64,000 nt of DNA from Candidatus Thorarchaeota archaeon SMTZ1-45. GTDB lineage: Archaea > Asgardarchaeota > Thorarchaeia > Thorarchaeales > Thorarchaeaceae. The notes beneath the pieces were generated by a model, which was given only the letters and a program-made list of their open reading frames with translations, did not search any database and had not been told where the DNA came from. This document shows positions 1 to 64,000 of this stretch, one piece after another. The first letter of the stretch is position 1. Each line of letters opens with the position of its first letter. Location of the stretch: contig LRSL01000069.1 in the NCBI GenBank assembly GCA_001563335.1, forward strand, positions 32,001-96,000. The letters run 5' to 3'. A program made the position numbers and the translations under genes.

Positions 1-26
1 AGGAAGACCAAATAAGAGAGGTCGCT

Positions 27-434
27 ATGGATTTAGATGATGCTATTGAGTCAAGGAATATTGAACAGATAGTTTCATTCTTTGCTGACGATTGCGAGAT
101 AGAACTGATGGGAGTAACTCTTTCAGGAAAGGACGGAGCTAGAAAATGGCTTGAGTGGTTATTTGAAACCCTTGTTGAAATCAAGCTTGAACCTGTAATT
201 ATTATGGTTGATGGAAATGCCTTCTTTGAAGAGTTTATACTCATTGGTACTCTACCAAATGGAAAGACTGTCAAGTCTAAGCAATCTGAGGTATTAATCT
301 ATGAGAATTATAAAATCAAGAGTTTACGCTTATACTTTGATAGACTTGATTTTGCAGATGTGGTCGCAGAGGGTATCATTTCTAGAAGGATTGTCAAGAC
401 TCTGATAGCTCGTTCTCTGAGGGGGCTTCTCTGA
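27..434 (+). CDS. SnoaL-like / NTF2-family protein
   Basis: 135 aa; pattern 'IVSFFADDC...SGKDGARKW...KIKSLRLYFD' typical of SnoaL-like domains; GAGG RBS upstream. Confidence 0.7.
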   Translation: MDLDDAIESRNIEQIVSFFADDCEIELMGVTLSGKDGARKWLEWLFETLVEIKLEPVIIMVDGNAFFEEFILIGTLPNGKTVKSKQSEVLIYENYKIKSLRLYFDRLDFADVVAEGIISRRIVKTLIARSLRGLL

Positions 435-453
435 AAAGTTCATAATCAACTGG

Positions 454-822
454 TCAAACGAGTTCCTCAGCATCCGGTTGCCACTCTGGATATACAATAC
501 ACAAGAATTCTAGATTGATTTCGCCTGTGTTCTCGATAGACTGAACTGCTTTAGGTGGAATATAGATTGTATCTCCAGGACCTACTCTCTGTGTTTCATC
601 GTCAATATGCATCATGCCTTCTCCTTTGAGGATATAGTATACCTCTGAAGCAGTCTTGAATCTATGAGATAGCGAACATTTCTTCGGTGGAAGGGTGGCA
701 TGTGCTAGACTGTATCCGATATGGAGAGGGATTGTGTCATGTTTAGGATTAAGCATCTCTCGTATTATTGTACCATCAAGCGCAATAATTTCTTTGAGAT
801 CATTCAGTTTTTTTACAATCAT
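454..822 (-). CDS. Cupin domain protein
   Basis: Cupin motifs 'SH..K.ASEVYYILKGEG' and 'GPGDTIYIPP...SIENTG'; start taken at MIVKKL. Confidence 0.8.
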   Translation of the reverse strand: MIVKKLNDLKEIIALDGTIIREMLNPKHDTIPLHIGYSLAHATLPPKKCSLSHRFKTASEVYYILKGEGMMHIDDETQRVGPGDTIYIPPKAVQSIENTGEINLEFLCIVYPEWQPDAEELV

Positions 823-842
823 AGCAAAATCTCTCAATTATT

Positions 843-2042
843 TTAGAAATCTGGGGGGTTTTCAGCATACCACTTCGGGATCTTATCCATTGCCGGTTCA
901 TAGCCACTGAGGACATGACGACCAAGAATGAGTCTTTGTACCTCACTAGTCCCCTCATAGATTTGGTACAGTTTTGCATCTCGGAAAAGCTTCTCAAGTG
1001 GATATTGATCAATGTATCCATATCCACCATGGATTTGAAGTGCCTCACTTGCTATTTCCATTGCCGCATCAGTAGCGTATGCTTTGGCTACACTTGCGGG
1101 AACTGTAGCATCACCTATGTTGTCAGTGGTCCATGCAGCCTTAAGATACAAGGCTCTTGATGCTTCAATTTTCATGTACATTTCAGCCAATTTGAACTGA
1201 ATCACTTCAAATTCTCCCAATTTCTGAGTGAAAGCCTCTCGTTTATTGACATAATCTCTTGCATACTCCAGCGCAGCACGTGCAAGTCCTGTAGCAAAAG
1301 CTGCAATCGATGGGCGGGTCATGGCGAAAGTCTTCATGGCGATTCCAAAGCCGTTTCCCTCCCCACCAAGTATGTTCTCTTCAGGAATCTTGGCATCATG
1401 GAACATTACCGAAGAAGTAGTAGAGGCTCTGTGTCCCATCTTTTCAACAGGACGACCTGTCTTGACTCCTGGAGTGTCAGCATCCACAATAAAGGCGCAG
1501 AGTGCTTTGTGTCGTTTGCTCGGATCAAGACTGGCAAAGACTGTGAAATAATCAGCATGAGGTGCATTTGTGATCCAAAACTTTGACCCGTTGAGTAAGT
1601 AGTTACTCCCTTCTTTCTTTACTCGGGTTTGTATTCCAGCAACATCTGACCCCATGCCTGGTTCTGAGCAGGCAAAACTCACGAATTTGAGTTCCTCAGT
1701 AAGTGGGCGTAGATATTTTTCTTTTTGGTCATCTGTCCCAGCAACAAGAATTGGTTCAGCTCCTAGTGTGTTTACATAAATGCTGGTGGTCATTCCTGCA
1801 CATCCAGCAGCCATTTCCTCCACTGTAATACATTGTTCGATTGAACCTAGACCAGGACCTCCATACTGCTTTGGAATCGAGAGGTTCATGAGTCCTTCCT
1901 CCCAGCACTTTTGGATTATTGGACGTGGGAACTCTCCAGTCTTGTCATAGTAATGAGCATAGGGAATCATATACTCCTGTGCAAACCTTCTCGCTTTATT
2001 CTGCAACTCTTGTTGTTCATGTGTTAACCTGAAGTCCACCAT
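843..2042 (-). CDS. Acyl-CoA dehydrogenase
   Basis: Motifs SEPGMGSD, NGSKFWITNA, QIHGGYGY, IYEGTSEVQR. Confidence 0.95.
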   Translation of the reverse strand: MVDFRLTHEQQELQNKARRFAQEYMIPYAHYYDKTGEFPRPIIQKCWEEGLMNLSIPKQYGGPGLGSIEQCITVEEMAAGCAGMTTSIYVNTLGAEPILVAGTDDQKEKYLRPLTEELKFVSFACSEPGMGSDVAGIQTRVKKEGSNYLLNGSKFWITNAPHADYFTVFASLDPSKRHKALCAFIVDADTPGVKTGRPVEKMGHRASTTSSVMFHDAKIPEENILGGEGNGFGIAMKTFAMTRPSIAAFATGLARAALEYARDYVNKREAFTQKLGEFEVIQFKLAEMYMKIEASRALYLKAAWTTDNIGDATVPASVAKAYATDAAMEIASEALQIHGGYGYIDQYPLEKLFRDAKLYQIYEGTSEVQRLILGRHVLSGYEPAMDKIPKWYAENPPDF

Positions 2043-2133
2043 TATGCTCCCTCAATGGATTATCTAGTTTCAGACCTTTTTCAATTGGTATAAGTCAGTT
2101 GCTAAAGGGCTGTGGACTCATTCAAGGTACATA

Positions 2134-4398
2134 TTATGAAGTTGATGTGATGTGTCTTACAACTTCTGGAAGGTTCCATTTCAGCTCTAGTTCTAAAGCT
2201 CCGCCTTCAGGTCCTGGACATCGCCTGACGCATGTGCGACATGCAACGCAGAGCCAGAGATCTACTTCCACAGAACCAAATCCTGGAGCGTCATTCTCTA
2301 GGAGAATATCCTTTGAGGGCTTTGCTGTGGCAAGGTTCTGAACAGTCTTATAGAAAAGAGAACGATTGGAGGGTAATTGAGAGAGTGCTTCATCCGAGAT
2401 TTCAAAGAATTTGGTCACCTCGATTCGTGGTTCAAGCTCAATTGCATCCTCAGGACAAGAAATCTCGCAAGACTTACAACCAAGGCATTTCGATTGTTCC
2501 CATTCAATTGTTCCGAATCCCAGTAGAGGTGCATAACCCATTTGATTTCTGTACTCATCAAGAACTGATGGAACATCAACATCTACTAAATCCTCGAGAG
2601 TGACCTTTGGCCTCGTGCTTGGTATCTTTGCACGGGTCCGATAGGCAAGTAAGACTGCTGATCGTATTTTGTCCTCCACCTCGTTTAGTGTGGGTTCATC
2701 AATCAGTGCACCATTGACACGTATTGATGCTAGTTTGTCACGAGCTTTTGAGAAGACTTCCAAAGAGTTTGCTAGTTTCCCAATGTCGGGTGCTTTCAGT
2801 TCATTCAATATTCTTTGAAGCTCCATCTTGGCTTCCGAGAGTTGGAGAGCAAGGGTAGATGCTGTTTGGATTGTGATTTCTGCCTCAGATGGTGTTCTGG
2901 GTACATCATATAGGATGTATCCATGACTCTCACCAGCAATAGTGAGAAGTTCATCACGTTTCATTCTAAGAAGATGTCTGAGAATTCTATCCTGTGGAAT
3001 ATTTGTCCTCTCAGCAAGGTCATGAGCAGTGAGAGCTCCCAGTTCTCTAATCAGAATCAAGATTGTACCTCTCTCGAGCTCATTATCGAGATAGGTATCC
3101 ATCATTGTCTGGTACACTTCAGGGTCCAATTTTTCGCCATAGACGTTTGTGCCAGATACAAGGTTGGGACCCTTCTCCAAAGTGATTTTCAGACGAAACC
3201 GAGCAAAAGCTTCAAGTCCTGCTGAAACAAGAAGTCTGAGGTTTTCGGCATCATCAGATGTTTGAGTATTCAAAATTGCTTCGGTGACTCTGTCAATTGT
3301 TTCTCTTAACTTATTGATTGGTCCTGAAAGCTCAGTTTCATCATAGTTTCTCAAAATCTGTAAGCGTTCAAGTAATGATTGTAATTTTAGTAGAAATTCA
3401 TTTGCAGCATCAGAAAGGTCATCTTTCAGCGATTTGACCATTCCACGGACCTGTTGCACAATTCTCTTTAGAACTAGAGTTGTGTTTGGTGTTTCTGTGA
3501 AGACCTGAGAAAAGACAGGAGCGTCGCCATCAAGGCCGACCATCTCGATTTCGCCTCGTTGTATCATGGTAATAAGTGCGCTCTGAACTGTTTGAGATGA
3601 GGTCTGCATGAGTTCTCCTATTTGAATGACGGTCTTGGAACCCATTTTTCCAAGAATGAACATAATCACTCCACGATTGGCTTCGGTGAGCATATTCTCT
3701 ATGACAAGCTTGGCATACCTTGATTCATCAATTCGTTCTTCTCGTTTTCCTCGTTTGATTTGAGCAATAGCCCTCAGTCCAGGTCCATACCGGGTCTTTG
3801 TACTAAGTTTTTGAAGCTCATCCAGAGCTAAATCAGGATCTGATCCAGCTTTTGTTTTAGCTTCGATGAGGATTTTAACCAAAGAAACTAGTTCATCTTG
3901 GGCAGATTTTGCCTCTGACTTTGCAGTCCTTTCGAGTTTGTCTGTAATTGATTCTATTTCAGCAATCAGGTCAGCTAGTATTGAAAGAGTGTGAGTCATA
4001 TCCACGTCAATGCTAGTTACGCGAGTTTCTTCAACCTCAGTCATTCTAGTAAGGGCAGTATTGAGTAAATCTTTCAGTCCTTTCAGTGATTCAGATTCAG
4101 CTTTTGATACAGCACCTTCGAGATTGGAGATTGCTTCTTTGAGAATGCCTCTGTCGCTTATTTCAGAAACCGTGTTACTTTTCTCAACAGCTTTGAAGAA
4201 CTCCTCATAGTATGAGTCTGGGAATGCAAGAATTGCGTCAGTCAAAGGTGCTAACTCTACCTTAAGATTATCAAGCTCCTCCTTTACTCTACTAAGGGGA
4301 ATTGCAGACTCTTCTTTAAGACCACCGAGAGCTAATATCATGTCCAACATGCGTTGCCGCTTTGGAGCAATAGGTTTCTCAGGAGTTGAATGACTCAT
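2134..4398 (-). CDS. Helical/winged-helix protein with C-terminal 2x[4Fe-4S] ferredoxin domain (last gene of hdr operon)
   Basis: CLGCKSCEISCP and CVACRTCVRRCP at C-terminus; two wHTH-like segments; ATGA overlap with upstream hdrA stop and GGAGGTGA RBS. Confidence 0.7.
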   Translation of the reverse strand: MSHSTPEKPIAPKRQRMLDMILALGGLKEESAIPLSRVKEELDNLKVELAPLTDAILAFPDSYYEEFFKAVEKSNTVSEISDRGILKEAISNLEGAVSKAESESLKGLKDLLNTALTRMTEVEETRVTSIDVDMTHTLSILADLIAEIESITDKLERTAKSEAKSAQDELVSLVKILIEAKTKAGSDPDLALDELQKLSTKTRYGPGLRAIAQIKRGKREERIDESRYAKLVIENMLTEANRGVIMFILGKMGSKTVIQIGELMQTSSQTVQSALITMIQRGEIEMVGLDGDAPVFSQVFTETPNTTLVLKRIVQQVRGMVKSLKDDLSDAANEFLLKLQSLLERLQILRNYDETELSGPINKLRETIDRVTEAILNTQTSDDAENLRLLVSAGLEAFARFRLKITLEKGPNLVSGTNVYGEKLDPEVYQTMMDTYLDNELERGTILILIRELGALTAHDLAERTNIPQDRILRHLLRMKRDELLTIAGESHGYILYDVPRTPSEAEITIQTASTLALQLSEAKMELQRILNELKAPDIGKLANSLEVFSKARDKLASIRVNGALIDEPTLNEVEDKIRSAVLLAYRTRAKIPSTRPKVTLEDLVDVDVPSVLDEYRNQMGYAPLLGFGTIEWEQSKCLGCKSCEISCPEDAIELEPRIEVTKFFEISDEALSQLPSNRSLFYKTVQNLATAKPSKDILLENDAPGFGSVEVDLWLCVACRTCVRRCPGPEGGALELELKWNLPEVVRHITSTS

Positions 4399-6560
4399 TC
4401 GGTCACCTCCATCCACTTCCCTGCAGTCCCTTCATGGACCGGTGTGGGTCCCAACTTTTTCGCACGTTCCACCATCTCATTAATTGCGTTGGTGAAGCGT
4501 TCAGGCTCTGCGCTGAACATTCTGAACATATCCACTCGTTCGCCTATCCAACCAATAGCATTCAAGATATCTTGGGCAACATCTACCTGCACCTGAGCAA
4601 TCTCGTTCCCGGTTCCTCCTATGTGACATCGGTCTTTCTCACAAGCAGCAATCATGACAGTGCTAGCACCACTTTCGAAGGCTTTGAGGAGGTCTATGAT
4701 ACTGACACGACCTGCGCAGGGGACCGGGATAAGACGTGTGCTAGCGGGGTACTCCATTCTTCTAGTTCCAACGATGTCGATTGTAGATACAGAGCATTCT
4801 TCGCAATAGAAGCAGAGCGTGATTGGATATTCTGAACCTGCACCTTCCAATGTAGCATCAATCTCAGACCATAGCTGTTCGTTGGATAAGAAATTGAGCT
4901 GAGTAGCACCAGAGGGACATAAACTCTGGCAGACGCCACAGGAGTGGCAGTTTAGAGTATCAATTGCTGCTTTGAATAGAATTTTTTGTTCTTCGTCAGT
5001 TTCTTCTGCCTCAGTCTGCTCAATCATTAGAGGAACTCCACGTGGGCATTGTTGGGCACAAAGGCTACATCCAACACAGTCATCTACCTCTAATACAGCA
5101 CCGCGTGAAATTAATTTGATTTTTCCACCCTGTAGTTCATTGTGAATTATGAGGGCACCAGCTTGAGCATCTGTCACAGCCTCAAACACAAATTGAGGAC
5201 GAGTGACTCCTCCTACTGCAACAACGCCACGGCGGCGAGTTTCGTTCCTTCTTAGCTTACCATAGAGTTCCTTCACATGTCCATCATCTTCGATGGCATA
5301 TCCTAATGTTTCGGAAAGCTCGAAGGTCCCATCAGGAGGAAGAACTGCAGAGGAGAGGACGAGGAGATCTACAGGTGTTTCTAGATATTTATCGAGTAAA
5401 GAGTCGTAGACTCGTACATATGTGGTATCATCTTTCTCCCAGGTCATACTTACTCGGCCACGTATATAGTCAATACCCTTCTCACGTGACTCTTTGTATA
5501 TCATCTCGTTCTCGAATGGAACTCTGATGTCCATGTAGACTATCCTGACATTGGCTTCGGGTATTTTTTCAAGGATTTCTAGAGAATTATCAATCGCAAA
5601 GGTGCAGCATAGTTTACTACAGTCCTTTTTGTAATCTTCATCTCTACTGCCAACACACTGAACCATCACAACATCTTTGATTGGGCGCCCATTAGACGGT
5701 CGGACTAAATCACCACTAGAGAGCATGCATGAAAGCTCGAACTGTGTGATGACGTCTGGATTCTTTCCATAGCGGTATTCTTCCATGGATGTAGGTTTGA
5801 ACTCCTTAAATCCAGTGGCTAATACTATGGCAGAAGTGTTCATGGTCTTTTCTTCTTTACCATCAGATAAATAGTGAACATTGAAGTTACCCATCTCGCC
5901 GGTAACATACCTGACTTTAGTGTTGGTCAATATTGTGATACTATTGTCATTCTGAAGTGCATCCAATCGACCACTAAGTATCTCTTTACCTGACTTTCCT
6001 GTAGGAGCAACTATGGGAAGACTTCTGACATGTCCTCCTAGCTCATCTGTCAATTCTATAAGAGAAACCCTGTATCCAAGATTGGAGAGACTAAGTGCAG
6101 ATTCAATACCTGCAATCCCGCCCCCAATAACTGTGACATGCGGGGTGATTTCCTTTTGTTCGAGTGATCGCTTTGTCGATTTTGCAGATCTGGCAAGTGT
6201 CCCACGGATCATATCCAAAGACTTCTTGTTTGCTTCATCCAAGTCTTTGTGTACCCATGCTGAGTGTTCTCTAATATTGACGTACTGAATCTGTGAGCTG
6301 TTAATGCCCTTTGAGTCCAAATAATGATCAATCCGTGGCTGAATTTTCTGACTGGAACATGCAGCAATAACGAGATGTTCGTCACCTTCTTTGAGCAGTT
6401 CTGCGATTTTCTCCAGACCTTCCTCTTGACAGACTGTATCATGAACAGTGACTGAGGCAGTCAGGTTCATCTTTCTGACTTGAGTTTCTAGAAAGTCAAA
6501 TCCCAATTGAAGCTGTTTGCCACAGGTGCAGATGAGTACTACTGATTTGCTGTCATCCAT
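4395..6560 (-). CDS. hdrA: Heterodisulfide reductase subunit A-like flavoprotein fused to MvhD (QmoB-like architecture)
   Basis: CTCG..C..C N-terminal domain, NIREH, GGGIAG FAD motif, QCVGSRD..CSKLCC, two CxxCxxCxxxCP, MvhD motifs 'FYCEEC...IPVPCAGRV...ACEKDRCH'. Confidence 0.9.
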   Translation of the reverse strand: MDDSKSVVLICTCGKQLQLGFDFLETQVRKMNLTASVTVHDTVCQEEGLEKIAELLKEGDEHLVIAACSSQKIQPRIDHYLDSKGINSSQIQYVNIREHSAWVHKDLDEANKKSLDMIRGTLARSAKSTKRSLEQKEITPHVTVIGGGIAGIESALSLSNLGYRVSLIELTDELGGHVRSLPIVAPTGKSGKEILSGRLDALQNDNSITILTNTKVRYVTGEMGNFNVHYLSDGKEEKTMNTSAIVLATGFKEFKPTSMEEYRYGKNPDVITQFELSCMLSSGDLVRPSNGRPIKDVVMVQCVGSRDEDYKKDCSKLCCTFAIDNSLEILEKIPEANVRIVYMDIRVPFENEMIYKESREKGIDYIRGRVSMTWEKDDTTYVRVYDSLLDKYLETPVDLLVLSSAVLPPDGTFELSETLGYAIEDDGHVKELYGKLRRNETRRRGVVAVGGVTRPQFVFEAVTDAQAGALIIHNELQGGKIKLISRGAVLEVDDCVGCSLCAQQCPRGVPLMIEQTEAEETDEEQKILFKAAIDTLNCHSCGVCQSLCPSGATQLNFLSNEQLWSEIDATLEGAGSEYPITLCFYCEECSVSTIDIVGTRRMEYPASTRLIPVPCAGRVSIIDLLKAFESGASTVMIAACEKDRCHIGGTGNEIAQVQVDVAQDILNAIGWIGERVDMFRMFSAEPERFTNAINEMVERAKKLGPTPVHEGTAGKWMEVTE

Positions 6561-6569
6561 CTGTCAATT

Positions 6570-7820
6570 TCACTTCCTGCTCTGGAGAATTTTAGACACA
6601 ACTGCTCGAGCTTGGGTCACGCTCTCAGGAACCTCTGCAGGGCCCAATGCTGTGCCACATGCATAGACATGATCACCTACAACAACTTCATTCTCTGAAG
6701 CTGGATCTGCGATTCCTACAAATCCACTTGCAGACCTTAATCCGAGTGTTTCGATAAGTTTGTTAGTACCATCTGGGGGCTCTAAGGCTGAGGAAAGGAC
6801 AAAGAGATCTACTTTGAATTTGAGGTACTTGTTCAGAAGTGAGTCATAGACTGTTATGTCTAAGGTGTCATCTTCATTAGACTGAATGAGAGAAACTCTA
6901 CCTCGAATAAATTCCACTCCTGAGTTTCGAGCGTCACGGTAGTATCGCTCATACCTGTCATATGTACGGATATCCATGTACACAACACTGACTCGAACAT
7001 CTTCTCGTTCTTGTGTTAGAATGTTAGCATGCTTGAGTGCAAATATGCAACATATCTTGGAGCAAAATGGATAGTAGTTCTCGTCCCTACTTCCGACACA
7101 CTGCACCATCATTACTTGTTTTGCGGGTTTCCCGTCAGATGGCTTTACGAGTGCGCCACTTGATTCTCCATTGGGGTCGATTATCTTAGCCAGTTCAAGC
7201 TGAGTTATTATGTTGGGATGTTTTCCATAGCTATACTCATCCACATTGACTGGTTGCATCTCATGATACCCAGTTGCAATGATAATATCAGAGATTTGGA
7301 CTGTTTCTTCAGTAGGTTGCGCATCCAAATTGATTGCCTTTGTCGGACAGTCCTCTTCAGCCTGTCTGGCACCATCATCTTCTCTTTCAGGGTTATAGAC
7401 AACAGCTTGTGGTTGACACTGTGGCGAGATTAGACGAAATGCCTTTGATTTTTCAATACAGAGTCCGCACATCGTGCATTTCTTTGGATTGACATATTCT
7501 GGACCAACATTGAGCTTTACTGTGAACTTACCTGGTGTGCCCGATATCTCATCCACTTCACTATTCATTCTCAGTGTTATGTTAGGTTGGTCCGTGAGCG
7601 CGCTCCTATAGAAACACTTTCGAATTCCCGGGCGCCAACGGTTTCCCTCAAAGCAATAGAAACAGTCATCAGTTGGAAACGCCTTGTAGAGGTCTAGAGC
7701 ATTACCACCTACGGTTTCCTGGCGTTCAATAAGGATCGTCTTAATTCCTGAGTCTGCAAGCTCAACAGCGGCTGTCAGTCCTGCAACGCCGGCTCCAATG
7801 ATGAGGACCGGATTAGACAC
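6570..7820 (-). CDS. hdrA: Short HdrA-like flavoprotein (QmoA-like size)
   Basis: GAGVAG FAD motif, FPTDDCFYC, QCVGSRD..CSKICC, YMDIR, inserted partial ferredoxin. Confidence 0.85.
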   Translation of the reverse strand: MSNPVLIIGAGVAGLTAAVELADSGIKTILIERQETVGGNALDLYKAFPTDDCFYCFEGNRWRPGIRKCFYRSALTDQPNITLRMNSEVDEISGTPGKFTVKLNVGPEYVNPKKCTMCGLCIEKSKAFRLISPQCQPQAVVYNPEREDDGARQAEEDCPTKAINLDAQPTEETVQISDIIIATGYHEMQPVNVDEYSYGKHPNIITQLELAKIIDPNGESSGALVKPSDGKPAKQVMMVQCVGSRDENYYPFCSKICCIFALKHANILTQEREDVRVSVVYMDIRTYDRYERYYRDARNSGVEFIRGRVSLIQSNEDDTLDITVYDSLLNKYLKFKVDLFVLSSALEPPDGTNKLIETLGLRSASGFVGIADPASENEVVVGDHVYACGTALGPAEVPESVTQARAVVSKILQSRK

Positions 7821-7831
7821 TCTTCTTCACC

Positions 7832-8698
7832 TCATCCGGTTAAATGATCCAAAATTGGGTCTGCGGGAACCCTGTTCATGCTAAGCCCAACTTCTTCTTC
7901 ATCCATCCCCAATGCTAAACCAAGTATTTGAGGATAAAGAAGTACTGGCAGGTTGTATTCTTCTCCATATGATTCTTTCAAACCAAGCTGTTGCAAATCT
8001 AATTGGTTTCCACATGCAGGACAGACCACAGTAATGAATTCTGCTCCAGACTCTTTCATTGACTTTAACTTATCACGGGCCAATCTAATCCCAAGGTTTT
8101 CATCGACAGGAAGAACAGTTGCACCACAGCATTGTTTCCAAATTGGATACTCTACAACTGAAGCTCCGGTAACCTGAATTAATTCGTCTAGATACTCTGG
8201 TCTGAACTCGGTCACATCGGCAGGACGAAGAACATGACAGCCATAGTGAATTGCAATTCCTACACCGTCTAGTGGCTTCGTGATTTTCTTCCGAATTTCT
8301 TCAATTCCGATGTCATTGTATAGTGCTTCTACAAAATGTCGAGGGGTGATTGTGCCTTTGAATTCGAGACCATCCTTCTTCAGTAAGGCATTGACTTTCT
8401 TTCTATAGTCATCGTCATGCTTGAGAAAATGGTGTGTGTCCTTGAGAGATCCAAAGCATCCATTACACGGCGTGACGATATCATAGCCATTCTTTTCTGC
8501 AATTGCTAAGGTTCTTGCATTTACTATGAGCCATCCCATGTAGTCAATGGCACGAAGATTAGGGCTTCCGCAGCAGGCGACTCCTTCCATGTACTCTAGT
8601 TGCATGTCAAAAGCTGTAGCAACTTTGATCATAGCAGCCTCGTAATTTGGATAGTTTGCAGGCACACTACAGCCCATATATAGATTGTAAATTGGCAT
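7832..8698 (-). CDS. hdrB: Heterodisulfide reductase subunit B
   Basis: Two CCG domains (GC..CCG..PCNGC; HYGCH..CCG..CPAC). Confidence 0.92.
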   Translation of the reverse strand: MPIYNLYMGCSVPANYPNYEAAMIKVATAFDMQLEYMEGVACCGSPNLRAIDYMGWLIVNARTLAIAEKNGYDIVTPCNGCFGSLKDTHHFLKHDDDYRKKVNALLKKDGLEFKGTITPRHFVEALYNDIGIEEIRKKITKPLDGVGIAIHYGCHVLRPADVTEFRPEYLDELIQVTGASVVEYPIWKQCCGATVLPVDENLGIRLARDKLKSMKESGAEFITVVCPACGNQLDLQQLGLKESYGEEYNLPVLLYPQILGLALGMDEEEVGLSMNRVPADPILDHLTG

Positions 8699-8699
8699 C

Positions 8700-9242
8700 C
8701 TACTTATCACCACTCACAAGCTTGCCCGTTCTGGTTTCTTTCAGGATATTCTTAACAGGATCAACTGCTAGACCAGGCACTTCAGGTTCTAGATCCATGT
8801 CTTCTCGCTCCCAATCAGCTGTAACAATATAGAGCTGACCTTTCTCAAGTAGTTCTTTACCTAGACCTATGATATTCTGGGGCACCTTACCTTCTTCGGC
8901 AGCTAAATTCTTGCAGTCAAAGAAAATGTCTGTGACTCGCACTTTCTGAGGACAACGCTCTTGGCATTGAAAACATGTCAAACAGAGCCAAATCTCATCA
9001 GAAGAGAGAACGTCATCACGCATTCCTAGAAGTATCATTCGAATCAGTTGATGCGGTTTATATTTCCAGATATTTGCAATGGGACATGCAGCAGTGCATG
9101 TAGAACAAGCAAAACAAGCAGAAAGTTCTTCCCCGTTTGGCATACTATGAATCTCTTCGCGAAACTTGGTATCTAGTTTTGACATTTCAATCGGGTCAAT
9201 CAATGTGACTGGGGGTCCAGTCGATTCTTTCGTTTCAGCCAT
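8700..9242 (-). CDS. hdrC: Heterodisulfide reductase subunit C
   Basis: CFACSTCTAACP and IWLCLTCFQCQERCP; directly upstream of hdrB. Confidence 0.92.
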   Translation of the reverse strand: MAETKESTGPPVTLIDPIEMSKLDTKFREEIHSMPNGEELSACFACSTCTAACPIANIWKYKPHQLIRMILLGMRDDVLSSDEIWLCLTCFQCQERCPQKVRVTDIFFDCKNLAAEEGKVPQNIIGLGKELLEKGQLYIVTADWEREDMDLEPEVPGLAVDPVKNILKETRTGKLVSGDK

Positions 9243-9370
9243 GGGTAAGCACCACATGTATGTTGTATATTTAGGCTATTCAGCCAGTTGGCTGAGCGAT
9301 TTTGTAGCCCATATTAAAAGTTTGCAGAAACGACGAATAATTGAATAAACTGTAATTGGACTTTCGATAA

Positions 9371-9559
9371 TCAATCTGGAAGTCCCTTCAGATATATCAG
9401 GCGAAGCATACCCAATGTGCACAGGACTACTACAGATACATACAAAATAGGAGCAAGAATGCCCCAAGATGATGAGGGGTAAGTCAGTCCGCCCACTATT
9501 GCAAGTGCAATACATACTAAACCAGCAAGATTGAAGATCCATTTCCTGTGTAATGACAT
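9371..9559 (-). CDS. Small two-TM membrane protein (hypothetical)
   Basis: MSLHRKW... 62 aa with two hydrophobic helices; same strand as neighbours. Confidence 0.5.
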   Translation of the reverse strand: MSLHRKWIFNLAGLVCIALAIVGGLTYPSSSWGILAPILYVSVVVLCTLGMLRLIYLKGLPD

Positions 9560-9599
9560 GAATTTAGCAGTCCCCAATGGACTCTTAGGACTTTCTATA

Positions 9600-9887
9600 C
9601 TATAGCGCTTGGACCATCTCATTAATTCTTTCAACTCGTACTCTCAAGTCATCATATGGATTTAACGAAATTTGGCGTATTTCCGTACTTGTTCTGATTA
9701 GGTATGCCTTGAGATCCTCCACGTTGCCCTTCATTTTAGTGAGGATTGGACTCCCTTCACCTAGTAATCTAAGGGTGTTAGTAAGTGCTATCTGGAATTT
9801 ATCATGTTCAATGGTAATTCTATCACGAGCTTCATTGATGAAACCAATTAGAGAAGCAATTTCAGTAATTAAGTCCTCTTTCTTCAT
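9600..9887 (-). CDS. Hypothetical helical protein
   Basis: 95 aa; start overlaps GINS15 stop (ATGA), GAGGA RBS. Confidence 0.65.
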   Translation of the reverse strand: MKKEDLITEIASLIGFINEARDRITIEHDKFQIALTNTLRLLGEGSPILTKMKGNVEDLKAYLIRTSTEIRQISLNPYDDLRVRVERINEMVQAL

Positions 9888-10501
9888 CCAGAGAGTTCCT
9901 CCTCAGTGACAATACGGACAACCGTGCCATCCCGTAACCAATTCCTTGCATTGGCTACAGGAATCATAGCAATATCTTCCTTCTTGAATGGACCATATGT
10001 CTTCTCATCCAGCCCTAAGAAAGCATCATCAATTGGTTGTAGAAATCGTACTGTAACATATTCAACTGTTTCAGGGGAGGCGGTCTTGGATTTTTTCACA
10101 TCATCTTTGGTCTTCTTCTTCTTCTTAGGTTGAGATCCAGCTAGGGAATCCTTGACGAACTCCATGTGACCATCAAGAGCTCGTTGAGTCCTATTGAATA
10201 ATTCTTCCTCTGCGAGTGTCATATCCCCTTTTGGTCTGTATCCCAGCAGTACAGCTTTTAGTATCTTCTGTCTTCGGATGGTTAGGAGGTCTTCAATTAT
10301 GAATTCAAGATTAAGGGCTTCTTGAGTCAATATATCAGCTTGGATCCGTTTTTCGGCATCTGTTGATGCCAATGCTAAACGTACGTTAGAGAGATAATCT
10401 ATCATCTTGCTTAATCGAAGGTCGCTCAAGTCTTGGAGACCGTCATTCCGTACTTCATTCTCCCACGTAGTTTTGATATCATCATAACTTAGTTCACTCA
10501 A
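9884..10501 (-). CDS. gins15: GINS subunit Gins15/Gins51
   Basis: A-domain 'W.NE....LQ.L...RRQKIL...MTLAEEELF' then B-domain 'VRFLQ..FLGLDEKTYGPF..EDIA.IP..NA'; follows priS. Confidence 0.88.
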   Translation of the reverse strand: MSELSYDDIKTTWENEVRNDGLQDLSDLRLSKMIDYLSNVRLALASTDAEKRIQADILTQEALNLEFIIEDLLTIRRQKILKAVLLGYRPKGDMTLAEEELFNRTQRALDGHMEFVKDSLAGSQPKKKKKTKDDVKKSKTASPETVEYVTVRFLQPIDDAFLGLDEKTYGPFKKEDIAMIPVANARNWLRDGTVVRIVTEEELSG

Positions 10502-11882
10502 TGATAGCAACTCCTTTGCATAGAACAAATGCTGCTGCTGGTGTTGGTAACTCTACTGACTCTCCGTGATATGGACCATATGTTTCATCACCGATTCTAA
10601 AACGAGGAACTCCCGAAGATTTTTGAAGGAACTTGATTTTCATTTGTCCATCATTAAAAGCAATTGCATCCCGGAAAGGATCAAAGTCATCTAGCTCATC
10701 TCTATTCAGCTGGCTGACGAGGAATCCAGTCTTTCCATTCAGACTCCCAATGAGACGAATAACTCTGTGAATATCATGGGTCACGGGACGGTCTATTTCG
10801 CCACCATATAGCTCTGCTGCTTTCTCTGCGATTTCCTGCCAGGACTTCAGTCCAATGTCTTTTGCCTCTGGGTTTAAAATCGGGGGGTTTCTAAGAAGTC
10901 CATCAAGAGCTGCAACCTTTCCTTTTCTAAGTGATTTGACCCACCTCTCAGTTCCATTGTATGAGTCTATGTTTCGCACAAACTCTACTATGGCGTCTGC
11001 TATCTTCCCAGCCCATCCTGGAAAATCACGATCTGGTACTCGATTCACTCGACCTTGAGTGACGATTACTTTCTCTGTGTTAAGACCAAGACCCATTATA
11101 TAGTGCACAATCTGGATGCGGCTATTTGAATCAAGTGAGTAGACACGAGGATCACGAACACGAACATGATAGCCTCTATGACCGCTATAATTGAGTTGGA
11201 CTAATTCAGGGTCAAATCCGAAATCATTTACAATAAATTTGTCATAGAGCTTCACGGTATATTTTTTCGCTTCACCCAGACAGTTCTCACATATCCACTT
11301 TCTTGTACTGAAGCTCTTACCACCGCAGTCTGGACAATTTTCAGGATGAATACCAGTTCCGGTTTTATGACATTCCTTTTCGTTGCAGCGCCATGCATCG
11401 TGGTCCTTTGCACATGACAAATCTAAATGATCTGCATCAATATCAAATACAAGTTCAGCCCCAAACCATTCTTTCTCATCCATATGGCGTGCCACTGGTA
11501 TCTTATAGAACGCAGCTGAATGATAGACGCTGTGTGGAGCCACGGATGTTAAATCTCGTATCAGTTCATCACGATTCAAATATCCAACGTGACGCCTCCA
11601 TGTTGTTGTCTGGATTTCATCAGATCCACAATTTGGGCATTTTTTGATATTTGATAATGATGTCCCTGATTGTCCACACCCAGTTGTTATGTCATGACCA
11701 GACTCATCGCGACTTTTTCTCACAGGACAAAACCAATTATATTCCCAGCTCTGGATACCAAATTCTCTATTATGTATCTTATCTGGAACATCAATAGAGT
11801 TAGGGTTGGATTTATAGTATTCATGGAACATGAATCGCAGTTTCAAAACAGTGCTTGTGAAACCTTGATTCTGATTTGGCAT
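10494..11882 (-). CDS. priS: DNA primase small (catalytic) subunit
   Basis: REFG, YHSAAFY, ELVFDIDAD, YSGHRGYH, IDRPVTHDIHRVIRLIGSLNGKTG. Confidence 0.93.
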   Translation of the reverse strand: MPNQNQGFTSTVLKLRFMFHEYYKSNPNSIDVPDKIHNREFGIQSWEYNWFCPVRKSRDESGHDITTGCGQSGTSLSNIKKCPNCGSDEIQTTTWRRHVGYLNRDELIRDLTSVAPHSVYHSAAFYKIPVARHMDEKEWFGAELVFDIDADHLDLSCAKDHDAWRCNEKECHKTGTGIHPENCPDCGGKSFSTRKWICENCLGEAKKYTVKLYDKFIVNDFGFDPELVQLNYSGHRGYHVRVRDPRVYSLDSNSRIQIVHYIMGLGLNTEKVIVTQGRVNRVPDRDFPGWAGKIADAIVEFVRNIDSYNGTERWVKSLRKGKVAALDGLLRNPPILNPEAKDIGLKSWQEIAEKAAELYGGEIDRPVTHDIHRVIRLIGSLNGKTGFLVSQLNRDELDDFDPFRDAIAFNDGQMKIKFLQKSSGVPRFRIGDETYGPYHGESVELPTPAAAFVLCKGVAIIE

Positions 11883-11933
11883 GCACTAGAACTCCATCAA
11901 TTGGAACTGATATGTTCGGAATTTCTTGTCCTC

Positions 11934-12689
11934 TCATCTACGTTCTACACGTGGTGCAAGAACGAAGCTTATACTTCCAGCCTCTGCTATTGGAAATTCC
12001 AACATCATTGGCTTATTGGAGGTGAATTGAAGCATTAGGCTGTCACTAGCAATCGCTTTTGAAATCTCCGCCAAGTAATTCAGAGCATACATCGCTATAG
12101 ATTTGCCTGATACTTCTAGTTGGAAAAGTGCTGGCGCATCACCTTTTGTTGTCAATGCAACATTGGCTTCACCGGTATCACCCTCACCAGCGAAGGTGAG
12201 TTGTTCTGGTTCTGCACTAATCTTCACATGACTGGATACAACTCCAATATCTTTGATTGCTTGTTTGAAGGTATCAGCCAACAGTTCTGCTTTTACATCG
12301 AATTGAATTCCAGGTTTCTTTGTCTGATCATCTGGTGGGGTTAAGAGTTGAAGTTTAAACACTCTACTCGCTTGTCCGACCATTCTAATCTCAAACCGGT
12401 TTTCAGACTCATCAAGATTAAATTCAAGATGCTCATCTCCAGCCATCCGCTTACTCACCTTGGCGAGTTCATCAATACCTAGGCAAATGTCATGTTCTCC
12501 TTTACATGAGTACTCCTGAAAAATCCCAGATGGAAGTGTCAAATCAACCATTGCAGCTTTTGATGAGTCAAGCTGTCTTAGCGATATTCCAGATTCAGAC
12601 ACACGGAAATGTGCCTCTGTGAGTAGAGTTGCAAGAGCATCTACAATCTGTTTCCATGTTTTTGTGCTGTCGAGAGTTGCGTGAAACAT
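11934..12689 (-). CDS. pcn: PCNA sliding clamp, paralog 1
   Basis: PCNA signature D.S..AMVDL.L....F..Y; C-terminal FVLAPRVE. Confidence 0.95.
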   Translation of the reverse strand: MFHATLDSTKTWKQIVDALATLLTEAHFRVSESGISLRQLDSSKAAMVDLTLPSGIFQEYSCKGEHDICLGIDELAKVSKRMAGDEHLEFNLDESENRFEIRMVGQASRVFKLQLLTPPDDQTKKPGIQFDVKAELLADTFKQAIKDIGVVSSHVKISAEPEQLTFAGEGDTGEANVALTTKGDAPALFQLEVSGKSIAMYALNYLAEISKAIASDSLMLQFTSNKPMMLEFPIAEAGSISFVLAPRVERR

Positions 12690-12870
12690 GCCAATATCTC
12701 CAACTGTCTGTCAATACGCGAACTGACATATAAAACCCATATGATGTAGTATCATATGAGCAGTCAGTTACGCTAATTATCTTTGAACTAGATTCTGAAA
12801 ATTGATTTCCCATTTAAAATGTACTTCTCGGTGGATTTTGTATTCTTTTTATAGGCAAAAAGACGAATTA

Positions 12871-13623
12871 CTATCGTCGCTCTACTCGTGGGGCTAAAAG
12901 GAACTTGATTATTCCACCTTCTGCAATAGGAAATTCAAGCATCACCGGTTTATTCCCAGTCATCCTGAGCGTTAGGTTGTCACTTGAGATTGCCTTAGCG
13001 ATTTCTGAAAGATAACTGAGGGCATACATCGCAGTAGCTTCTTGTTTCACCTCTAAATCATAGAGAAGTGAATCATCCCCAAGTTTCAATGAGACTTCAG
13101 CTTCGCCGACATCACCTATTCCCCCAAAGCCAAGTGATTCTTTTGTTGCTGTAATTTTCAGATGGTTAGAAACAACACCTATATCTTTTACAGCCTGTTT
13201 GAAGGCGTCAGAGAATAATTCGGCTCGTATCTCAAATGATGGAGTTATCTTTTGGGTCTTCTCTTCTGGCGGGGTAAGTAGTTGGATTTTGAATGTTCGT
13301 TCAGCCAGACCTATCATCCTGATCTCAAAACGATTCTGAGATTTGTCTAGGGTAAATTCAAGTCTATCATCACCAGCAATTCTTTTACTTACTTTAGCGA
13401 GCTCATCTAATCCTATGCTAACTTCATTCTCGCCTTTACAATTATACTCTTGAAATATATTTGAAGGGAGAAATAGGTCGACCATAGCAGCCCTTGAGGA
13501 GTCATATTGAATTAGGAAGATTCCATCTTTTTTTATCAGGAAGTTGGCTTCTGTGAGTAATGTGGCAAGGGCATCTACAATTTGCTTCCATGTCTTACTA
13601 CTGTCAAGAGTCGCATGAAACAT
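12871..13623 (-). CDS. pcn: PCNA sliding clamp, paralog 2
   Basis: Same signatures; N-terminus nearly identical to paralog 1; FLLAPRVERR. Confidence 0.95.
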   Translation of the reverse strand: MFHATLDSSKTWKQIVDALATLLTEANFLIKKDGIFLIQYDSSRAAMVDLFLPSNIFQEYNCKGENEVSIGLDELAKVSKRIAGDDRLEFTLDKSQNRFEIRMIGLAERTFKIQLLTPPEEKTQKITPSFEIRAELFSDAFKQAVKDIGVVSNHLKITATKESLGFGGIGDVGEAEVSLKLGDDSLLYDLEVKQEATAMYALSYLSEIAKAISSDNLTLRMTGNKPVMLEFPIAEGGIIKFLLAPRVERR

Positions 13624-13636
13624 CTTATTCCATCCT

Positions 13637-14011
13637 TCATTCACTCATTGTTCTAGTTACCTTTCCTTCCATATCTTGGATTTCCTTATAGAGTGCTATA
13701 TCTAGTGTGTCAATATCATGTGCGATTGAGGCATTCAATCTGAGTTCTTTTCCACCATCAGTTGTTTTCTCAGTCACTTCTCCTATGAACATGTATTTCT
13801 TACTTAGCTCCAATGATCCTTCGACGCCCACTTGGATTTTCCCTGCGTTCTTCACGTCTTCATCGTAGATGTCTTGGACCACTGCAAGGCCTGGACTTGC
13901 ATCAACAACTATTCCCATTATTCTAACAGGACCATTAGTATCTTTAGACAATTTTCGAATCGTAGTGAGTTTTGATGGTCTTCGACGTGGGAAGCTCTTC
14001 TCTTCAATCAT
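13637..14011 (-). CDS. RPA14/Rpa3-like OB-fold protein
   Basis: 'RRRPS....I..L.....VRIMGIVV...D...LDIALYKEIQDME' resembles Thermococcales RPA14: OB fold plus C-terminal trimerisation helix. Confidence 0.65.
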   Translation of the reverse strand: MIEEKSFPRRRPSKLTTIRKLSKDTNGPVRIMGIVVDASPGLAVVQDIYDEDVKNAGKIQVGVEGSLELSKKYMFIGEVTEKTTDGGKELRLNASIAHDIDTLDIALYKEIQDMEGKVTRTMSE

Positions 14012-14092
14012 TTTAATAGCACCATTCAGCTTAGTAGGAAGACTTGGGCAACAGGTCACTTAAGCTGTTGCATCTTGAGGGCTATAAATTTG

Positions 14093-14416
14093 TCAGTACC
14101 TACGCCAAGTGTGTTTACACTCCGTGCATCTATAGAATTCTGTTGCGCCTTCATCACCTCGTCGTGTCTGGAGTATCCAATAATAAGCATCATTATTCCC
14201 ACATTTGGGACAGGTTTCCTTTGTCACAGGCATTGGGATAGAGTCATCATCTATAACGATTATCTTGTCACGAGGCGTTTTCTCGAGATTTTGAGAAACT
14301 GTGAGCTTTCCTTTGATACCCTTGGTGTGTCCACAACTTCTGCATTTTAGGACTCTATTACCTTCATCATCTGTAGTTGGTATCATCATTGCTCCGCATT
14401 TATCACAGAATTCCAT
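14093..14416 (-). CDS. tfs: Transcription factor S (TFS)
   Basis: FCDKCG..CRSCG N-terminal ribbon; CPKCG...QTRRGDEGAT.FYRC..C..TWR. Confidence 0.95.
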   Translation of the reverse strand: MEFCDKCGAMMIPTTDDEGNRVLKCRSCGHTKGIKGKLTVSQNLEKTPRDKIIVIDDDSIPMPVTKETCPKCGNNDAYYWILQTRRGDEGATEFYRCTECKHTWRRY

Positions 14417-14484
14417 GAAACATTCACTTCTCGGCTGCAGCGTTTAAATATCAATTAAGCATTACGACCATGAACACTTCGAGA

Positions 14485-14895
14485 TTAAGGTAATGAGTGG
14501 GTGTGTTGTTCTAGGAATTGTTGGAATGAGAGTGCGGCAATCTCGCCCTCTTTCTTTCTACTGGTCTTGGAATCTATGTGAAGCGTTTGAATAAGAGCAT
14601 CAACAGTTCCTTGTACAGTAATATTGCCTCTCATCCACAGGTATGCTATTATTGCCTCGTAAGCATCAGCCGCCTTTCCAACATCAGTTCTATGGGTCAT
14701 ATGTCTGTAGATTTCTGTTGCACGTATTGCACGAGCAAGTATACTATCCTGGACCTTATCACCAGTAGCATGACCAAGCACTTTAGATTTCGCTAAAGAA
14801 TAACAAAGATTGACAATGCCATCACCCACTTTTGCAAGTCCTTTATCATTCATGATTTCTTCAACAGATTCATGCTGGACAAAGGCTTCCCACAT
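14485..14895 (-). CDS. Archaeal RNase III-family protein
   Basis: DKGLAKVGDGIVN and ADAYEAIIAY motifs. Confidence 0.75.
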   Translation of the reverse strand: MWEAFVQHESVEEIMNDKGLAKVGDGIVNLCYSLAKSKVLGHATGDKVQDSILARAIRATEIYRHMTHRTDVGKAADAYEAIIAYLWMRGNITVQGTVDALIQTLHIDSKTSRKKEGEIAALSFQQFLEQHTHSLP

Positions 14896-14919
14896 GCAAG
14901 GAGTCGCTCCAAGAATTTT

Positions 14920-15210
14920 TCAGTCAATATTATGATCTGAAACCGCTTGTTTGAATTTCTTGCGGAACTCTTCAGTTCTAGCAAGCATCTTCTCAAGAGC
15001 CTCTCTAAGGATAACATTTGACTGACGTTTCTTAGTCCGTAACGTTAGAATTGGGCTAGCAAGTAGTGGATGTTCGATGTTGTAACCAGCAAACTCCACT
15101 GAAGGTTCTTCCAATAGGGTCTTACGAAGTAGATTTGGGAATGAATGTCCCTCTCCACCAATCTCAAATTTGATTTCGAATTTTGAATATTCAATAGTTC
15201 TTGGCTTCAT
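14920..15210 (-). CDS. rpoL: RNA polymerase subunit Rpo11 (L)
   Basis: GEGHSFPNLLR..L....V.FAGY.I.HPL. Confidence 0.93.
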   Translation of the reverse strand: MKPRTIEYSKFEIKFEIGGEGHSFPNLLRKTLLEEPSVEFAGYNIEHPLLASPILTLRTKKRQSNVILREALEKMLARTEEFRKKFKQAVSDHNID

Positions 15211-15212
15211 AT

Positions 15213-15953
15213 CTAACGCCTCCTATTGCTTCTGTGACGATCATCGCCTCTTCTATCTCGTCTATCTCCACCTCTTCCACGTGGACCATCAAATCTTCTA
15301 CCTCCACGGTCATCGCGGTCATATCGTCTGCGTTCATACGACCGTCTACGGGGGGCTAAATCAGGTCTTGGTTCCAAGCTAAATCTTAATCCATAATCAT
15401 TTGCCACTTCTCGGGTTTCCCGATTCTCACATCGAAGACAAAACATGTTATTGTGAGTCGTGAGAGTAAGAGGATTTCCGCATCTTACACACACTCCAAA
15501 AAGAACCCCGAGGTCAGGACCAACAAGAGTTAGTTCTACAGGAATCTGATGTGTGCTAAGAGCAGAAGCACGAATTATGTCGTTCTGTTTGATTACATCT
15601 TGCATGCTTTTCACATATCTTCGAGTCACATTGCTTATGTGTAGTTCACCCATAAGACTACTATGATAGTCCACATCGTTGATTCGCACTATTCTGACTT
15701 CAGCACGTTGATCAAATACAATGGTGACTTCACCAATTAGTATGTCACCCTTTTTTGGAAGAGCTAATTTCATTCCACCATCAGGACTGAGAATTCTGAT
15801 ACTACGTTCTTTAAGGTCCATATCAACTCGTCCAGGAGCTGCGGCATAGACAATACCATCCTTCTCATAAGTACCAAAACTTGGCATCAACTCTTCGATA
15901 ACACACAGTTGATCTCCTGGTACTACAATATCGCCGCTCTTTACATCAGCCAT
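15213..15953 (-). CDS. csl4: Exosome RNA-binding subunit Csl4 with R/G/D-rich tail
   Basis: VVPGD.L...EE; S1 domain; C-terminal Zn ribbon CVRCG..CLRC..E.REVA; upstream of rpoL. Confidence 0.9.
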   Translation of the reverse strand: MADVKSGDIVVPGDQLCVIEELMPSFGTYEKDGIVYAAAPGRVDMDLKERSIRILSPDGGMKLALPKKGDILIGEVTIVFDQRAEVRIVRINDVDYHSSLMGELHISNVTRRYVKSMQDVIKQNDIIRASALSTHQIPVELTLVGPDLGVLFGVCVRCGNPLTLTTHNNMFCLRCENRETREVANDYGLRFSLEPRPDLAPRRRSYERRRYDRDDRGGRRFDGPRGRGGDRRDRRGDDRHRSNRRR

Positions 15954-15954
15954 T

Positions 15955-16593
15955 CTATTCACGCTCTTTGACACATATTCGATACAGATCTACATCCACC
16001 AGATGTTTCGGTTTTTTGTGGTATTCGAACAGTCGGCCAATTGGAAACTGAAATGTTTCAAGCTGTGTCACTTTGGCACCTAGTTTCTCTATTTCTTTGC
16101 TCAGAAACACCCTGTTCTTGTCGCCAGCGAGGTGCATGCTGTATATCACATCAGCAATAGAGATAGCTGTTTTTAGGAATCTCAAATCAGCACCGCGATT
16201 TTTTACTCCGAACGGGGGATTACTTACCACTGTATCTATTGGACAACATAGCTGTAAGGAAGAAACATCTCCCAGAATCCAGTCTACGATGTCGTCTATT
16301 CCAAGCAATCGGGAGTTCATTTGAGACGCCTTTAAGGCTTTGCTTTGTACATCAATTCCGATGACCCTGCTTGCACCAAGCAATGCAGCCCCTATGGCAA
16401 AAATTCCATCACCACATCCTAGATCACATACTGTTCTATTTGTGATATCTCTATGTTCCATCTGTGCGGCATATAGAACAGAGGCTGCGATTGAAGCAGG
16501 AGTTGGGTATTGTTCTAGAGAAACACTATACTCATCCAGCCTCTTCATTGATTCAAGTGCAATTTCTAGATCCCTTCGCCGCAAGAGCTCCAC
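15955..16593 (-). CDS. METTL5-family N6-adenine RNA methyltransferase
   Basis: LEQYPTP, DLGCGDG, NPPFG. Confidence 0.9.
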   Translation of the reverse strand: MELLRRRDLEIALESMKRLDEYSVSLEQYPTPASIAASVLYAAQMEHRDITNRTVCDLGCGDGIFAIGAALLGASRVIGIDVQSKALKASQMNSRLLGIDDIVDWILGDVSSLQLCCPIDTVVSNPPFGVKNRGADLRFLKTAISIADVIYSMHLAGDKNRVFLSKEIEKLGAKVTQLETFQFPIGRLFEYHKKPKHLVDVDLYRICVKERE

Positions 16594-16689
16594 CGGTTTG
16601 GTGCCTTATTTGGTGATTGAAAAAAGTCTGTATTGATGAATTATATGATTTGTACATGTAAAAGGGCTGGGTAATACCTACTCTTAACA

Positions 16690-16752
16690 GTTCCATATGC
16701 TCCATAGGCTCCAATAGAAATCCACTGGAACTTCCCTCAAGTTCTTATGGAA
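16690..16752. promoter_or_regulatory. Cluster of mini-ORB-like elements; candidate replication origin or cdc6 autoregulatory site
   Basis: CTCCAATAGAAA (16709-16720), ATCCACTGGAAC (16720-16731, one mismatch) and TTCCATAAGAAC on minus (16741-16752) fit YTNCANNNGAAM; located just upstream of cdc6. Confidence 0.55.
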
Positions 16753-16810
16753 GTATTTATGTCCCAGATTGTGCTTTTCATGTAAGATTCAAACTGGAGA
16801 ATGTGATGAG

Positions 16811-18058
16811 ATGGAGAAACCACTTGATAAGCTGTTTGACAAGTTCCTGCAAGGTCAGGCTATTTTTAGAGATAGAACAGCTCTAAGACCTACTTACGTA
16901 CCACAGAACCTTCCATACAGAGATGACCAAATGAGTCGAATTGGATCTATCTTGGGACCCGCACTCAGAGGAGCTCCACCCTCAAACATTCTATGCTATG
17001 GAAAGACTGGTACTGGTAAAACTGTGGTGGCAAGATACGTACTTGATATGTTAGTGAAGAAAGCAAAAGAGAGTGGAATAAACGCGCCTTTGACAGCTTT
17101 TGTGAATTGTAGAATAGTCGGGACAAACTATAGAGTATTAAAACGCCTGTGTGACCAGATAGATGCGACTATGCCCGATGGGTCTGAGGTGCCCTTCACA
17201 GGTCTTCCCACTGATGAGATTCGAGATGTTCTGAAGAATAAGTTAGACTCTGATTCGAATATCCTTACAGTCGTGCTTGATGAAGTTGACAGTCTATTGA
17301 AACGTGATGTGGGACAAGGTAATGATATTCTCTATGGATTGACCAGAATGAATGGAGAGCTAGAAAATAGCAGAATATCAATCATAGGCATAAGTAATGA
17401 CCTGAAGTTCAAAGAGATGCTAGATCCAAGGGTTTTGTCAACGCTTGGAGAAGAAGAAGTGATTTTCTCGCCTTATAATGCTGTGGAGCTGAAAGGTATT
17501 CTAAAACAGAGAGTAGAACTAGCCTTTAATAGAAATGCCATAAGCGATGAAGGCGTGATTAATCTTGTTGGAGCTTTGGCAGCTCAGGAACACGGAGACG
17601 CTCGTAGAGCACTTGATTTGTTGAGAACTGCAGGCGAACTCGCAGAGAGAAGGGGTGATAGTACGGTTACACAAGAACATGTACGTGAGGCACAGAAAGT
17701 CATTGAACGTGACACCATAACTGAAACAGTAAAGACCCTTCCAATGCAATCAAAGGCGGTTCTGTTTGCTGTCTATGTCTTGACCAGCAAGGGTCAGCGA
17801 GATATTTTCACTGGCGAGTGTTATAACATCTACTCGGAAATAGCAAAATCTCTCTCTTTAGACACACTGACCCAAAGACGTGTATCCGACTTAATCTCGG
17901 AGTTAGATATGTTGGGACTGATCAATACTACAGTGATTTCTAAGGGTCGCTATGGTAGAACAAAGAAAATCAAACTGGCTGTTAGCAAGAAACAGATAGG
18001 CGTCATTCTGGATGATGATATTCGTCTCAGTAAGGTGGCACAGGATATCCTTGATTAG
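16811..18058 (+). CDS. cdc6: Orc1/Cdc6 replication initiator
   Basis: GKTGTGKT, VLDEVD, HGDARRALDLLR, wHTH 'RRVSDLISEL..LG.I....SKGRYGRT'. Confidence 0.96.
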   Translation: MEKPLDKLFDKFLQGQAIFRDRTALRPTYVPQNLPYRDDQMSRIGSILGPALRGAPPSNILCYGKTGTGKTVVARYVLDMLVKKAKESGINAPLTAFVNCRIVGTNYRVLKRLCDQIDATMPDGSEVPFTGLPTDEIRDVLKNKLDSDSNILTVVLDEVDSLLKRDVGQGNDILYGLTRMNGELENSRISIIGISNDLKFKEMLDPRVLSTLGEEEVIFSPYNAVELKGILKQRVELAFNRNAISDEGVINLVGALAAQEHGDARRALDLLRTAGELAERRGDSTVTQEHVREAQKVIERDTITETVKTLPMQSKAVLFAVYVLTSKGQRDIFTGECYNIYSEIAKSLSLDTLTQRRVSDLISELDMLGLINTTVISKGRYGRTKKIKLAVSKKQIGVILDDDIRLSKVAQDILD

Positions 18059-18075
18059 ACAGGCTCTGATTGTGA

Positions 18076-19716
18076 TTACACCTTCGACATATCGTAGAAG
18101 AATCTCACACCTGGTGCACCAGTTCTGAGATTCAGAAAAGTGATAATACCGGGGGTTGGTACTATTCCCTGTTTGCGCATGAAGTCGGTCTGGGACTGAA
18201 ATGTCCCAGAGTTGATGATTTGAACTCCGCGATAGTTATCAACAGCATTGTGATGACAATGACCAAAGTGTACTATATCTGGAGGGGTATCAATCACCAT
18301 CCAGTCTCTATGAAGCGGAGCAAGTTCGGTCTTTCCTCCATACATTGGTACAAGATGACGTTTTTTGAGAAGTTCTATCATTGGTTTTGCAGGTTCCGTA
18401 TATGAGGCTCCAGGAATATTCGTCACAAGATCATCCATACTATCTCCATGAGTCAATAGAATATTTACACCCTCGACGAGTATCTGGCTTGGGTCTCCCA
18501 ACATTGTGATACGGTCACCAAGATTGTATAGAGGTTGTGCAAATTCCTCGGAAATAGGAGGTTTAGGAAGAGCCTGTCGGTTAGCATCATGATTGCCAGG
18601 GATACAGAATATTTTGATTTGATTAGGAAGTTTATTCAACTTGCTTCCAAAAAGCGCATATTGCTCATAGATACTCTCAATTCTCAGGTCGTTTCTCTGG
18701 GTGGGATAAACACTGATTCCATCTATCATATCACCTGCAATGAAAAGGTATCTGATATGTTTCACAATGGCTTTGTCCTCTTCATCGACATCACGACCAT
18801 TCATCCAACCAATGAATTTGTCAAACTCATCTTCTAGAAACTCTTTGCTTCCGCAGTGAATATCTGAAATGAAGACAGCGTATACATCTCTTCTAGCTCG
18901 ACCTACATCTCGGGCTGTTGGAATGTCGGGAAATATCACATCATCAGCAATCATCCTCGCATCCTCGTCGATAAATCCGGAGATGCAGGTTATTTCATCA
19001 AGAAGTAGTGAGTTTGCCTTTTCCGAGAGTTGTTGTCCCTTTAGGCCCTCTCGAGTTGCAGGAACAATACAGATTATTGAGTCATCTGCATCTTCAAGAT
19101 CAATTATTACATTTCGTGATTGAGATATACTCTTGCTCTTTACAATTCCAAGTACTGTCTGGGTTGTGCGACTCGATGTACGCATACCTTCTCTAGTCAT
19201 TGCCCGTCTCTGCTTTGCAGAGTCCTTTCTTAGTTTGGCAACCTGTGGTGACACTGCGTTCTGAGTGTCAATTCGACTCAAGTATATCTTTTTGATGCGA
19301 TTGAACCTGTCTGTAAAAAGGGCTAGGAAATCCTCCACAGTTCCTTCAGACCCTACTTGTGCAGCATCGGGATTTTTCTCAATACGAAAGGACCAACCAT
19401 TTTCTTCCTCAAAAGCAGAGATTTCTAGTGACTGTTCTGTGTCTTCTTTTTTAGATTTATCAATTATCTTCTCCGGTTCTTCTTTAGATACAGTTTCAAA
19501 AGTCTGCCCTTCAACAAGTGATTCTACATAGTGACGTGAAAGTACCGCAGGGTGTTTTCCAACTTCATCAGTAATGAGAATGGACTTTACTGTTTCAATT
19601 GGGGTGTCTAAATGTAGAATATATTCAAGTGCTTCAGGTGCCACTTGGAGACCTGACTCAATTAGTAGTTTCAGTATAATTTGTCGCTTTGAAGATGTCA
19701 ATAGGTCACCATTCAA
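18076..19716 (-). CDS. polB: DNA polymerase D small (exonuclease) subunit DP1
   Basis: ISDIHCGS, AGDMIDG..YP.Q, PGNHD, THG, RHL.P.YG, GHCH, NSGTFQ.QT. Confidence 0.93.
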   Translation of the reverse strand: MNGDLLTSSKRQIILKLLIESGLQVAPEALEYILHLDTPIETVKSILITDEVGKHPAVLSRHYVESLVEGQTFETVSKEEPEKIIDKSKKEDTEQSLEISAFEEENGWSFRIEKNPDAAQVGSEGTVEDFLALFTDRFNRIKKIYLSRIDTQNAVSPQVAKLRKDSAKQRRAMTREGMRTSSRTTQTVLGIVKSKSISQSRNVIIDLEDADDSIICIVPATREGLKGQQLSEKANSLLLDEITCISGFIDEDARMIADDVIFPDIPTARDVGRARRDVYAVFISDIHCGSKEFLEDEFDKFIGWMNGRDVDEEDKAIVKHIRYLFIAGDMIDGISVYPTQRNDLRIESIYEQYALFGSKLNKLPNQIKIFCIPGNHDANRQALPKPPISEEFAQPLYNLGDRITMLGDPSQILVEGVNILLTHGDSMDDLVTNIPGASYTEPAKPMIELLKKRHLVPMYGGKTELAPLHRDWMVIDTPPDIVHFGHCHHNAVDNYRGVQIINSGTFQSQTDFMRKQGIVPTPGIITFLNLRTGAPGVRFFYDMSKV

Positions 19717-19843
19717 GTTGGTACAAGTTTTTCGTTTTAAACATCATCTATAGTGAATAAGATAAGTGTAGAAAAACATCCTGCGGGAAATGTAATAAGC
19801 CGCCTACCCAGAGTTCAAATGGCGCCTTCCTTTGTCAGGTGGG

Positions 19844-20827
19844 ATGAATGTGGTTAACATCAGGAAACTCCAACAGACTGGTGGCAAAAATGGAAGTTCC
19901 TTTCTCATAATACTTCCAAAGGATTGGATAGTTAGACAAAAACTGAGCAAGGGAGATCCTGTAGTAGTTGCAGAAAGGGAAGATGGGTGCTTGATAGTTG
20001 ATCCTCGCCTTCCAAAGGCCGGTGAGAGAAGAACAACAACCGCACAAATGGAACAAAATCTACGATGGGAGATAACAAGCAGATATCTACTTGGTTTTGA
20101 TGAGATTCGTATCGTCAGTAAGGATCCTATCACAAACGAACAAAGAGATGAATTAAAGCGGATAATCAAACGGTTTGTAGCACTTGAAGTTACTGAGGAA
20201 GATGACCATCAGATAGTTGTACGATGTCTTGTTGATCCTGCAACTTTACCGGTGAATACAGCAATGCGAAGAATGCATCTTATCACTTCCAGAATGATTA
20301 GTGATTCATTGACAGCTTACTTAGATGGAATCAAGGATATGGCTAATGAGGTAGTGCAGAGAGATGAAGAGGTTGACCGACTATTCTTCTTGATTGTACG
20401 AGAGTTGAGGTCTGCAATTCAATATCCCAGAATGAGTGAAATGATGCATATCACACCAGTTGAAGCACTAGATTTTCGACTTGCAGTTCAGTATATAGAA
20501 CGGATTGCAGACTTGGCGGTGGATATAGCACAGAGGGTTGAGGACCCATTAGATGCTTCCCTCAAGAAAAAGATTGAACCGATAGTAGAAAAAGTAAGTG
20601 AGATGTTCTCAGATGCTTTCAATAACCTATTCAAGTTTGATTCAAAGAAGGTAACATCTGTGATTGAATCTGAAAAAGAACTGATCTCTGAAACAGGAAA
20701 ACTAAGACAGCATATTGTAGCTTCTCCAAATGGGCAGCCACAGACTCAAATCTTGGTTGTCGATAGTCTCTTGAGAATGGGTGAAGCTGCAAAGGACATT
20801 GTCGACTTGGCTTTGCCGCATAATTAG
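19844..20827 (+). CDS. phoU: AbrB-PhoU phosphate uptake regulator
   Basis: RKLQ.TGG..S..I.LPK.W AbrB domain; DEEVDRL and IERIAD PhoU repeats. Confidence 0.88.
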   Translation: MNVVNIRKLQQTGGKNGSSFLIILPKDWIVRQKLSKGDPVVVAEREDGCLIVDPRLPKAGERRTTTAQMEQNLRWEITSRYLLGFDEIRIVSKDPITNEQRDELKRIIKRFVALEVTEEDDHQIVVRCLVDPATLPVNTAMRRMHLITSRMISDSLTAYLDGIKDMANEVVQRDEEVDRLFFLIVRELRSAIQYPRMSEMMHITPVEALDFRLAVQYIERIADLAVDIAQRVEDPLDASLKKKIEPIVEKVSEMFSDAFNNLFKFDSKKVTSVIESEKELISETGKLRQHIVASPNGQPQTQILVVDSLLRMGEAAKDIVDLALPHN

Positions 20828-20838
20828 AGGAATGAAAA

Positions 20839-22221
20839 TTGACCCAGAAACTGTTTGGCACCTCTGGTATTAGAGGATCTATCATTGAGAAATCGACCCC
20901 CGATCTAGCACTCGGGCTTGGGAGAGGACTTGGCTCATTTCTTGATGGAAAAGGAGTTGTGGGAGTGGGTGTTGATGCTCGAACTTCACGGAAGATGTTA
21001 AGAAGTGCTCTTGTCAGTGGGTTGATCTCGACAGGAGTAAATGTTATAGATTTGGGAATAGCGCCAATGCCGACTGTCGCTTATTATAGCACAGTCGATG
21101 GGATTCATGCAACTGTAATCATTACAGCTAGTCATAATCCACCGACGGATAATGGATTCAAGTTCTTCGCATCTGGACGAGAGTTCATCAGATCTGAGGA
21201 GGAATTCCTAGAGAGTTCTATCTCCAATAAAGAGTATAAAGTTGCATCTTGGGATAAAATTGGGTTGATTTCGAAGAAGAATATCAAAATGGATTATTTA
21301 TCTAAGGCGAGAGAGTTTCTACTGAGCAGAGGAGGCGTAAGCAAAAAGACGAAAGTCTTGCTCGATTTAGCAAATGGTGCAGCTACAGACTATACACCTG
21401 AACTGCTTACAGATCTTGGATTTTCAGTGACAACCATGAATTCTCATCAAGATGGCCATTTTCCAGGGAGACCCCCTGAACCATCCCCTAGAAACTTAGG
21501 CGATGCAATGAGGATGGCTGCAGAGTCTGATTTTGCTGTGACCATGTGCCATGACGGGGACGGGGACAGATTAGCTGTTATTGATGAAGCAGGTGAGTTT
21601 ATTGATCAGAACCGTGTAATTGCATTGTTTGCCAGAGATGAGGTTGAGAGAAAGGGAGAAGGAATCGTTCTCACATCAATTGATACCTCTAGTGTGATTG
21701 ATGAGATTGTTAACTCAGCAGGAGGGTCAGTAATTCGATTGGCTCTTGGATCACTTCAGGAGTTTCTTGCAACTGAGAGAGGAAAGGATGTAATTTTTGC
21801 CTCAGAGCCCTGGAAACCGATATTCACGGAATTTGGTTGGTGGATGGATGGAATCACAGGAGCAGGTCGCTTTGCACAACTAGTTGATGAGCTTGGTGAT
21901 GGTAGTTGCATGAAATTAATGAAGACAATTCCTAAGTACCCCATTCTAAGAGACTTTGTTCCTTGCCCTGACAAGATTAAGCAGTCCTTTTTACCAAGAG
22001 TGAAGGAGTTACTTATCCCTGAGATCAGTGGGGTAGAAAAAGTTCTCGAGGTTGACGGAATTCGAATAGACTACAAAGATGGTTCTTATGTGCTGATTAG
22101 AGTTTCAGGAACTGAACCAAAAGCGAGATTGTATGTTGGAGCTAAATCAGAACAGACTTTGGACAAGACTGCTTCAGCCGCCAAAAAGATGATGGAACAG
22201 GTTCTAGATGAGCTTCAATGA
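20839..22221 (+). CDS. Phosphohexomutase (PGM/PMM/GlmM family)
   Basis: LFGTSGIRG, TASHNP, DGDGDR, R.SGTEP. Confidence 0.93.
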   Translation: MTQKLFGTSGIRGSIIEKSTPDLALGLGRGLGSFLDGKGVVGVGVDARTSRKMLRSALVSGLISTGVNVIDLGIAPMPTVAYYSTVDGIHATVIITASHNPPTDNGFKFFASGREFIRSEEEFLESSISNKEYKVASWDKIGLISKKNIKMDYLSKAREFLLSRGGVSKKTKVLLDLANGAATDYTPELLTDLGFSVTTMNSHQDGHFPGRPPEPSPRNLGDAMRMAAESDFAVTMCHDGDGDRLAVIDEAGEFIDQNRVIALFARDEVERKGEGIVLTSIDTSSVIDEIVNSAGGSVIRLALGSLQEFLATERGKDVIFASEPWKPIFTEFGWWMDGITGAGRFAQLVDELGDGSCMKLMKTIPKYPILRDFVPCPDKIKQSFLPRVKELLIPEISGVEKVLEVDGIRIDYKDGSYVLIRVSGTEPKARLYVGAKSEQTLDKTASAAKKMMEQVLDELQ

Positions 22222-22226
22222 GAGAA

Positions 22227-22344
22227 TGGCGCCGGGGATGAGATTTGAATTCGTGCTTCGTGTCGCTGATTTACATGAAGACTCACGAGCCACAAAGGGC
22301 AGCGGTTTTCGAGACCGCCTCCATAGCCACTAGGAAACCCCGGC
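22227..22344 (-). tRNA. tRNA-Ser(CGA) with 32-nt intron at position 53/54 (intron 22250-22281); CCA encoded
   Basis: Full cloverleaf after intron removal: GCCGGGG/CCCCGGC acceptor, GCGGT-CTCGAAA-ACCGC, long variable arm, GTGAG-TTCAAAT-CTCAT, G73. Confidence 0.93.
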
Positions 22345-22517
22345 TCAGTTTCATTTTATCGTTGTGGAGATATAATGTTAATTGTCTGTATTATCAAAAT
22401 AGGAGAATCGTAGATTGCGACTCAATGAGATGTTTTGCTATAAATTTGCCAGTACCCCTATATCCACAATACTCAATACCGGCAAGTAATTCTAAATCGA
22501 AACATGGAGAGCTTACG

Positions 22518-22934
22518 ATGGTGTCAATTAGGAATATCAAAGATTGGTTAAACTCACTCGAAATACCTTTTGAGTTGTTGGAAGACATTAACACATTTCG
22601 ATTGACATGGGATGTCGAAGGCAAATCATTCGATATTAGAGTTACAATTCGTGCTGACAAATGGATCCATGTCGCAGTACTCCTTCTTAGACCTGAAGAA
22701 GTTCCACAAGGGAGTAAGGAAGAGCTGTATGGCTTTTTGCTTCGTGAGAATTGGATGCTCGATGATGTAACATACTCCATGGATGAGAAAGGAAATCTTT
22801 ACTCTGAAAATGACATACCCGAACAAACAAATCTTGAGAATTTTAGAAGTGAACTTGATGCTGTAATCTTTGGTCTCGAACGGTTTTTCACCACGGTGTC
22901 CAGTCGATTTGGAATAGAGCCAAGTGGATTGTAG
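22518..22934 (+). CDS. YbjN-like (type III secretion chaperone fold) protein
   Basis: Start reassigned to MVSIRNIK after GGAG RBS; pattern '...LLRENW......YSMDEKG'. Confidence 0.55.
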   Translation: MVSIRNIKDWLNSLEIPFELLEDINTFRLTWDVEGKSFDIRVTIRADKWIHVAVLLLRPEEVPQGSKEELYGFLLRENWMLDDVTYSMDEKGNLYSENDIPEQTNLENFRSELDAVIFGLERFFTTVSSRFGIEPSGL

Positions 22935-22986
22935 ATTGTACTGTTGCTTTCTTATTATTATCTTTAGCAAGCAACTAATAGAAAAG

Positions 22987-23074
22987 TGGTGCGGAGGGCG
23001 AGATTCGAACTCGCGAATCACTACTGAACGGGGACCTAAACCCCGCGCCTTTGACCTGGCTTGGCAACCTCCGC
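22987..23074 (-). tRNA. tRNA-Leu(TAG), intronless; CCA encoded
   Basis: GCGGAGG/CCTCCGC acceptor, anticodon loop TTTAGGT, variable arm, GCGAG-TTCGAAT-CTCGC. Confidence 0.95.
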
Positions 23075-23123
23075 TTAGTGAAGCAAGATTGAGAGCAGGC
23101 CAGTTTTAACCGTTTTGTATCTG

Positions 23124-23270
23124 TCAGTCTTCAACAGTTTCCCAAGTGTTGCTGCAACGTGGGCAACGCCACTTCTTCCTATACTTGCCGCCACCGAACA
23201 TCTCTTTTCTTACTAGGGCGACATCATTGAATCCACATCTTGAGCATACTACAGTTTCCATGGAACGCAT
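23124..23270 (-). CDS. Small Zn-ribbon protein (48 aa; below ORF-track cutoff)
   Basis: Manual translation MRSMETVVCSRCGFNDVALVRKEMFGGGKYRKKWRCPRCSNTWETVED; CxxC..CxxC. Confidence 0.7.
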   Translation of the reverse strand: MRSMETVVCSRCGFNDVALVRKEMFGGGKYRKKWRCPRCSNTWETVED

Positions 23271-23435
23271 CTCAAGCCTCACAGGGCATGACTATCATAT
23301 CTAGTTTTGCTATATGTATCAGGACACGTCACAATGTTTTTATTAGACTCATTAGTTGTCGGCGCGTTTCTGTGGCTAGAAGCCATAGAACAATCCATGA
23401 TTTTCTGGATTTTCCAGTATGAGTGTGATATTCAG

Positions 23436-24089
23436 ATGTCCTCAAAAAGTAGACAAGCAGTTGCAAGGACCAAGGACAAATGGCGAGATAAGATCTGGTA
23501 CCAGATTCTTGCACCAGACTATTTCGACAATAAAGAGATAGGTAAAACGCCTGCAGGCAGTCCTGAACTCTTGGTTGGTAGAACAGTACAGCCCACACTC
23601 TACGACTTAACAGGGGACTTTGACAGGATTCATGTCAAGCTAAGATTCAAGATATTAGAAGTTGCAGGACAACAAGCTAAGACTGTGTTCTATGGACATG
23701 AATGGAGTTCTGACTATCTAAGAGGATTGGTGCGGCGGGGAACATCAAGAATTGATTGGATTGGTCCAATCCTTACCAAGGACGATTATTTGATGCGAAT
23801 TTCGGTTATTGTCTTTACAACCACACGAGCTAAGACAAGCCAAGAACATGCTGTTAGAAAAGCCATTGAAAAGGTCATTAGGGCTCATGCAAAGAAACAC
23901 GGTTTTAATGAGCTTGTTACCAAGGTGATTCTTGGAGATTTGGCTGCAGAAGTCTATGAAGAAGTCAAGAAAATAATCCCAATTCGACAATGTGAGATTC
24001 GAAAAAGCAAGGTACTCAAAGGACCAGAAGAGGTAAAGATTCGAAGAGCTAGGCTTCGAAGAGGTACACCGGCTGATAAAGAAGCCTAG
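23436..24089 (+). CDS. rps3ae: 30S ribosomal protein eS1 (S3Ae)
   Basis: KDKW..K.WY.I.AP..F, DYLR.LVRR..SRID, EIRKSKVL. Confidence 0.95.
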   Translation: MSSKSRQAVARTKDKWRDKIWYQILAPDYFDNKEIGKTPAGSPELLVGRTVQPTLYDLTGDFDRIHVKLRFKILEVAGQQAKTVFYGHEWSSDYLRGLVRRGTSRIDWIGPILTKDDYLMRISVIVFTTTRAKTSQEHAVRKAIEKVIRAHAKKHGFNELVTKVILGDLAAEVYEEVKKIIPIRQCEIRKSKVLKGPEEVKIRRARLRRGTPADKEA

Positions 24090-24103
24090 AAACCAATCAT
24101 ATT

Positions 24104-24466
24104 TCAAGTCCCCATATTCTCAAGCTTGTGCAGTGCTTGCAGTAGTAGAACCATAAGGTTTGCAAGTTTAGTGAGAGCTTCAGTATCTGTTTCGTTATCA
24201 ACTACTTCATTTAGAGCCTTCAGTTTATTGATCAGGGTCACTCTGAGTTCGGGAATCAATGTCTTTACAGCTTTAGCCTCTACTTCCTGGTCAGACTGTG
24301 CATATACTATTCGTCTATCACATTTGACACAGTAAATATCATCTTTTACCTTGAAAAGGGGAGAACCACATTGAGGACAGGCATCAGCAAGCATTGTGGC
24401 TCCATGTCGTAGAAGATCAGCCATTCTCTTTACAGAGGTATCATCTTTATCGCTCATTATATTCAC
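24104..24466 (-). CDS. UPF0148 / SSSCA1 (autoantigen p27) Zn-ribbon protein
   Basis: MADLL..GATML...CPQCGSPLF...YCVKC. Confidence 0.88.
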   Translation of the reverse strand: MNIMSDKDDTSVKRMADLLRHGATMLADACPQCGSPLFKVKDDIYCVKCDRRIVYAQSDQEVEAKAVKTLIPELRVTLINKLKALNEVVDNETDTEALTKLANLMVLLLQALHKLENMGT

Positions 24467-24646
24467 TTCGGAATAATGTGTGTTACAATATAAGAAAAGC
24501 TGCAGAATTATTGAGGCTATTTGTGATTTAAACCAAGACTCTCAAGCTCGGTAGGTCTGATGAAAACGTTGATATGGTTAACGAGGTGAGAGTCATTTGT
24601 TGTTCGCACTCCATTTGTGCGTAAAGACCATTCAGAGGTGAGTCCT

Positions 24647-24910
24647 TTGGACCCCGAAACACAGAAGAGCATAGACCAGTCTAAGCACCTCCTAAAACAG
24701 ATATCGGAGGATTCCTCAGTTCCGAGGAATATTAGGCGTGCAGCGAATGAAGCCATCGCCGTTCTTGAGAATGAAACAGACTCTCCAGCTGTGAGAGCTC
24801 AGAATGCAATAGCAATCTTGGATGAGCCAAGCCAGGACCCGAACTGCCCAAACCATGCTCGGACTAAGATTTGGCATGTTTCCAGCTTGTTGGAGCCAAT
24901 TCGTGACTAG
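24647..24910 (+). CDS. UPF0147 family protein
   Basis: I.ED.SVPRNIRRAA...DPNCP.HART.IW; TTG start after GAGGTGA. Confidence 0.9.
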   Translation: MDPETQKSIDQSKHLLKQISEDSSVPRNIRRAANEAIAVLENETDSPAVRAQNAIAILDEPSQDPNCPNHARTKIWHVSSLLEPIRD

Positions 24911-24996
24911 CTCTGTTTGGTCAGCAATAATGAATCAATAAGACCAACCAAGACCGTGCAAGGTAATGGAATGGCACCCATTTCCCGGGCCAGTGT

Positions 24997-26472
24997 TTGC
25001 TAATGATAAAGGCTAGGATAAGAGGAATCTATTCGCAATCGTTGACGCAGATTATGCTGCAAAATCACTTTGACATAGTGCAACCAACCCCAGAAGTAGC
25101 AAGAAGATTTGGTCTCCCCTATCGTAGCGATATTCCAGATGTGGACATATGGGACAGAAGTGACCTTCAAGGTATTGTGGCTATTGCTTATGAATCGGTT
25201 TTAACTCGTCTTACAGAGGTTTTACGTCGGAGATTAGGTGGGGTGATCACTAGAACGCCTAGGGTAGCAAAGAGCTCCGTCTACAAGGGACTTGTTCTTG
25301 GAAAGGATGAGAGAACAGGACAGACAAAGGTTGACTTAGGATTAATATCAGGACTTCTCCCCGATAGAAGACTCCAAAGAGGACAGCAAGTCATGGTTCA
25401 AATACGTGCTCATGACTATGGAAGAAAAGCTCCAGTCCTATCATCGAGCATTACTATTCCTGGGCAAGCTGCGGTCCTCCTTCCTGAGTCTGTTGTACGT
25501 CTTAGTACAAAGATTAAGGATCAAGAGTCTCGTAGAAATCTATTAAACCTCGGTCGGAAGATTAGAGAACATACGGAGAACTGGGGAATATTATGGAGAA
25601 CTGCAGCAGAGAAACTCACTGAAGAAGAGTTACGAGATGAGGTGGATGACCTTCTCGATACAGCACAACAGGTATTCAACAAATATAATGAATTGGACTC
25701 TACAGGTATTCTCTTTGAAGGTACTAGTAATGCGGATATCGAATTTCCACTAGAGGTAAAAGACACGCTCGATAAGACACGTGCAAAAATAAAGCCCACC
25801 ATAAAACGACATCATTTCTACAAAAGTGCTGGTTATGCATCGCTTGTCGATTTAGCTGAGATGATTATTGAAGATCGTCCTGAAGAACGAAACTATGTTG
25901 TTTCTAAGCTTGAAAAGGTAATTTCACGTGATTTGCCTCGTGTTGACGATTCCGTCAATATAGAACATGTAAAATTAGATGGCAGAAACATTGTGCTTTC
26001 TAGAGGAAGAATAGCTGAAACTGCTTCTAAAGGATTCATTATTAGAAGACAGTTTAGACACACAAATCGGAAACTAAAGATGAATCACGATGCACAGGAG
26101 AGTGTTGATGTGGTAAGTAGTGAGGGGGACTATGCACTGACTAAAGTAATTCCAGGTGCATTCTCACTTTTAACCAACTATTATTCCCGTGAGGGTAATG
26201 TGAAAGGCACCTATGTTAACATCAACACCGGAGTTGAGGTCTATCCAAGCAATGGAAACAATCCTGGAAGAATTCGATATATAGACCTTGAGATTGATGT
26301 GGTAAAGGCTCCAATCACTGAGGACCCGCGTATTATAGATCAGCATCTTCTAAAGAAAGCTGTTCAGCGGGGATTCATTACACAAGAGATGGCAGATGAG
26401 TCACGTTCAAGGGCGCAAGCAGTATGTGACGAACTCATGGTATCAAATGAGATCAATTCAGAGTTGATGTGA
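24997..26472 (+). CDS. fau-1: FAU-1 (AU-binding) ribonuclease
   Basis: RIRGIYS..LT; S1/RNase E-like region; C-terminal DUF402 'Y.NINT.VE...YIDLEIDV'. Confidence 0.85.
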   Translation: MLMIKARIRGIYSQSLTQIMLQNHFDIVQPTPEVARRFGLPYRSDIPDVDIWDRSDLQGIVAIAYESVLTRLTEVLRRRLGGVITRTPRVAKSSVYKGLVLGKDERTGQTKVDLGLISGLLPDRRLQRGQQVMVQIRAHDYGRKAPVLSSSITIPGQAAVLLPESVVRLSTKIKDQESRRNLLNLGRKIREHTENWGILWRTAAEKLTEEELRDEVDDLLDTAQQVFNKYNELDSTGILFEGTSNADIEFPLEVKDTLDKTRAKIKPTIKRHHFYKSAGYASLVDLAEMIIEDRPEERNYVVSKLEKVISRDLPRVDDSVNIEHVKLDGRNIVLSRGRIAETASKGFIIRRQFRHTNRKLKMNHDAQESVDVVSSEGDYALTKVIPGAFSLLTNYYSREGNVKGTYVNINTGVEVYPSNGNNPGRIRYIDLEIDVVKAPITEDPRIIDQHLLKKAVQRGFITQEMADESRSRAQAVCDELMVSNEINSELM

Positions 26473-26491
26473 TTTCACATCTCTTCAGAAT

Positions 26492-26731
26492 TTAGTCAAC
26501 AGAATCAGATGTTCTCATTGAGAGATCTATGGCACTCATTAGATCCTCAAGCGTGCCAGCTAGACTTTCCAAACTACGTGATGATCGAATTCTGACATTT
26601 ACTTGTTGGTTATCAAGTGAACACTCAATCTCAAGACCTTCAGGTAATGGAGTGTTATCAGGAGTGATTGCTAAGAGTGTCCTTCTTGCATCTTCTTTTG
26701 ATTCGAAATTTAGCTTAATATGTACGCTCAA
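26492..26731 (-). CDS. pcc1: KEOPS subunit Pcc1-like protein
   Basis: 79 aa '...A.TPDN...I.S.......L.DL'; conserved rps15-DHH-pcc1 order. Confidence 0.75.
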   Translation of the reverse strand: MSVHIKLNFESKEDARRTLLAITPDNTPLPEGLEIECSLDNQQVNVRIRSSRSLESLAGTLEDLMSAIDLSMRTSDSVD

Positions 26732-26733
26732 GA

Positions 26734-28077
26734 TTAACTCCTCTTGCTGATTTCTGGATTTATTGAATTGAGTACATCTTCTCTTGATTCAATTGGAAGA
26801 TACTTGAACATAAGTGATTTAGGCGAAGTCAGTACTGCATTCAGACTCTTCTTTCTTATAAGATGGAGCACTTGATTCATATCTATTTTCTCAGTTGTCC
26901 AGATTGATACGGTTGAATTTTCATTGCTTACTAGTAGAGGACGTTCTTGGTTCACTATACCACTCTGTAGAGCAATACGACCTACGTCGGTTAGGAGCTC
27001 ACGCTGAACACCAGTAATCTCAATTGATGTGCTAGTTTGGGTTGATATCCCTTTCAGTTTGGTTTCCAGTCTTAATATTACTGAAATGACATCTTTATGA
27101 TGACTCAGATAGGTATCAATCAGATCTCGCAGTGATCTTCCGCGGTCTCCGATCCATACACTCATTGAGGCTCCTAGCTCTTGTCGAGCCCAGGCAGTTT
27201 CTGCAATAGCCTCCAATCCTGACAGATATCTGAGCGGGCTGGTTTCAGTTTCTCGAGTTAGTATAAAATCAGTTCCAAGAATATGAGAAATAATGCTCGG
27301 TTCGATTTTATCAAGTAGTTTGGATGTTAAATGTTGAGTAAGATGTTGGGCTTCTTCTCTACTCAATGTACTCATCGGAGAGCGAAGTTTGGGGATTGGA
27401 ATTTCGGCTTCATTAAGTAGTTCATCACAGGCTTTTTGATTCCCGCTTATACCTTGGATGAATGGTTTCGTGCTATATAGAAACAACTCATCAAGTGGTA
27501 GAAACCCAAAACCAAAAAGTCTGATTCCCTTACGCTCTTCTATCAATTTCCGCTCCTTGGCTTGTTCAACTATTTCTTTGTTCGCTTTTGGAGATTGTTG
27601 ATTATATCCAGTAAGAAGCAAGGTTGCTGCTGCAGCAATCTCTAAGTCATAATCATAGGTTGTAAGATGTTCATCAGCAAATGTATAGGTCACTGCGGGT
27701 ACTGTGTGGGTTGTTCCAATGGTTAGTGATTCAATCTGCATAGATTCTGAAGTTCCGCCCAAGAATATTGGATAGCCTTTACCCTTACGGATTTTTTTCT
27801 TCCCTATTGTATCAATGCCAATGAAAAAAATGGATTCTGATTCATGTTTTACTTGAAAATCATCAACTCTGTTCAAGTCTATGACAGGTGGTTCAAATGA
27901 TAAGTGAAATGTTCCACCGGATTTCATAATTGCTCTACACATAATTGCAGTGGCAAGCGCAGAGCTTGTATAAGGAGAAGAAACTAGGAGTACTTGTGCA
28001 TCATTCTTGAGTGTCATCTCTGCACATTGTTTCTTGAGTGATGCGAGAGATTCTGAACCACGTGTTTTTCTACTCAT
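26734..28077 (-). CDS. RecJ/Cdc45-like DHH-superfamily protein, catalytically degenerate
   Basis: Position after rps15; central 'R.FG....PL...L.YS..P.I.GISGN...C..LL' insert retained; DxD and DHH motifs absent. Confidence 0.7.
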   Translation of the reverse strand: MSRKTRGSESLASLKKQCAEMTLKNDAQVLLVSSPYTSSALATAIMCRAIMKSGGTFHLSFEPPVIDLNRVDDFQVKHESESIFFIGIDTIGKKKIRKGKGYPIFLGGTSESMQIESLTIGTTHTVPAVTYTFADEHLTTYDYDLEIAAAATLLLTGYNQQSPKANKEIVEQAKERKLIEERKGIRLFGFGFLPLDELFLYSTKPFIQGISGNQKACDELLNEAEIPIPKLRSPMSTLSREEAQHLTQHLTSKLLDKIEPSIISHILGTDFILTRETETSPLRYLSGLEAIAETAWARQELGASMSVWIGDRGRSLRDLIDTYLSHHKDVISVILRLETKLKGISTQTSTSIEITGVQRELLTDVGRIALQSGIVNQERPLLVSNENSTVSIWTTEKIDMNQVLHLIRKKSLNAVLTSPKSLMFKYLPIESREDVLNSINPEISKRS

Positions 28078-28110
28078 ATCATGAGAACAGATTTATCATC
28101 TATGATAAAA

Positions 28111-28572
28111 CTATCTCAAAAGGACAGCAGCTTGATCAGGGCTGTATTTCCAATCAGCTGGTAGAACCTTCTTTTTGCGGTAATATTTCGAGAGTCTGTG
28201 AATCTTACTTTCAACCAGTTGAAGCCCTCTCTTGGAAACAAAATCCTTCTTGTTCTCTTCCAAATGTCTTCGAATGGTGGCAGCCTTTGCAATCATATTT
28301 CGAAGGTCTTCAGGCACGCGCCGTTCTAAATCGTTCTCTCGAAGAATATCCAAGATACGTTTACCAGCAATCACTCGAACCAGAGGTATACCATATTGGT
28401 CCCGAAGAATCTGGCCTATCATAGAAGGAGTATATCCAGCCTTGGCAAGTTCAATTACCTGGGCTTCTACCCACTTGGCGTCCTTTTCTTTTTCCATCCA
28501 CTCAGGGACTCTCAATGTGGAGGGGCGTTTGCTACTAGATTGGCCCTTGCGTCTTGTGTGCATTCTTGCCAT
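28111..28572 (-). CDS. rps15: 30S ribosomal protein uS15
   Basis: MARMH.RRKG.S.S.RP, IG.ILRD.YGIP, PEDL, ESKI.RL..YY. Confidence 0.97.
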   Translation of the reverse strand: MARMHTRRKGQSSSKRPSTLRVPEWMEKEKDAKWVEAQVIELAKAGYTPSMIGQILRDQYGIPLVRVIAGKRILDILRENDLERRVPEDLRNMIAKAATIRRHLEENKKDFVSKRGLQLVESKIHRLSKYYRKKKVLPADWKYSPDQAAVLLR

Positions 28573-28693
28573 TGGAACTACCTCTGAGTCCAAAATACCC
28601 TCAAAAACCGGGTTTGAACCACGGCCTAAGGCTTTGGATATAAAGATTGCCTTGTGGTGAGTACTATTTCTTCAGAAAAGAGATGAAGCTACA

Positions 28694-29335
28694 TCAGTGA
28701 TATCTTCCCCGTTCACGGATTTCGTTCATTCTTGATAAGGTTGGTTCTGCTGTGTTTCCTAATAAATCAACATAACCCTCAAGGGTTGCATCTAACATAT
28801 CCTCTTGGATATCCCAATGTGTGGTTTCCAGAGCTCGATGAATCAGATGAAGATCAACTCCCTTCATCTCAATGGTGGCATTCATCTCAGAGAGACCAAA
28901 GTCTACAATCCATAAACGTGACTTTTCATCTACTATGACATTACTTGTTGTTGGGTCTCCATGAACCACATCACCTGCGTGAAGCAAAGCAATTAGTCTT
29001 CCAAATCTGTGACAAAGAGAGATGAGAGTGGATTGTGATAACTGTCCAGCCAATTGTTTGAATTGAGTGCCTGCTATGAAGTCCATTAAGATTGTGTGAT
29101 TATCAAGGTCTACAGAGTAAACTGCTGGGGTGGGTACTCCAAGTGTCCGTGATATTGTCAGCATTTTACACTCTCTGCTAGTTCGTGACCTTCTAAGCTG
29201 CGAGTCTATGTCTTTCAAAAGATATGGCTTCTCTTGGCGCCATTTTAGCACAAAAGGAAATCCCCACTGATCTATCTTGTAAATGACTGACTCTGCTCCT
29301 CTGGCTAACATCTGCTTCAACTTGGGAACCTCCAT
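28694..29335 (-). CDS. bud32: KEOPS kinase Bud32
   Basis: GAES, K.R..K.Y, HGDPTTSN, DFGL, RGRY C-terminus. Confidence 0.93.
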   Translation of the reverse strand: MEVPKLKQMLARGAESVIYKIDQWGFPFVLKWRQEKPYLLKDIDSQLRRSRTSRECKMLTISRTLGVPTPAVYSVDLDNHTILMDFIAGTQFKQLAGQLSQSTLISLCHRFGRLIALLHAGDVVHGDPTTSNVIVDEKSRLWIVDFGLSEMNATIEMKGVDLHLIHRALETTHWDIQEDMLDATLEGYVDLLGNTAEPTLSRMNEIRERGRYH

Positions 29336-30312
29336 AAAATATCTTGATCGTCGGTGCGCCATTTCGGTAACACATGAGAGTCCTCGATTTTGATTTGATG
29401 ACCTGAGTTATACTGAAGAATTCCATTCCAAGCAATCATTGCACCTTGATCACCAGCTAAAGATGGAGACACTCGATGAAATGCAGCCTCATGTCTTTTT
29501 GCTACACCTGACAATATTTCAGTAAGGCGATTGTTACGTGCAACTCCGCCGGTAAGGAGCAGCTCATTCTTCTTGGTGTGTGCTATTGCGCGTTCTGCCA
29601 CTTCTGCAAGCATTCCAAAGGAGGTTTCTTGTACGCTAAAACAAATATCTGCAGTAGGAACACCTTCTGAATGAAGTCTTTTTGCAGCAGTGAGCATACC
29701 AGAATAACTTAGGTCCATCCCTTTCACTGAGTAGGGAAGATTGTGATAGTTCTCACCATTCTTGGCATGTTTTTCAATCAAAGGACCACCAGGAAAATCC
29801 ATTCCTAACTCACGACCAAGAACATCTAACATATTCCCAATTGCAATATCTAGAGTTTCACCAAAAGTTCTGAATCGACCACCCGCAAAAGCAATGATTT
29901 GTGTGTTCCCGCCAGACACGTAAACTGTTACAGGATCACTGAATTTGGATTCTAGACAACCAATCTCAATATGAGCAACACAGTGATTGACATCGACCAG
30001 TGGGACCTCTAGCTTGAGCGATAGAGTTCTGGCAATTGTTGCGGTCGTTCTTAGACATGGGCCCAATCCTGGACCTCGAGAGAAAGCAATAAGACTTACT
30101 TTTCCAAAGTCGATACCAGCTTTCTGAACAGCCTCTTTGATTATTTTTGGACCAAGTTCTGAGTGATGCCGACTTGCCTCACGCGGATGGATTCCACCTT
30201 GTGTTGGTTTAAGCATATCCCATTCGTTTGATAGAACCTTGCCTTCACTTGTCACGACCCCAGCACCAAATGAGTGCGCAGTTCCTTCGATTCCTAGACA
30301 GTATAGTGTCAT
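29317..30312 (-). CDS. kae1: KEOPS t6A synthase Kae1
   Basis: LGIEGTAH, GGIHPREA..HH, NHCVAHIE, VSGGNT, GETLDIA.GN. Confidence 0.96.
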   Translation of the reverse strand: MTLYCLGIEGTAHSFGAGVVTSEGKVLSNEWDMLKPTQGGIHPREASRHHSELGPKIIKEAVQKAGIDFGKVSLIAFSRGPGLGPCLRTTATIARTLSLKLEVPLVDVNHCVAHIEIGCLESKFSDPVTVYVSGGNTQIIAFAGGRFRTFGETLDIAIGNMLDVLGRELGMDFPGGPLIEKHAKNGENYHNLPYSVKGMDLSYSGMLTAAKRLHSEGVPTADICFSVQETSFGMLAEVAERAIAHTKKNELLLTGGVARNNRLTEILSGVAKRHEAAFHRVSPSLAGDQGAMIAWNGILQYNSGHQIKIEDSHVLPKWRTDDQDILWRFPS

Positions 30313-30457
30313 TTTGTAATAACCTAAGATGTTGTTTTCTTAGAAAAAAGTGTATCCTTACAAGTTGACTCTTACGCTTGGGATATATCAAAGTTTGTTG
30401 TCATCTAGCAAAGGCTTTATAATATACTCATAAGGGCTCTCTAGAGAGGTGTCCTAA

Positions 30458-30685
30458 GTGCCTGAAAAAATGCCAATAAAAGCCTTAGAACAACAACTCA
30501 ATGACATTGTTTCAATAAAATTGAAGGATCAGAGAATTTTTCGAGGGCGCCTAACAAGATGCGACATGTATATGAATCTCACACTTGTAGATGCTGAGGA
30601 ACTTGAGGAGGAAAACACCAAAGCCAAGTATGGTCAAGTTCTGATAAGAGGGAACAATATTCTATGGATTCAGATTCCTGAATAA
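30458..30685 (+). CDS. Sm-like (Lsm) protein
   Basis: G.L...D.YMNL.L.DAEE...IRGNNI. Confidence 0.92.
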   Translation: MPEKMPIKALEQQLNDIVSIKLKDQRIFRGRLTRCDMYMNLTLVDAEELEEENTKAKYGQVLIRGNNILWIQIPE

Positions 30686-30728
30686 TTAGGTTCTAGAGTT
30701 TTCTGAGAGTATTCATCGCTGATAGATT

Positions 30729-32762
30729 CTATCGCTCAATCTCACGGCGATATCGCTCTACTAACTCTACTAGCTCTTCCTCTCCCTTCCGTCTGGCTTG
30801 TTCACGTACATTTTGTATGAATGCCTGTAGCTGTTGGTTGAACTTGCCACGACTAATGAATGCAAATTCATCTACTCGTTGAAGCTCAACCTCTTTGGCA
30901 CTGATAACTGGAATGAGTGCCTTAATCAGTTCATCTTGCGGAAGATGAGAGAGTGGTGTGTCCACAACTACAGCTTTTATTTCTCGGTCAATTAATATTC
31001 CCGCCGTTTGTGGACCTCCTCCTGACGCATCTTCGAAAAGAACAACATCACCACTTTTCAAACCAACTTTTTTGATGAATTCCTCGATGCTTTCGCGAGT
31101 AAAATGAGGAATTACTTTGACTGCTAGCATGTCTCCACGCATTTCTAGACGTTTTACTCCTTTTAGACGTTCAAGTCGTTTACTCAGAGTGTCAACTTGT
31201 TTTTTCAGTGACGCTGTTTCTCGTTGTGTCTTTCTTAGTGTTGATTTGATCTTCTCCACTTCACGATCTCGTTTAATTTTCCAATGGTTCTCACGGTTTA
31301 CAATCTCGAGACTCTCTGCAAGTTCGCTCTCCCTAAACTTCAGATATTCCACAAATCGCTTCAAGTCATCAATCTTCTCTACGAGCAGTCTGTTTTCAGA
31401 CTCCAAGTGTTCGGTCTTTGATTTTATTGCTTCAAAACGTTCTTGCGTCAAAGGTTCATCTTCAACGAGTGGTTTTTCTGGAACACTTTCTATGGGTTCG
31501 GATTCCTCACTCTCTATCTTAGCGAGAGCTTCATTTATTGAAGACCCTTTTATCACCAATGCTTTGAGATAATTACGATCAACCGATAGTTGTTCATCAT
31601 GAATCATTTTGTCAATTTGTTGAAATTTCGGAAGAAGACTATTGAATGCGAAAACCGCTGCTGTCAATGCATCTCGTTCGTGAGCATTACGAATTTTTAT
31701 GTCAGTGCCATATTCCCGAGCAAGTTCTTGTTTGTCTGCGACTGCAATAGGCTTCTTTGGAGTAAAGATAGTCGCATTCACTGTACGAGCTATCTTCTCA
31801 ACAAAATGGGGAGCTTGTGGTACATCTGAAGCCACCATTGCAGGGATACCATCTTCGTATACCTCTCTGATTAAATCTGCTCTTGTGAGTCCCTTCTTAC
31901 TTCTTAGAGCACGTACTTTCCCATCAAATGATAGAAGACAATAAGCTGCAGTTGTTCCCGGGTCTATACCTAGAATGAAGTATTTTGGTTTCAAATCCAT
32001 TACAGCAGGACGAGGTTCAAGGGAGAGAAATTCTACTCTTTTCCGAACAGGGGATATAATTACTTTGAAGTCTCCACCACGCTTTGTTTCAACAAGGCTA
32101 TGGATAGCTGGCAGAGGTGCGTATGTGACTAACCTTGCACTTGCATAGCCAAAATCAGATGCACGAATATCAAGATCATACTCGATTTCAGCGGCCTTCA
32201 ACTGCGACTCAATGAAACGGGTCATCTGTTGTATCTGTGAGTGGACTCTGCGGCGATATCTGTTGGCACTCTGTCCTCCACGTCCGGGTTTTCGTCCTCG
32301 AGTCACCTTGATTTCTGTCTGTTCGCCAAAACATTCTAGTGAGTGACCAACACCTTTAGAGGCTAGTTGCGCTGCAATGCGTGCAGATTCAAGAGGACTA
32401 AGCTTACCTCGAGATATAAGACCATGGCGTTTTGCTAATATTTTGAGAGGTGTTTGGTGAGGTGGAACTCCAGTCACTTGGACTATTTTAGTATCTGTAG
32501 GGATTCTATCGACAAGATGAAAGAGTGATTTTGTGTCTGGAACTATCTCAAAGATGTTGTCAGTACAAAGCCATTTAGGAACAACTTCACGAACCAGTTT
32601 TAGTAACGCGCCTCTGGATATTTCGGGATATTCATTTAAGACAACCTCGTTTCTAGTGATCACACAAGCAAATTTTGGAGCTTTTTTAGATGATGCACTA
32701 TGTGAGGGTAGAATGTCAAAGCCAATAATGAATACTCCATCTTCGCCCATTGGGCTCAGCAC
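30729..32762 (-). CDS. DUF460 family (RNase H-like plus coiled coil) protein
   Basis: G.GG.S.NRY.R, LGIDPGTT, HERDAL.AA, long coiled coil. Confidence 0.85.
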   Translation of the reverse strand: MLSPMGEDGVFIIGFDILPSHSASSKKAPKFACVITRNEVVLNEYPEISRGALLKLVREVVPKWLCTDNIFEIVPDTKSLFHLVDRIPTDTKIVQVTGVPPHQTPLKILAKRHGLISRGKLSPLESARIAAQLASKGVGHSLECFGEQTEIKVTRGRKPGRGGQSANRYRRRVHSQIQQMTRFIESQLKAAEIEYDLDIRASDFGYASARLVTYAPLPAIHSLVETKRGGDFKVIISPVRKRVEFLSLEPRPAVMDLKPKYFILGIDPGTTAAYCLLSFDGKVRALRSKKGLTRADLIREVYEDGIPAMVASDVPQAPHFVEKIARTVNATIFTPKKPIAVADKQELAREYGTDIKIRNAHERDALTAAVFAFNSLLPKFQQIDKMIHDEQLSVDRNYLKALVIKGSSINEALAKIESEESEPIESVPEKPLVEDEPLTQERFEAIKSKTEHLESENRLLVEKIDDLKRFVEYLKFRESELAESLEIVNRENHWKIKRDREVEKIKSTLRKTQRETASLKKQVDTLSKRLERLKGVKRLEMRGDMLAVKVIPHFTRESIEEFIKKVGLKSGDVVLFEDASGGGPQTAGILIDREIKAVVVDTPLSHLPQDELIKALIPVISAKEVELQRVDEFAFISRGKFNQQLQAFIQNVREQARRKGEEELVELVERYRREIER

Positions 32763-32895
32763 TCATTCTTATGAGATAGGGAGAGCTATTGAACCTATTT
32801 GTTGGTTCAATATCATACAATTAACTATTCTAACCATCCTCAAACAACAACTATAATAAAGCCATGCTTGAGCAATCAGGCAATACTCATTCGAG

Positions 32896-33186
32896 GTGTA
32901 TCAACTGTCCGAAACACTTGAAATCAATAACGACGACGCAATTTTGCGAATTGGACGCGCTCTTTCATCAGGAACTCGGTTAAAGATACTGAAGATCTTA
33001 CTTCAGGGAGAAAAAGACGTTACACGAGTGGCTAGACACCTCGGTGGAACCGAAGCCAATGCCAGCGCCCAGATTAAGATTCTAAAGGATGCTGAATTAC
33101 TGGATTGTAGATACGAACCAGGTCAGCATGGTCTCAAGAAAATCTCATGGACCAAAATCAAACGCATCATCATAGACCTAGAGTAA
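32896..33186 (+). CDS. ArsR-family HTH regulator
   Basis: ALSS.TRLKIL..L...V..VA..L....ANASAQIK.L....PG.HG..K. Confidence 0.8.
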   Translation: MYQLSETLEINNDDAILRIGRALSSGTRLKILKILLQGEKDVTRVARHLGGTEANASAQIKILKDAELLDCRYEPGQHGLKKISWTKIKRIIIDLE

Positions 33187-33237
33187 TTCTATTGGTCAAT
33201 TACAATAATTGACTGGTAAGTCTGTTGGAAAGCCAAA

Positions 33238-33801
33238 TCAAACAGCTAAGTGAGCTTTCCAACGACGTATTCTTTTCAGAATATTGTCACGTTCATCAGC
33301 ACGTATTGATCTCGAACCACGTGCTTTTAGGAAATTGAGAACTATATCCATGTCTCTAGCAACTTTCCCTTTTTGCACTTCGTCGTCATCATCAATCAGG
33401 TATTCTCTTGCAGCCTGTAGATATTCATAGATTATCTCTGCAGGAGCCTCTCCAGTGCGTAACTCGTGAGCAATTGGATCAAGAACCCTATTCACTTTTG
33501 CACTATTCCCAGTGTCTGAGTCTTCATCGATCGTCATATCAATTGGTGCATCATTTTCTATTGTGGAAATAGTGATTTCATTGTCTTTAGAGGAGGGGGA
33601 TGATTCCGATTCAACTGAATCTGAGCTGGGAATTTTAACTTCAGAGAAGAGAGGAAGAATTGATGGGGAAGTTTCTGATGCCGTATCGGAAACAAGGTTC
33701 AGACGACTACGTAGTTCATGTAGTTGGTCGAAAAGCTCCACAAGGCCTGATTGCATTGAATCGATAAGCTGTTTAATCTCGTATAGGTCTTCATCAGTCA
33801 A
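33238..33801 (-). CDS. Hypothetical protein: coiled coil, S/E-rich linker, helical bundle
   Basis: 187-aa ORF with clear three-part composition. Confidence 0.65.
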   Translation of the reverse strand: MTDEDLYEIKQLIDSMQSGLVELFDQLHELRSRLNLVSDTASETSPSILPLFSEVKIPSSDSVESESSPSSKDNEITISTIENDAPIDMTIDEDSDTGNSAKVNRVLDPIAHELRTGEAPAEIIYEYLQAAREYLIDDDDEVQKGKVARDMDIVLNFLKARGSRSIRADERDNILKRIRRWKAHLAV

Positions 33802-33884
33802 CTATTGGAGCCCCCTAATTCAGTTCTTATCATATCCAATTGGAACATCATTCTTTCGTCTTATCAGGATTGCTAGGAGATACA

Positions 33885-35399
33885 TCATCTGTCAGATTTT
33901 CTCATTGCATCAGAAAGACTCTTGAGTACACCTGTTGGCTCAAATTTTCTTCCTCGTATCTTTACGAATGTAGGAACTGATACTGTTTCACCGACAAAGA
34001 GCGCTTCTCCGATTTCAAGGGTGGTGATTGCATCGAGTGATGGCCTGTCAATCCCCTCACTTGATTTCCCAATATGATCCAAATCGTAAGGGTTTGTACA
34101 TCTAAAGATAGCTTGATTGCTGCACTGGCTTAGAACTGTTGTGGAGAGTTTTACTGGTCTCTGTGATATCAGACAAAGTAGGGCATAGAATTTTCGTCCC
34201 TCGCGAGCAATTGTTTCAATGCGACTCTTTGGGAGAGCAAGCTCATGTCTGCTCTCGGGACAAAATTGGTGGGCTTCTTCAAGAACTAGTAAGAATGGAG
34301 GAATCATCTCGCGTCTTCTAAAATGCAGAAGTTCGTTCGTCAAGTGAGAAACAATGATTTGTTTCTTCTTGAGACTGATGAAATCGCTCAAATCAATCAA
34401 AGCAATTTTCCCAGGTCTTACAATAGTCTTGATATTTGGGACTGCTTCCTTCCCAAAGAGACCTGTTTCATCAAGATTAATCAACCAACTAGAGAGAGCT
34501 TCACGTGTGTTCTTGCTTATTTTTTCATCATTTTGTACATATTCGACAACATCAGCTAAGGTGTATCCTTCGTTTAATGTGTTCTTCAGTTCAGATATAG
34601 CTCGACGTAGGTCTCGAATTTGAATTGAACTCATATCTGAAACAAGTGCTCCTATTGCCTCTGCTGAGAGCATTTGAACAGGGATTTGAAAGTGTGATCC
34701 TCGAATGTGCTCTACTTCAAATTGACCTTTGGATAATCCGAGAGCTTCAGGAGTTATGTCTTTCAGATAAGAGTACTCTCCATGTACATCAATGACAACA
34801 ACAGAGAGGCGGCCTTTTTCCTTTGGTCGAGATAGTAACTCCTCTAAAAGGACAGATACAAAGTATGATTTTCCTGCACCACTCATAGCTAGAATTGCTA
34901 GATGTTTGGATAACAACCGATCAAGTGATGGGGCAAACTCAAGATTCTGGTATGATAATTGGCCAAGATGAAGACCCTTTTCTAAGTCAAGTTTCAGAAA
35001 AGAAGCAAGAATATTTTCATCGACTTTTCGAACAACAGCTCCCGGAGAAACTGCAAAATATGGTCGGATTGTGTGACCTTCGCTCCATAGTCCCAGAACA
35101 CGAGCCATGGCAACAGTGTATTGCCATCTGTCTGTAGGAAATATTGAACGTAATGGTTCGCCTCTTGATTGATATTCTCGTACTGCTTCTGCATGTTGAT
35201 AGTAACGGTTTGTACGTACAAGGTTTTGGACTCGCGCTATTACAGTCCCTACATCGGTAACAACTGATACGAATTCACCACGTCGTGCAATAATCTCCCG
35301 AGGACCACCCTCAAGTACAAATGAAAATTCTATAACATTAGGCCCTGAGTCAGTAGAAACAACAGTACCAAGTCTTGTATTTGCTGAGAATTCGGTCAT
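33885..35399 (-). CDS. herA: HerA-family helicase/translocase
   Basis: HAS barrel; HLAILAMSGAGKS, D.HGEY, EEAH.F.P, AREGRK, SQRP. Confidence 0.93.
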   Translation of the reverse strand: MTEFSANTRLGTVVSTDSGPNVIEFSFVLEGGPREIIARRGEFVSVVTDVGTVIARVQNLVRTNRYYQHAEAVREYQSRGEPLRSIFPTDRWQYTVAMARVLGLWSEGHTIRPYFAVSPGAVVRKVDENILASFLKLDLEKGLHLGQLSYQNLEFAPSLDRLLSKHLAILAMSGAGKSYFVSVLLEELLSRPKEKGRLSVVVIDVHGEYSYLKDITPEALGLSKGQFEVEHIRGSHFQIPVQMLSAEAIGALVSDMSSIQIRDLRRAISELKNTLNEGYTLADVVEYVQNDEKISKNTREALSSWLINLDETGLFGKEAVPNIKTIVRPGKIALIDLSDFISLKKKQIIVSHLTNELLHFRRREMIPPFLLVLEEAHQFCPESRHELALPKSRIETIAREGRKFYALLCLISQRPVKLSTTVLSQCSNQAIFRCTNPYDLDHIGKSSEGIDRPSLDAITTLEIGEALFVGETVSVPTFVKIRGRKFEPTGVLKSLSDAMRKSDR

Positions 35400-35402
35400 T
35401 AT

Positions 35403-36566
35403 TCAACCTCCAAACGGATTTCGTGAACGTCTTTTTTCAAGCGTCATATAAGTTAGTCCAGAAAGTGCCATCAGTCTGTCAATGATTAATCTTGTTTCAT
35501 TTGCAGTTATTTTTGCACGGGCATCAGCCTCAAGAATTGGTGTGGGAATGCCATATTCGGGATGTTGAGAAGAGAGTGGGAGTATTGCTGATAGTGCTTT
35601 ATCCAGTCTATCAGTAACTGTTTCATCATCCTCTGCTGAGAAAAATTCTACTCGTAATGGTAGATCATCCCTCGCTGTTTTTAGATAAGTAACCCAGATA
35701 GATGATGCCCAAGTAGAGGAATGATCACTAGTCGAATTTGGATTATGAAACAGTTCTGATGAATATCGGAATGCAAAAGATCGCTCTCCTTCCTCAAGAA
35801 AAGTGTCAAGTAAGTCACAATCACGAGATATCTTGAGTAACCATCTATAGTCAATACCTTGCATCATTTCAAAGATTGCAGGTTTGCGAACAATATGTGG
35901 AAGTATTTCACCCATTATTGTAGCTACTCGGGTTGATTTGCTATCTTTCACGATGCCCACTAATGTTGTTCCCTTTTTCCTAGCCTTGTTGTAGAGTTGT
36001 TTGTACAGAGATAAGATTTCTTGGAACTTTTCATAGACCATGGAGCCAGTTTGGGGACGGTCTCGAGGATGATAATATAAGGATCCATCAAGGAGAACTA
36101 AATCTGTATGGTATTCGTCAAGAACTGACAAGGCTACTCTTAGTTCAGCGGCAATACGTTCAAGTGAAGCAAGCTGGTCTAGCTCTACACTGGATAATGT
36201 GAGTAGTAACGGACTGACTTTTGGTTCAGGAAAAGCATCAGGATAGAAATCAACAGCCGGGCCTTCTTCCGCACCAAATTGGAATATTACTGCAATTCCT
36301 CTAGTCAAGACTAAATCCATAGATCTGAAATGTTTCCTGACTAGACCACCATCTATGCCTGCAATTCGGAGACCTGAGAGACTAGTAGGCTCTATCTTAG
36401 TATAGAGCTGTTTATCGATAATATTCGATGCAATTGCTGGGAATCTGCTCAAATCAATTTGGTTTCTAATAGTTCTAAGAACCTTTCCAAATCCTTCTTT
36501 TGTTACCTCGATTTGCTCAATTTCCTCAACTAATTTTGATAGTAACTTATCGAGGTTTCTTTCCAC
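35403..36566 (-). CDS. nurA: NurA nuclease
   Basis: AGIDGG, LLDGSL, GIVKDS, YGIP.PI.EAD..AKI. Confidence 0.88.
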   Translation of the reverse strand: MERNLDKLLSKLVEEIEQIEVTKEGFGKVLRTIRNQIDLSRFPAIASNIIDKQLYTKIEPTSLSGLRIAGIDGGLVRKHFRSMDLVLTRGIAVIFQFGAEEGPAVDFYPDAFPEPKVSPLLLTLSSVELDQLASLERIAAELRVALSVLDEYHTDLVLLDGSLYYHPRDRPQTGSMVYEKFQEILSLYKQLYNKARKKGTTLVGIVKDSKSTRVATIMGEILPHIVRKPAIFEMMQGIDYRWLLKISRDCDLLDTFLEEGERSFAFRYSSELFHNPNSTSDHSSTWASSIWVTYLKTARDDLPLRVEFFSAEDDETVTDRLDKALSAILPLSSQHPEYGIPTPILEADARAKITANETRLIIDRLMALSGLTYMTLEKRRSRNPFGG

Positions 36567-38236
36567 TATTTCTTCACTCTCGCCTTTTTGTATTCAAGTG
36601 CAGCCCTTATTAGACCCAAGTAGAGTGGATGAGGATTGTCAGGTCGGGACTTGAACTCTGGATGATATTGAACACCAATCCAAAATGGATGATTAGTGAG
36701 CTCAATCGCATTGATTATTTTTCCAGTCGAATCAAAAGCTGAAACCTTGAGTCCTTTTTCATGCATCTTGTTCAAGTAACGATCAATCAAATGATATCTA
36801 TGTCTGAATCTTTCGTGTGTCTTGTCAGTCCCGTAGATTCTATGCAATTTTGTATCTTCTGCAATATGAACATCATGTCCACCAAGACGCATAGTTCCAC
36901 CCTTGTCCTCTGTAAGCTTCTGATCATCCATTAAATCAACAACAGGATATAGACTATCAATGTCTACTTCTGTAGTATGGGCTCCTTTCCAACCCATGAC
37001 GTTTCTCGCAAAGGCGACAATTGAGAGTTGTGCACCATAACAGATGCCTAAGAGTGGTATTTTGGATTTCAAAGTCACTGTAGCGGCGCAGATCATTCCT
37101 TCAACACCACGTTCCCCAAAACCAGGTGTAAGAAGAACTCCATCCACATCAGATAAGTCGCTAGTGAGACACTCTTCAGTACTTCGCTCTTCTGTTTCAA
37201 TCCATTTTATTGTAACTTTTGTACTACAAACAGCTGCAGCATGTGCTAATGCTTGATTGATACTTTTGTAAGAGTCACCAAGTGTAGTATATTTACCAGG
37301 CATGGCAATTGTTATTGTATCTGATGCTTCATCAAAAGACCGTACCATTTTTGACCAAGAGTCCGTATCAGGTCTTCTTGGTTCCAAACCAAAGTGTTCA
37401 ACAAGAATATTTCCGAGACCTTCTTCCTCGAATGACAACGGAAGTTGATAAATCACAGGAATATCTGGATTCGAGATGACCCTTTCTTTAGGGATATTAC
37501 AGAATAAAGCAATCTTCTCCTTTGCGGCGGCGGGGAGTCTTTTCTCTGCCCTGCAGATAGTGATATCAGGTTGGAGACCTAGGCTTTGGAGTGTTCTAAC
37601 GCTGTGTTGTGTTGGTTTGGTCTTGAACTCTCCTACAGATTTTATATAGGGTACAAGGGTGACATGAACAACAGCAGTACGATTTCGACCTAGTTCGCGT
37701 ACAAGTTGTCTTACGGCCTCAAGGAATGGCATAGCCTCAATGTCACCAACAGTACCACCTATCTCTACTAAGAGAATATCTGGAATTGAATCCTTTTTCA
37801 CAACATCCCAGATTCTTTGTTTGATTCTGTCTGTTATGTGTGGTATGATTTGAACTGTCCTTCCAAGGAATCCACCTTTACGCTCTTCAAGAATGACTGA
37901 AAGGTAGATTTGTCCTGACGTGATATTCTGAGATGGATGTACATTCATTCCAGTGAATCGCTCGTATGTCCCAAAATCCAGATCAATCTCAGATATATTG
38001 AATTCAGAGTCATTAACTGGACGGAATGTCCAAGTCTGGTCTGTTACAAAGACTTCCCCATGTTCAATAGGGTTCAAAGTGCCAGGGTCAATATTCAGAT
38101 ACGGATCAATCTTGATTATTCTGATGTTGTATCCTCGAAATTGAAATAATTTTGCAATTGAAGCAGTAGTAACTCCTTTTCCAATACCAGAGAGAACTCC
38201 GCCCGTTATGAACACAAAATTCGGTTTTTCTTGCAT
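36566..38236 (-). CDS. pyrG: CTP synthase
   Basis: TGGVLSGIGKG, KIDPY.N.DPGT, GGTVGDIE, KTKPTQHSV, GICYG.Q, HPEF. Confidence 0.97.
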   Translation of the reverse strand: MQEKPNFVFITGGVLSGIGKGVTTASIAKLFQFRGYNIRIIKIDPYLNIDPGTLNPIEHGEVFVTDQTWTFRPVNDSEFNISEIDLDFGTYERFTGMNVHPSQNITSGQIYLSVILEERKGGFLGRTVQIIPHITDRIKQRIWDVVKKDSIPDILLVEIGGTVGDIEAMPFLEAVRQLVRELGRNRTAVVHVTLVPYIKSVGEFKTKPTQHSVRTLQSLGLQPDITICRAEKRLPAAAKEKIALFCNIPKERVISNPDIPVIYQLPLSFEEEGLGNILVEHFGLEPRRPDTDSWSKMVRSFDEASDTITIAMPGKYTTLGDSYKSINQALAHAAAVCSTKVTIKWIETEERSTEECLTSDLSDVDGVLLTPGFGERGVEGMICAATVTLKSKIPLLGICYGAQLSIVAFARNVMGWKGAHTTEVDIDSLYPVVDLMDDQKLTEDKGGTMRLGGHDVHIAEDTKLHRIYGTDKTHERFRHRYHLIDRYLNKMHEKGLKVSAFDSTGKIINAIELTNHPFWIGVQYHPEFKSRPDNPHPLYLGLIRAALEYKKARVKK

Positions 38237-38364
38237 AGAATTCAACATCAGTAACCTCAAAAATAGTTTTGGGAAAATGGAAATTCTCCAAGTTTGGAGC
38301 TGCAATTGTATCCTATCTATAAACTATTTGGTCAATATTTTCTAAGACTTGGATTTCTTGTTTG

Positions 38365-38943
38365 TCATACAGGTTGAGCAAGGACACTTACACGCATAGC
38401 ACTTTGAAAGAGGTATTGAAAAGCTTCCATTATGTTGTGACCTTCTCTCGCCACACTCCTGAAGACAGGCACAGATGATGGAATCTTCAAATGCATTCTA
38501 AGATGTTCCTCATGGATTGCACTGGGAAGATCTTGTTTGTTAAGGCACACGATTAATGGAAGAGGGCGTTCTTCTTCTTCAATCATCGATATCAGCTCAT
38601 TCCAGCTTGTTAGATTCTCATTTAGAAGATGTTCTTGAGAGTCTGCGACAAAAATTACTCCATCAGCTCCGACTAGTACCACTTCTCGTGTGGACCTGTA
38701 AAAATCTTGACCTGTGGCAGACCAAATATGAGCATTTATTGTCCAACTATTACTTAGTGAGAAAGGAATAGTGCCAAAATCACAAAACATTGTCCTTCCA
38801 ACAGTATTTTCTATTGAAGTTAGCTTTTCTGCATAGTCTAGTGTTGAAAACAACCATCGAATAGAAGTTGTCTTTCCACTCATTGCAGGTCCAAAGAAGA
38901 CTATTTTGAGTCCCACGGTACGATTCCCATAGTCAATTATCAT
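38365..38943 (-). CDS. MglA-type small GTPase
   Basis: G1 GPAMSGKTT, switch I RTMFCDF, G3 SATGQ (no Asp), GADGVIFVADS, G4 NKQD. Confidence 0.9.
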   Translation of the reverse strand: MIIDYGNRTVGLKIVFFGPAMSGKTTSIRWLFSTLDYAEKLTSIENTVGRTMFCDFGTIPFSLSNSWTINAHIWSATGQDFYRSTREVVLVGADGVIFVADSQEHLLNENLTSWNELISMIEEEERPLPLIVCLNKQDLPSAIHEEHLRMHLKIPSSVPVFRSVAREGHNIMEAFQYLFQSAMRVSVLAQPV

Positions 38944-38957
38944 TTCTTAACCTCCAG

Positions 38958-39878
38958 TCATGTTCCCCACATGCTGTCTACCCATGCTCCAAGTCCAGAC
39001 AATGCTCCACTCTTTACACAATCAGAGAAATCTTCATGCCATTCGGCTCTGATAAATTGAATCAGATCGGGTAGTTCTCCTCCATCCCATCCAATAGCTT
39101 CGTACAGATTCCTCTCAGTCAGAGTTGTGGATGCGCCAAGTTCTCTTGCCAACCGTATTCGTGACAATAGAGTGACTGCTCTACGAGCTGCATGGACATA
39201 GTTGTTGATCTCTTCCTCGAAAACATCTTGTGTCAGTTTCTCAGACTCGTCATCCAGTTTGAGGACTGCTGTTAGGATGTGATTCGATACATTAAGACCA
39301 CGAAGTGATTTCGTAAGAAGACGTCTTATCCGCTCTAGTGATTGTTTCTTCCGAACCAAGATTTTGTTCACAATTTTCTTCTCAACTTCAAGGCTACTAT
39401 TCGTAGATCTAACAAGTGAGAAAGTTATGGATGAGGGCGAACTTACCCTTAAGATTCCGCAATTGCTCGAGTTTTTCAGAATATGAGAAGTTACATCTTG
39501 AAGTGTGTTCTCAGTCACTTGAATACCTAGTACTGTAAAACCTAATGGTACACCAAGAATCCAACCCGCAAAGTGTGAAATTCTATCCATAGCAAGTCGA
39601 AGATTGCCGGATAAACCGCATACAATGGTTCTGCTAACTTCATAGTTGTGTTTTTCTTCTTCCCATACTCCCAGAATCTCTGATTCCGATGTGAAATCAC
39701 GCCAAAATACTAGTTTATGTCGGTGGGAACATAAAGTGGTTAGACTCTCTGTGATGTCATCCACTAATTCGATATCCTCGCCTGCAACAATCACTGGCAT
39801 CCTTTCTAGTAATGTGTTCAACAAGAGCGGAAATTGGTCATCCATTAACTCGATTAATTTCATGATTGAATATGTCAT
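38958..39878 (-). CDS. Putative DENN-like domain protein
   Basis: 'LLNTLLERMPVIVAGEDIELVDDITESL..L' and 'WILGV' echo the core DENN alpha/beta pattern; helical C-terminus. Confidence 0.5.
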   Translation of the reverse strand: MTYSIMKLIELMDDQFPLLLNTLLERMPVIVAGEDIELVDDITESLTTLCSHRHKLVFWRDFTSESEILGVWEEEKHNYEVSRTIVCGLSGNLRLAMDRISHFAGWILGVPLGFTVLGIQVTENTLQDVTSHILKNSSNCGILRVSSPSSITFSLVRSTNSSLEVEKKIVNKILVRKKQSLERIRRLLTKSLRGLNVSNHILTAVLKLDDESEKLTQDVFEEEINNYVHAARRAVTLLSRIRLARELGASTTLTERNLYEAIGWDGGELPDLIQFIRAEWHEDFSDCVKSGALSGLGAWVDSMWGT

Positions 39879-40822
39879 GGATCTCTCCTCGTTAGCATTA
39901 AGCCACCGTTGGTACCCCCTGACAATAACAGTTCTTTCAAATCATCTGGAACTGCAGGTTTTACAGCAGATACTGCAGCCAAGACTCGTCTTATTTCTTC
40001 AATGTAATGTTTCAATAGAAGCCTCATAAGACCAAGCTTTTGATTATCCTTTTCCACCCATAAACTGAACACTCCATTTGGAACTGCATAGATAAAATGA
40101 CGTGTTTCCTCTGTTTCGCACAAGACAGTTTGAAGGGAGCTGTTTCGGAGCGTTCGTACAACTCGTTCTGATGCGTCATGAAGTGCAAAGGACATTGCGG
40201 CTAGTCGGTCGTTTGTGAATCCTTCTAATGAAACACGGACACCACCACTTAGCGACAAAAATACTGACCCGATATTTGGTATGCAGTCATGCACTTGACG
40301 AAGGAGAGCTCTAAGACTAAGTGCTTGAGAGCGGTCAAGTGAAATCATTGATCTTGAAACACCATAACTCGTATCACGACCTTCAGCCACAGAAAATCCT
40401 TGTAGTACTTTTTGAGTTTCATCAAGACTATAAGATCGAAGAGGAGGAAGTCGCCCATCTACATGTTGTCTAAGAAGAAATGATAGTCTGGAAAGATTGT
40501 CTTTCATCTCAATGAATAATGCGGCAAGATTCACTCTAGGTGCAGTTGTCACTGTCAAGAAATAGTCTGGATCATTTGGTAACGAGGCAAGGAATACCTT
40601 GGAAGTATCAGACTCCATTAATAGATACTTGAAATAGCCATGTATGAGTTTAGCTACCCCAAAAATTGCGCAGGTTGAGGATGCCACTGCAAAAACTTCA
40701 TCCTTACTGAACCATACTCCTGCGCTTGCTACAGGGAGTCCGTCTTTTTGAATCAAAACGACATTCTCAACGCCAGTGATGGTCTTAATGTTCTGTAAGG
40801 TTTCAGTTAGTTCATCGCTCAA
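39875..40822 (-). CDS. Tandem roadblock/LC7 (MglB-like) domain protein
   Basis: Two repeats of 'L..I....GV....L...DGL.V.S...A.S....L...L.E......NL(A/G)L'. Confidence 0.82.
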   Translation of the reverse strand: MSDELTETLQNIKTITGVENVVLIQKDGLPVASAGVWFSKDEVFAVASSTCAIFGVAKLIHGYFKYLLMESDTSKVFLASLPNDPDYFLTVTTAPRVNLAALFIEMKDNLSRLSFLLRQHVDGRLPPLRSYSLDETQKVLQGFSVAEGRDTSYGVSRSMISLDRSQALSLRALLRQVHDCIPNIGSVFLSLSGGVRVSLEGFTNDRLAAMSFALHDASERVVRTLRNSSLQTVLCETEETRHFIYAVPNGVFSLWVEKDNQKLGLMRLLLKHYIEEIRRVLAAVSAVKPAVPDDLKELLLSGGTNGGLMLTRRDP

Positions 40823-40960
40823 GTCCTCAACTCCGGACGGAAGGTTGGGTTCAATTTAGAATCCATATCGCAACTATATAACCACCACACAGAATTGAGG
40901 GTTTCAGAAACTTAGCTTGCAAGTCTATGATGCGATCAGACCATTTGTTCGAAAATATCC

Positions 40961-42259
40961 TCACATATGTATCAGAGCAGTATCAGGAACTTCTTGGAAG
41001 ACCTCCCGTGCAGCTCTCCCAACTTTTATGCGATTCTTATCGAATGTGTACACTCGAATTACATCAAGATACGTTTTCATCATTTCTGCAATATTAGAGT
41101 ACTCTGAGAGTTTATGCGGAACTCTCTTTCCATCAAATACCTCAAAAATCCCTATCTCCATTGGATCAAGTTGGTGAGGATTATATGGTACTGATGGTAA
41201 AGTGGGAACATCAACTATCACTTCGTCACAATTGACTCCAGCAATAGATGCAATTTCTTCTTGAATGCTCTCACGAACTTTTGTTTTAGTGAGAATCTTA
41301 GAAACAAATCGGTCTTCTGTATGAATGACCTTTTCGAAAGCTGACTTGTAAAGAATACGAGAGTCGAGAAGATTAACCATTTTTGATGCTTCTTTGGCAT
41401 CCTCTGATTCTGAAGTATTTATACTTCGAACTCTTGAAATGAGTGACATATCATCTAGTTCTAGGAACTCTTCAGGGGAGGAAAAACTAGTAAGATCTAA
41501 CACTTTGTCTGCAGCGTCTATTAGTTTGACCAACATGACTTCGACACTTCTAACTGTTTTGTGATAATATACATTGAGAAACATCTCATATCTTGCTACA
41601 AGAAACGATTCTAATGCACCTCTTGCTGCAATATCAAATTGCATCTGATAGTTCTTTGAGATTTCAATGCTATTGATCAGACGGTGAATGTCAACTAGTC
41701 CATAGTTTACCCCACAGTAGAATGAGTCTCGAATCAGGTAATCCATCTTATCAGAGTCTATTTGCCCAGCAACAATTCCAGCTAAAATAGCATCCTTCTT
41801 GGTCTTCTGACGACCTCGAACTAAGTCAGCTATTCTTTTCTTCGAGATTCCATCAGATTCTAGCAAATCGCTCAGTTCACTCTTGAGGATTATCCACTCT
41901 GTCACATCCTCGTGATTCATTCCACGTTTCTCTATGAGTACTTCCTCAAAGACATGACTAAAAGGACCATGACCAATATCATGGAGTAAGCCTGCTATTC
42001 TAACTTCTTGGAGTGTCTGGTTTCCAAGACCCATTCGGCTTAGAAGTCTTCTACCACTGAGGCCTGCAAGATACATAACACCGATACAGTGACCAAAACG
42101 TGTATGTTCTGCTGTTGGATAAACAAAATGGCCACCAGAAAGCTGTTTGATTCTTCTTAGTCTTTGATAGGGTAATGAATTGATGATTTTAGCCTCAGTT
42201 TCAGTAATACCTATGAAACCATGGATTGGGTCATTAATCTCCATAGCAAATTTCAACAT
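40961..42259 (-). CDS. HD-domain phosphohydrolase (SAMHD1-like dNTPase)
   Basis: DPIHG, QRLRRIKQL, HTRF.H..G, LLHDIGHGPFSH.FE, D.DKMDYL.RD, VYYHK. Confidence 0.92.
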   Translation of the reverse strand: MLKFAMEINDPIHGFIGITETEAKIINSLPYQRLRRIKQLSGGHFVYPTAEHTRFGHCIGVMYLAGLSGRRLLSRMGLGNQTLQEVRIAGLLHDIGHGPFSHVFEEVLIEKRGMNHEDVTEWIILKSELSDLLESDGISKKRIADLVRGRQKTKKDAILAGIVAGQIDSDKMDYLIRDSFYCGVNYGLVDIHRLINSIEISKNYQMQFDIAARGALESFLVARYEMFLNVYYHKTVRSVEVMLVKLIDAADKVLDLTSFSSPEEFLELDDMSLISRVRSINTSESEDAKEASKMVNLLDSRILYKSAFEKVIHTEDRFVSKILTKTKVRESIQEEIASIAGVNCDEVIVDVPTLPSVPYNPHQLDPMEIGIFEVFDGKRVPHKLSEYSNIAEMMKTYLDVIRVYTFDKNRIKVGRAAREVFQEVPDTALIHM

Positions 42260-42281
42260 GTTTCACCTTCTTGAGTAAGTA

Positions 42282-43025
42282 TTACATCTGAGGGTCAAAA
42301 GACCGAATCTCACGTACCAATTCCTCAGCAGTATCTATTTCTGATATACATAAAGGTAGATGTATGCTGTCAGCTATTCGTATAGCAAGTGAATCCAATT
42401 CTTTTATTCCTTGAAGTATAACCACTGCGGGTTTTACTGCAGCAGAGGTCCCAATCTGACTAGCTTTGATGGCTACCATTGGGGAACGCCCTGTTGTAAC
42501 ATTTGTAAGAATGGCTCCCCGCTGAGTTGTTCCACCATATAGTCGGAGAAGCTGTTGGGGAGTTAGGCTAACAATGGCCTTTATGCTATCAAGAGCTGTA
42601 TAGCCATAGATGTCTCTATCGAGCAAATTTCGATGAGTAAGAACTTTGCAGTTAAGATGTTCTACAAGTAACCTTGCGGGTATTGGAAATCCGAATTCAC
42701 GACTATCAAGAATAGCATCCGAAGCGATTTCGGGGGCGATTAGTTTCTCAAGTGCCATAGCTACTCGCCCACCATCAGAAGCATCCATCTCAATTAACCC
42801 TTCGACAAACCGTTTAATGGTCTCAACTCGGGGTGATTTCCGTCTACCACTTTCATAATCACTTATGACTGAAGGCGATACATTGAGATACTTAGCGAGA
42901 TTCTTCTGAGAGATATGAAATCTTTCGCGCCATCGTCGCATAACAGCGCCAGGATCATTCTCAGCGAGGCATATCTCACCAGCCATTGCTTCTGCTAACC
43001 TCCGGAGAGCCTCACTACTGTCCAT
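42282..43025 (-). CDS. XRE-family HTH regulator (archaeal COG1709-like)
   Basis: AGEI.L...PG..MRRWRE.F.ISQ..LA..L.VSPSVISDYESGRRKSP; TGRSPMVAIK. Confidence 0.85.
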   Translation of the reverse strand: MDSSEALRRLAEAMAGEICLAENDPGAVMRRWRERFHISQKNLAKYLNVSPSVISDYESGRRKSPRVETIKRFVEGLIEMDASDGGRVAMALEKLIAPEIASDAILDSREFGFPIPARLLVEHLNCKVLTHRNLLDRDIYGYTALDSIKAIVSLTPQQLLRLYGGTTQRGAILTNVTTGRSPMVAIKASQIGTSAAVKPAVVILQGIKELDSLAIRIADSIHLPLCISEIDTAEELVREIRSFDPQM

Positions 43026-43177
43026 AATATGTCTGCCCTTTGAAATCGCTATAAGAGTTGCGTAGACCCTAATTTGAGCCTTCTTCAATAAGGATAAAGA
43101 GGATAGATTTGTGTAAAATTGGAATCGTACCGAAGAACTCAAAGAGGTTGATTTGACACTTCTTGTTGGTACTATAG

Positions 43178-43942
43178 ATGTATTTCACATTCATTGTTGG
43201 TACAGCAGGCTCAGGTAAGTCCTTGCTAACTGCATCGCTTGAGAAATGGTTAGTTGGCTCGGATTTGAGTGTGACTGTAGTTAATCTCGATCCTGGTGTG
43301 GATTCTCCCCCCTATACAAGTGATGTTGATATTAGAGAATATGTCGATTATGGAGAAGTCATGAGCTCATTTGGATTAGGCCCAAATGGAGCTCTTGTAG
43401 CTTCGTTGGACATGGCTGTAAGTAAGGTCAATGATATTAGGGATGAGATTATCGATACTGACCGAGATTATGTACTTGTAGACTGCCCAGGTCAAATGGA
43501 GCTTTTTGCGTATCGTAACTCTGGACCTTTAATGGTATCAAGTTTGAGAGGTGATGATCCAGCACTTTCGCTATATTTACTCGATTCTAATATAGCCCGT
43601 ACTCCCACAGGTTATCTCTCATCAACACTCCTAGGGATTTCAATAAGTATTCGTTTTGACCTTCCACAATTGAATGTCTTAAGCAAACCAGATATTCTGA
43701 CTGAGAAGGAGGTAGAGGAAATTGTGGAATGGGGTTCGGAGTTCTATTTACTTGAAGAAGCTCTCGAATCATCATCGGAAGGATTGCGGAGAGAATACTC
43801 ACGGTCCGTTTTGGATATGCTTGAATCACTAGACACAGCTACCGCAAGTGTGCCTGTTTCAGCAAAAGAAATGACTGGAATCGATATATTGTATGGAGAG
43901 ATGCAACGCATCTTTGCAGGTGGCGATAATCTATACGAGTGA
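43178..43942 (+). CDS. GPN-loop GTPase
   Basis: GTAGSGKS, NLDPG, LGPNG, D.PGQME. Confidence 0.95.
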   Translation: MYFTFIVGTAGSGKSLLTASLEKWLVGSDLSVTVVNLDPGVDSPPYTSDVDIREYVDYGEVMSSFGLGPNGALVASLDMAVSKVNDIRDEIIDTDRDYVLVDCPGQMELFAYRNSGPLMVSSLRGDDPALSLYLLDSNIARTPTGYLSSTLLGISISIRFDLPQLNVLSKPDILTEKEVEEIVEWGSEFYLLEEALESSSEGLRREYSRSVLDMLESLDTATASVPVSAKEMTGIDILYGEMQRIFAGGDNLYE

Positions 43943-43949
43943 TGACTAT

Positions 43950-44975
43950 TTGAGTAAGTATTTTGTCTATATATCTGGTGAGTACATTAGCGCAGCCAAA
44001 GCAGAAATCGATACATTAACTCGTTTATCAGACTGTAATACTTCAGTTCATTGGGATGGACGAATTGGTCTTGTAGATTCTCAAAAAAATTTGACTCCAT
44101 TTTTCCTTGAGAGAGCGGCATTGGTTAAGGAGGCTGGAGTTCTACTTTCAGAAACAGATTTGCACGATGATTTGTTTGATCGTTTATCTGATGATATTTT
44201 GATAGATAATATCAGACCAGGTGAAACATTCTCAGTGAGAACTATCTCAGAGAATGGAGAGTTATCAATAAACGATCGGTTAGCTTTTGAAAGTAGTCTT
44301 GGTGAACATATCAAACAGGTTGCTGGTGCGAAAGTGCATCTAGACAACCCTCAGGCTCGTATTCTTGTTGTATTCACGCGAAAATGTATTCGAGTTTGCA
44401 AGTCTTATGCTTCAATTCTAAGACCTATGTTGAGAGATAGAGCACCAGGAAGAAAACCTTTCTTTCATCCTAGTATGATGAATGCCACTCTAGCTAGAGT
44501 GATGTGTAATCTTGCAGGTGTCATGCCGCAAGAGGTTGTGCTCGATCCATTTTGCGGAGGTGGTGGCATTCTATGCGAAGCGGCCTTTATAGGTGCGAGA
44601 ACTGTTGGCATCGATTTGAATTGGCGGTTGTTAAAAGGAAGTAAATTGAATCTTTCATCAGTTGGAAGTAGCTTTAATGTCATTCAAGGAGATGTTCGTG
44701 ATTTGCCAGTTAATGGATGTGATTGTATAGTAACTGATCCACCGTATGGAAGAGCAAGTTCAACGAGAGGTGCTCAGGCTATTTTGCTTGTCGAAGATCT
44801 TTTTGAAAAAGCTGATTCTATTCTTCGTCGCCGAGAAGGGAGTATATGTATTTGTGGGAGTAGTGACATGAAGCTTCAAAATTTAGCAGAGAGTAAAGGA
44901 CTTACGGTGAGTCAAGTTATTCGATTTAGAGTTCATAGAGGATTAGTAAGGGAAATCCTCACACTTGGAGTTTAA
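43950..44975 (+). CDS. trmG10: tRNA (guanine10-N2) methyltransferase, THUMP domain
   Basis: PFFHP..M...LAR...NL, DPFCG.G, TDPPYG. Confidence 0.85.
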   Translation: MSKYFVYISGEYISAAKAEIDTLTRLSDCNTSVHWDGRIGLVDSQKNLTPFFLERAALVKEAGVLLSETDLHDDLFDRLSDDILIDNIRPGETFSVRTISENGELSINDRLAFESSLGEHIKQVAGAKVHLDNPQARILVVFTRKCIRVCKSYASILRPMLRDRAPGRKPFFHPSMMNATLARVMCNLAGVMPQEVVLDPFCGGGGILCEAAFIGARTVGIDLNWRLLKGSKLNLSSVGSSFNVIQGDVRDLPVNGCDCIVTDPPYGRASSTRGAQAILLVEDLFEKADSILRRREGSICICGSSDMKLQNLAESKGLTVSQVIRFRVHRGLVREILTLGV

Positions 44976-45397
44976 TAGTTGATGATTTTGCCATTTTTTG
45001 TTAGAGGGGTGAACCAATTAATAAAATCATCAAATTCTGATTCGGAGTCAAAAGAAATTATAATTTCAATACTACCCAAGGGTGGCAATTCTTGATCGTC
45101 ATCAATAATCCGCGTTTTTCTAGCAAAGGCAGCTTGTTTATCAAAGTAGATTTTAGTGGAGGTTCCATTCCAGTTTAATCTCAATCGCTTTCGAGCGGCA
45201 TCAATAATTCTTGTTTCATGGATAGTCTGACGTACGAGATTTAGTATGTCTTGGTTCTTTGATGATAGGGATATCTCTTGGATATGATCACTATCCATAA
45301 TTGTCAAATCAGACCTACCTAGAAGATTCTCAAGACCTTTTGTAACTTTATTAGCATCTTCTGTAGGATTTACTGGACATATTATAAGAACTTCCAT
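44972..45397 (-). CDS. UPF0201 RNA-binding-like protein
   Basis: V.PTED..KV, I.DAAR, KQAA, PPLG.I, P.T..G. Confidence 0.85.
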   Translation of the reverse strand: MEVLIICPVNPTEDANKVTKGLENLLGRSDLTIMDSDHIQEISLSSKNQDILNLVRQTIHETRIIDAARKRLRLNWNGTSTKIYFDKQAAFARKTRIIDDDQELPPLGSIEIIISFDSESEFDDFINWFTPLTKNGKIINY

Positions 45398-45398
45398 C

Positions 45399-45938
45399 TC
45401 ATGTTAACCTCTTCACTAATTCTTTGGATTGTTCTTGGAATTCAAAGATTGTACCTTCATTCACAAGCATGATATCACTTAGTGCAATCACCCCTCCGAG
45501 ACCTACTGAAATTTCCCTGATATCACGTTCGCGGAATACTTCCCAACTAGGAGGCGCATCCTCACGATTCCTTTCACGGAGTCTTTTGTAACGCTCTTTT
45601 GGAGAAGCATGAACACAGACAATTACAACAGAGTCAGCACAATCATCGAATACATCGATTTCGGCGATGCTCCTGCATCCCTCTATAACGATTATCTCAG
45701 ATTCAAGTTTCTTTAATTCATTCATACAGAATAGAGCTATTGCACCAGCACCTTTTGTTTCCCGAAGTTCCAGCATGACCTTTTTGGTGTTTGCTGGATT
45801 TGGTTCAAGGCCACGTTTACGAGTTTCTTCACGAATCACATCACCCATCACGATTACTGGAATACCAGCATCATGGAATGCTTGAGCAACTCCACTTTTT
45901 CCTGCACCAGGCATACCAGTCACAATAACCAATTTCAT
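45399..45938 (-). CDS. UPF0200 nucleoside/dephospho-CoA kinase-like P-loop protein
   Basis: TGMPGAGKS, MGDV.R, EG.RS..E, R.R.D, RD.RE...G.G. Confidence 0.85.
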   Translation of the reverse strand: MKLVIVTGMPGAGKSGVAQAFHDAGIPVIVMGDVIREETRKRGLEPNPANTKKVMLELRETKGAGAIALFCMNELKKLESEIIVIEGCRSIAEIDVFDDCADSVVIVCVHASPKERYKRLRERNREDAPPSWEVFRERDIREISVGLGGVIALSDIMLVNEGTIFEFQEQSKELVKRLT

Positions 45939-46111
45939 TTTTCACACCAAGAGTCTTATAGCTCTATCATGTAATTAGGAAACACCTTGATTTGATAGGT
46001 ATAATTATACCCTCGTTTCGTAATTGCCCTTTAAGAATTCACTTAGAACCGCCTAGCGTCATTGTAATATTGTGGATGTACTATTGTTATTCACCTCTGG
46101 AAGTGTTAAAC

Positions 46112-46672
46112 GTGAGTTCTGTTGTCCGAGCTTTCTTGAGTATCAATATAGAAGATCAGTTGTTGTTATCTAAAATTCAAAATATACAGGGAACACTAGA
46201 CTTGACAGCTGCTAAGATGAAGATTATAAAGAGTGAGGATATCCATTTTACCTTACGTTTTTTTGGTGATACTCCACTCTCAAGATTAAATCAGATTCAG
46301 GCATGTCTTGATAGAATCAAGATTGATCCCTTTGAGATTGAAGTTGCGGGGATTGGATCATTTCCCAACAATAGACGACCAAGAATCATTTGGATTGGAG
46401 TCACCAAAAACGCATCTGAGATTCTTAAGCTAAAGAATGAGATTGACTCTTCATTGATTGAGATTGGTTATCAGCCAGAGAAGAAAAAGTACACTCCTCA
46501 CGCGACCATTGCCAGAGTCCGTTATGTCAAAGATTCAAAACGAATTAATGAAAATTTGGAAAATCTAGCTGAGGAAGTACTAGGAGAAATGACTGTCATG
46601 AGAGTTAAAATGATGAAGAGCACTTTAGCGCCCTCAGGGCCCATTTACGAGTGTCTATGGGAAATTGGATGA
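46112..46672 (+). CDS. thpR: RNA 2',3'-cyclic phosphodiesterase (2H family)
   Basis: RAF, HFTL.F.G, PHATIAR, S.L...GPIY. Confidence 0.92.
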   Translation: MSSVVRAFLSINIEDQLLLSKIQNIQGTLDLTAAKMKIIKSEDIHFTLRFFGDTPLSRLNQIQACLDRIKIDPFEIEVAGIGSFPNNRRPRIIWIGVTKNASEILKLKNEIDSSLIEIGYQPEKKKYTPHATIARVRYVKDSKRINENLENLAEEVLGEMTVMRVKMMKSTLAPSGPIYECLWEIG

Positions 46673-46687
46673 AAAATTTGAATATAA

Positions 46688-46827
46688 TGGTGGGCCGGGG
46701 GAGACTTGTTCCGGTTTGGGGAGATCCCAAATCGTTTGAACTCCCGATCTCTTGCATTTTGTGACTTGAGGTTTGGGTTCCTCAAGTCGCCCCAAGCAAG
46801 AATCATACCAAGCTAGACTACCGACCC
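46688..46827 (-). tRNA. tRNA-Pro(GGG) with two introns: 37/38 (46757-46789, 33 nt) and 58/59 (46706-46735, 30 nt); CCA encoded
   Basis: Removing both yields a 77-nt cloverleaf: GGGTCGG/CCGGCCC, CTTGC-TTGGGGT-GCAAG, GGGAG-TTCAAGT-CTCCC; BHB-type motifs at both junctions. Confidence 0.92.
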
Positions 46828-47031
46828 TTGCAACATGAGATTGGGGTGACTCATGATTACGGATGCGATGTTTTGGACTAAAGATAAACATTACCACTAT
46901 TTGATAGATTTATGAAATATTTGGAACACGTGTTCTGTTTCTTTTCAACTTCTTCTTATCAATGATTCAAACTTATCAATAGCTTCATAATTCTCGTATG
47001 TGTTGGAATTGAAAATGGGGATGACAGTATA

Positions 47032-48081
47032 ATGGTCACTGATCTGGTATACCACGATATTTTTGTTGAACATGTGATGTCTCCAGGTCATCCAGAGAGC
47101 CCAGAACGGCTGAGAAGTGCTTTGAATTCAATCAGATCTGCGGGTTTACTGGATAGTCAAAAAGTGAATCTCCTGACTCCAAATAGAGCCCCTCTAAGTG
47201 AGGTGTATCTTCTTCATGGTAAGGAGTATCTTGAGGGAATAAAAGAAAAGTCAGAGAAAGGTGGGGGGATTTACACAATGGATACTTCAGTCAATTCATA
47301 CACATATGATGCAGCATTATACGCTGCTGGTGGAGGAATAGATGCAGTTGATAGGGTAATGCATGGAGATGCTGAGAACGCATTTGTATTGTGCAGACCG
47401 CCTGGTCATCATGCTGAATATGAAAAGGCTTTTGGGTTTTGTTTTATCAATAATGTAGCTATAGCAGCCAAGCATCTTTTGGAAAAGCATGCAGTTGAAC
47501 GTGTATTGATAGTTGATTATGATGCCCACCATGGAAATGGCACACAACGCAGTTTTTACTCTTCTAAAGATGTGTTTTACGTGGGACTTCATCAGGATGG
47601 GAGAACCTTATTCCCGGGATCTGGTTTTCCAAATGAGATTGGAATGGGTGAAGGAGTAGGTTATACAATAAATTTGGCAATGTATCCAGGAGCAGGAGAT
47701 TATTCCTATAATCGGGCGTTTTCTCAGGTGGTTGAGCCTATAGCAGAGTCTTACAATCCAGATTTCATACTTGTGTCAGTTGGTTATGATGGGCATTTTA
47801 TGGATCCCTTGACTAATCTTGGGCTTACAACAGCTGGCTTTGCAATGATGAATACCAAGCTGAAGCAGATAGCTAACTCATATGCTGATGGAAGAATAGT
47901 ATGTTTTCTTGAGGGAGGTTATAATCTTGAAGTCATGGGTATGTGTTCGTTGAATCTTCTTCAGGAGCTGATGGGTATAGATGTCACTTCATTTGATGAT
48001 AAGTATAATGAGAGCAATATTGTAAGTGACTATACAGAGAAACTAATTGAGAAGATTATCACAGACTCGCCTCTGCTATAA
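47032..48081 (+). CDS. Histone deacetylase-family (Zn) amidohydrolase
   Basis: HPE.P.RL, RPPGHHA, GFC..NN.A, D.DAHHGNGTQ, LEGGY. Confidence 0.95.
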   Translation: MVTDLVYHDIFVEHVMSPGHPESPERLRSALNSIRSAGLLDSQKVNLLTPNRAPLSEVYLLHGKEYLEGIKEKSEKGGGIYTMDTSVNSYTYDAALYAAGGGIDAVDRVMHGDAENAFVLCRPPGHHAEYEKAFGFCFINNVAIAAKHLLEKHAVERVLIVDYDAHHGNGTQRSFYSSKDVFYVGLHQDGRTLFPGSGFPNEIGMGEGVGYTINLAMYPGAGDYSYNRAFSQVVEPIAESYNPDFILVSVGYDGHFMDPLTNLGLTTAGFAMMNTKLKQIANSYADGRIVCFLEGGYNLEVMGMCSLNLLQELMGIDVTSFDDKYNESNIVSDYTEKLIEKIITDSPLL

Positions 48082-48084
48082 TGA

Positions 48085-50334
48085 TTACTCACCAAAATCT
48101 TCCAACAGTGTTTGAATTGAGTCTATGTCATCATCCTCAACTGAATCTTCAATATCAGTGGTTGTTAGTTTTATATCGATACCTAGCTGTTTCTTAATTG
48201 ACTCTGCTATTGAAGTGCCAATAGTAGGAATTCTTGCTAATTCTTCTATTGGAACTTGATATAGATCAGCCAAGTTGACCAATCTATGATTGTGAAGCAT
48301 TCTACCTCTTACTCGTCCAATTCCCTTGAGACTTACAAGTTCTAGAATATCTGAACGAACTCCATGACGAAGACGCAATCTAAGATTTCTGAGAAATGGA
48401 ATATGGCTGACTGCATTGGATATTCTGGAGATTTCTAATGCTGCATATGTCAACCATTCTGCAGATTGTACAAATCGATGAACATCACCCATACCAACAT
48501 TGTATTTTTCTGTAATATCTCTCTCAGTTTTTTCAGAGATCCAATCTTGAAGCAGCAAAGCAGTCTTTACCTGAGCTAGAAATTCTAAGTAAGTGCGAGG
48601 ACTTTCTTCGATAGGTGGTTCAATCATAAGTTCATCAAGATGATCATCTACGGTAATTTCATACTCTTCAGCTTCGGATCTTGTCACATATGATAATGGT
48701 TGGTCTGGAGTATGGCATAATAGATGTAGAATACCAATCATGCTATGGTGGTCTGTTTCAGACAACACATCACGAAATAATATTGCTGTATAGGGGTCAA
48801 TGTATAACTGGGAGGTTCTTCTTCCAATCAGTGTGGCTGTATAGGAACCATCAGAGCTTGTTTCGATTAGACCACCTTCCTCAAGAAAACCTAAAGCGGA
48901 TGAAACATGTTGATTAATCTCCCATTGGTCAAATTGATGTGAGAAGAACGTACCTCCTATTAGAGAGTCTATCTCTTCACGGTTTCTCGTCATTTCTGTG
49001 GCAATAGATGCTAGAAGATGAGCACGAACTGCACGCGGAGAGGCCAATTTAGAGGTGATTTCTTCAGGCTCTGATAGGGTGTAGTTGTCAATAAGAAAAT
49101 CATGTTCAGGTTCGGTCCGGGCTATTAGTACAGCTTCTCCATATTTATCATATTTCGGTCGACCAGCTCTTCCAGCCATCTGTTTGTATTCTAGAACTGG
49201 AATGGGATAGCTACCACGGTCCGTTTCAAAACGTCTGTAATCACGAACAATTACACGTCTTGAGGGAAGATTCACCCCAGCTGCTAAAGTTGGAGTCGCA
49301 ACAATCACTTTCAACATATTTTCTTTGAAGTAGTCCTCAACAAGTGTACGTTCTTGATTATCAAGACCTGCATGGTGAAAAGCAGCTCCATTCGCTATAA
49401 GTCGTGCAAGTATTTTAGAAGACTCTGGTGCTGATGGGGTCCTTCCAATTTTACTTGCCCCTTTAGATAGCTGTAATATTATATCATCAGGGATATATCT
49501 TCTGAGAAAGGGTGCGAGTTTCTTTGCAACAGTAACGGTTGATCGACGACTTGATACAAAGACAAGGACTTGACCATTTTCGTCAAGTGTGTCACAGACA
49601 ACATCAGCTAATTCATCTCTTCGGGTCCTATTGATATTTCGAAAGCTGTTCTTTCCGTCTTTAAAGAAATTAATTCGCCCATCCAAGTAAACCCCTTCAC
49701 TTAGAGGTACAGGTCTCCAAGTATCTCTAACAAGCTCAGCACCAAGCCACTCAGCAATCTGATTGGCATTTGAGATTGTTGCACTAAGAGCAATAATCTG
49801 AATGTGTTTTATGATTTGAATGAGCTTGGCTAATACCATCTCAAGTGTAGGGCCTCTTTTGGGGTCATTAATGAGATGAATCTCATCTGCAACAACAATT
49901 CCAATATCATTGATCCATTCAGCTTTATGACGGACCAACGAATCAGCCCGTTCAGTTGTCACTATCACAATGTCTGAATCATGTAGACGTCTTCCAGGGG
50001 AATCATAGTCACCTATCGACATTGAGGTTGTAATGCCTAGTGACTCGTATTTCTTAAACTCTATATATTTCTCACGAGCAAGAGATTTCAGCGGCACAAG
50101 ATAGAGCGCTTTCCCGCGGCCATCAAGTATTGTTTTGAGCATACAAATTTCGGCAACTAACGTTTTTCCTGAACTGGTGGGTATTGCAAGAACAAGGTTC
50201 TTTCCATCAAGGACTCCTGTTTTGAATGCAATGATTTGGGGTGGAAAAAGCTCTGATATTCCTTGGACCTGAAGATGTTTGATTATTTTGCTGTTGATAT
50301 CAAGCTTGTCAAGTCGAATATTACTCCACTCCAA
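48085..50334 (-). CDS. hel308: Hel308/Hjm SF2 DNA helicase
   Basis: PTSSGKT, DEIH, LSAT, FHHAGL, TPTLAAGVNLP, QMAGRAGRP, HhH domain. Confidence 0.95.
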   Translation of the reverse strand: MEWSNIRLDKLDINSKIIKHLQVQGISELFPPQIIAFKTGVLDGKNLVLAIPTSSGKTLVAEICMLKTILDGRGKALYLVPLKSLAREKYIEFKKYESLGITTSMSIGDYDSPGRRLHDSDIVIVTTERADSLVRHKAEWINDIGIVVADEIHLINDPKRGPTLEMVLAKLIQIIKHIQIIALSATISNANQIAEWLGAELVRDTWRPVPLSEGVYLDGRINFFKDGKNSFRNINRTRRDELADVVCDTLDENGQVLVFVSSRRSTVTVAKKLAPFLRRYIPDDIILQLSKGASKIGRTPSAPESSKILARLIANGAAFHHAGLDNQERTLVEDYFKENMLKVIVATPTLAAGVNLPSRRVIVRDYRRFETDRGSYPIPVLEYKQMAGRAGRPKYDKYGEAVLIARTEPEHDFLIDNYTLSEPEEITSKLASPRAVRAHLLASIATEMTRNREEIDSLIGGTFFSHQFDQWEINQHVSSALGFLEEGGLIETSSDGSYTATLIGRRTSQLYIDPYTAILFRDVLSETDHHSMIGILHLLCHTPDQPLSYVTRSEAEEYEITVDDHLDELMIEPPIEESPRTYLEFLAQVKTALLLQDWISEKTERDITEKYNVGMGDVHRFVQSAEWLTYAALEISRISNAVSHIPFLRNLRLRLRHGVRSDILELVSLKGIGRVRGRMLHNHRLVNLADLYQVPIEELARIPTIGTSIAESIKKQLGIDIKLTTTDIEDSVEDDDIDSIQTLLEDFGE

Positions 50335-50364
50335 ATTTTACTGGCAATATTTGAGGGATCTAGA

Positions 50365-52431
50365 TCAGCTCTGAGAGTGTCTGATTTTGCCCTCGCGTGG
50401 ACTGTATAATATTCCTTCAGCCAACAGTTTCTCAATGACTTCTTCAGCTCTTTCACGAGGCAGTCCCATGGAAACTGCTCTCTGAATTAGGGCATCTTTA
50501 TTCACTGTCGAGGTTCCTTCAGACTCCATATCACGAATAGCTTTGATTATAATGTCTGAGGAACTTCGTTGTGATGCACTCATCTTAGAAACAAGACGGT
50601 CAATATCGATTTTTCCTGTTATTCGGTCAAGTGCCACCATACGAAGTGATTCTTCCATGAGTCGGACTGCTGATTGAGCATCCTCCTTAGTGACTTTGGA
50701 TTGCAACGCCATTCGAGCCCGAGCCTCTGATAAACGAACAAGTGATTCTAGCTGACGTGCTGTGATTGGAACTGGTGAAGCTCCACCTTCTGCACTCTTT
50801 CGTAGATCTACATAGAAATTCTCTATCACCTCTGCTGCCTCTGGTGATAGTTGTGGAATAACATAACGATTAGCATATCCAATATATTTCTTCAGAAAAT
50901 CAGGAGCGATAGGCGGCGTTGTGGTTTGATCTTGTGTCTTCTTCATCTGGTGCATATTAAGTATGAATTGTGCAAGCTCACGGTCTCTTGTGGCCTCTGG
51001 CGTATCAACTAATATCCAAATCAAATCAAACCTTGAGAGAATAGTGAATGGCAGTCTGATGTTATCTTGGACAGAGAGTGATGACTCATAACGTCCCAAA
51101 GTTGGGTTGGCGGCTGCAAGAATAGAGGTTCTTGCATTCAGAGTAGCGACAATTCCAGCTTTTGCAATACTCACTGTGTGTTGTTCCATGGCTTCGTGTA
51201 TTGCAGTTCGATCATTAGGGTCCATCTTGTCAAACTCGTCAATACATGTAATCCCTTGGTCAGACAAAACCAATGCTCCAGCCTCAAGGGTCATAGCACC
51301 AGATTCAGTATCATGAACTACAGCTGCTGTTAGCCCAGCTGCGGTGGTTCCCTTTCCGGAGGTGTAAAGTCCTCGTGCAGCAAGTCCCGCTACAAACTTT
51401 AGAATCTGACTTTTTCCTGTTCCGGGGTCTCCAACCATCAATATGTTTGATTTACCCCTAAGGCGAGTCCCATCAGGCAATGTCTTTCCAACGCCACCAA
51501 AAAGGAGGAGCGCAATTGATTCTTTGATGTGTTCATGACCGTGAATAGAAGGTGCTATTGATGCATTGATTCTTTCATGAACATATGGATCCTCAGCTAG
51601 CTCTTTGATTCGCTTCTCATCATCTTCTGATATCTCAAGTTGTTCATACTCTTTTTCTGATATCTCAATACCATTTGCTTCAATGAACACATTGAATGTG
51701 GCAAGCTTGCCTCCTCTTCTTGAGAAGTCAGGAGATGTTTGAAGTATACCAGTCACTTTGACCAATTCTCCAGGTCTGGAGATATCAACAATATCACCTT
51801 CAAGAATGACATCAACAGACCTAGGCATTTGTCCTGGAGGAAGTTCCTCGGGCGACTCTTGGATTCTAACTTTTTGCCAATCTTTGAATTGTGATTTCTG
51901 AGGAAGCAAACGCATGGGTGTTTTCTTTGTACAAACTGGGCACAACGCTGGTTCTGTATATCTTCCTTCTTCTTGGGGTTGTGGTATTTCTGCTTGACAA
52001 ATTCTACAGAGGAACATTGCTTGGACTAATAGTGGTTTGACCACACTTGCTCTCATCATGATTCCACTGATATGTATCAGCTTCCCGATATGACGCGACC
52101 TCAGAGCACGTAGTGCTATATGTTCAGGATAATTGACAAAGCGTGTTTTTATGAGGCTGACATCAAGACTAGCAACATAGTCCGGATCTTCGATACGCAG
52201 TACTGAAACTAGGGCATTATCTGTCATCTCCAAGAATTTCTGAGGATCTTCTGCTGCTAATGCCATGAACACATTATCGAAGCTGGTCAGGTCTTGAAAA
52301 TCGATGGTGAGGGATATTTCATCATTAATTGACATTTGTTGGATTCTCGACCAATAGGTCAAAGTTCCTTGTACATCTTTGTATGTTCTTAGGAACTCCT
52401 CGAATCTTTCCTGTTCATCATAACCGGACAT
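50365..52431 (-). CDS. mcm: MCM replicative helicase (no intein)
   Basis: C4 Zn finger, GDPGTGKSQ, IDEFDKM, AMEQ, SRFD, C-terminal wHTH. Confidence 0.97.
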   Translation of the reverse strand: MSGYDEQERFEEFLRTYKDVQGTLTYWSRIQQMSINDEISLTIDFQDLTSFDNVFMALAAEDPQKFLEMTDNALVSVLRIEDPDYVASLDVSLIKTRFVNYPEHIALRALRSRHIGKLIHISGIMMRASVVKPLLVQAMFLCRICQAEIPQPQEEGRYTEPALCPVCTKKTPMRLLPQKSQFKDWQKVRIQESPEELPPGQMPRSVDVILEGDIVDISRPGELVKVTGILQTSPDFSRRGGKLATFNVFIEANGIEISEKEYEQLEISEDDEKRIKELAEDPYVHERINASIAPSIHGHEHIKESIALLLFGGVGKTLPDGTRLRGKSNILMVGDPGTGKSQILKFVAGLAARGLYTSGKGTTAAGLTAAVVHDTESGAMTLEAGALVLSDQGITCIDEFDKMDPNDRTAIHEAMEQHTVSIAKAGIVATLNARTSILAAANPTLGRYESSLSVQDNIRLPFTILSRFDLIWILVDTPEATRDRELAQFILNMHQMKKTQDQTTTPPIAPDFLKKYIGYANRYVIPQLSPEAAEVIENFYVDLRKSAEGGASPVPITARQLESLVRLSEARARMALQSKVTKEDAQSAVRLMEESLRMVALDRITGKIDIDRLVSKMSASQRSSSDIIIKAIRDMESEGTSTVNKDALIQRAVSMGLPRERAEEVIEKLLAEGILYSPREGKIRHSQS

Positions 52432-52539
52432 TTCTGCTAGCCTCGATAATTATTAATTATTCATGAATACGTATTCTTCTATCAATATTCGATTTCTAGT
52501 TCTTCTTGATTTGTATTTAACGGCACTAATTCTAATTAC

Positions 52540-53109
52540 CTATTCCAGAATATTTTGGCGCCATCCGGAGAGCAAATCAATTAGCTCTTCACAGAGCCAT
52601 CTCTCTTCATAAGCCATTTGTTTTCTCTTCTCTTGATATGCTCCTGATTTAGCTACTCGAAGTATTTTTGATAATCGAGTTTCTACCAAAAAGGGAACCA
52701 TGCGTTGAAGTTTTTCGATTTCGTCATATTTTCTAGGGTCTATAGATGTTCTGTCACTCTGAAGTCGGAGTACTTTTCTGTTGAGAGCTGTGTAGAGATA
52801 TGGTTGAAATGTTTGTAGTTTATGAGGTTGTTTTTCTTCTTCTCGATAGAGGTTTTGAAGTCTTCTTAATGAGTCGTAGGCATCTTCAGGTACAATATCT
52901 ATGAAATCATATCTCATAAATCGCTCTATTGCCCAGTTAGGAAAACTTGCCCTGTCACCCTTCTTGAAAGGACCCATTTTATTTCCAGCCACAGTAACTT
53001 CAGGCATTGATTTTTGAAATATACATTCTCGGGTTTCATTGAGAAACATCATCTCAAAGCGATTCATCTCATCTTTTGCTTCACTACATATCTTCATGAG
53101 AAACCACAT
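52540..53109 (-). CDS. gins23: GINS subunit Gins23
   Basis: B-domain first ('GPFKKG...P.W'), then A-domain ('RLSKIL...EERWL'); directly upstream of mcm. Confidence 0.72.
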   Translation of the reverse strand: MWFLMKICSEAKDEMNRFEMMFLNETRECIFQKSMPEVTVAGNKMGPFKKGDRASFPNWAIERFMRYDFIDIVPEDAYDSLRRLQNLYREEEKQPHKLQTFQPYLYTALNRKVLRLQSDRTSIDPRKYDEIEKLQRMVPFLVETRLSKILRVAKSGAYQEKRKQMAYEERWLCEELIDLLSGWRQNILE

Positions 53110-53296
53110 TCACTTTCTGATTAAGTTGAGATAAAGCCCTTACTCTGTATCAACGAGGCAGAATGATTAATCCTATGCTTCATTTGAGTGATATGATTCT
53201 GTTGCCAGAGAATCTTTTAAAGCGCCGAAAAGGAATCATCACGAAACCTGTAGAATTGTAAGGTCATCATGACTACAATATTGGTGGGAACTACAA

Positions 53297-54241
53297 ATGG
53301 ATTTGGATCTATGGACTGAAAAATATCGACCTCCAACTTTAGGTGAGATTATTGGTCAGGTATCAGTGATTGAGAGCTTAAAGAAATTTGTAGAAACCAA
53401 GGCTGTACCTCACTGCTTGTTTGCAGGACCACCTGGGACAAGTAAAACTACTGCAGCAATGGCAATGGCTAGAGACCTCTTTGGAAACACATTTGGACGG
53501 AATTTTATGGAGCTAAATGCAAGTGATGAAAGAGGGATTGATGTTGTAAGAAATCAAATTAAGAATTTTGCAAGGACAATGCCATCAGGTGATGCACCGT
53601 TCAAAATTCTTGTTCTTGATGAGGCCGATCATCTTACTGCGGATGCTCAGCATGCTCTACGACGCACAATGGAATCTTATGCTGTTTCTTGTAGAATGAT
53701 TTTGATTTGTAATTATTCTAGTAGGATTATTCCACCTATTCAATCAAGATGTGCAATTTTTCGCTTTTCCAGACTTAGTAATGATGATATTGCAAGTAGA
53801 CTCAATTATATCGCCAAAGAGGAAGGAGTAAGACTTCTTTCTTCTGGCATTGAAGCTATTCTGTATCTTGCTGAGGGGGATATGAGAGCTGCCATCAATC
53901 TTCTTCAAGCTTCATCATCCACAGGTCAGAAAGTGACTGATGAGATTGTATATTCAATCTCTGGAAAAGCAAACCCAGAAACTGTAAGGAAGATGCTTAG
54001 CGATGCCAAAGAGGGAAAATATGATCAGTCTCTTGATAGTCTAAGGAGTCTAATCTATCAGCAGGGAGTTTCACCCGTGGACTTGGTGAAGCAGATGCAT
54101 CGTGAGATTGAGGATCTAAATCTTGATAGTCAAAAAAGATTGGATATACTGAACCAGACAGCTGAAATAGAGTTCCGCATGTCTGAAGGTGCAAATGGTG
54201 AGATTCAACTTTCCTCACTCTTAGCGCGTCTGGGATTGTGA
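53297..54241 (+). CDS. rfcS: Replication factor C small subunit
   Basis: W.EKYRP, GPPGTSKTT, ELNASDERG, LDEAD, QSRC, GDMR. Confidence 0.95.
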   Translation: MDLDLWTEKYRPPTLGEIIGQVSVIESLKKFVETKAVPHCLFAGPPGTSKTTAAMAMARDLFGNTFGRNFMELNASDERGIDVVRNQIKNFARTMPSGDAPFKILVLDEADHLTADAQHALRRTMESYAVSCRMILICNYSSRIIPPIQSRCAIFRFSRLSNDDIASRLNYIAKEEGVRLLSSGIEAILYLAEGDMRAAINLLQASSSTGQKVTDEIVYSISGKANPETVRKMLSDAKEGKYDQSLDSLRSLIYQQGVSPVDLVKQMHREIEDLNLDSQKRLDILNQTAEIEFRMSEGANGEIQLSSLLARLGL

Positions 54242-54261
54242 GTAAATGGTAGTGATTCTAA

Positions 54262-55482
54262 ATGATTGATGAAAACCTACCTTGGCCAGAAAAACATCGT
54301 CCAAAAACACTTGAAAGAGTGGTTGGGAATCATGAAACAATCCAGTCATTGAAAAACTGGATTGAATCATGGATATCAAAAATTCCAAACAGAAGAGCAG
54401 CTCTCTTAATCGGACCACCTGGAATAGGAAAAACTGCATCAATTGGAGCTATGGCAAACGATTTGGATATGGAACTTGTAGAATTCAATTCAAGTGATAA
54501 AAGGAACAAGGATAATATAGAAACATTAGTTTGGAGAGCTGCATCACAACAAACTCTCGATGGTAGACCTAGGCTTATTTTGTTGGATGAGGTGGATGGT
54601 CTCTCAGGAACTAGTGATAGAGGTGGAGTGGGAGCGATCTTGAAAGTAATCAAGGACACGGTCCATCCAATTGTTATGACCGCAAATGATCCAAGTAGTC
54701 CTCGTCTTAAAGATCTCATGAAGGTATGTCAAGTCTTCAGCTTTGAGCTCATACAGAATAGTGATATCGAGAAGATATTGAAACATATACTGTTGGAAAA
54801 CAATGTGGAAGTATCTAATGAAGTACTCAACGAGATAGTTGAAGGTTCGGGAGGAGACCTTCGTGCTGCAATTTCTGATTTAGAGTCTCAGGTGAGGAGT
54901 GGTTTAACATCTGTAGTAATTGAATCAGTTATCAGAGACTCAAAACGTGGTGACGAAGAAACTCTACGGCATTTGTTTGCTTCAGCGAGTTCGAAGGCTG
55001 CCAGAAAGGCATTATCTGAATCAGAGCTAAATCATGATTCATTGGTATTATGGCTAGAAGAAAATCTACATCTTCATCTCATGACTCCAAATGAACTAGA
55101 TGATGGATTCGAACAACTTTCTCTTGCAGATTTAACACTTGGAAGAATCATGGTAAATCAAAATTGGAAGCTACTTGCATATGTTTACGACTTCTTATCC
55201 ATGGGAGTAGCTATGAGCCGATCTGAAACGCCGTTCAAGCGTGTTAAATATTCACAGCCTTCATGGCCACTTTTAGTTTGGCAAGGTGAAAGAAAACGAG
55301 ATAAACAGGCTGATGTCATCTCGTCTCTATCTGAGGTGACAAGAGTTTCAAAGAGAAGAGTACGTCAAACCCACCTTGATAGCATTCGCGAGATTCTGAA
55401 GATAAATCCTAAAAGTCTGGCTGATTTCGCGAGTTGGTTGAATGTTGATAAGTCATCATTGGCCTTGAAAAGTGGTCGATGA
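54262..55482 (+). CDS. rfcL: Replication factor C large subunit
   Basis: W.EKHRP, GPPGIGKT, EFNSSD.R, LDEVDG, GDLR.AI.DL. Confidence 0.92.
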   Translation: MIDENLPWPEKHRPKTLERVVGNHETIQSLKNWIESWISKIPNRRAALLIGPPGIGKTASIGAMANDLDMELVEFNSSDKRNKDNIETLVWRAASQQTLDGRPRLILLDEVDGLSGTSDRGGVGAILKVIKDTVHPIVMTANDPSSPRLKDLMKVCQVFSFELIQNSDIEKILKHILLENNVEVSNEVLNEIVEGSGGDLRAAISDLESQVRSGLTSVVIESVIRDSKRGDEETLRHLFASASSKAARKALSESELNHDSLVLWLEENLHLHLMTPNELDDGFEQLSLADLTLGRIMVNQNWKLLAYVYDFLSMGVAMSRSETPFKRVKYSQPSWPLLVWQGERKRDKQADVISSLSEVTRVSKRRVRQTHLDSIREILKINPKSLADFASWLNVDKSSLALKSGR

Positions 55483-56272
55483 CATTACTTACTGTTCTAA
55501 TTGACCGTCTATATTGTTCGAGTTGATTGTATAGTTGTTTTTGGATTAGTCGAATTGCGTATTTGCTTGGCTTCATTTGGACTGGAACTATTGTTTCCAT
55601 AAGGACTAGGTTTTCTGGTGGAGCGGGTTGGATCCCACTTTTAAAGACTTGATGTCCTGAGAGAATATTCTCGATAGATTCAAGTTTGATTCTTTCAGCT
55701 CCAATTTCTGTGAGTAGTGTTACTATTTTACGTACTAGTTTCCAGAGAAATCGAGTTCCAAAGATATCCAAGAAATAACCATTGTTATGGAAACTAATTG
55801 ATATGTTCAGAATTGTTGTGGTAGTATTTCGACCACCATCAGGTTTTGCAAGTTCAAAGAAATCATTAGATCCGATTAATAGAGCTGCTGCTTTTTTGGA
55901 AATTTCAAGATTCAAATCAGTCCAAGATTTGTCAAGATAGTATCGATAGTGTCGCATCAATACACTGTGGCGTGGTGAAAAATTGGGAGGCGCTTTTGTA
56001 GATGCCCATAATATGATATCATCTGGAAGATAACGATTGATTTTGTCAATATTGAATTGATTCTCTGTAATGATCATAGCCAGTTGTCCAATACTATGAA
56101 CTCCTCTGTCAGTCCTTCCTGATAATTGGACTGTTTGAGTAGAGTGGGACTCTCTGCTCCAGCTTGTGAGAGCATCGATTAGTTCTCCTTGGACTGTCGC
56201 AAGACCTGGTTGATATTGCGAGCCATGATAATCGTCACCAAGATAAAACAAACGTGAGAGATAGTTCGTCAT
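55409..56272 (-). CDS. truA: tRNA pseudouridine(38-40) synthase
   Basis: Y.G..Y.G.Q.QP, SGRTDRGVH, R.Y.Y, FLW..VRK. Confidence 0.92.
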   Translation of the reverse strand: MTNYLSRLFYLGDDYHGSQYQPGLATVQGELIDALTSWSRESHSTQTVQLSGRTDRGVHSIGQLAMIITENQFNIDKINRYLPDDIILWASTKAPPNFSPRHSVLMRHYRYYLDKSWTDLNLEISKKAAALLIGSNDFFELAKPDGGRNTTTTILNISISFHNNGYFLDIFGTRFLWKLVRKIVTLLTEIGAERIKLESIENILSGHQVFKSGIQPAPPENLVLMETIVPVQMKPSKYAIRLIQKQLYNQLEQYRRSIRTVSNVIDHFSRPMMTYQHSTNSRNQPDF

Positions 56273-56287
56273 ATCGTAGATACCTCA

Positions 56288-56572
56288 TCATGACTCCCAG
56301 AGATTGAATAAACTTCTTAGTGAGCGTGCCCTAAGGTCTTCGATTTTGTATCGATATATTTTGATTCTACCAAATTTCTTCTCCTCTATGAGACCTGAGT
56401 TTAGTAACACTTCAAGATGTGATTTTGTAGAACTATGATTGAGGTCTACTCTTCTACAAAGCTCTGAGATATTTAACTCGTTAGAAACAGCAAGTTCCTT
56501 GAGTATCTTTATTCTTCCTCGTGATGAGAATATGTCTTCAATGGCAATTTTATGCGAATTTTCAGAATCCAT
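56288..56572 (-). CDS. Winged-helix (ArsR-like) protein coupled to cdc6
   Basis: IFSS.GRIKIL..L....ELNISE..RR..LNH.....HL..L...GL. Confidence 0.85.
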   Translation of the reverse strand: MDSENSHKIAIEDIFSSRGRIKILKELAVSNELNISELCRRVDLNHSSTKSHLEVLLNSGLIEEKKFGRIKIYRYKIEDLRARSLRSLFNLWES

Positions 56573-57789
56573 TATTTTCTCATAGCCTCCTTGGATGTAT
56601 CGAGCAATCCCGAGAGAAATTGTTCCAACATCTCAGCTGGAACCTCAGAGAACCCAATAAGAGTGGTCTGACCTCTCTGGCCTGTCCCGGATTTCTTCGT
56701 ATCTATGATACCATGTGAATGGAGATCTTGAACCCATTCCCAAATTTGGGTATGTGCCCGTGGTTCTTGGTAATATTCTTCACATATTGAACGATACATG
56801 TCTTCAACTTCACCAATTGTAACATACGCACCACGAATCTCTCTAAGTTGCCTTGCTGCGGCTAATAACAGAAGTTTATGTTGAATAGGTAGTGTAGCAA
56901 AAATTTCCTTTCTGAGCTCAGGATGAGTATCAGCTTTGGCACGACGTGCATAATCAGGTATTACAATATCTGTTTGGTCGCTATCAGCGCATTTACCTGC
57001 GCGCCATAGGAGCTCTATGGCATAGCGTGCATCACCGTGTTCAGAAGCAATATCACAGATGACTTGGATTGTTTCATCCATTACAGCTTTCTTCTCAAAG
57101 GCCATTTCTACACGATCTCGGAGTATATCATAAAGCGCATCACGATTATATCTTGAAAAACGAAGGATATTGCGCTGAAGTGTACTACGTGTGCTAGAAT
57201 CAAGAATATCATCATCAAGAGGGATTTTGCGACCAATTCCTATAATTGAGAGTCGCTGAGTCGCATTTAATCTGTCATCCATAAGACGTGTAAGATCATA
57301 TAAAATGTCAGCACCTCTTTGTCTGATGAAATAATCAAGTTCATCCAGAATTAGGAGAAGATAGCGGTCCTCTTCATCGAGAACTTCGACTAGCATTTGA
57401 AGCAGTTCATCAGGAGAATGTCCACGCCTAGGAAATTTTGGTTTAAACTCTCTCAGTACTCGAAGAAAGACCAAGTATGATGTCTTATTAACACGGCAAT
57501 TAATGTGAATGTTATGAAGTCTGATATTCCTTCTTTTTGCAGCTTGAATCATCTGTTCAGAGAATCTTTTAGCTACAGCTGTCTTTCCTGTACCTACTGG
57601 TCCTTCAATGATGAATCTATTACTCGTGCGACCTGGTGAACTGATTAGAGTCTTGAAACTTTGAACAAGTGTCCGAATTTCTGATTGACGATGAGGAAGG
57701 CTTTCTGGTACATAATCAATTGATAAGAACTGTTCTGATTTGAATACGCTACGTCTACTGAGTTCATCTTCAACATAATCATGAGGCAT
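56572..57789 (-). CDS. cdc6: Orc1/Cdc6 initiator, second paralog
   Basis: GPVGTGKT, LDELD, HGDARYAIELL, C-terminal wHTH 'G.RG.TT.I'. Confidence 0.94.
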   Translation of the reverse strand: MPHDYVEDELSRRSVFKSEQFLSIDYVPESLPHRQSEIRTLVQSFKTLISSPGRTSNRFIIEGPVGTGKTAVAKRFSEQMIQAAKRRNIRLHNIHINCRVNKTSYLVFLRVLREFKPKFPRRGHSPDELLQMLVEVLDEEDRYLLLILDELDYFIRQRGADILYDLTRLMDDRLNATQRLSIIGIGRKIPLDDDILDSSTRSTLQRNILRFSRYNRDALYDILRDRVEMAFEKKAVMDETIQVICDIASEHGDARYAIELLWRAGKCADSDQTDIVIPDYARRAKADTHPELRKEIFATLPIQHKLLLLAAARQLREIRGAYVTIGEVEDMYRSICEEYYQEPRAHTQIWEWVQDLHSHGIIDTKKSGTGQRGQTTLIGFSEVPAEMLEQFLSGLLDTSKEAMRK

Positions 57790-57881
57790 AACAGTCTAAA
57801 CGCCACTCTATTGATACACCTTAAAAGCGTTTGTAGAGCGTACGATTAAATGTATAGTAAAGGGGGAGGTTGCCGAAAGTA

Positions 57882-57958
57882 ATGGCGAGCTCCTAACTCA
57901 AGATCCATATCATTGTCATTTCTGACTCATAGGGGTCATAGCAATCATCGCTCGCCAT
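57882..57958. repeat. 9-bp perfect inverted repeat enclosing a further hairpin
   Basis: ATGGCGAGC (57882-57890) / GCTCGCCAT (57950-57958); internal TGACTC-ATAG-GGGTCA hairpin. Confidence 0.7.
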
Positions 57959-58021
57959 GGATTTGAACCCGGCTTGGAAGCTTGGGAGGCTTCCGTCCTA
58001 ACCAGACTAGACCACGGTCGC
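57947..58021 (-). tRNA. tRNA-Gly(CCC)-like gene with intact positions 1-62 but degenerate 3' T-stem and acceptor strand (pseudo, split or disrupted)
   Basis: GCGACCG TG GTCT AGTCTGGTTA GGAC G GAAGC CTCCCAA GCTTC CAAG CCGGG TTCAAAT CC, then ATGGCGAGCGA instead of the expected CGGCGGTCGCA. Confidence 0.7.
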
Positions 58022-58123
58022 TTTGTGACTCACGAAATTAAATTTGATAAAAGAATATCGGAATTCTAATAGCTGTAAGAGTATACTTATCTTGAGTATA
58101 TTATTGAACGCTGATTGGGAATT

Positions 58124-59254
58124 ATGTCTATGTCCAACAGTAATGAAGAAGTTGAATTTTGGCAGGGGAATCAGGCTTGCGCAGAAGCTGCGATTTCTGC
58201 AGGTTGTAGGTTTTTTGCTGGATATCCTATAACACCTGCTTCTGAAATTGCTGAAATCATGTCAATTAAACTTCCGAAGATTGGAGGAGTATATCTTCAA
58301 ATGGAAGATGAGATTGCTGCGATTTCTGCAGTTATTGGTAGCTCATGGGGTGGTGTGTTATCAATGACTGCAACTTCAGGTCCTGGGTTTAGTCTAATGC
58401 AAGAAGGTATAGGATATGCCATTATGACAGAAACCCCTTGTGTTATAGTGGATGTTCAGAGAGCTGGTCCTAGTACAGGTCAAGCTACAAAAGCAGCACA
58501 AGGAGACTTTATGCAATCTCGATGGGGCACACATGGCGATTACGAAAGTATTGTACTTGCTCCTAATTCTGCACGAGAAACTTACGAACTCACATTAAAC
58601 TCGTTTAAACTATCTGAAAGATTACGGCATCCTGTAATTCTTTTATCAGACGAGATTGTGGCGCATTCGCGAGAAAGAGTTGTAATTGACAAGAGTGAGG
58701 ATAGTACGGTAAGAAGACGATATTCAAAGAGAGGAGATTTACCCTACGGAGTGGTTGATAGTGAGGGACATGCACTCATGCCAAGATTTGGTGATGGACA
58801 TGATTTACTCATAACTGGGTCTACTCATAATGAAAAGGGGTTACGAAAAACAGCAGACCCGGAGGTGCATGATAGATTAGTTCGCAGATTATCAACAAAG
58901 ATTCAGAACGCTCGTGGTTTATTGGAGGATTATCAAATTACAGGTCCTGCCAGAGCTAAATGGGGTGTTGTTTCATTTGGCTCTACATCTAGGGCAGTGA
59001 ATGAACTGATGGCAAATAACTCAGAGCCTACACTTCGATCTTTTCGACTTAGGACTTTGTGGCCCTTTCCGGACGATGCGATAAGAGAATTCGCCAAATC
59101 TGTTGATAAGCTAATGGTTCCAGAGCTGAGTCTTGGTCAATTATCAAGAGAAGTAGATCGGGTTGTGAAGGGAATGGTAGATGTTGTTCCATTGTACAAG
59201 ATTGGTGGAGGACTCATGATTGAACCAGATGAGATTCTTTCAGTGATATCATAG
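58124..59254 (+). CDS. 2-oxoacid:ferredoxin oxidoreductase alpha subunit
   Basis: GN.A.AE.A, FAGYPITP, QMEDEI, TATSGPG, QR.GPSTG. Confidence 0.92.
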   Translation: MSMSNSNEEVEFWQGNQACAEAAISAGCRFFAGYPITPASEIAEIMSIKLPKIGGVYLQMEDEIAAISAVIGSSWGGVLSMTATSGPGFSLMQEGIGYAIMTETPCVIVDVQRAGPSTGQATKAAQGDFMQSRWGTHGDYESIVLAPNSARETYELTLNSFKLSERLRHPVILLSDEIVAHSRERVVIDKSEDSTVRRRYSKRGDLPYGVVDSEGHALMPRFGDGHDLLITGSTHNEKGLRKTADPEVHDRLVRRLSTKIQNARGLLEDYQITGPARAKWGVVSFGSTSRAVNELMANNSEPTLRSFRLRTLWPFPDDAIREFAKSVDKLMVPELSLGQLSREVDRVVKGMVDVVPLYKIGGGLMIEPDEILSVIS

Positions 59255-60948
59255 TCTTGACTTTCTTCATTGATCGAGCATTTTGTAAATGAGTTGTTAT
59301 CACTTGTCGTAATCACGATTGTGATATTTGTGCGCATCCAGACTCTGATAGATATTGAAATATTAATGGTATTGAAAAATTGACTACTGATTATGAAAGT
59401 GATATTATGAAGACCTGGTGATATCCAAGGGGGAAGCAAAATCGCTTGAGGCGTACTTGAATTAATAATGTCAGTTATTGTAAAGGGGATAGATAAATTA
59501 TCACAGAATATTGTTACATTAGCCAAATATACTGTTTGATTATTATCATCCAAAAGTCCTAGATTGAATTCTAAAGTTTCGTCATAAAATGCGATTTCGT
59601 CTGATACGTTTGCAGTCATTGTTCCAGTAACAAGAATATTGATTTCAGGACTCACTACAAACTGATAGTATTCATTCAAATGAGATATGTATACAGTATG
59701 ATGTCCAACTGAAATACTGTGCCAGATTGGAATTGTGACAAAGCTGGGTACATTAGGTTGAACATCAAATCTTTGTTCAAATTGTAGTGATTCAGCAATG
59801 AATTGAAGTTCTATTGATTGGTTCCATTCAAGATATTGTTTAATTAGAAACTCTATCGTAATGTTCTGGCTTCTTATGACATTCCAATATGGCTGGATTG
59901 ATGAGAATTGTATTTGATTAGGTAGAACATCTATCACAGTTGTTGTATTTGCAGTTTGAAATTGAGAATTCATTGCTGTGAAATTAATATGATAAAGTCC
60001 TGGGCAGGTATTGAAAGGGATTGTACTTGAATATAGACCACTTCCTAGATTTGTCATTATTCCAGAACCGAATGTTGCAATCCATTGAATTGTACTATCA
60101 TTTATAGCTCTAGATTCTAGATCAGTATGTTCTACTATAATTTCAGCCTGTTCGAAATGTTCTCCGTCAGGTGATTGACAATATACCGAAGCTGGTGACG
60201 AAATTATTGTTAGATTAGATATTGAAGGAAGAACTGTGACTTGAAATAAGTCTGAAAAAGGAAGAAAGTCCTCAGTTCCGTAGCTGGAAACTGTTAGATT
60301 GTATAAACCAGGAGATCCTAGTGACTCACTCCAATTAAGTTGCAATATTCCTTCTGAGGTTGTGGTTGTGTTCTTTTGAAAAACAGTTTGAGAGTTTGAA
60401 TTCTTTACATGTAAGGTGACGGGTTCATTCGCGTAGAATATATTATTGCTGTATATACTTGTTATCTGTAGTGAGAGTGAAGTGTTCAGTCCATATTGAA
60501 CTGATAGGGGTGATAGTGGAATCGTGGTCAGATGACCTCTATTGATTATGATTTCGATATTATCACCAGCACTTTGATATACTGTGTCAAAGATTTCTAC
60601 AGAAAATAGAACAAAGGCCTGTACTCCAGTTTCGTTAGGAGAAGTATAATCTGGCATAATAGTATATGATGAATTTAGGTAACGGACTGTAGGAGATGGA
60701 GGAATGAAATACTCATCTGCAAAGGATGGTCCAGTATCAGTCACTATAGCAAATGAAGCATAGCACCATCCTTCATCGCTGAAATCAGCGGTAAGTTTTG
60801 CAACCATGTCAATTGTTTCTCCGACCTCGTAGACCAATTTATCTGTTTCAAAATATTGGAAATCAAAATAAAAAGCTGAAACTGGAATAGTAAAGCAAGT
60901 AAAAAAGAGGATAGAAATCGTGAGAAGTGCTGTTGGTTTTCGTGTCAT
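59137..60948 (-). CDS. Secreted/surface protein with predicted Ig-like beta-sandwich repeats
   Basis: Signal peptide MTRKPTALL...PVSA; many N-x-S/T sequons; repeated 'PG.Y/H.I...' motifs. Confidence 0.7.
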   Translation of the reverse strand: MTRKPTALLTISILFFTCFTIPVSAFYFDFQYFETDKLVYEVGETIDMVAKLTADFSDEGWCYASFAIVTDTGPSFADEYFIPPSPTVRYLNSSYTIMPDYTSPNETGVQAFVLFSVEIFDTVYQSAGDNIEIIINRGHLTTIPLSPLSVQYGLNTSLSLQITSIYSNNIFYANEPVTLHVKNSNSQTVFQKNTTTTSEGILQLNWSESLGSPGLYNLTVSSYGTEDFLPFSDLFQVTVLPSISNLTIISSPASVYCQSPDGEHFEQAEIIVEHTDLESRAINDSTIQWIATFGSGIMTNLGSGLYSSTIPFNTCPGLYHINFTAMNSQFQTANTTTVIDVLPNQIQFSSIQPYWNVIRSQNITIEFLIKQYLEWNQSIELQFIAESLQFEQRFDVQPNVPSFVTIPIWHSISVGHHTVYISHLNEYYQFVVSPEINILVTGTMTANVSDEIAFYDETLEFNLGLLDDNNQTVYLANVTIFCDNLSIPFTITDIINSSTPQAILLPPWISPGLHNITFIISSQFFNTINISISIRVWMRTNITIVITTSDNNSFTKCSINEESQDYDITERISSGSIMSPPPILYNGTTSTIPFTTRSTSLDN

Positions 60949-61070
60949 CCAATTACACCGAAAGAGTGTCATTATCTTTCTTAAAAAACAGCACATGGAT
61001 TCAACGGTAGGTTTAATTCACAATGGCATGCCGTCAATTGTAGGTTTTAGTGGATAAAGGTGTATCATCC

Positions 61071-61436
61071 ATGGCGATTACGCTCAGGACTGCTGTCATA
61101 GATTCTGTTGAGGAAACTGAAACTAGAAGATTAAAACTGCTAAAGGTGTCTTCGAAAAGTGATGGTGCGATGCTCACATTGGAACTACCTGATGCACTAT
61201 CAGACACACTAAACACAAGTGATTCAATCACAGTTGTTATTGATTCCAAACCTATTACGAAAGGTGAACAAGCAAAACTCTACATTGAAGGTAGTGTTTT
61301 CAAGAAATCAGAGAAAAATGGTCTAGAAGTCGTTGGATCAGTAGGTGGATTACGATTAGTCTTTTCACTTACAAAATCTACTCCAAGCCAAAGCAATGTT
61401 TTCAGCTCAGAGAAGTTCTTCCTTGCAATAATGTAG
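61071..61436 (+). CDS. rpoG: RNA polymerase subunit Rpo8 (RpoG/RPB8-like)
   Basis: About 120-aa OB-fold pattern with '.Y..G.V.K.......S.GGL' hallmark. Confidence 0.65.
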   Translation: MAITLRTAVIDSVEETETRRLKLLKVSSKSDGAMLTLELPDALSDTLNTSDSITVVIDSKPITKGEQAKLYIEGSVFKKSEKNGLEVVGSVGGLRLVFSLTKSTPSQSNVFSSEKFFLAIM

Positions 61437-61609
61437 AACCTTAGTCAAGGAGCCTATACTTGATTACTTTCGGCCATCTCTCTTTCTGACCGGACTGTCA
61501 AAGACTGTTTAATGTCAGGCACAGTTTGCTTGGATAGACAAGTGTTCTCTGGGAGTATATGTTTAGTATCTGAAACCTAGTTAGGAGTAATTGTGCACAC
61601 TCTCAATGG

Positions 61610-62653
61610 GTGTGGTTTTTGACTGATGGAACATGTGAATCTCGTTTAACAGATTCGAAATCTTGTCCTGATTGTAGTGGTTTTCTAGTCACTAGTCATG
61701 GACATATAGTGTGTGCTGAATGTGGTTTAGTACTCTCAAGAGAGTATGTTTTACCTACATACCAGATGGGAGAAAGACCTAGTAGTGACACTCCTGATGC
61801 AAGTATGTATGTATCCTTGGGAAATCGAATGCATATTGTAGATGGTCTTGGTAGTTACATAGGCTTTCACAAAGACAAGTATTTTCAAGACGCTCAAGGA
61901 CAGGCATTGTCTGGAAGAATGCAAAAGAAGTTCAAGCGTTTGAAAACGATATATAGTACTAGAATAAGAATTGGTAAAAATGAGGCAAAGTATAGAGCTT
62001 TGCGAACCCTCAATCATGTATCGAAACTTCTTATGATTAATGAGCAAGTTCGTGATCGAACTGCATATCTATACAAGAAAGTAGTGAACGAAACCTCAGG
62101 GAATGTTAGTAATAACATTCTATTGGTAGCAGTCTGTCTTCTTATGGCTGTAAGGGAGTTTAAAGATGAAGCTCCAATAACACTTGATGAGATTGCTGAT
62201 GTATTTGAAAAATGTGGGCACCGAGTCAATGTAAGAGCAATTGTACGGGAAGCCCTTAGGCTCAAATCACTTACAGGTTACTCGCCTGAAATACGGAAGC
62301 CAGAAGACTATGTTCCGAGGGTTATTTCTATGTTGATGAATAATCCAAAAGTGGTCAATAAGGTCCAATCAAGAGGTTGGAAGATAAAGGACTATGAGAA
62401 TGCTCTCAGAAACAAAATACTAGACGTTCTCAAGATAATTCCTTCTTCAAAGCGAGGCGGAAGAAACCCCTTCATATTTACGGTTTCAGCAGCCTATGCT
62501 AGCGATCGGTTGATCGCTGTGGAGTATGGAAAACGAGCAGTTCTAACTCAGAAGCTTGCCTCGACTGCAACAGAGGTGGCTGAGTACAGTATTAGAGACC
62601 ATTTTGGTATGATGAAAAGAGTCATCGAGTTGTCGCATGCAAGTATCCATTGA
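61610..62653 (+). CDS. Divergent TFB/TFIIB-like protein
   Basis: Zn ribbon CPDC...VCAECGLV, GLGS.I, two cyclin-like repeats ending 'TQK..S....V.EYSIR'. Confidence 0.75.
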   Translation: MWFLTDGTCESRLTDSKSCPDCSGFLVTSHGHIVCAECGLVLSREYVLPTYQMGERPSSDTPDASMYVSLGNRMHIVDGLGSYIGFHKDKYFQDAQGQALSGRMQKKFKRLKTIYSTRIRIGKNEAKYRALRTLNHVSKLLMINEQVRDRTAYLYKKVVNETSGNVSNNILLVAVCLLMAVREFKDEAPITLDEIADVFEKCGHRVNVRAIVREALRLKSLTGYSPEIRKPEDYVPRVISMLMNNPKVVNKVQSRGWKIKDYENALRNKILDVLKIIPSSKRGGRNPFIFTVSAAYASDRLIAVEYGKRAVLTQKLASTATEVAEYSIRDHFGMMKRVIELSHASIH

Positions 62654-62726
62654 TTAAATCTGCTAATCTAGGAGATTATTTGGAATTCTCTGTATAGATG
62701 ATTGTAACTATTAGGTGGATGATTAG

Positions 62727-64000
62727 TTGAGCTCAAACATCCAAGTGATTCATTGCCTGAACAGACGTTGTGAAACATGTCCCGAAAAAAGTGATTATGG
62801 CTGTTTGAAGCTTAGGAATATCAAAGAATCAGGAGGCAAAAAATCACAGGTAATGTTGGCTGAGGCTAAAAGAGGCTTAATTCATTTCTGTAAGTTATCT
62901 GAATTAAAAGAAACAGAACCTCCTTGGAGAAGTGAAGATTGGGAAACCGTTTTCATAGGTGTAAACAATCATCTGTTTGAGGTTTTAGAAGAAGTAATTT
63001 CAATATACACAGTTGGAGCTTATCTTTCTATATTTAAACGAGGTGAGTATAATCAAACGGAGTTCATTACAGTTCCACTGGTTAAAACCTCTCTGGAACA
63101 TTCTCTTATTGTAGATCTGAGTCATACATCAATTCCGATTGGAGATGGAATGTCTTCCTTTAGAGAGGGTATTACTCAAAAACTGAAACAGAGTACTGAA
63201 GATATTTCAAAATACATTATGAATCTAATACCTGAGATTAATTTTGTTAGAAGATTAGCACTTTCTGAAATTATTGCTCATCGTCGAAGCGTTCTTGGAC
63301 CAATAATACCAATCATTCTTGATGATTTGGTGGAGGAGATTTTTTTTGATAGTCCTGAAACTACAATATATTTTGACCATCAAAAATATGGTAGGTGTAT
63401 TACCAATATTACTTTTCAAGAACAGGAGATATCAAGGATTATCACGCTAATCCGTGCTGAGAGTAATCTTCACCTCGATAGAAGTAATCCTTCTCTAAAA
63501 ACTGATTTACAGATTTATAATGCCTCAATGCGTTTTTCTATGAGTGTGCCTCCACTTAGTCCTGATGGATTGCACCTTGAGATTCGTAGAGCCAAAAATA
63601 GTGCATTTTCGGTTCATGATTTGATTGAAAATGAAACGATGTCTCCAGAAGTTGCTGCGATTTTGCTTTTTGCTGTTTCATGTCGATTTAATATCACAAT
63701 AACAGGAGGTCCTGGAGCTGGAAAGACAACTCTTTTGAATGCATTGGATATGACAACTCCAAAGTGGTGGAGAAAAATTTACATTGAAGATGCTATTGAG
63801 AGCAGAAAACAAAAGGATACTCATCAGATTCGATTTAGAGTAAATCCTATTGATGAGCAATCGACGAAATTTAGTAAGAGTGATGAAATAGTAAAATGTC
63901 TTCATAGGTCACCAGATTATCTTATTCTTGGAGAAATCCAGACAGCAGAGCATAGCAAAGCTCTATTTCAGGCAATAACTGCAGGTCTTCGTACTATCCA
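62727..64000 (+). CDS. VirB11/TadA/CpaF-family secretion/pilus ATPase (runs off window end; absent from ORF track)
   Basis: TTG start after AGGTGG; open frame reaches ITITGGPGAGKTTLLNAL, IEDAIE, LHRSPDYLILGEIQ. Confidence 0.85.
   Translation, partial: MSSNIQVIHCLNRRCETCPEKSDYGCLKLRNIKESGGKKSQVMLAEAKRGLIHFCKLSELKETEPPWRSEDWETVFIGVNNHLFEVLEEVISIYTVGAYLSIFKRGEYNQTEFITVPLVKTSLEHSLIVDLSHTSIPIGDGMSSFREGITQKLKQSTEDISKYIMNLIPEINFVRRLALSEIIAHRRSVLGPIIPIILDDLVEEIFFDSPETTIYFDHQKYGRCITNITFQEQEISRIITLIRAESNLHLDRSNPSLKTDLQIYNASMRFSMSVPPLSPDGLHLEIRRAKNSAFSVHDLIENETMSPEVAAILLFAVSCRFNITITGGPGAGKTTLLNALDMTTPKWWRKIYIEDAIESRKQKDTHQIRFRVNPIDEQSTKFSKSDEIVKCLHRSPDYLILGEIQTAEHSKALFQAITAGLRTI

Follow-up and report, generated by a model that had tools for sequence, protein, structure and literature searches.

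In eukaryotic membrane traffic and nutrient signaling, GTPases of the Rab, Arf, and Rag families are controlled by DENN modules and by longin or roadblock modules. Three adjacent genes in a Thorarchaeota contig raise the question of whether an archaeon encodes such regulators as separate parts beside their client GTPase and, if so, how the parts would share the work. The window, by which we mean the whole 64,000-nt stretch of contig LRSL01000069.1 that was analyzed, carries on its minus strand (boundaries from the open reading frame list) a tandem-roadblock gene (39875-40822; 315 aa, TTG start), a DENN-fold gene (38958-39878; 306 aa, ATG start), and an MglA-type GTPase gene (38365-38943; 192 aa, ATG start). 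The preliminary description of this locus had given three close-set minus-strand genes with an ATGA overlap and a 14-nt gap, and the coordinates are exactly as claimed: the roadblock stop and the DENN start are read in the sequence within ATGA at 39875..39878 (minus strand), and the 14-nt spacer from the DENN gene to the GTPase ATG (38944..38957, minus strand) contains GGAGG at 38955-38951. From the ATGA overlap we infer translational coupling of the roadblock and DENN genes.

Gene order and strand are identical in 50 of 50 Asgard loci examined, a count that includes the window itself; these loci come from nine families of the phylum, and their DENN proteins are as little as ∼25-35% identical, so the proposed conservation of the three-gene order holds across distant Asgard families. 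The roadblock-to-DENN distance is at most 23 nt in 49 of the 50 loci (31 of the 50 have a −4 overlap); between the DENN and GTPase genes, it never exceeds 22 nt in the 50. Of 201 genomes sampled from the phylum, 108 have the DENN family (62 of the 85 high-quality ones); it is single-copy in the window's genome. Full-length double-roadblock matches occur solely in the DENN-holding families (f1, f2, f3, f6, f8, f9, f12, f15, and f24), and the full-length tandem-roadblock gene adjoins the DENN gene in all 50 loci fetched; families without DENN yield single-roadblock matches only, near E = 1e-11. Family f12 also has a paralogous operon, found in three of four loci fetched, in which a double-roadblock gene is immediately followed by an MglA-type GTPase gene with no DENN gene; the DENN protein is therefore dispensable for the core roadblock/GTPase pair. 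Flanking genes vary between families. No conserved fourth gene was found beside the operon, the other neighbors being unrelated housekeeping genes; ORFs of ∼520 aa convergent with the operon in two loci (L035 and L039) are mutually dissimilar and do not represent a shared fourth gene.

Upstream of the first gene lies the putative promoter element TGTGGTGGTTATATA (40875..40889, minus strand). A TATA-like box had been noted at 40876-40882; the box is present, one base off that position, as TTATATA at 40881-40875, 59 nt upstream of the roadblock TTG start and preceded by a conserved G-rich element. The extended pattern TGTGG[TAG]G[GA]TTA[TA]ATA has a single match in the 64-kb window, at 40889; 31 of the 32 loci in the window's family (f1) carry it, and none of the 18 loci outside that family does. 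Of the 50 loci, 47 have a TATA-type core, G[GTA]TT[TA][TA]A[TA]A, no more than 120 nt ahead of the first gene, against a background of 13 of 1066 120-nt windows of the 64-kb window; the core pattern was defined post hoc, after inspection of the data. A Shine-Dalgarno-like GGAG (40831..40834, minus strand), a putative ribosome-binding signal, precedes the roadblock TTG by 8 nt. At hand-picked start sites, TTG stands at the matching position in most close relatives, and in most of the distant loci ATG falls within a few codons of it. Because order and strand, small gaps, and the TATA core recur across the 50 loci, the three-gene arrangement is beyond chance.

The 192-aa GTPase has four MglA chains as its best relatives of solved structure (E = 2.3e-29 to 1.1e-27, including 3t12_A at 2.3e-29 and 6hjh_A at 9.5e-28), with Rab28 next at 3.5e-9. 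Its motifs comprise the P-loop (G18-T25), switch I (R50-T51), G3 (S75-A-T-G-Q79), and G4 (N135-K-Q-D138); all 25 aligned orthologues share these residues, except that position 75 is S or T. G49-R50-T51 is likewise invariant in all 25 and aligns with the RT of Thermus thermophilus MglA; the G3 lacks the Asp and retains the catalytic Gln, A76-T77-G78-Q79 being invariant throughout. An MglA-type GTPase without the G3 Asp had been proposed from the start, and both the MglA relatives and the SATGQ motif agree with this. Reported criteria for Group 1 MglA proteins are an Arg beside the G2 Thr, a G3 without Asp, and TVPGQ (PMC4316618). TVPGQ is absent from the G3 in the alignment, where 25 of 25 rows read S/T-A-T-G-Q. 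Judged by these motifs, the GTPase is MglA-type and follows the Group 1 pattern in a variant form; it has a built-in arginine finger (R50) and the catalytic glutamine (Q79).

The first gene encodes two roadblocks in one chain. Pfam Robl_LC7 matches the 315-aa protein in two stretches (38 bits against a cutoff of 23), and DSSP analysis of an AF2 model (pLDDT 78.4, pTM 0.74) gives the order alpha-beta-beta-alpha-beta-beta-beta-alpha for unit 1 (residues 1-120; 40463..40822, minus strand) and the same topology for unit 2 (residues 164-282; 39977..40333, minus strand). The profiles of the two units align with each other in hhalign (probability 91%, E = 1.1e-6, 111 columns). The protein is thus an internal duplication, with two homologous roadblock units in a single chain, as the preliminary description had held; the pTM value suggests that the modeled units have a fixed arrangement. 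We propose that it serves as an MglB-like platform made of one polypeptide. Foldseek matches the roadblock protein to Asgard roadblocks, LAMTOR2, and MglB at E ∼1e-6, and unit 1 superposes on the Asgard roadblocks 9jue_B and 7f8m_D, LAMTOR2 6b9x_B, and MglB 6hjm_H with TM scores (target) of 0.77-0.83 over ∼120 columns. Unit 1 is the more conserved half; G17, D27, G28, P30, G35, and E42 are invariant in the alignment. A conserved Asp-Gly pair has been reported in MglB proteins (PMC4316618), and the loop D27-G28-x-P30 might correspond to the “GP motif” described for longin GAPs (PMC12290439), longins being described as circularly permuted relative to roadblocks (PMC3521125). The C-terminal tail in the model (residues 283-315; 39878..39976, minus strand) has a short predicted helix at 293-300, pLDDT values of 31-48 in its last blocks, and a loose consensus P..DLK..L. 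By analogy, this helix may correspond to the MglB Ct-helix, which is reported to bind the GTPase away from the active site (PMC6785124).

In the initial account, the DENN call for the 306-aa protein came from motif resemblance only. The AF2 model (pLDDT 90.2, pTM 0.86) has two lobes: an alpha/beta sandwich of P-loop-NTPase-like topology by DSSP, corresponding to cDENN (residues 1-157; 39408..39878, minus strand), and an all-helical lobe corresponding to dDENN (residues 164-304; 38967..39389, minus strand). In the first, strands 29-33, 54-58, 84-88, 106-111, and 141-155 alternate with helices, and GEDIEL forms the loop after strand 29-33; the second consists of helices 164-192, 199-205, 209-246, 255-262, 269-280, and 294-304. 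The family alignment shows little or no variation at R26, P28, R53, E75, R83, and W106. VIA-align places eight DENN-module entries at Z 9.9-13.0, led by DENND10 (8p0v_M, Z 13.0, DENND10 157-357), FLCN (3v42_B, Z 12.7, rmsd 3.5 over 187 residues, FLCN 345-558), and C9orf72 (7o2w_A, Z 11.2, C9orf72 202-468); the DENND1A/B exchange factors score lower (Z 9.7-9.9), with DENND1B-Rab35 (3tw8_C) at 9.9. DENN-module chains are the top 5 of 48,161 chains and the top 8 of 986 in a second comparison. Alignments to FLCN, C9orf72, SMCR8, DENND10, and DENND1A/B reach model residues 278-300, whereas those to ATPases stop at ∼160. The chain has no longin, since model residue 1-3 already aligns to FLCN 345, DENND10 157, and C9orf72 202. 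The model makes us confident that the protein is a cDENN+dDENN module without a longin domain, which upholds the DENN-like call at the level of fold.

The 306-aa protein belongs to no Pfam or NCBIfam family and matches no PDB chain by sequence, and none of the Pfam DENN-type models (DENN, Folliculin_C, C9orf72-like, and others) hits it even at E values as high as 1. Of 37 members of its family, two reach Folliculin_C (best E = 4.8e-4) and one reaches DENN (E = 0.093). Foldseek gave a best E of 7.8e-3, with none at or below 1e-3. Language-model neighbors, which serve as leads only, lie in the C9orf72-like, Folliculin_C/SMCR8_C, SPA, DENND11, and Avl9 families. A search for longer, fused versions of the DENN family in the range of 546-2000 residues turned up none, a weak piece of evidence. 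The family profile retrieved ferritin alone from the PDB (E = 0.015-0.029), which we take for a chance match on a helical stretch; Pfam RRF (E = 0.012) and RsgI_M (0.1) and NCBIfam matches at E of at least ∼0.03 were set aside as noise.

We regard our assignments of the three parts and of the operon as highly probable, and the overall interpretation first offered, a GTPase switch with two regulators, holds as regards fold and synteny. The best explanation that we can give, on which we are evenly divided, is the Asgard Roadblock/DENN/small-GTPase operon with the following proposed GTPase cycle. Coupled translation would yield the double roadblock and the DENN protein, which together may constitute one regulator, like the eukaryotic longin-DENN module but divided over two chains. 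The pseudo-dimer of roadblock units would bind one GTPase molecule, as the MglB dimer binds MglA, and would speed hydrolysis by positioning R50 and Q79 while contributing no catalytic residue; MglB is reported to act by moving residues intrinsic to MglA into new positions, and to aid exchange as well (PMC6785124, PMC13408092). The DENN lobe would contact the switch regions when the GTPase is GDP-bound or empty, and would favor nucleotide exchange. With these steps, the operon would encode a self-contained GTPase cycle. The division of labor within it, hydrolysis to the roadblock protein and exchange to the DENN protein, we rate as plausible, a little short of an even chance. There is precedent for a DENN lobe as the GTPase-binding part, and DENND1B-Rab35 (3tw8_C) is among the structural matches; the closest folds, DENND10, FLCN, and C9orf72, outscore the DENND1A/B exchange factors and speak against an exchange role. 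We know of no GEF catalysis by the DENN lobe of DENND10, folliculin, or C9orf72. A prediction of the three-chain complex with the DENN protein as partner gave a score of 0.00, was run without controls, and bears neither way on binding. The f12 paralogue without DENN weighs against the division of labor, as does the report that bacterial MglB by itself combines GAP with GEF properties (PMC13408092). Set against the best explanation as a whole are the missing Pfam DENN match of the 306-aa protein and a G3 that is not TVPGQ.

How else might the locus be read? That the three genes are mere neighbors without a shared function is extremely improbable: all 50 loci retain one gene order and strand despite changing flanks, overlaps and spacers stay at or below 23 nt in 49 of 50 and 50 of 50 loci, and tandem-roadblock and DENN occur in the matching nine families, adjoining each other in all 50 loci fetched. 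The 306-aa protein could also be a degenerate P-loop ATPase-like domain, of RecA or secretion-ATPase type, followed by a helical tail, its shape convergent with DENN. Chains of secretion ATPases and of RuvB-like and RecA-like proteins do reach Z 8-10 on residues 1 to ∼160, but these matches are expected because the cDENN lobe itself has P-loop-NTPase-like topology; the central domain of DENN is described as a three-layer alpha/beta fold with ∼5 parallel strands in P-loop-NTPase-like order and without nucleotide-binding motifs (PMC3521125). No Walker A (GxxxxGK[ST]) or Walker B motif is present in the sequence or alignment of the 306-aa protein. The lack of a sequence-profile match to DENN families and the weak Foldseek E-values (best 7.8e-3) would fit an ATPase, yet only DENN-module chains align over both lobes (model 1..278-300) and fill the top 5 of 48,161 and top 8 of 986 places, while relatives touch Folliculin_C (2 of 37) and DENN (1 of 37) and the language-model leads point to DENN-type families. 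We consider an ATPase-like origin very unlikely.

Possible, if doubtful, is an arrangement in which the roadblock protein performs GAP and exchange functions alone and the DENN protein is a non-catalytic scaffold, adaptor, or effector that ties the switch to a membrane or machine; by analogy with the DENN-DENN pair of FLCN-FNIP2 or C9orf72-SMCR8, the DENN protein would then possibly be dimeric. The ranking of the structural matches favors this arrangement, with DENND10, FLCN, and C9orf72 (Z 13.0, 12.7, and 11.2) closer than the DENND1 exchange factors (9.9 and 9.7), as do the double-roadblock and GTPase paralogue without DENN in f12, the reported bifunctionality of MglB (PMC6785124, PMC13408092), and a GTPase that has no need of an external arginine finger. 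An adaptor might be expected to have a conserved partner, but none lies beside the operon, where flanks differ between families; R26, R53, E75, R83, and W106 are near-invariant in the alpha/beta lobe, and the position of the DENN gene between the roadblock and GTPase genes, with its stop/start overlap, suits a direct regulator at least equally well.

Returning to the proposed cycle with a DENN exchange role, the operon bears on the origin of eukaryotic GTPase regulators. Our tentative evolutionary reading is that it represents the unfused ancestral state of the longin-DENN regulators (FLCN-FNIP, C9orf72-SMCR8, and DENND), a bifunctional GAP/GEF machine with an MglA-type GTPase as its original client. 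If this is true, a roadblock pseudo-heterodimer and a free DENN lobe assemble into one GAP/GEF machine, DENN arose before eukaryotes as an add-on to an MglA-MglB switch, and the DENN-less paralogue represents the state before DENN was added or after it was lost. Three small soluble proteins behind one promoter form a compact archaeal version and a tractable system, which could reveal the role of a DENN lobe without a longin fusion, and the origins of these regulators.

The operon concept is already known: Liu et al. predicted in 2020 an operon of Roadblock, small GTPase, and DENN in most Asgard archaea and suggested that the module would act as an FLCN-like exchange factor (bioRxiv 10.1101/2020.10.19.343400). 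As the DENN gene is single-copy in this genome, the window's operon should be that of Liu et al.; the correspondence to their asCOGs is inferred. The two agree in their three matching kinds of protein and in conservation across most Asgard lineages. Relative to the accessible text of that preprint, the GTPase here is MglA-type and not Rab-like (E = 2e-29 vs. 3.5e-9), and the roadblock protein contains two units in tandem; a Group-1 MglA signature, a DENN-less two-gene paralogue, and a promoter element were not met in that text. No experimental test of the trio was found in the literature covered, to which most subscription journals and supplementary files did not belong. The value of the window lies in confirmation and in details, namely, the Group-1-like catalytic residues of the MglA-type GTPase, the tandem roadblock, the DENN-less paralogue, and the promoter element.

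Two known systems frame the comparison. Bacterial MglA-MglB (T. thermophilus and Myxococcus xanthus; 3t12, 6izw, and 6h5b), which serves polarity or motility, shares with the archaeal trio the intrinsic Arg-Thr, catalytic Gln, and Asp-less G3 of the GTPase, and a roadblock-fold partner in one operon with it. It differs in that MglB is a homodimer, whereas two roadblock units are fused in one chain here; in that a DENN-fold gene lies here between the roadblock and GTPase genes; and in its TVPGQ, as against S/T-A-T-G-Q in an archaeal host. The eukaryotic longin-DENN regulators (FLCN-FNIP2, C9orf72-SMCR8, DENND10, and DENND1A/B) have cDENN and dDENN lobes that match the 306-aa fold, and here, too, a roadblock- or longin-type platform is encoded alongside DENN. 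In contrast to them, the archaeal DENN chain has no longin and no sequence-level family membership in profile and PDB searches, its platform is a separately encoded roadblock tandem, and the likely client is not a Rag, Arf, or Rab protein but an MglA-type GTPase with an intrinsic arginine finger.

The trio lies on the minus strand of the window, where the ORF list places a tandem-roadblock gene (315 aa, TTG start; 39875-40822), a DENN-fold gene (306 aa; 38958-39878) and an MglA-type GTPase gene (192 aa; 38365-38943), as in the preliminary description. The tight coupling reported there is also present in the sequence: the roadblock and 306-aa genes have an ATGA in common (39878-39875, minus strand), and a 14-nt gap containing GGAGG (38955-38951, minus strand) separates the 306-aa gene from the GTPase gene. 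Also on the minus strand, a GGAG lies 8 nt upstream of the roadblock TTG start (40834-40831) and a TTATATA 59 nt upstream of it (40881-40875); the latter is the TATA-like box described earlier, whose stated position (40876-40882) was one base off. Names given to near homologs of the 306-aa protein point to Thorarchaeota, an Asgard lineage. The trio is flanked in the window (G+C ~40%) by NurA (35403-36566), CTP synthase (36566-38305), an HD + HD_assoc_2 phosphohydrolase (40961-42259), an HTH_3 protein (42282-43142) and a plus-strand GPN-loop GTPase (43178-43942). A TATA-like TTTATAGA at 38323-38316 stands only ~11 nt before TTG 38305, the ORF-list start of CTP synthase (window 38303-38323); that gene probably has a promoter of its own, and its true start is probably further downstream.

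The 306-aa protein has no Pfam or NCBIfam match above noise and no sequence match in the PDB; it belongs to a family of ~300-residue proteins (227 relatives at 90% clustering, 65 clusters at 50%). Its AF2 model, from a 37-row alignment (pLDDT 90.2, pTM 0.86), has an α/β lobe (residues 1 through 157) and a helical lobe (164 through 304). The top five Foldseek matches are all folliculin entries (probability 0.87-0.99) with weak E-values (7.8e-3 to 1.3e-2, none ≤1e-3), followed by C9orf72-SMCR8, DENND1B and DENND10. A Foldseek-independent structure search of 48,161 chains is headed by DENND10 (Z 13.0, 187 residues, rmsd 4.4), folliculin (chain 345-558; Z 12.7, rmsd 3.5), C9orf72 (Z 11.2) and SMCR8 (Z 10.7); when Foldseek's 986 best chains are re-scored, eight DENN-module entries rank first. 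The DENN-module alignments cover both lobes. RecA-like and secretion ATPases match the first lobe only (Z 8-10), as is expected because cDENN is described as a minimal P-loop-NTPase-like fold that lacks residues for nucleotide binding (PMC3521125, in part); the protein sequence and the family alignment contain no Walker A motif. From the fold evidence on both lobes, the protein is thus predicted to be a cDENN+dDENN module without a longin domain, in line with the DENN-like call made earlier from motif resemblance. By sequence criteria it falls outside every curated DENN family. Pfam Folliculin_C is touched by 2 of 37 family members (best E 4.8e-4) and DENN by one of 37 (0.093). Language-model neighbors, taken as leads only, belong to the C9orf72-like, Folliculin_C/SMCR8_C, SPA, DENND11 and Avl9 families.

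Pfam Robl_LC7 matches the 315-aa protein in two stretches (38 bits against a cutoff of 23). In its AF2 model (25 orthologs; pLDDT 78.4, pTM 0.74) the roadblock order αββαβββα occurs twice, in residues 1 through 120 and 164 through 282; the linker between the units is poorly predicted, and the tail, with a short helix at 293 through 300, is of low confidence. Foldseek returns Asgard roadblock crystal structures (9jue, 7f8m), LAMTOR2 and MglB (E ~1e-6 to 1e-5), each over ~120 columns with a target TM of 0.77-0.83. Profile-profile comparison aligns the two halves over 111 columns (probability 91%, E 1.1e-6); the 315-aa protein thus arose by internal duplication and is the single-chain double roadblock that had been proposed.

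Pfam assigns the 192-aa protein to general small-GTPase families only (Arf, 1.6e-12; Roc; Ras; Gtr1_RagA). Among its matches to solved structures, MglA proteins take the first four places (E 2.3e-29 to 1.1e-27), followed by Rab28 (E 3.5e-9). In an alignment of the window's protein with 24 orthologs from the 50 fetched loci, the P-loop, G49-R50-T51, A76-T77-G78-Q79, N135-K136-x-D138 and A165 are retained in all 25 rows; just before A76, where Asp is usual, every row has Ser or Thr. Group 1 MglA proteins are defined by an Arg adjoining the G2 Thr and a G3 motif without Asp, TVPGQ (Wuichet and Sogaard-Andersen, PMC4316618, in part). The G3 motif here is S/T-A-T-G-Q rather than TVPGQ, a variant of the Group 1 type; an MglA-type GTPase lacking the G3 Asp was therefore the right call. 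The GTPase has its own arginine finger.

All seven fetched loci of family f9 carry, past the GTPase end of the operon and 0.5-2.6 kb from that gene, a second small GTPase (~220-280 aa) encoded on the opposite strand (L037:237-944, L039:270-923, L040:2302-2994, L043:2302-2997, L044:2094-2936, L047:2220-2927, L048:2094-2795); that of L039 matches Pfam Arf (3e-18) and resembles the window's GTPase weakly (E ~1e-16 to 1e-20). None was seen in the fetched loci of other families. On contig C55 of the window's own genome (L055:2655-4675), a second MglA-type paralog (190 aa, E 3.7e-45 to the GTPase profile) is co-oriented with three separate single-domain roadblock genes (127, 154 and 123 aa), two of which also touch the LAMTOR5 and MP1 models; the organism that carries the trio also has, in this cluster, roadblock and GTPase genes in unfused form.

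Of 201 genomes in an even sample of the phylum Asgardarchaeota, 108 hold the DENN family, as do 62 of the 85 that are ≥90% complete and ≤5% contaminated. It occurs in 42/43 genomes of the window's own family (f1), 35/40 of f9, 15/19 of f12, 4/4 of f3, 4/4 of f15 and 3/3 of f24, and also in f2, f6 and f8; with the query used, none was found in f5 (0/21), f22 (0/10), f14 (0/7), f20 (0/7) or other families. It is single-copy in the window's genome. Full-length matches to the roadblock-tandem profile are confined to DENN-holding families, outside which only single roadblock domains are found (near E 1e-11). Fifty loci were fetched, the top 30 matches plus 20 remote ones hand-picked to span families, and in 50/50 the roadblock-tandem, DENN and GTPase genes follow one another in this order on one strand. 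With start sites chosen by homology, the roadblock-DENN spacer is ≤23 nt in 49/50 loci and the DENN-GTPase spacer ≤22 nt in 50/50; the single exception probably reflects a start site placed too far downstream. The HD-domain and CTP synthase genes flank the trio in most fetched f1 loci and in f2 (L033), not in other families.

The motif TGTGG[TAG]G[GA]TTA[TA]ATA lies upstream of the first gene in 31/32 f1 loci, mostly 59 nt before the start, and once in the 64-kb window. It was composed from the alignment already seen, so the contrast for its core, G[GTA]TT[TA][TA]A[TA]A ≤120 nt upstream of the first gene (47/50 loci versus 13/1066 background windows), is descriptive only. We infer that a TATA box stands here beside a site for a factor. 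The element TGTGG(T/A/G)G(G/A) adjoins the box on its upstream side (window 40882-40889); across f1 (the window with L002-L030, L045 and L046) it is kept in 31/32 loci, although the proteins fall to ~54% identity. The archaeal BRE is A-rich; unlike it, this element is G-rich and may bind a regulator.

The observed parts, gene order, coupling and catalytic motifs of the trio can be read as follows. The roadblock tandem would replace the MglB dimer and speed up hydrolysis by bringing the GTPase's intrinsic R50 and Q79 into position, as is reported for MglB with intrinsic residues (parts of PMC4316618 and PMC6785124). The stop/start overlap suggests that the roadblock and DENN proteins are made together and would work jointly as a single regulator. 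In this split longin-DENN module the DENN lobe would take the exchange side. This division of labor, hydrolysis to the roadblock tandem and exchange to the DENN lobe, has in our estimate slightly less than an even chance.

The main rival, in which the DENN protein serves as scaffold or effector, we give a minority chance. The closest folds of the 306-aa protein are, to our knowledge, non-GEF DENN proteins, and MglB alone is reported to be bifunctional (PMC13408092, in part). A paralogous two-gene operon in f12 also speaks for it: the gene right after a full-length tandem (E 1e-88 to 1e-92 to the roadblock-tandem profile) encodes an MglA-type GTPase (E 1e-78 to 1e-82 against the GTPase profile), without a DENN gene between, in three of four fetched paralog loci (L052:3440-4967, genome G073; L053:3964-5530, G022; L054:1772-3341, G118); in L051 (G011) no close GTPase follows the tandem. 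In the four f12 genomes that gave no DENN match (G022, G079, G110 and G118), the only full-length tandem among the matches listed (E 1e-84 to 1e-90) scores in the range of this paralog, and the two-gene form was confirmed in G022 and G118, which were fetched.

The operon is thus confirmed as an observation, and its proposed interpretation as a GTPase with two regulators has the support of fold and synteny. A literature search found no bench test of the roadblock-DENN-GTPase trio. Tran et al. describe Asgard MglA-like GTPases and roadblock structures and do not name DENN, the portion of Dinet et al. consulted models a Thorarchaeota MglA-MglB-like pair, and later papers, in the parts available, refer in passing to Asgard DENN domains or to prokaryotic DENN folds. 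Liu et al. (bioRxiv 10.1101/2020.10.19.343400, in excerpt) predicted a Roadblock/small-GTPase/DENN operon shared by most Asgard archaea and proposed an exchange factor analogous to FLCN; the trio in the window is another copy of this module already predicted in print.
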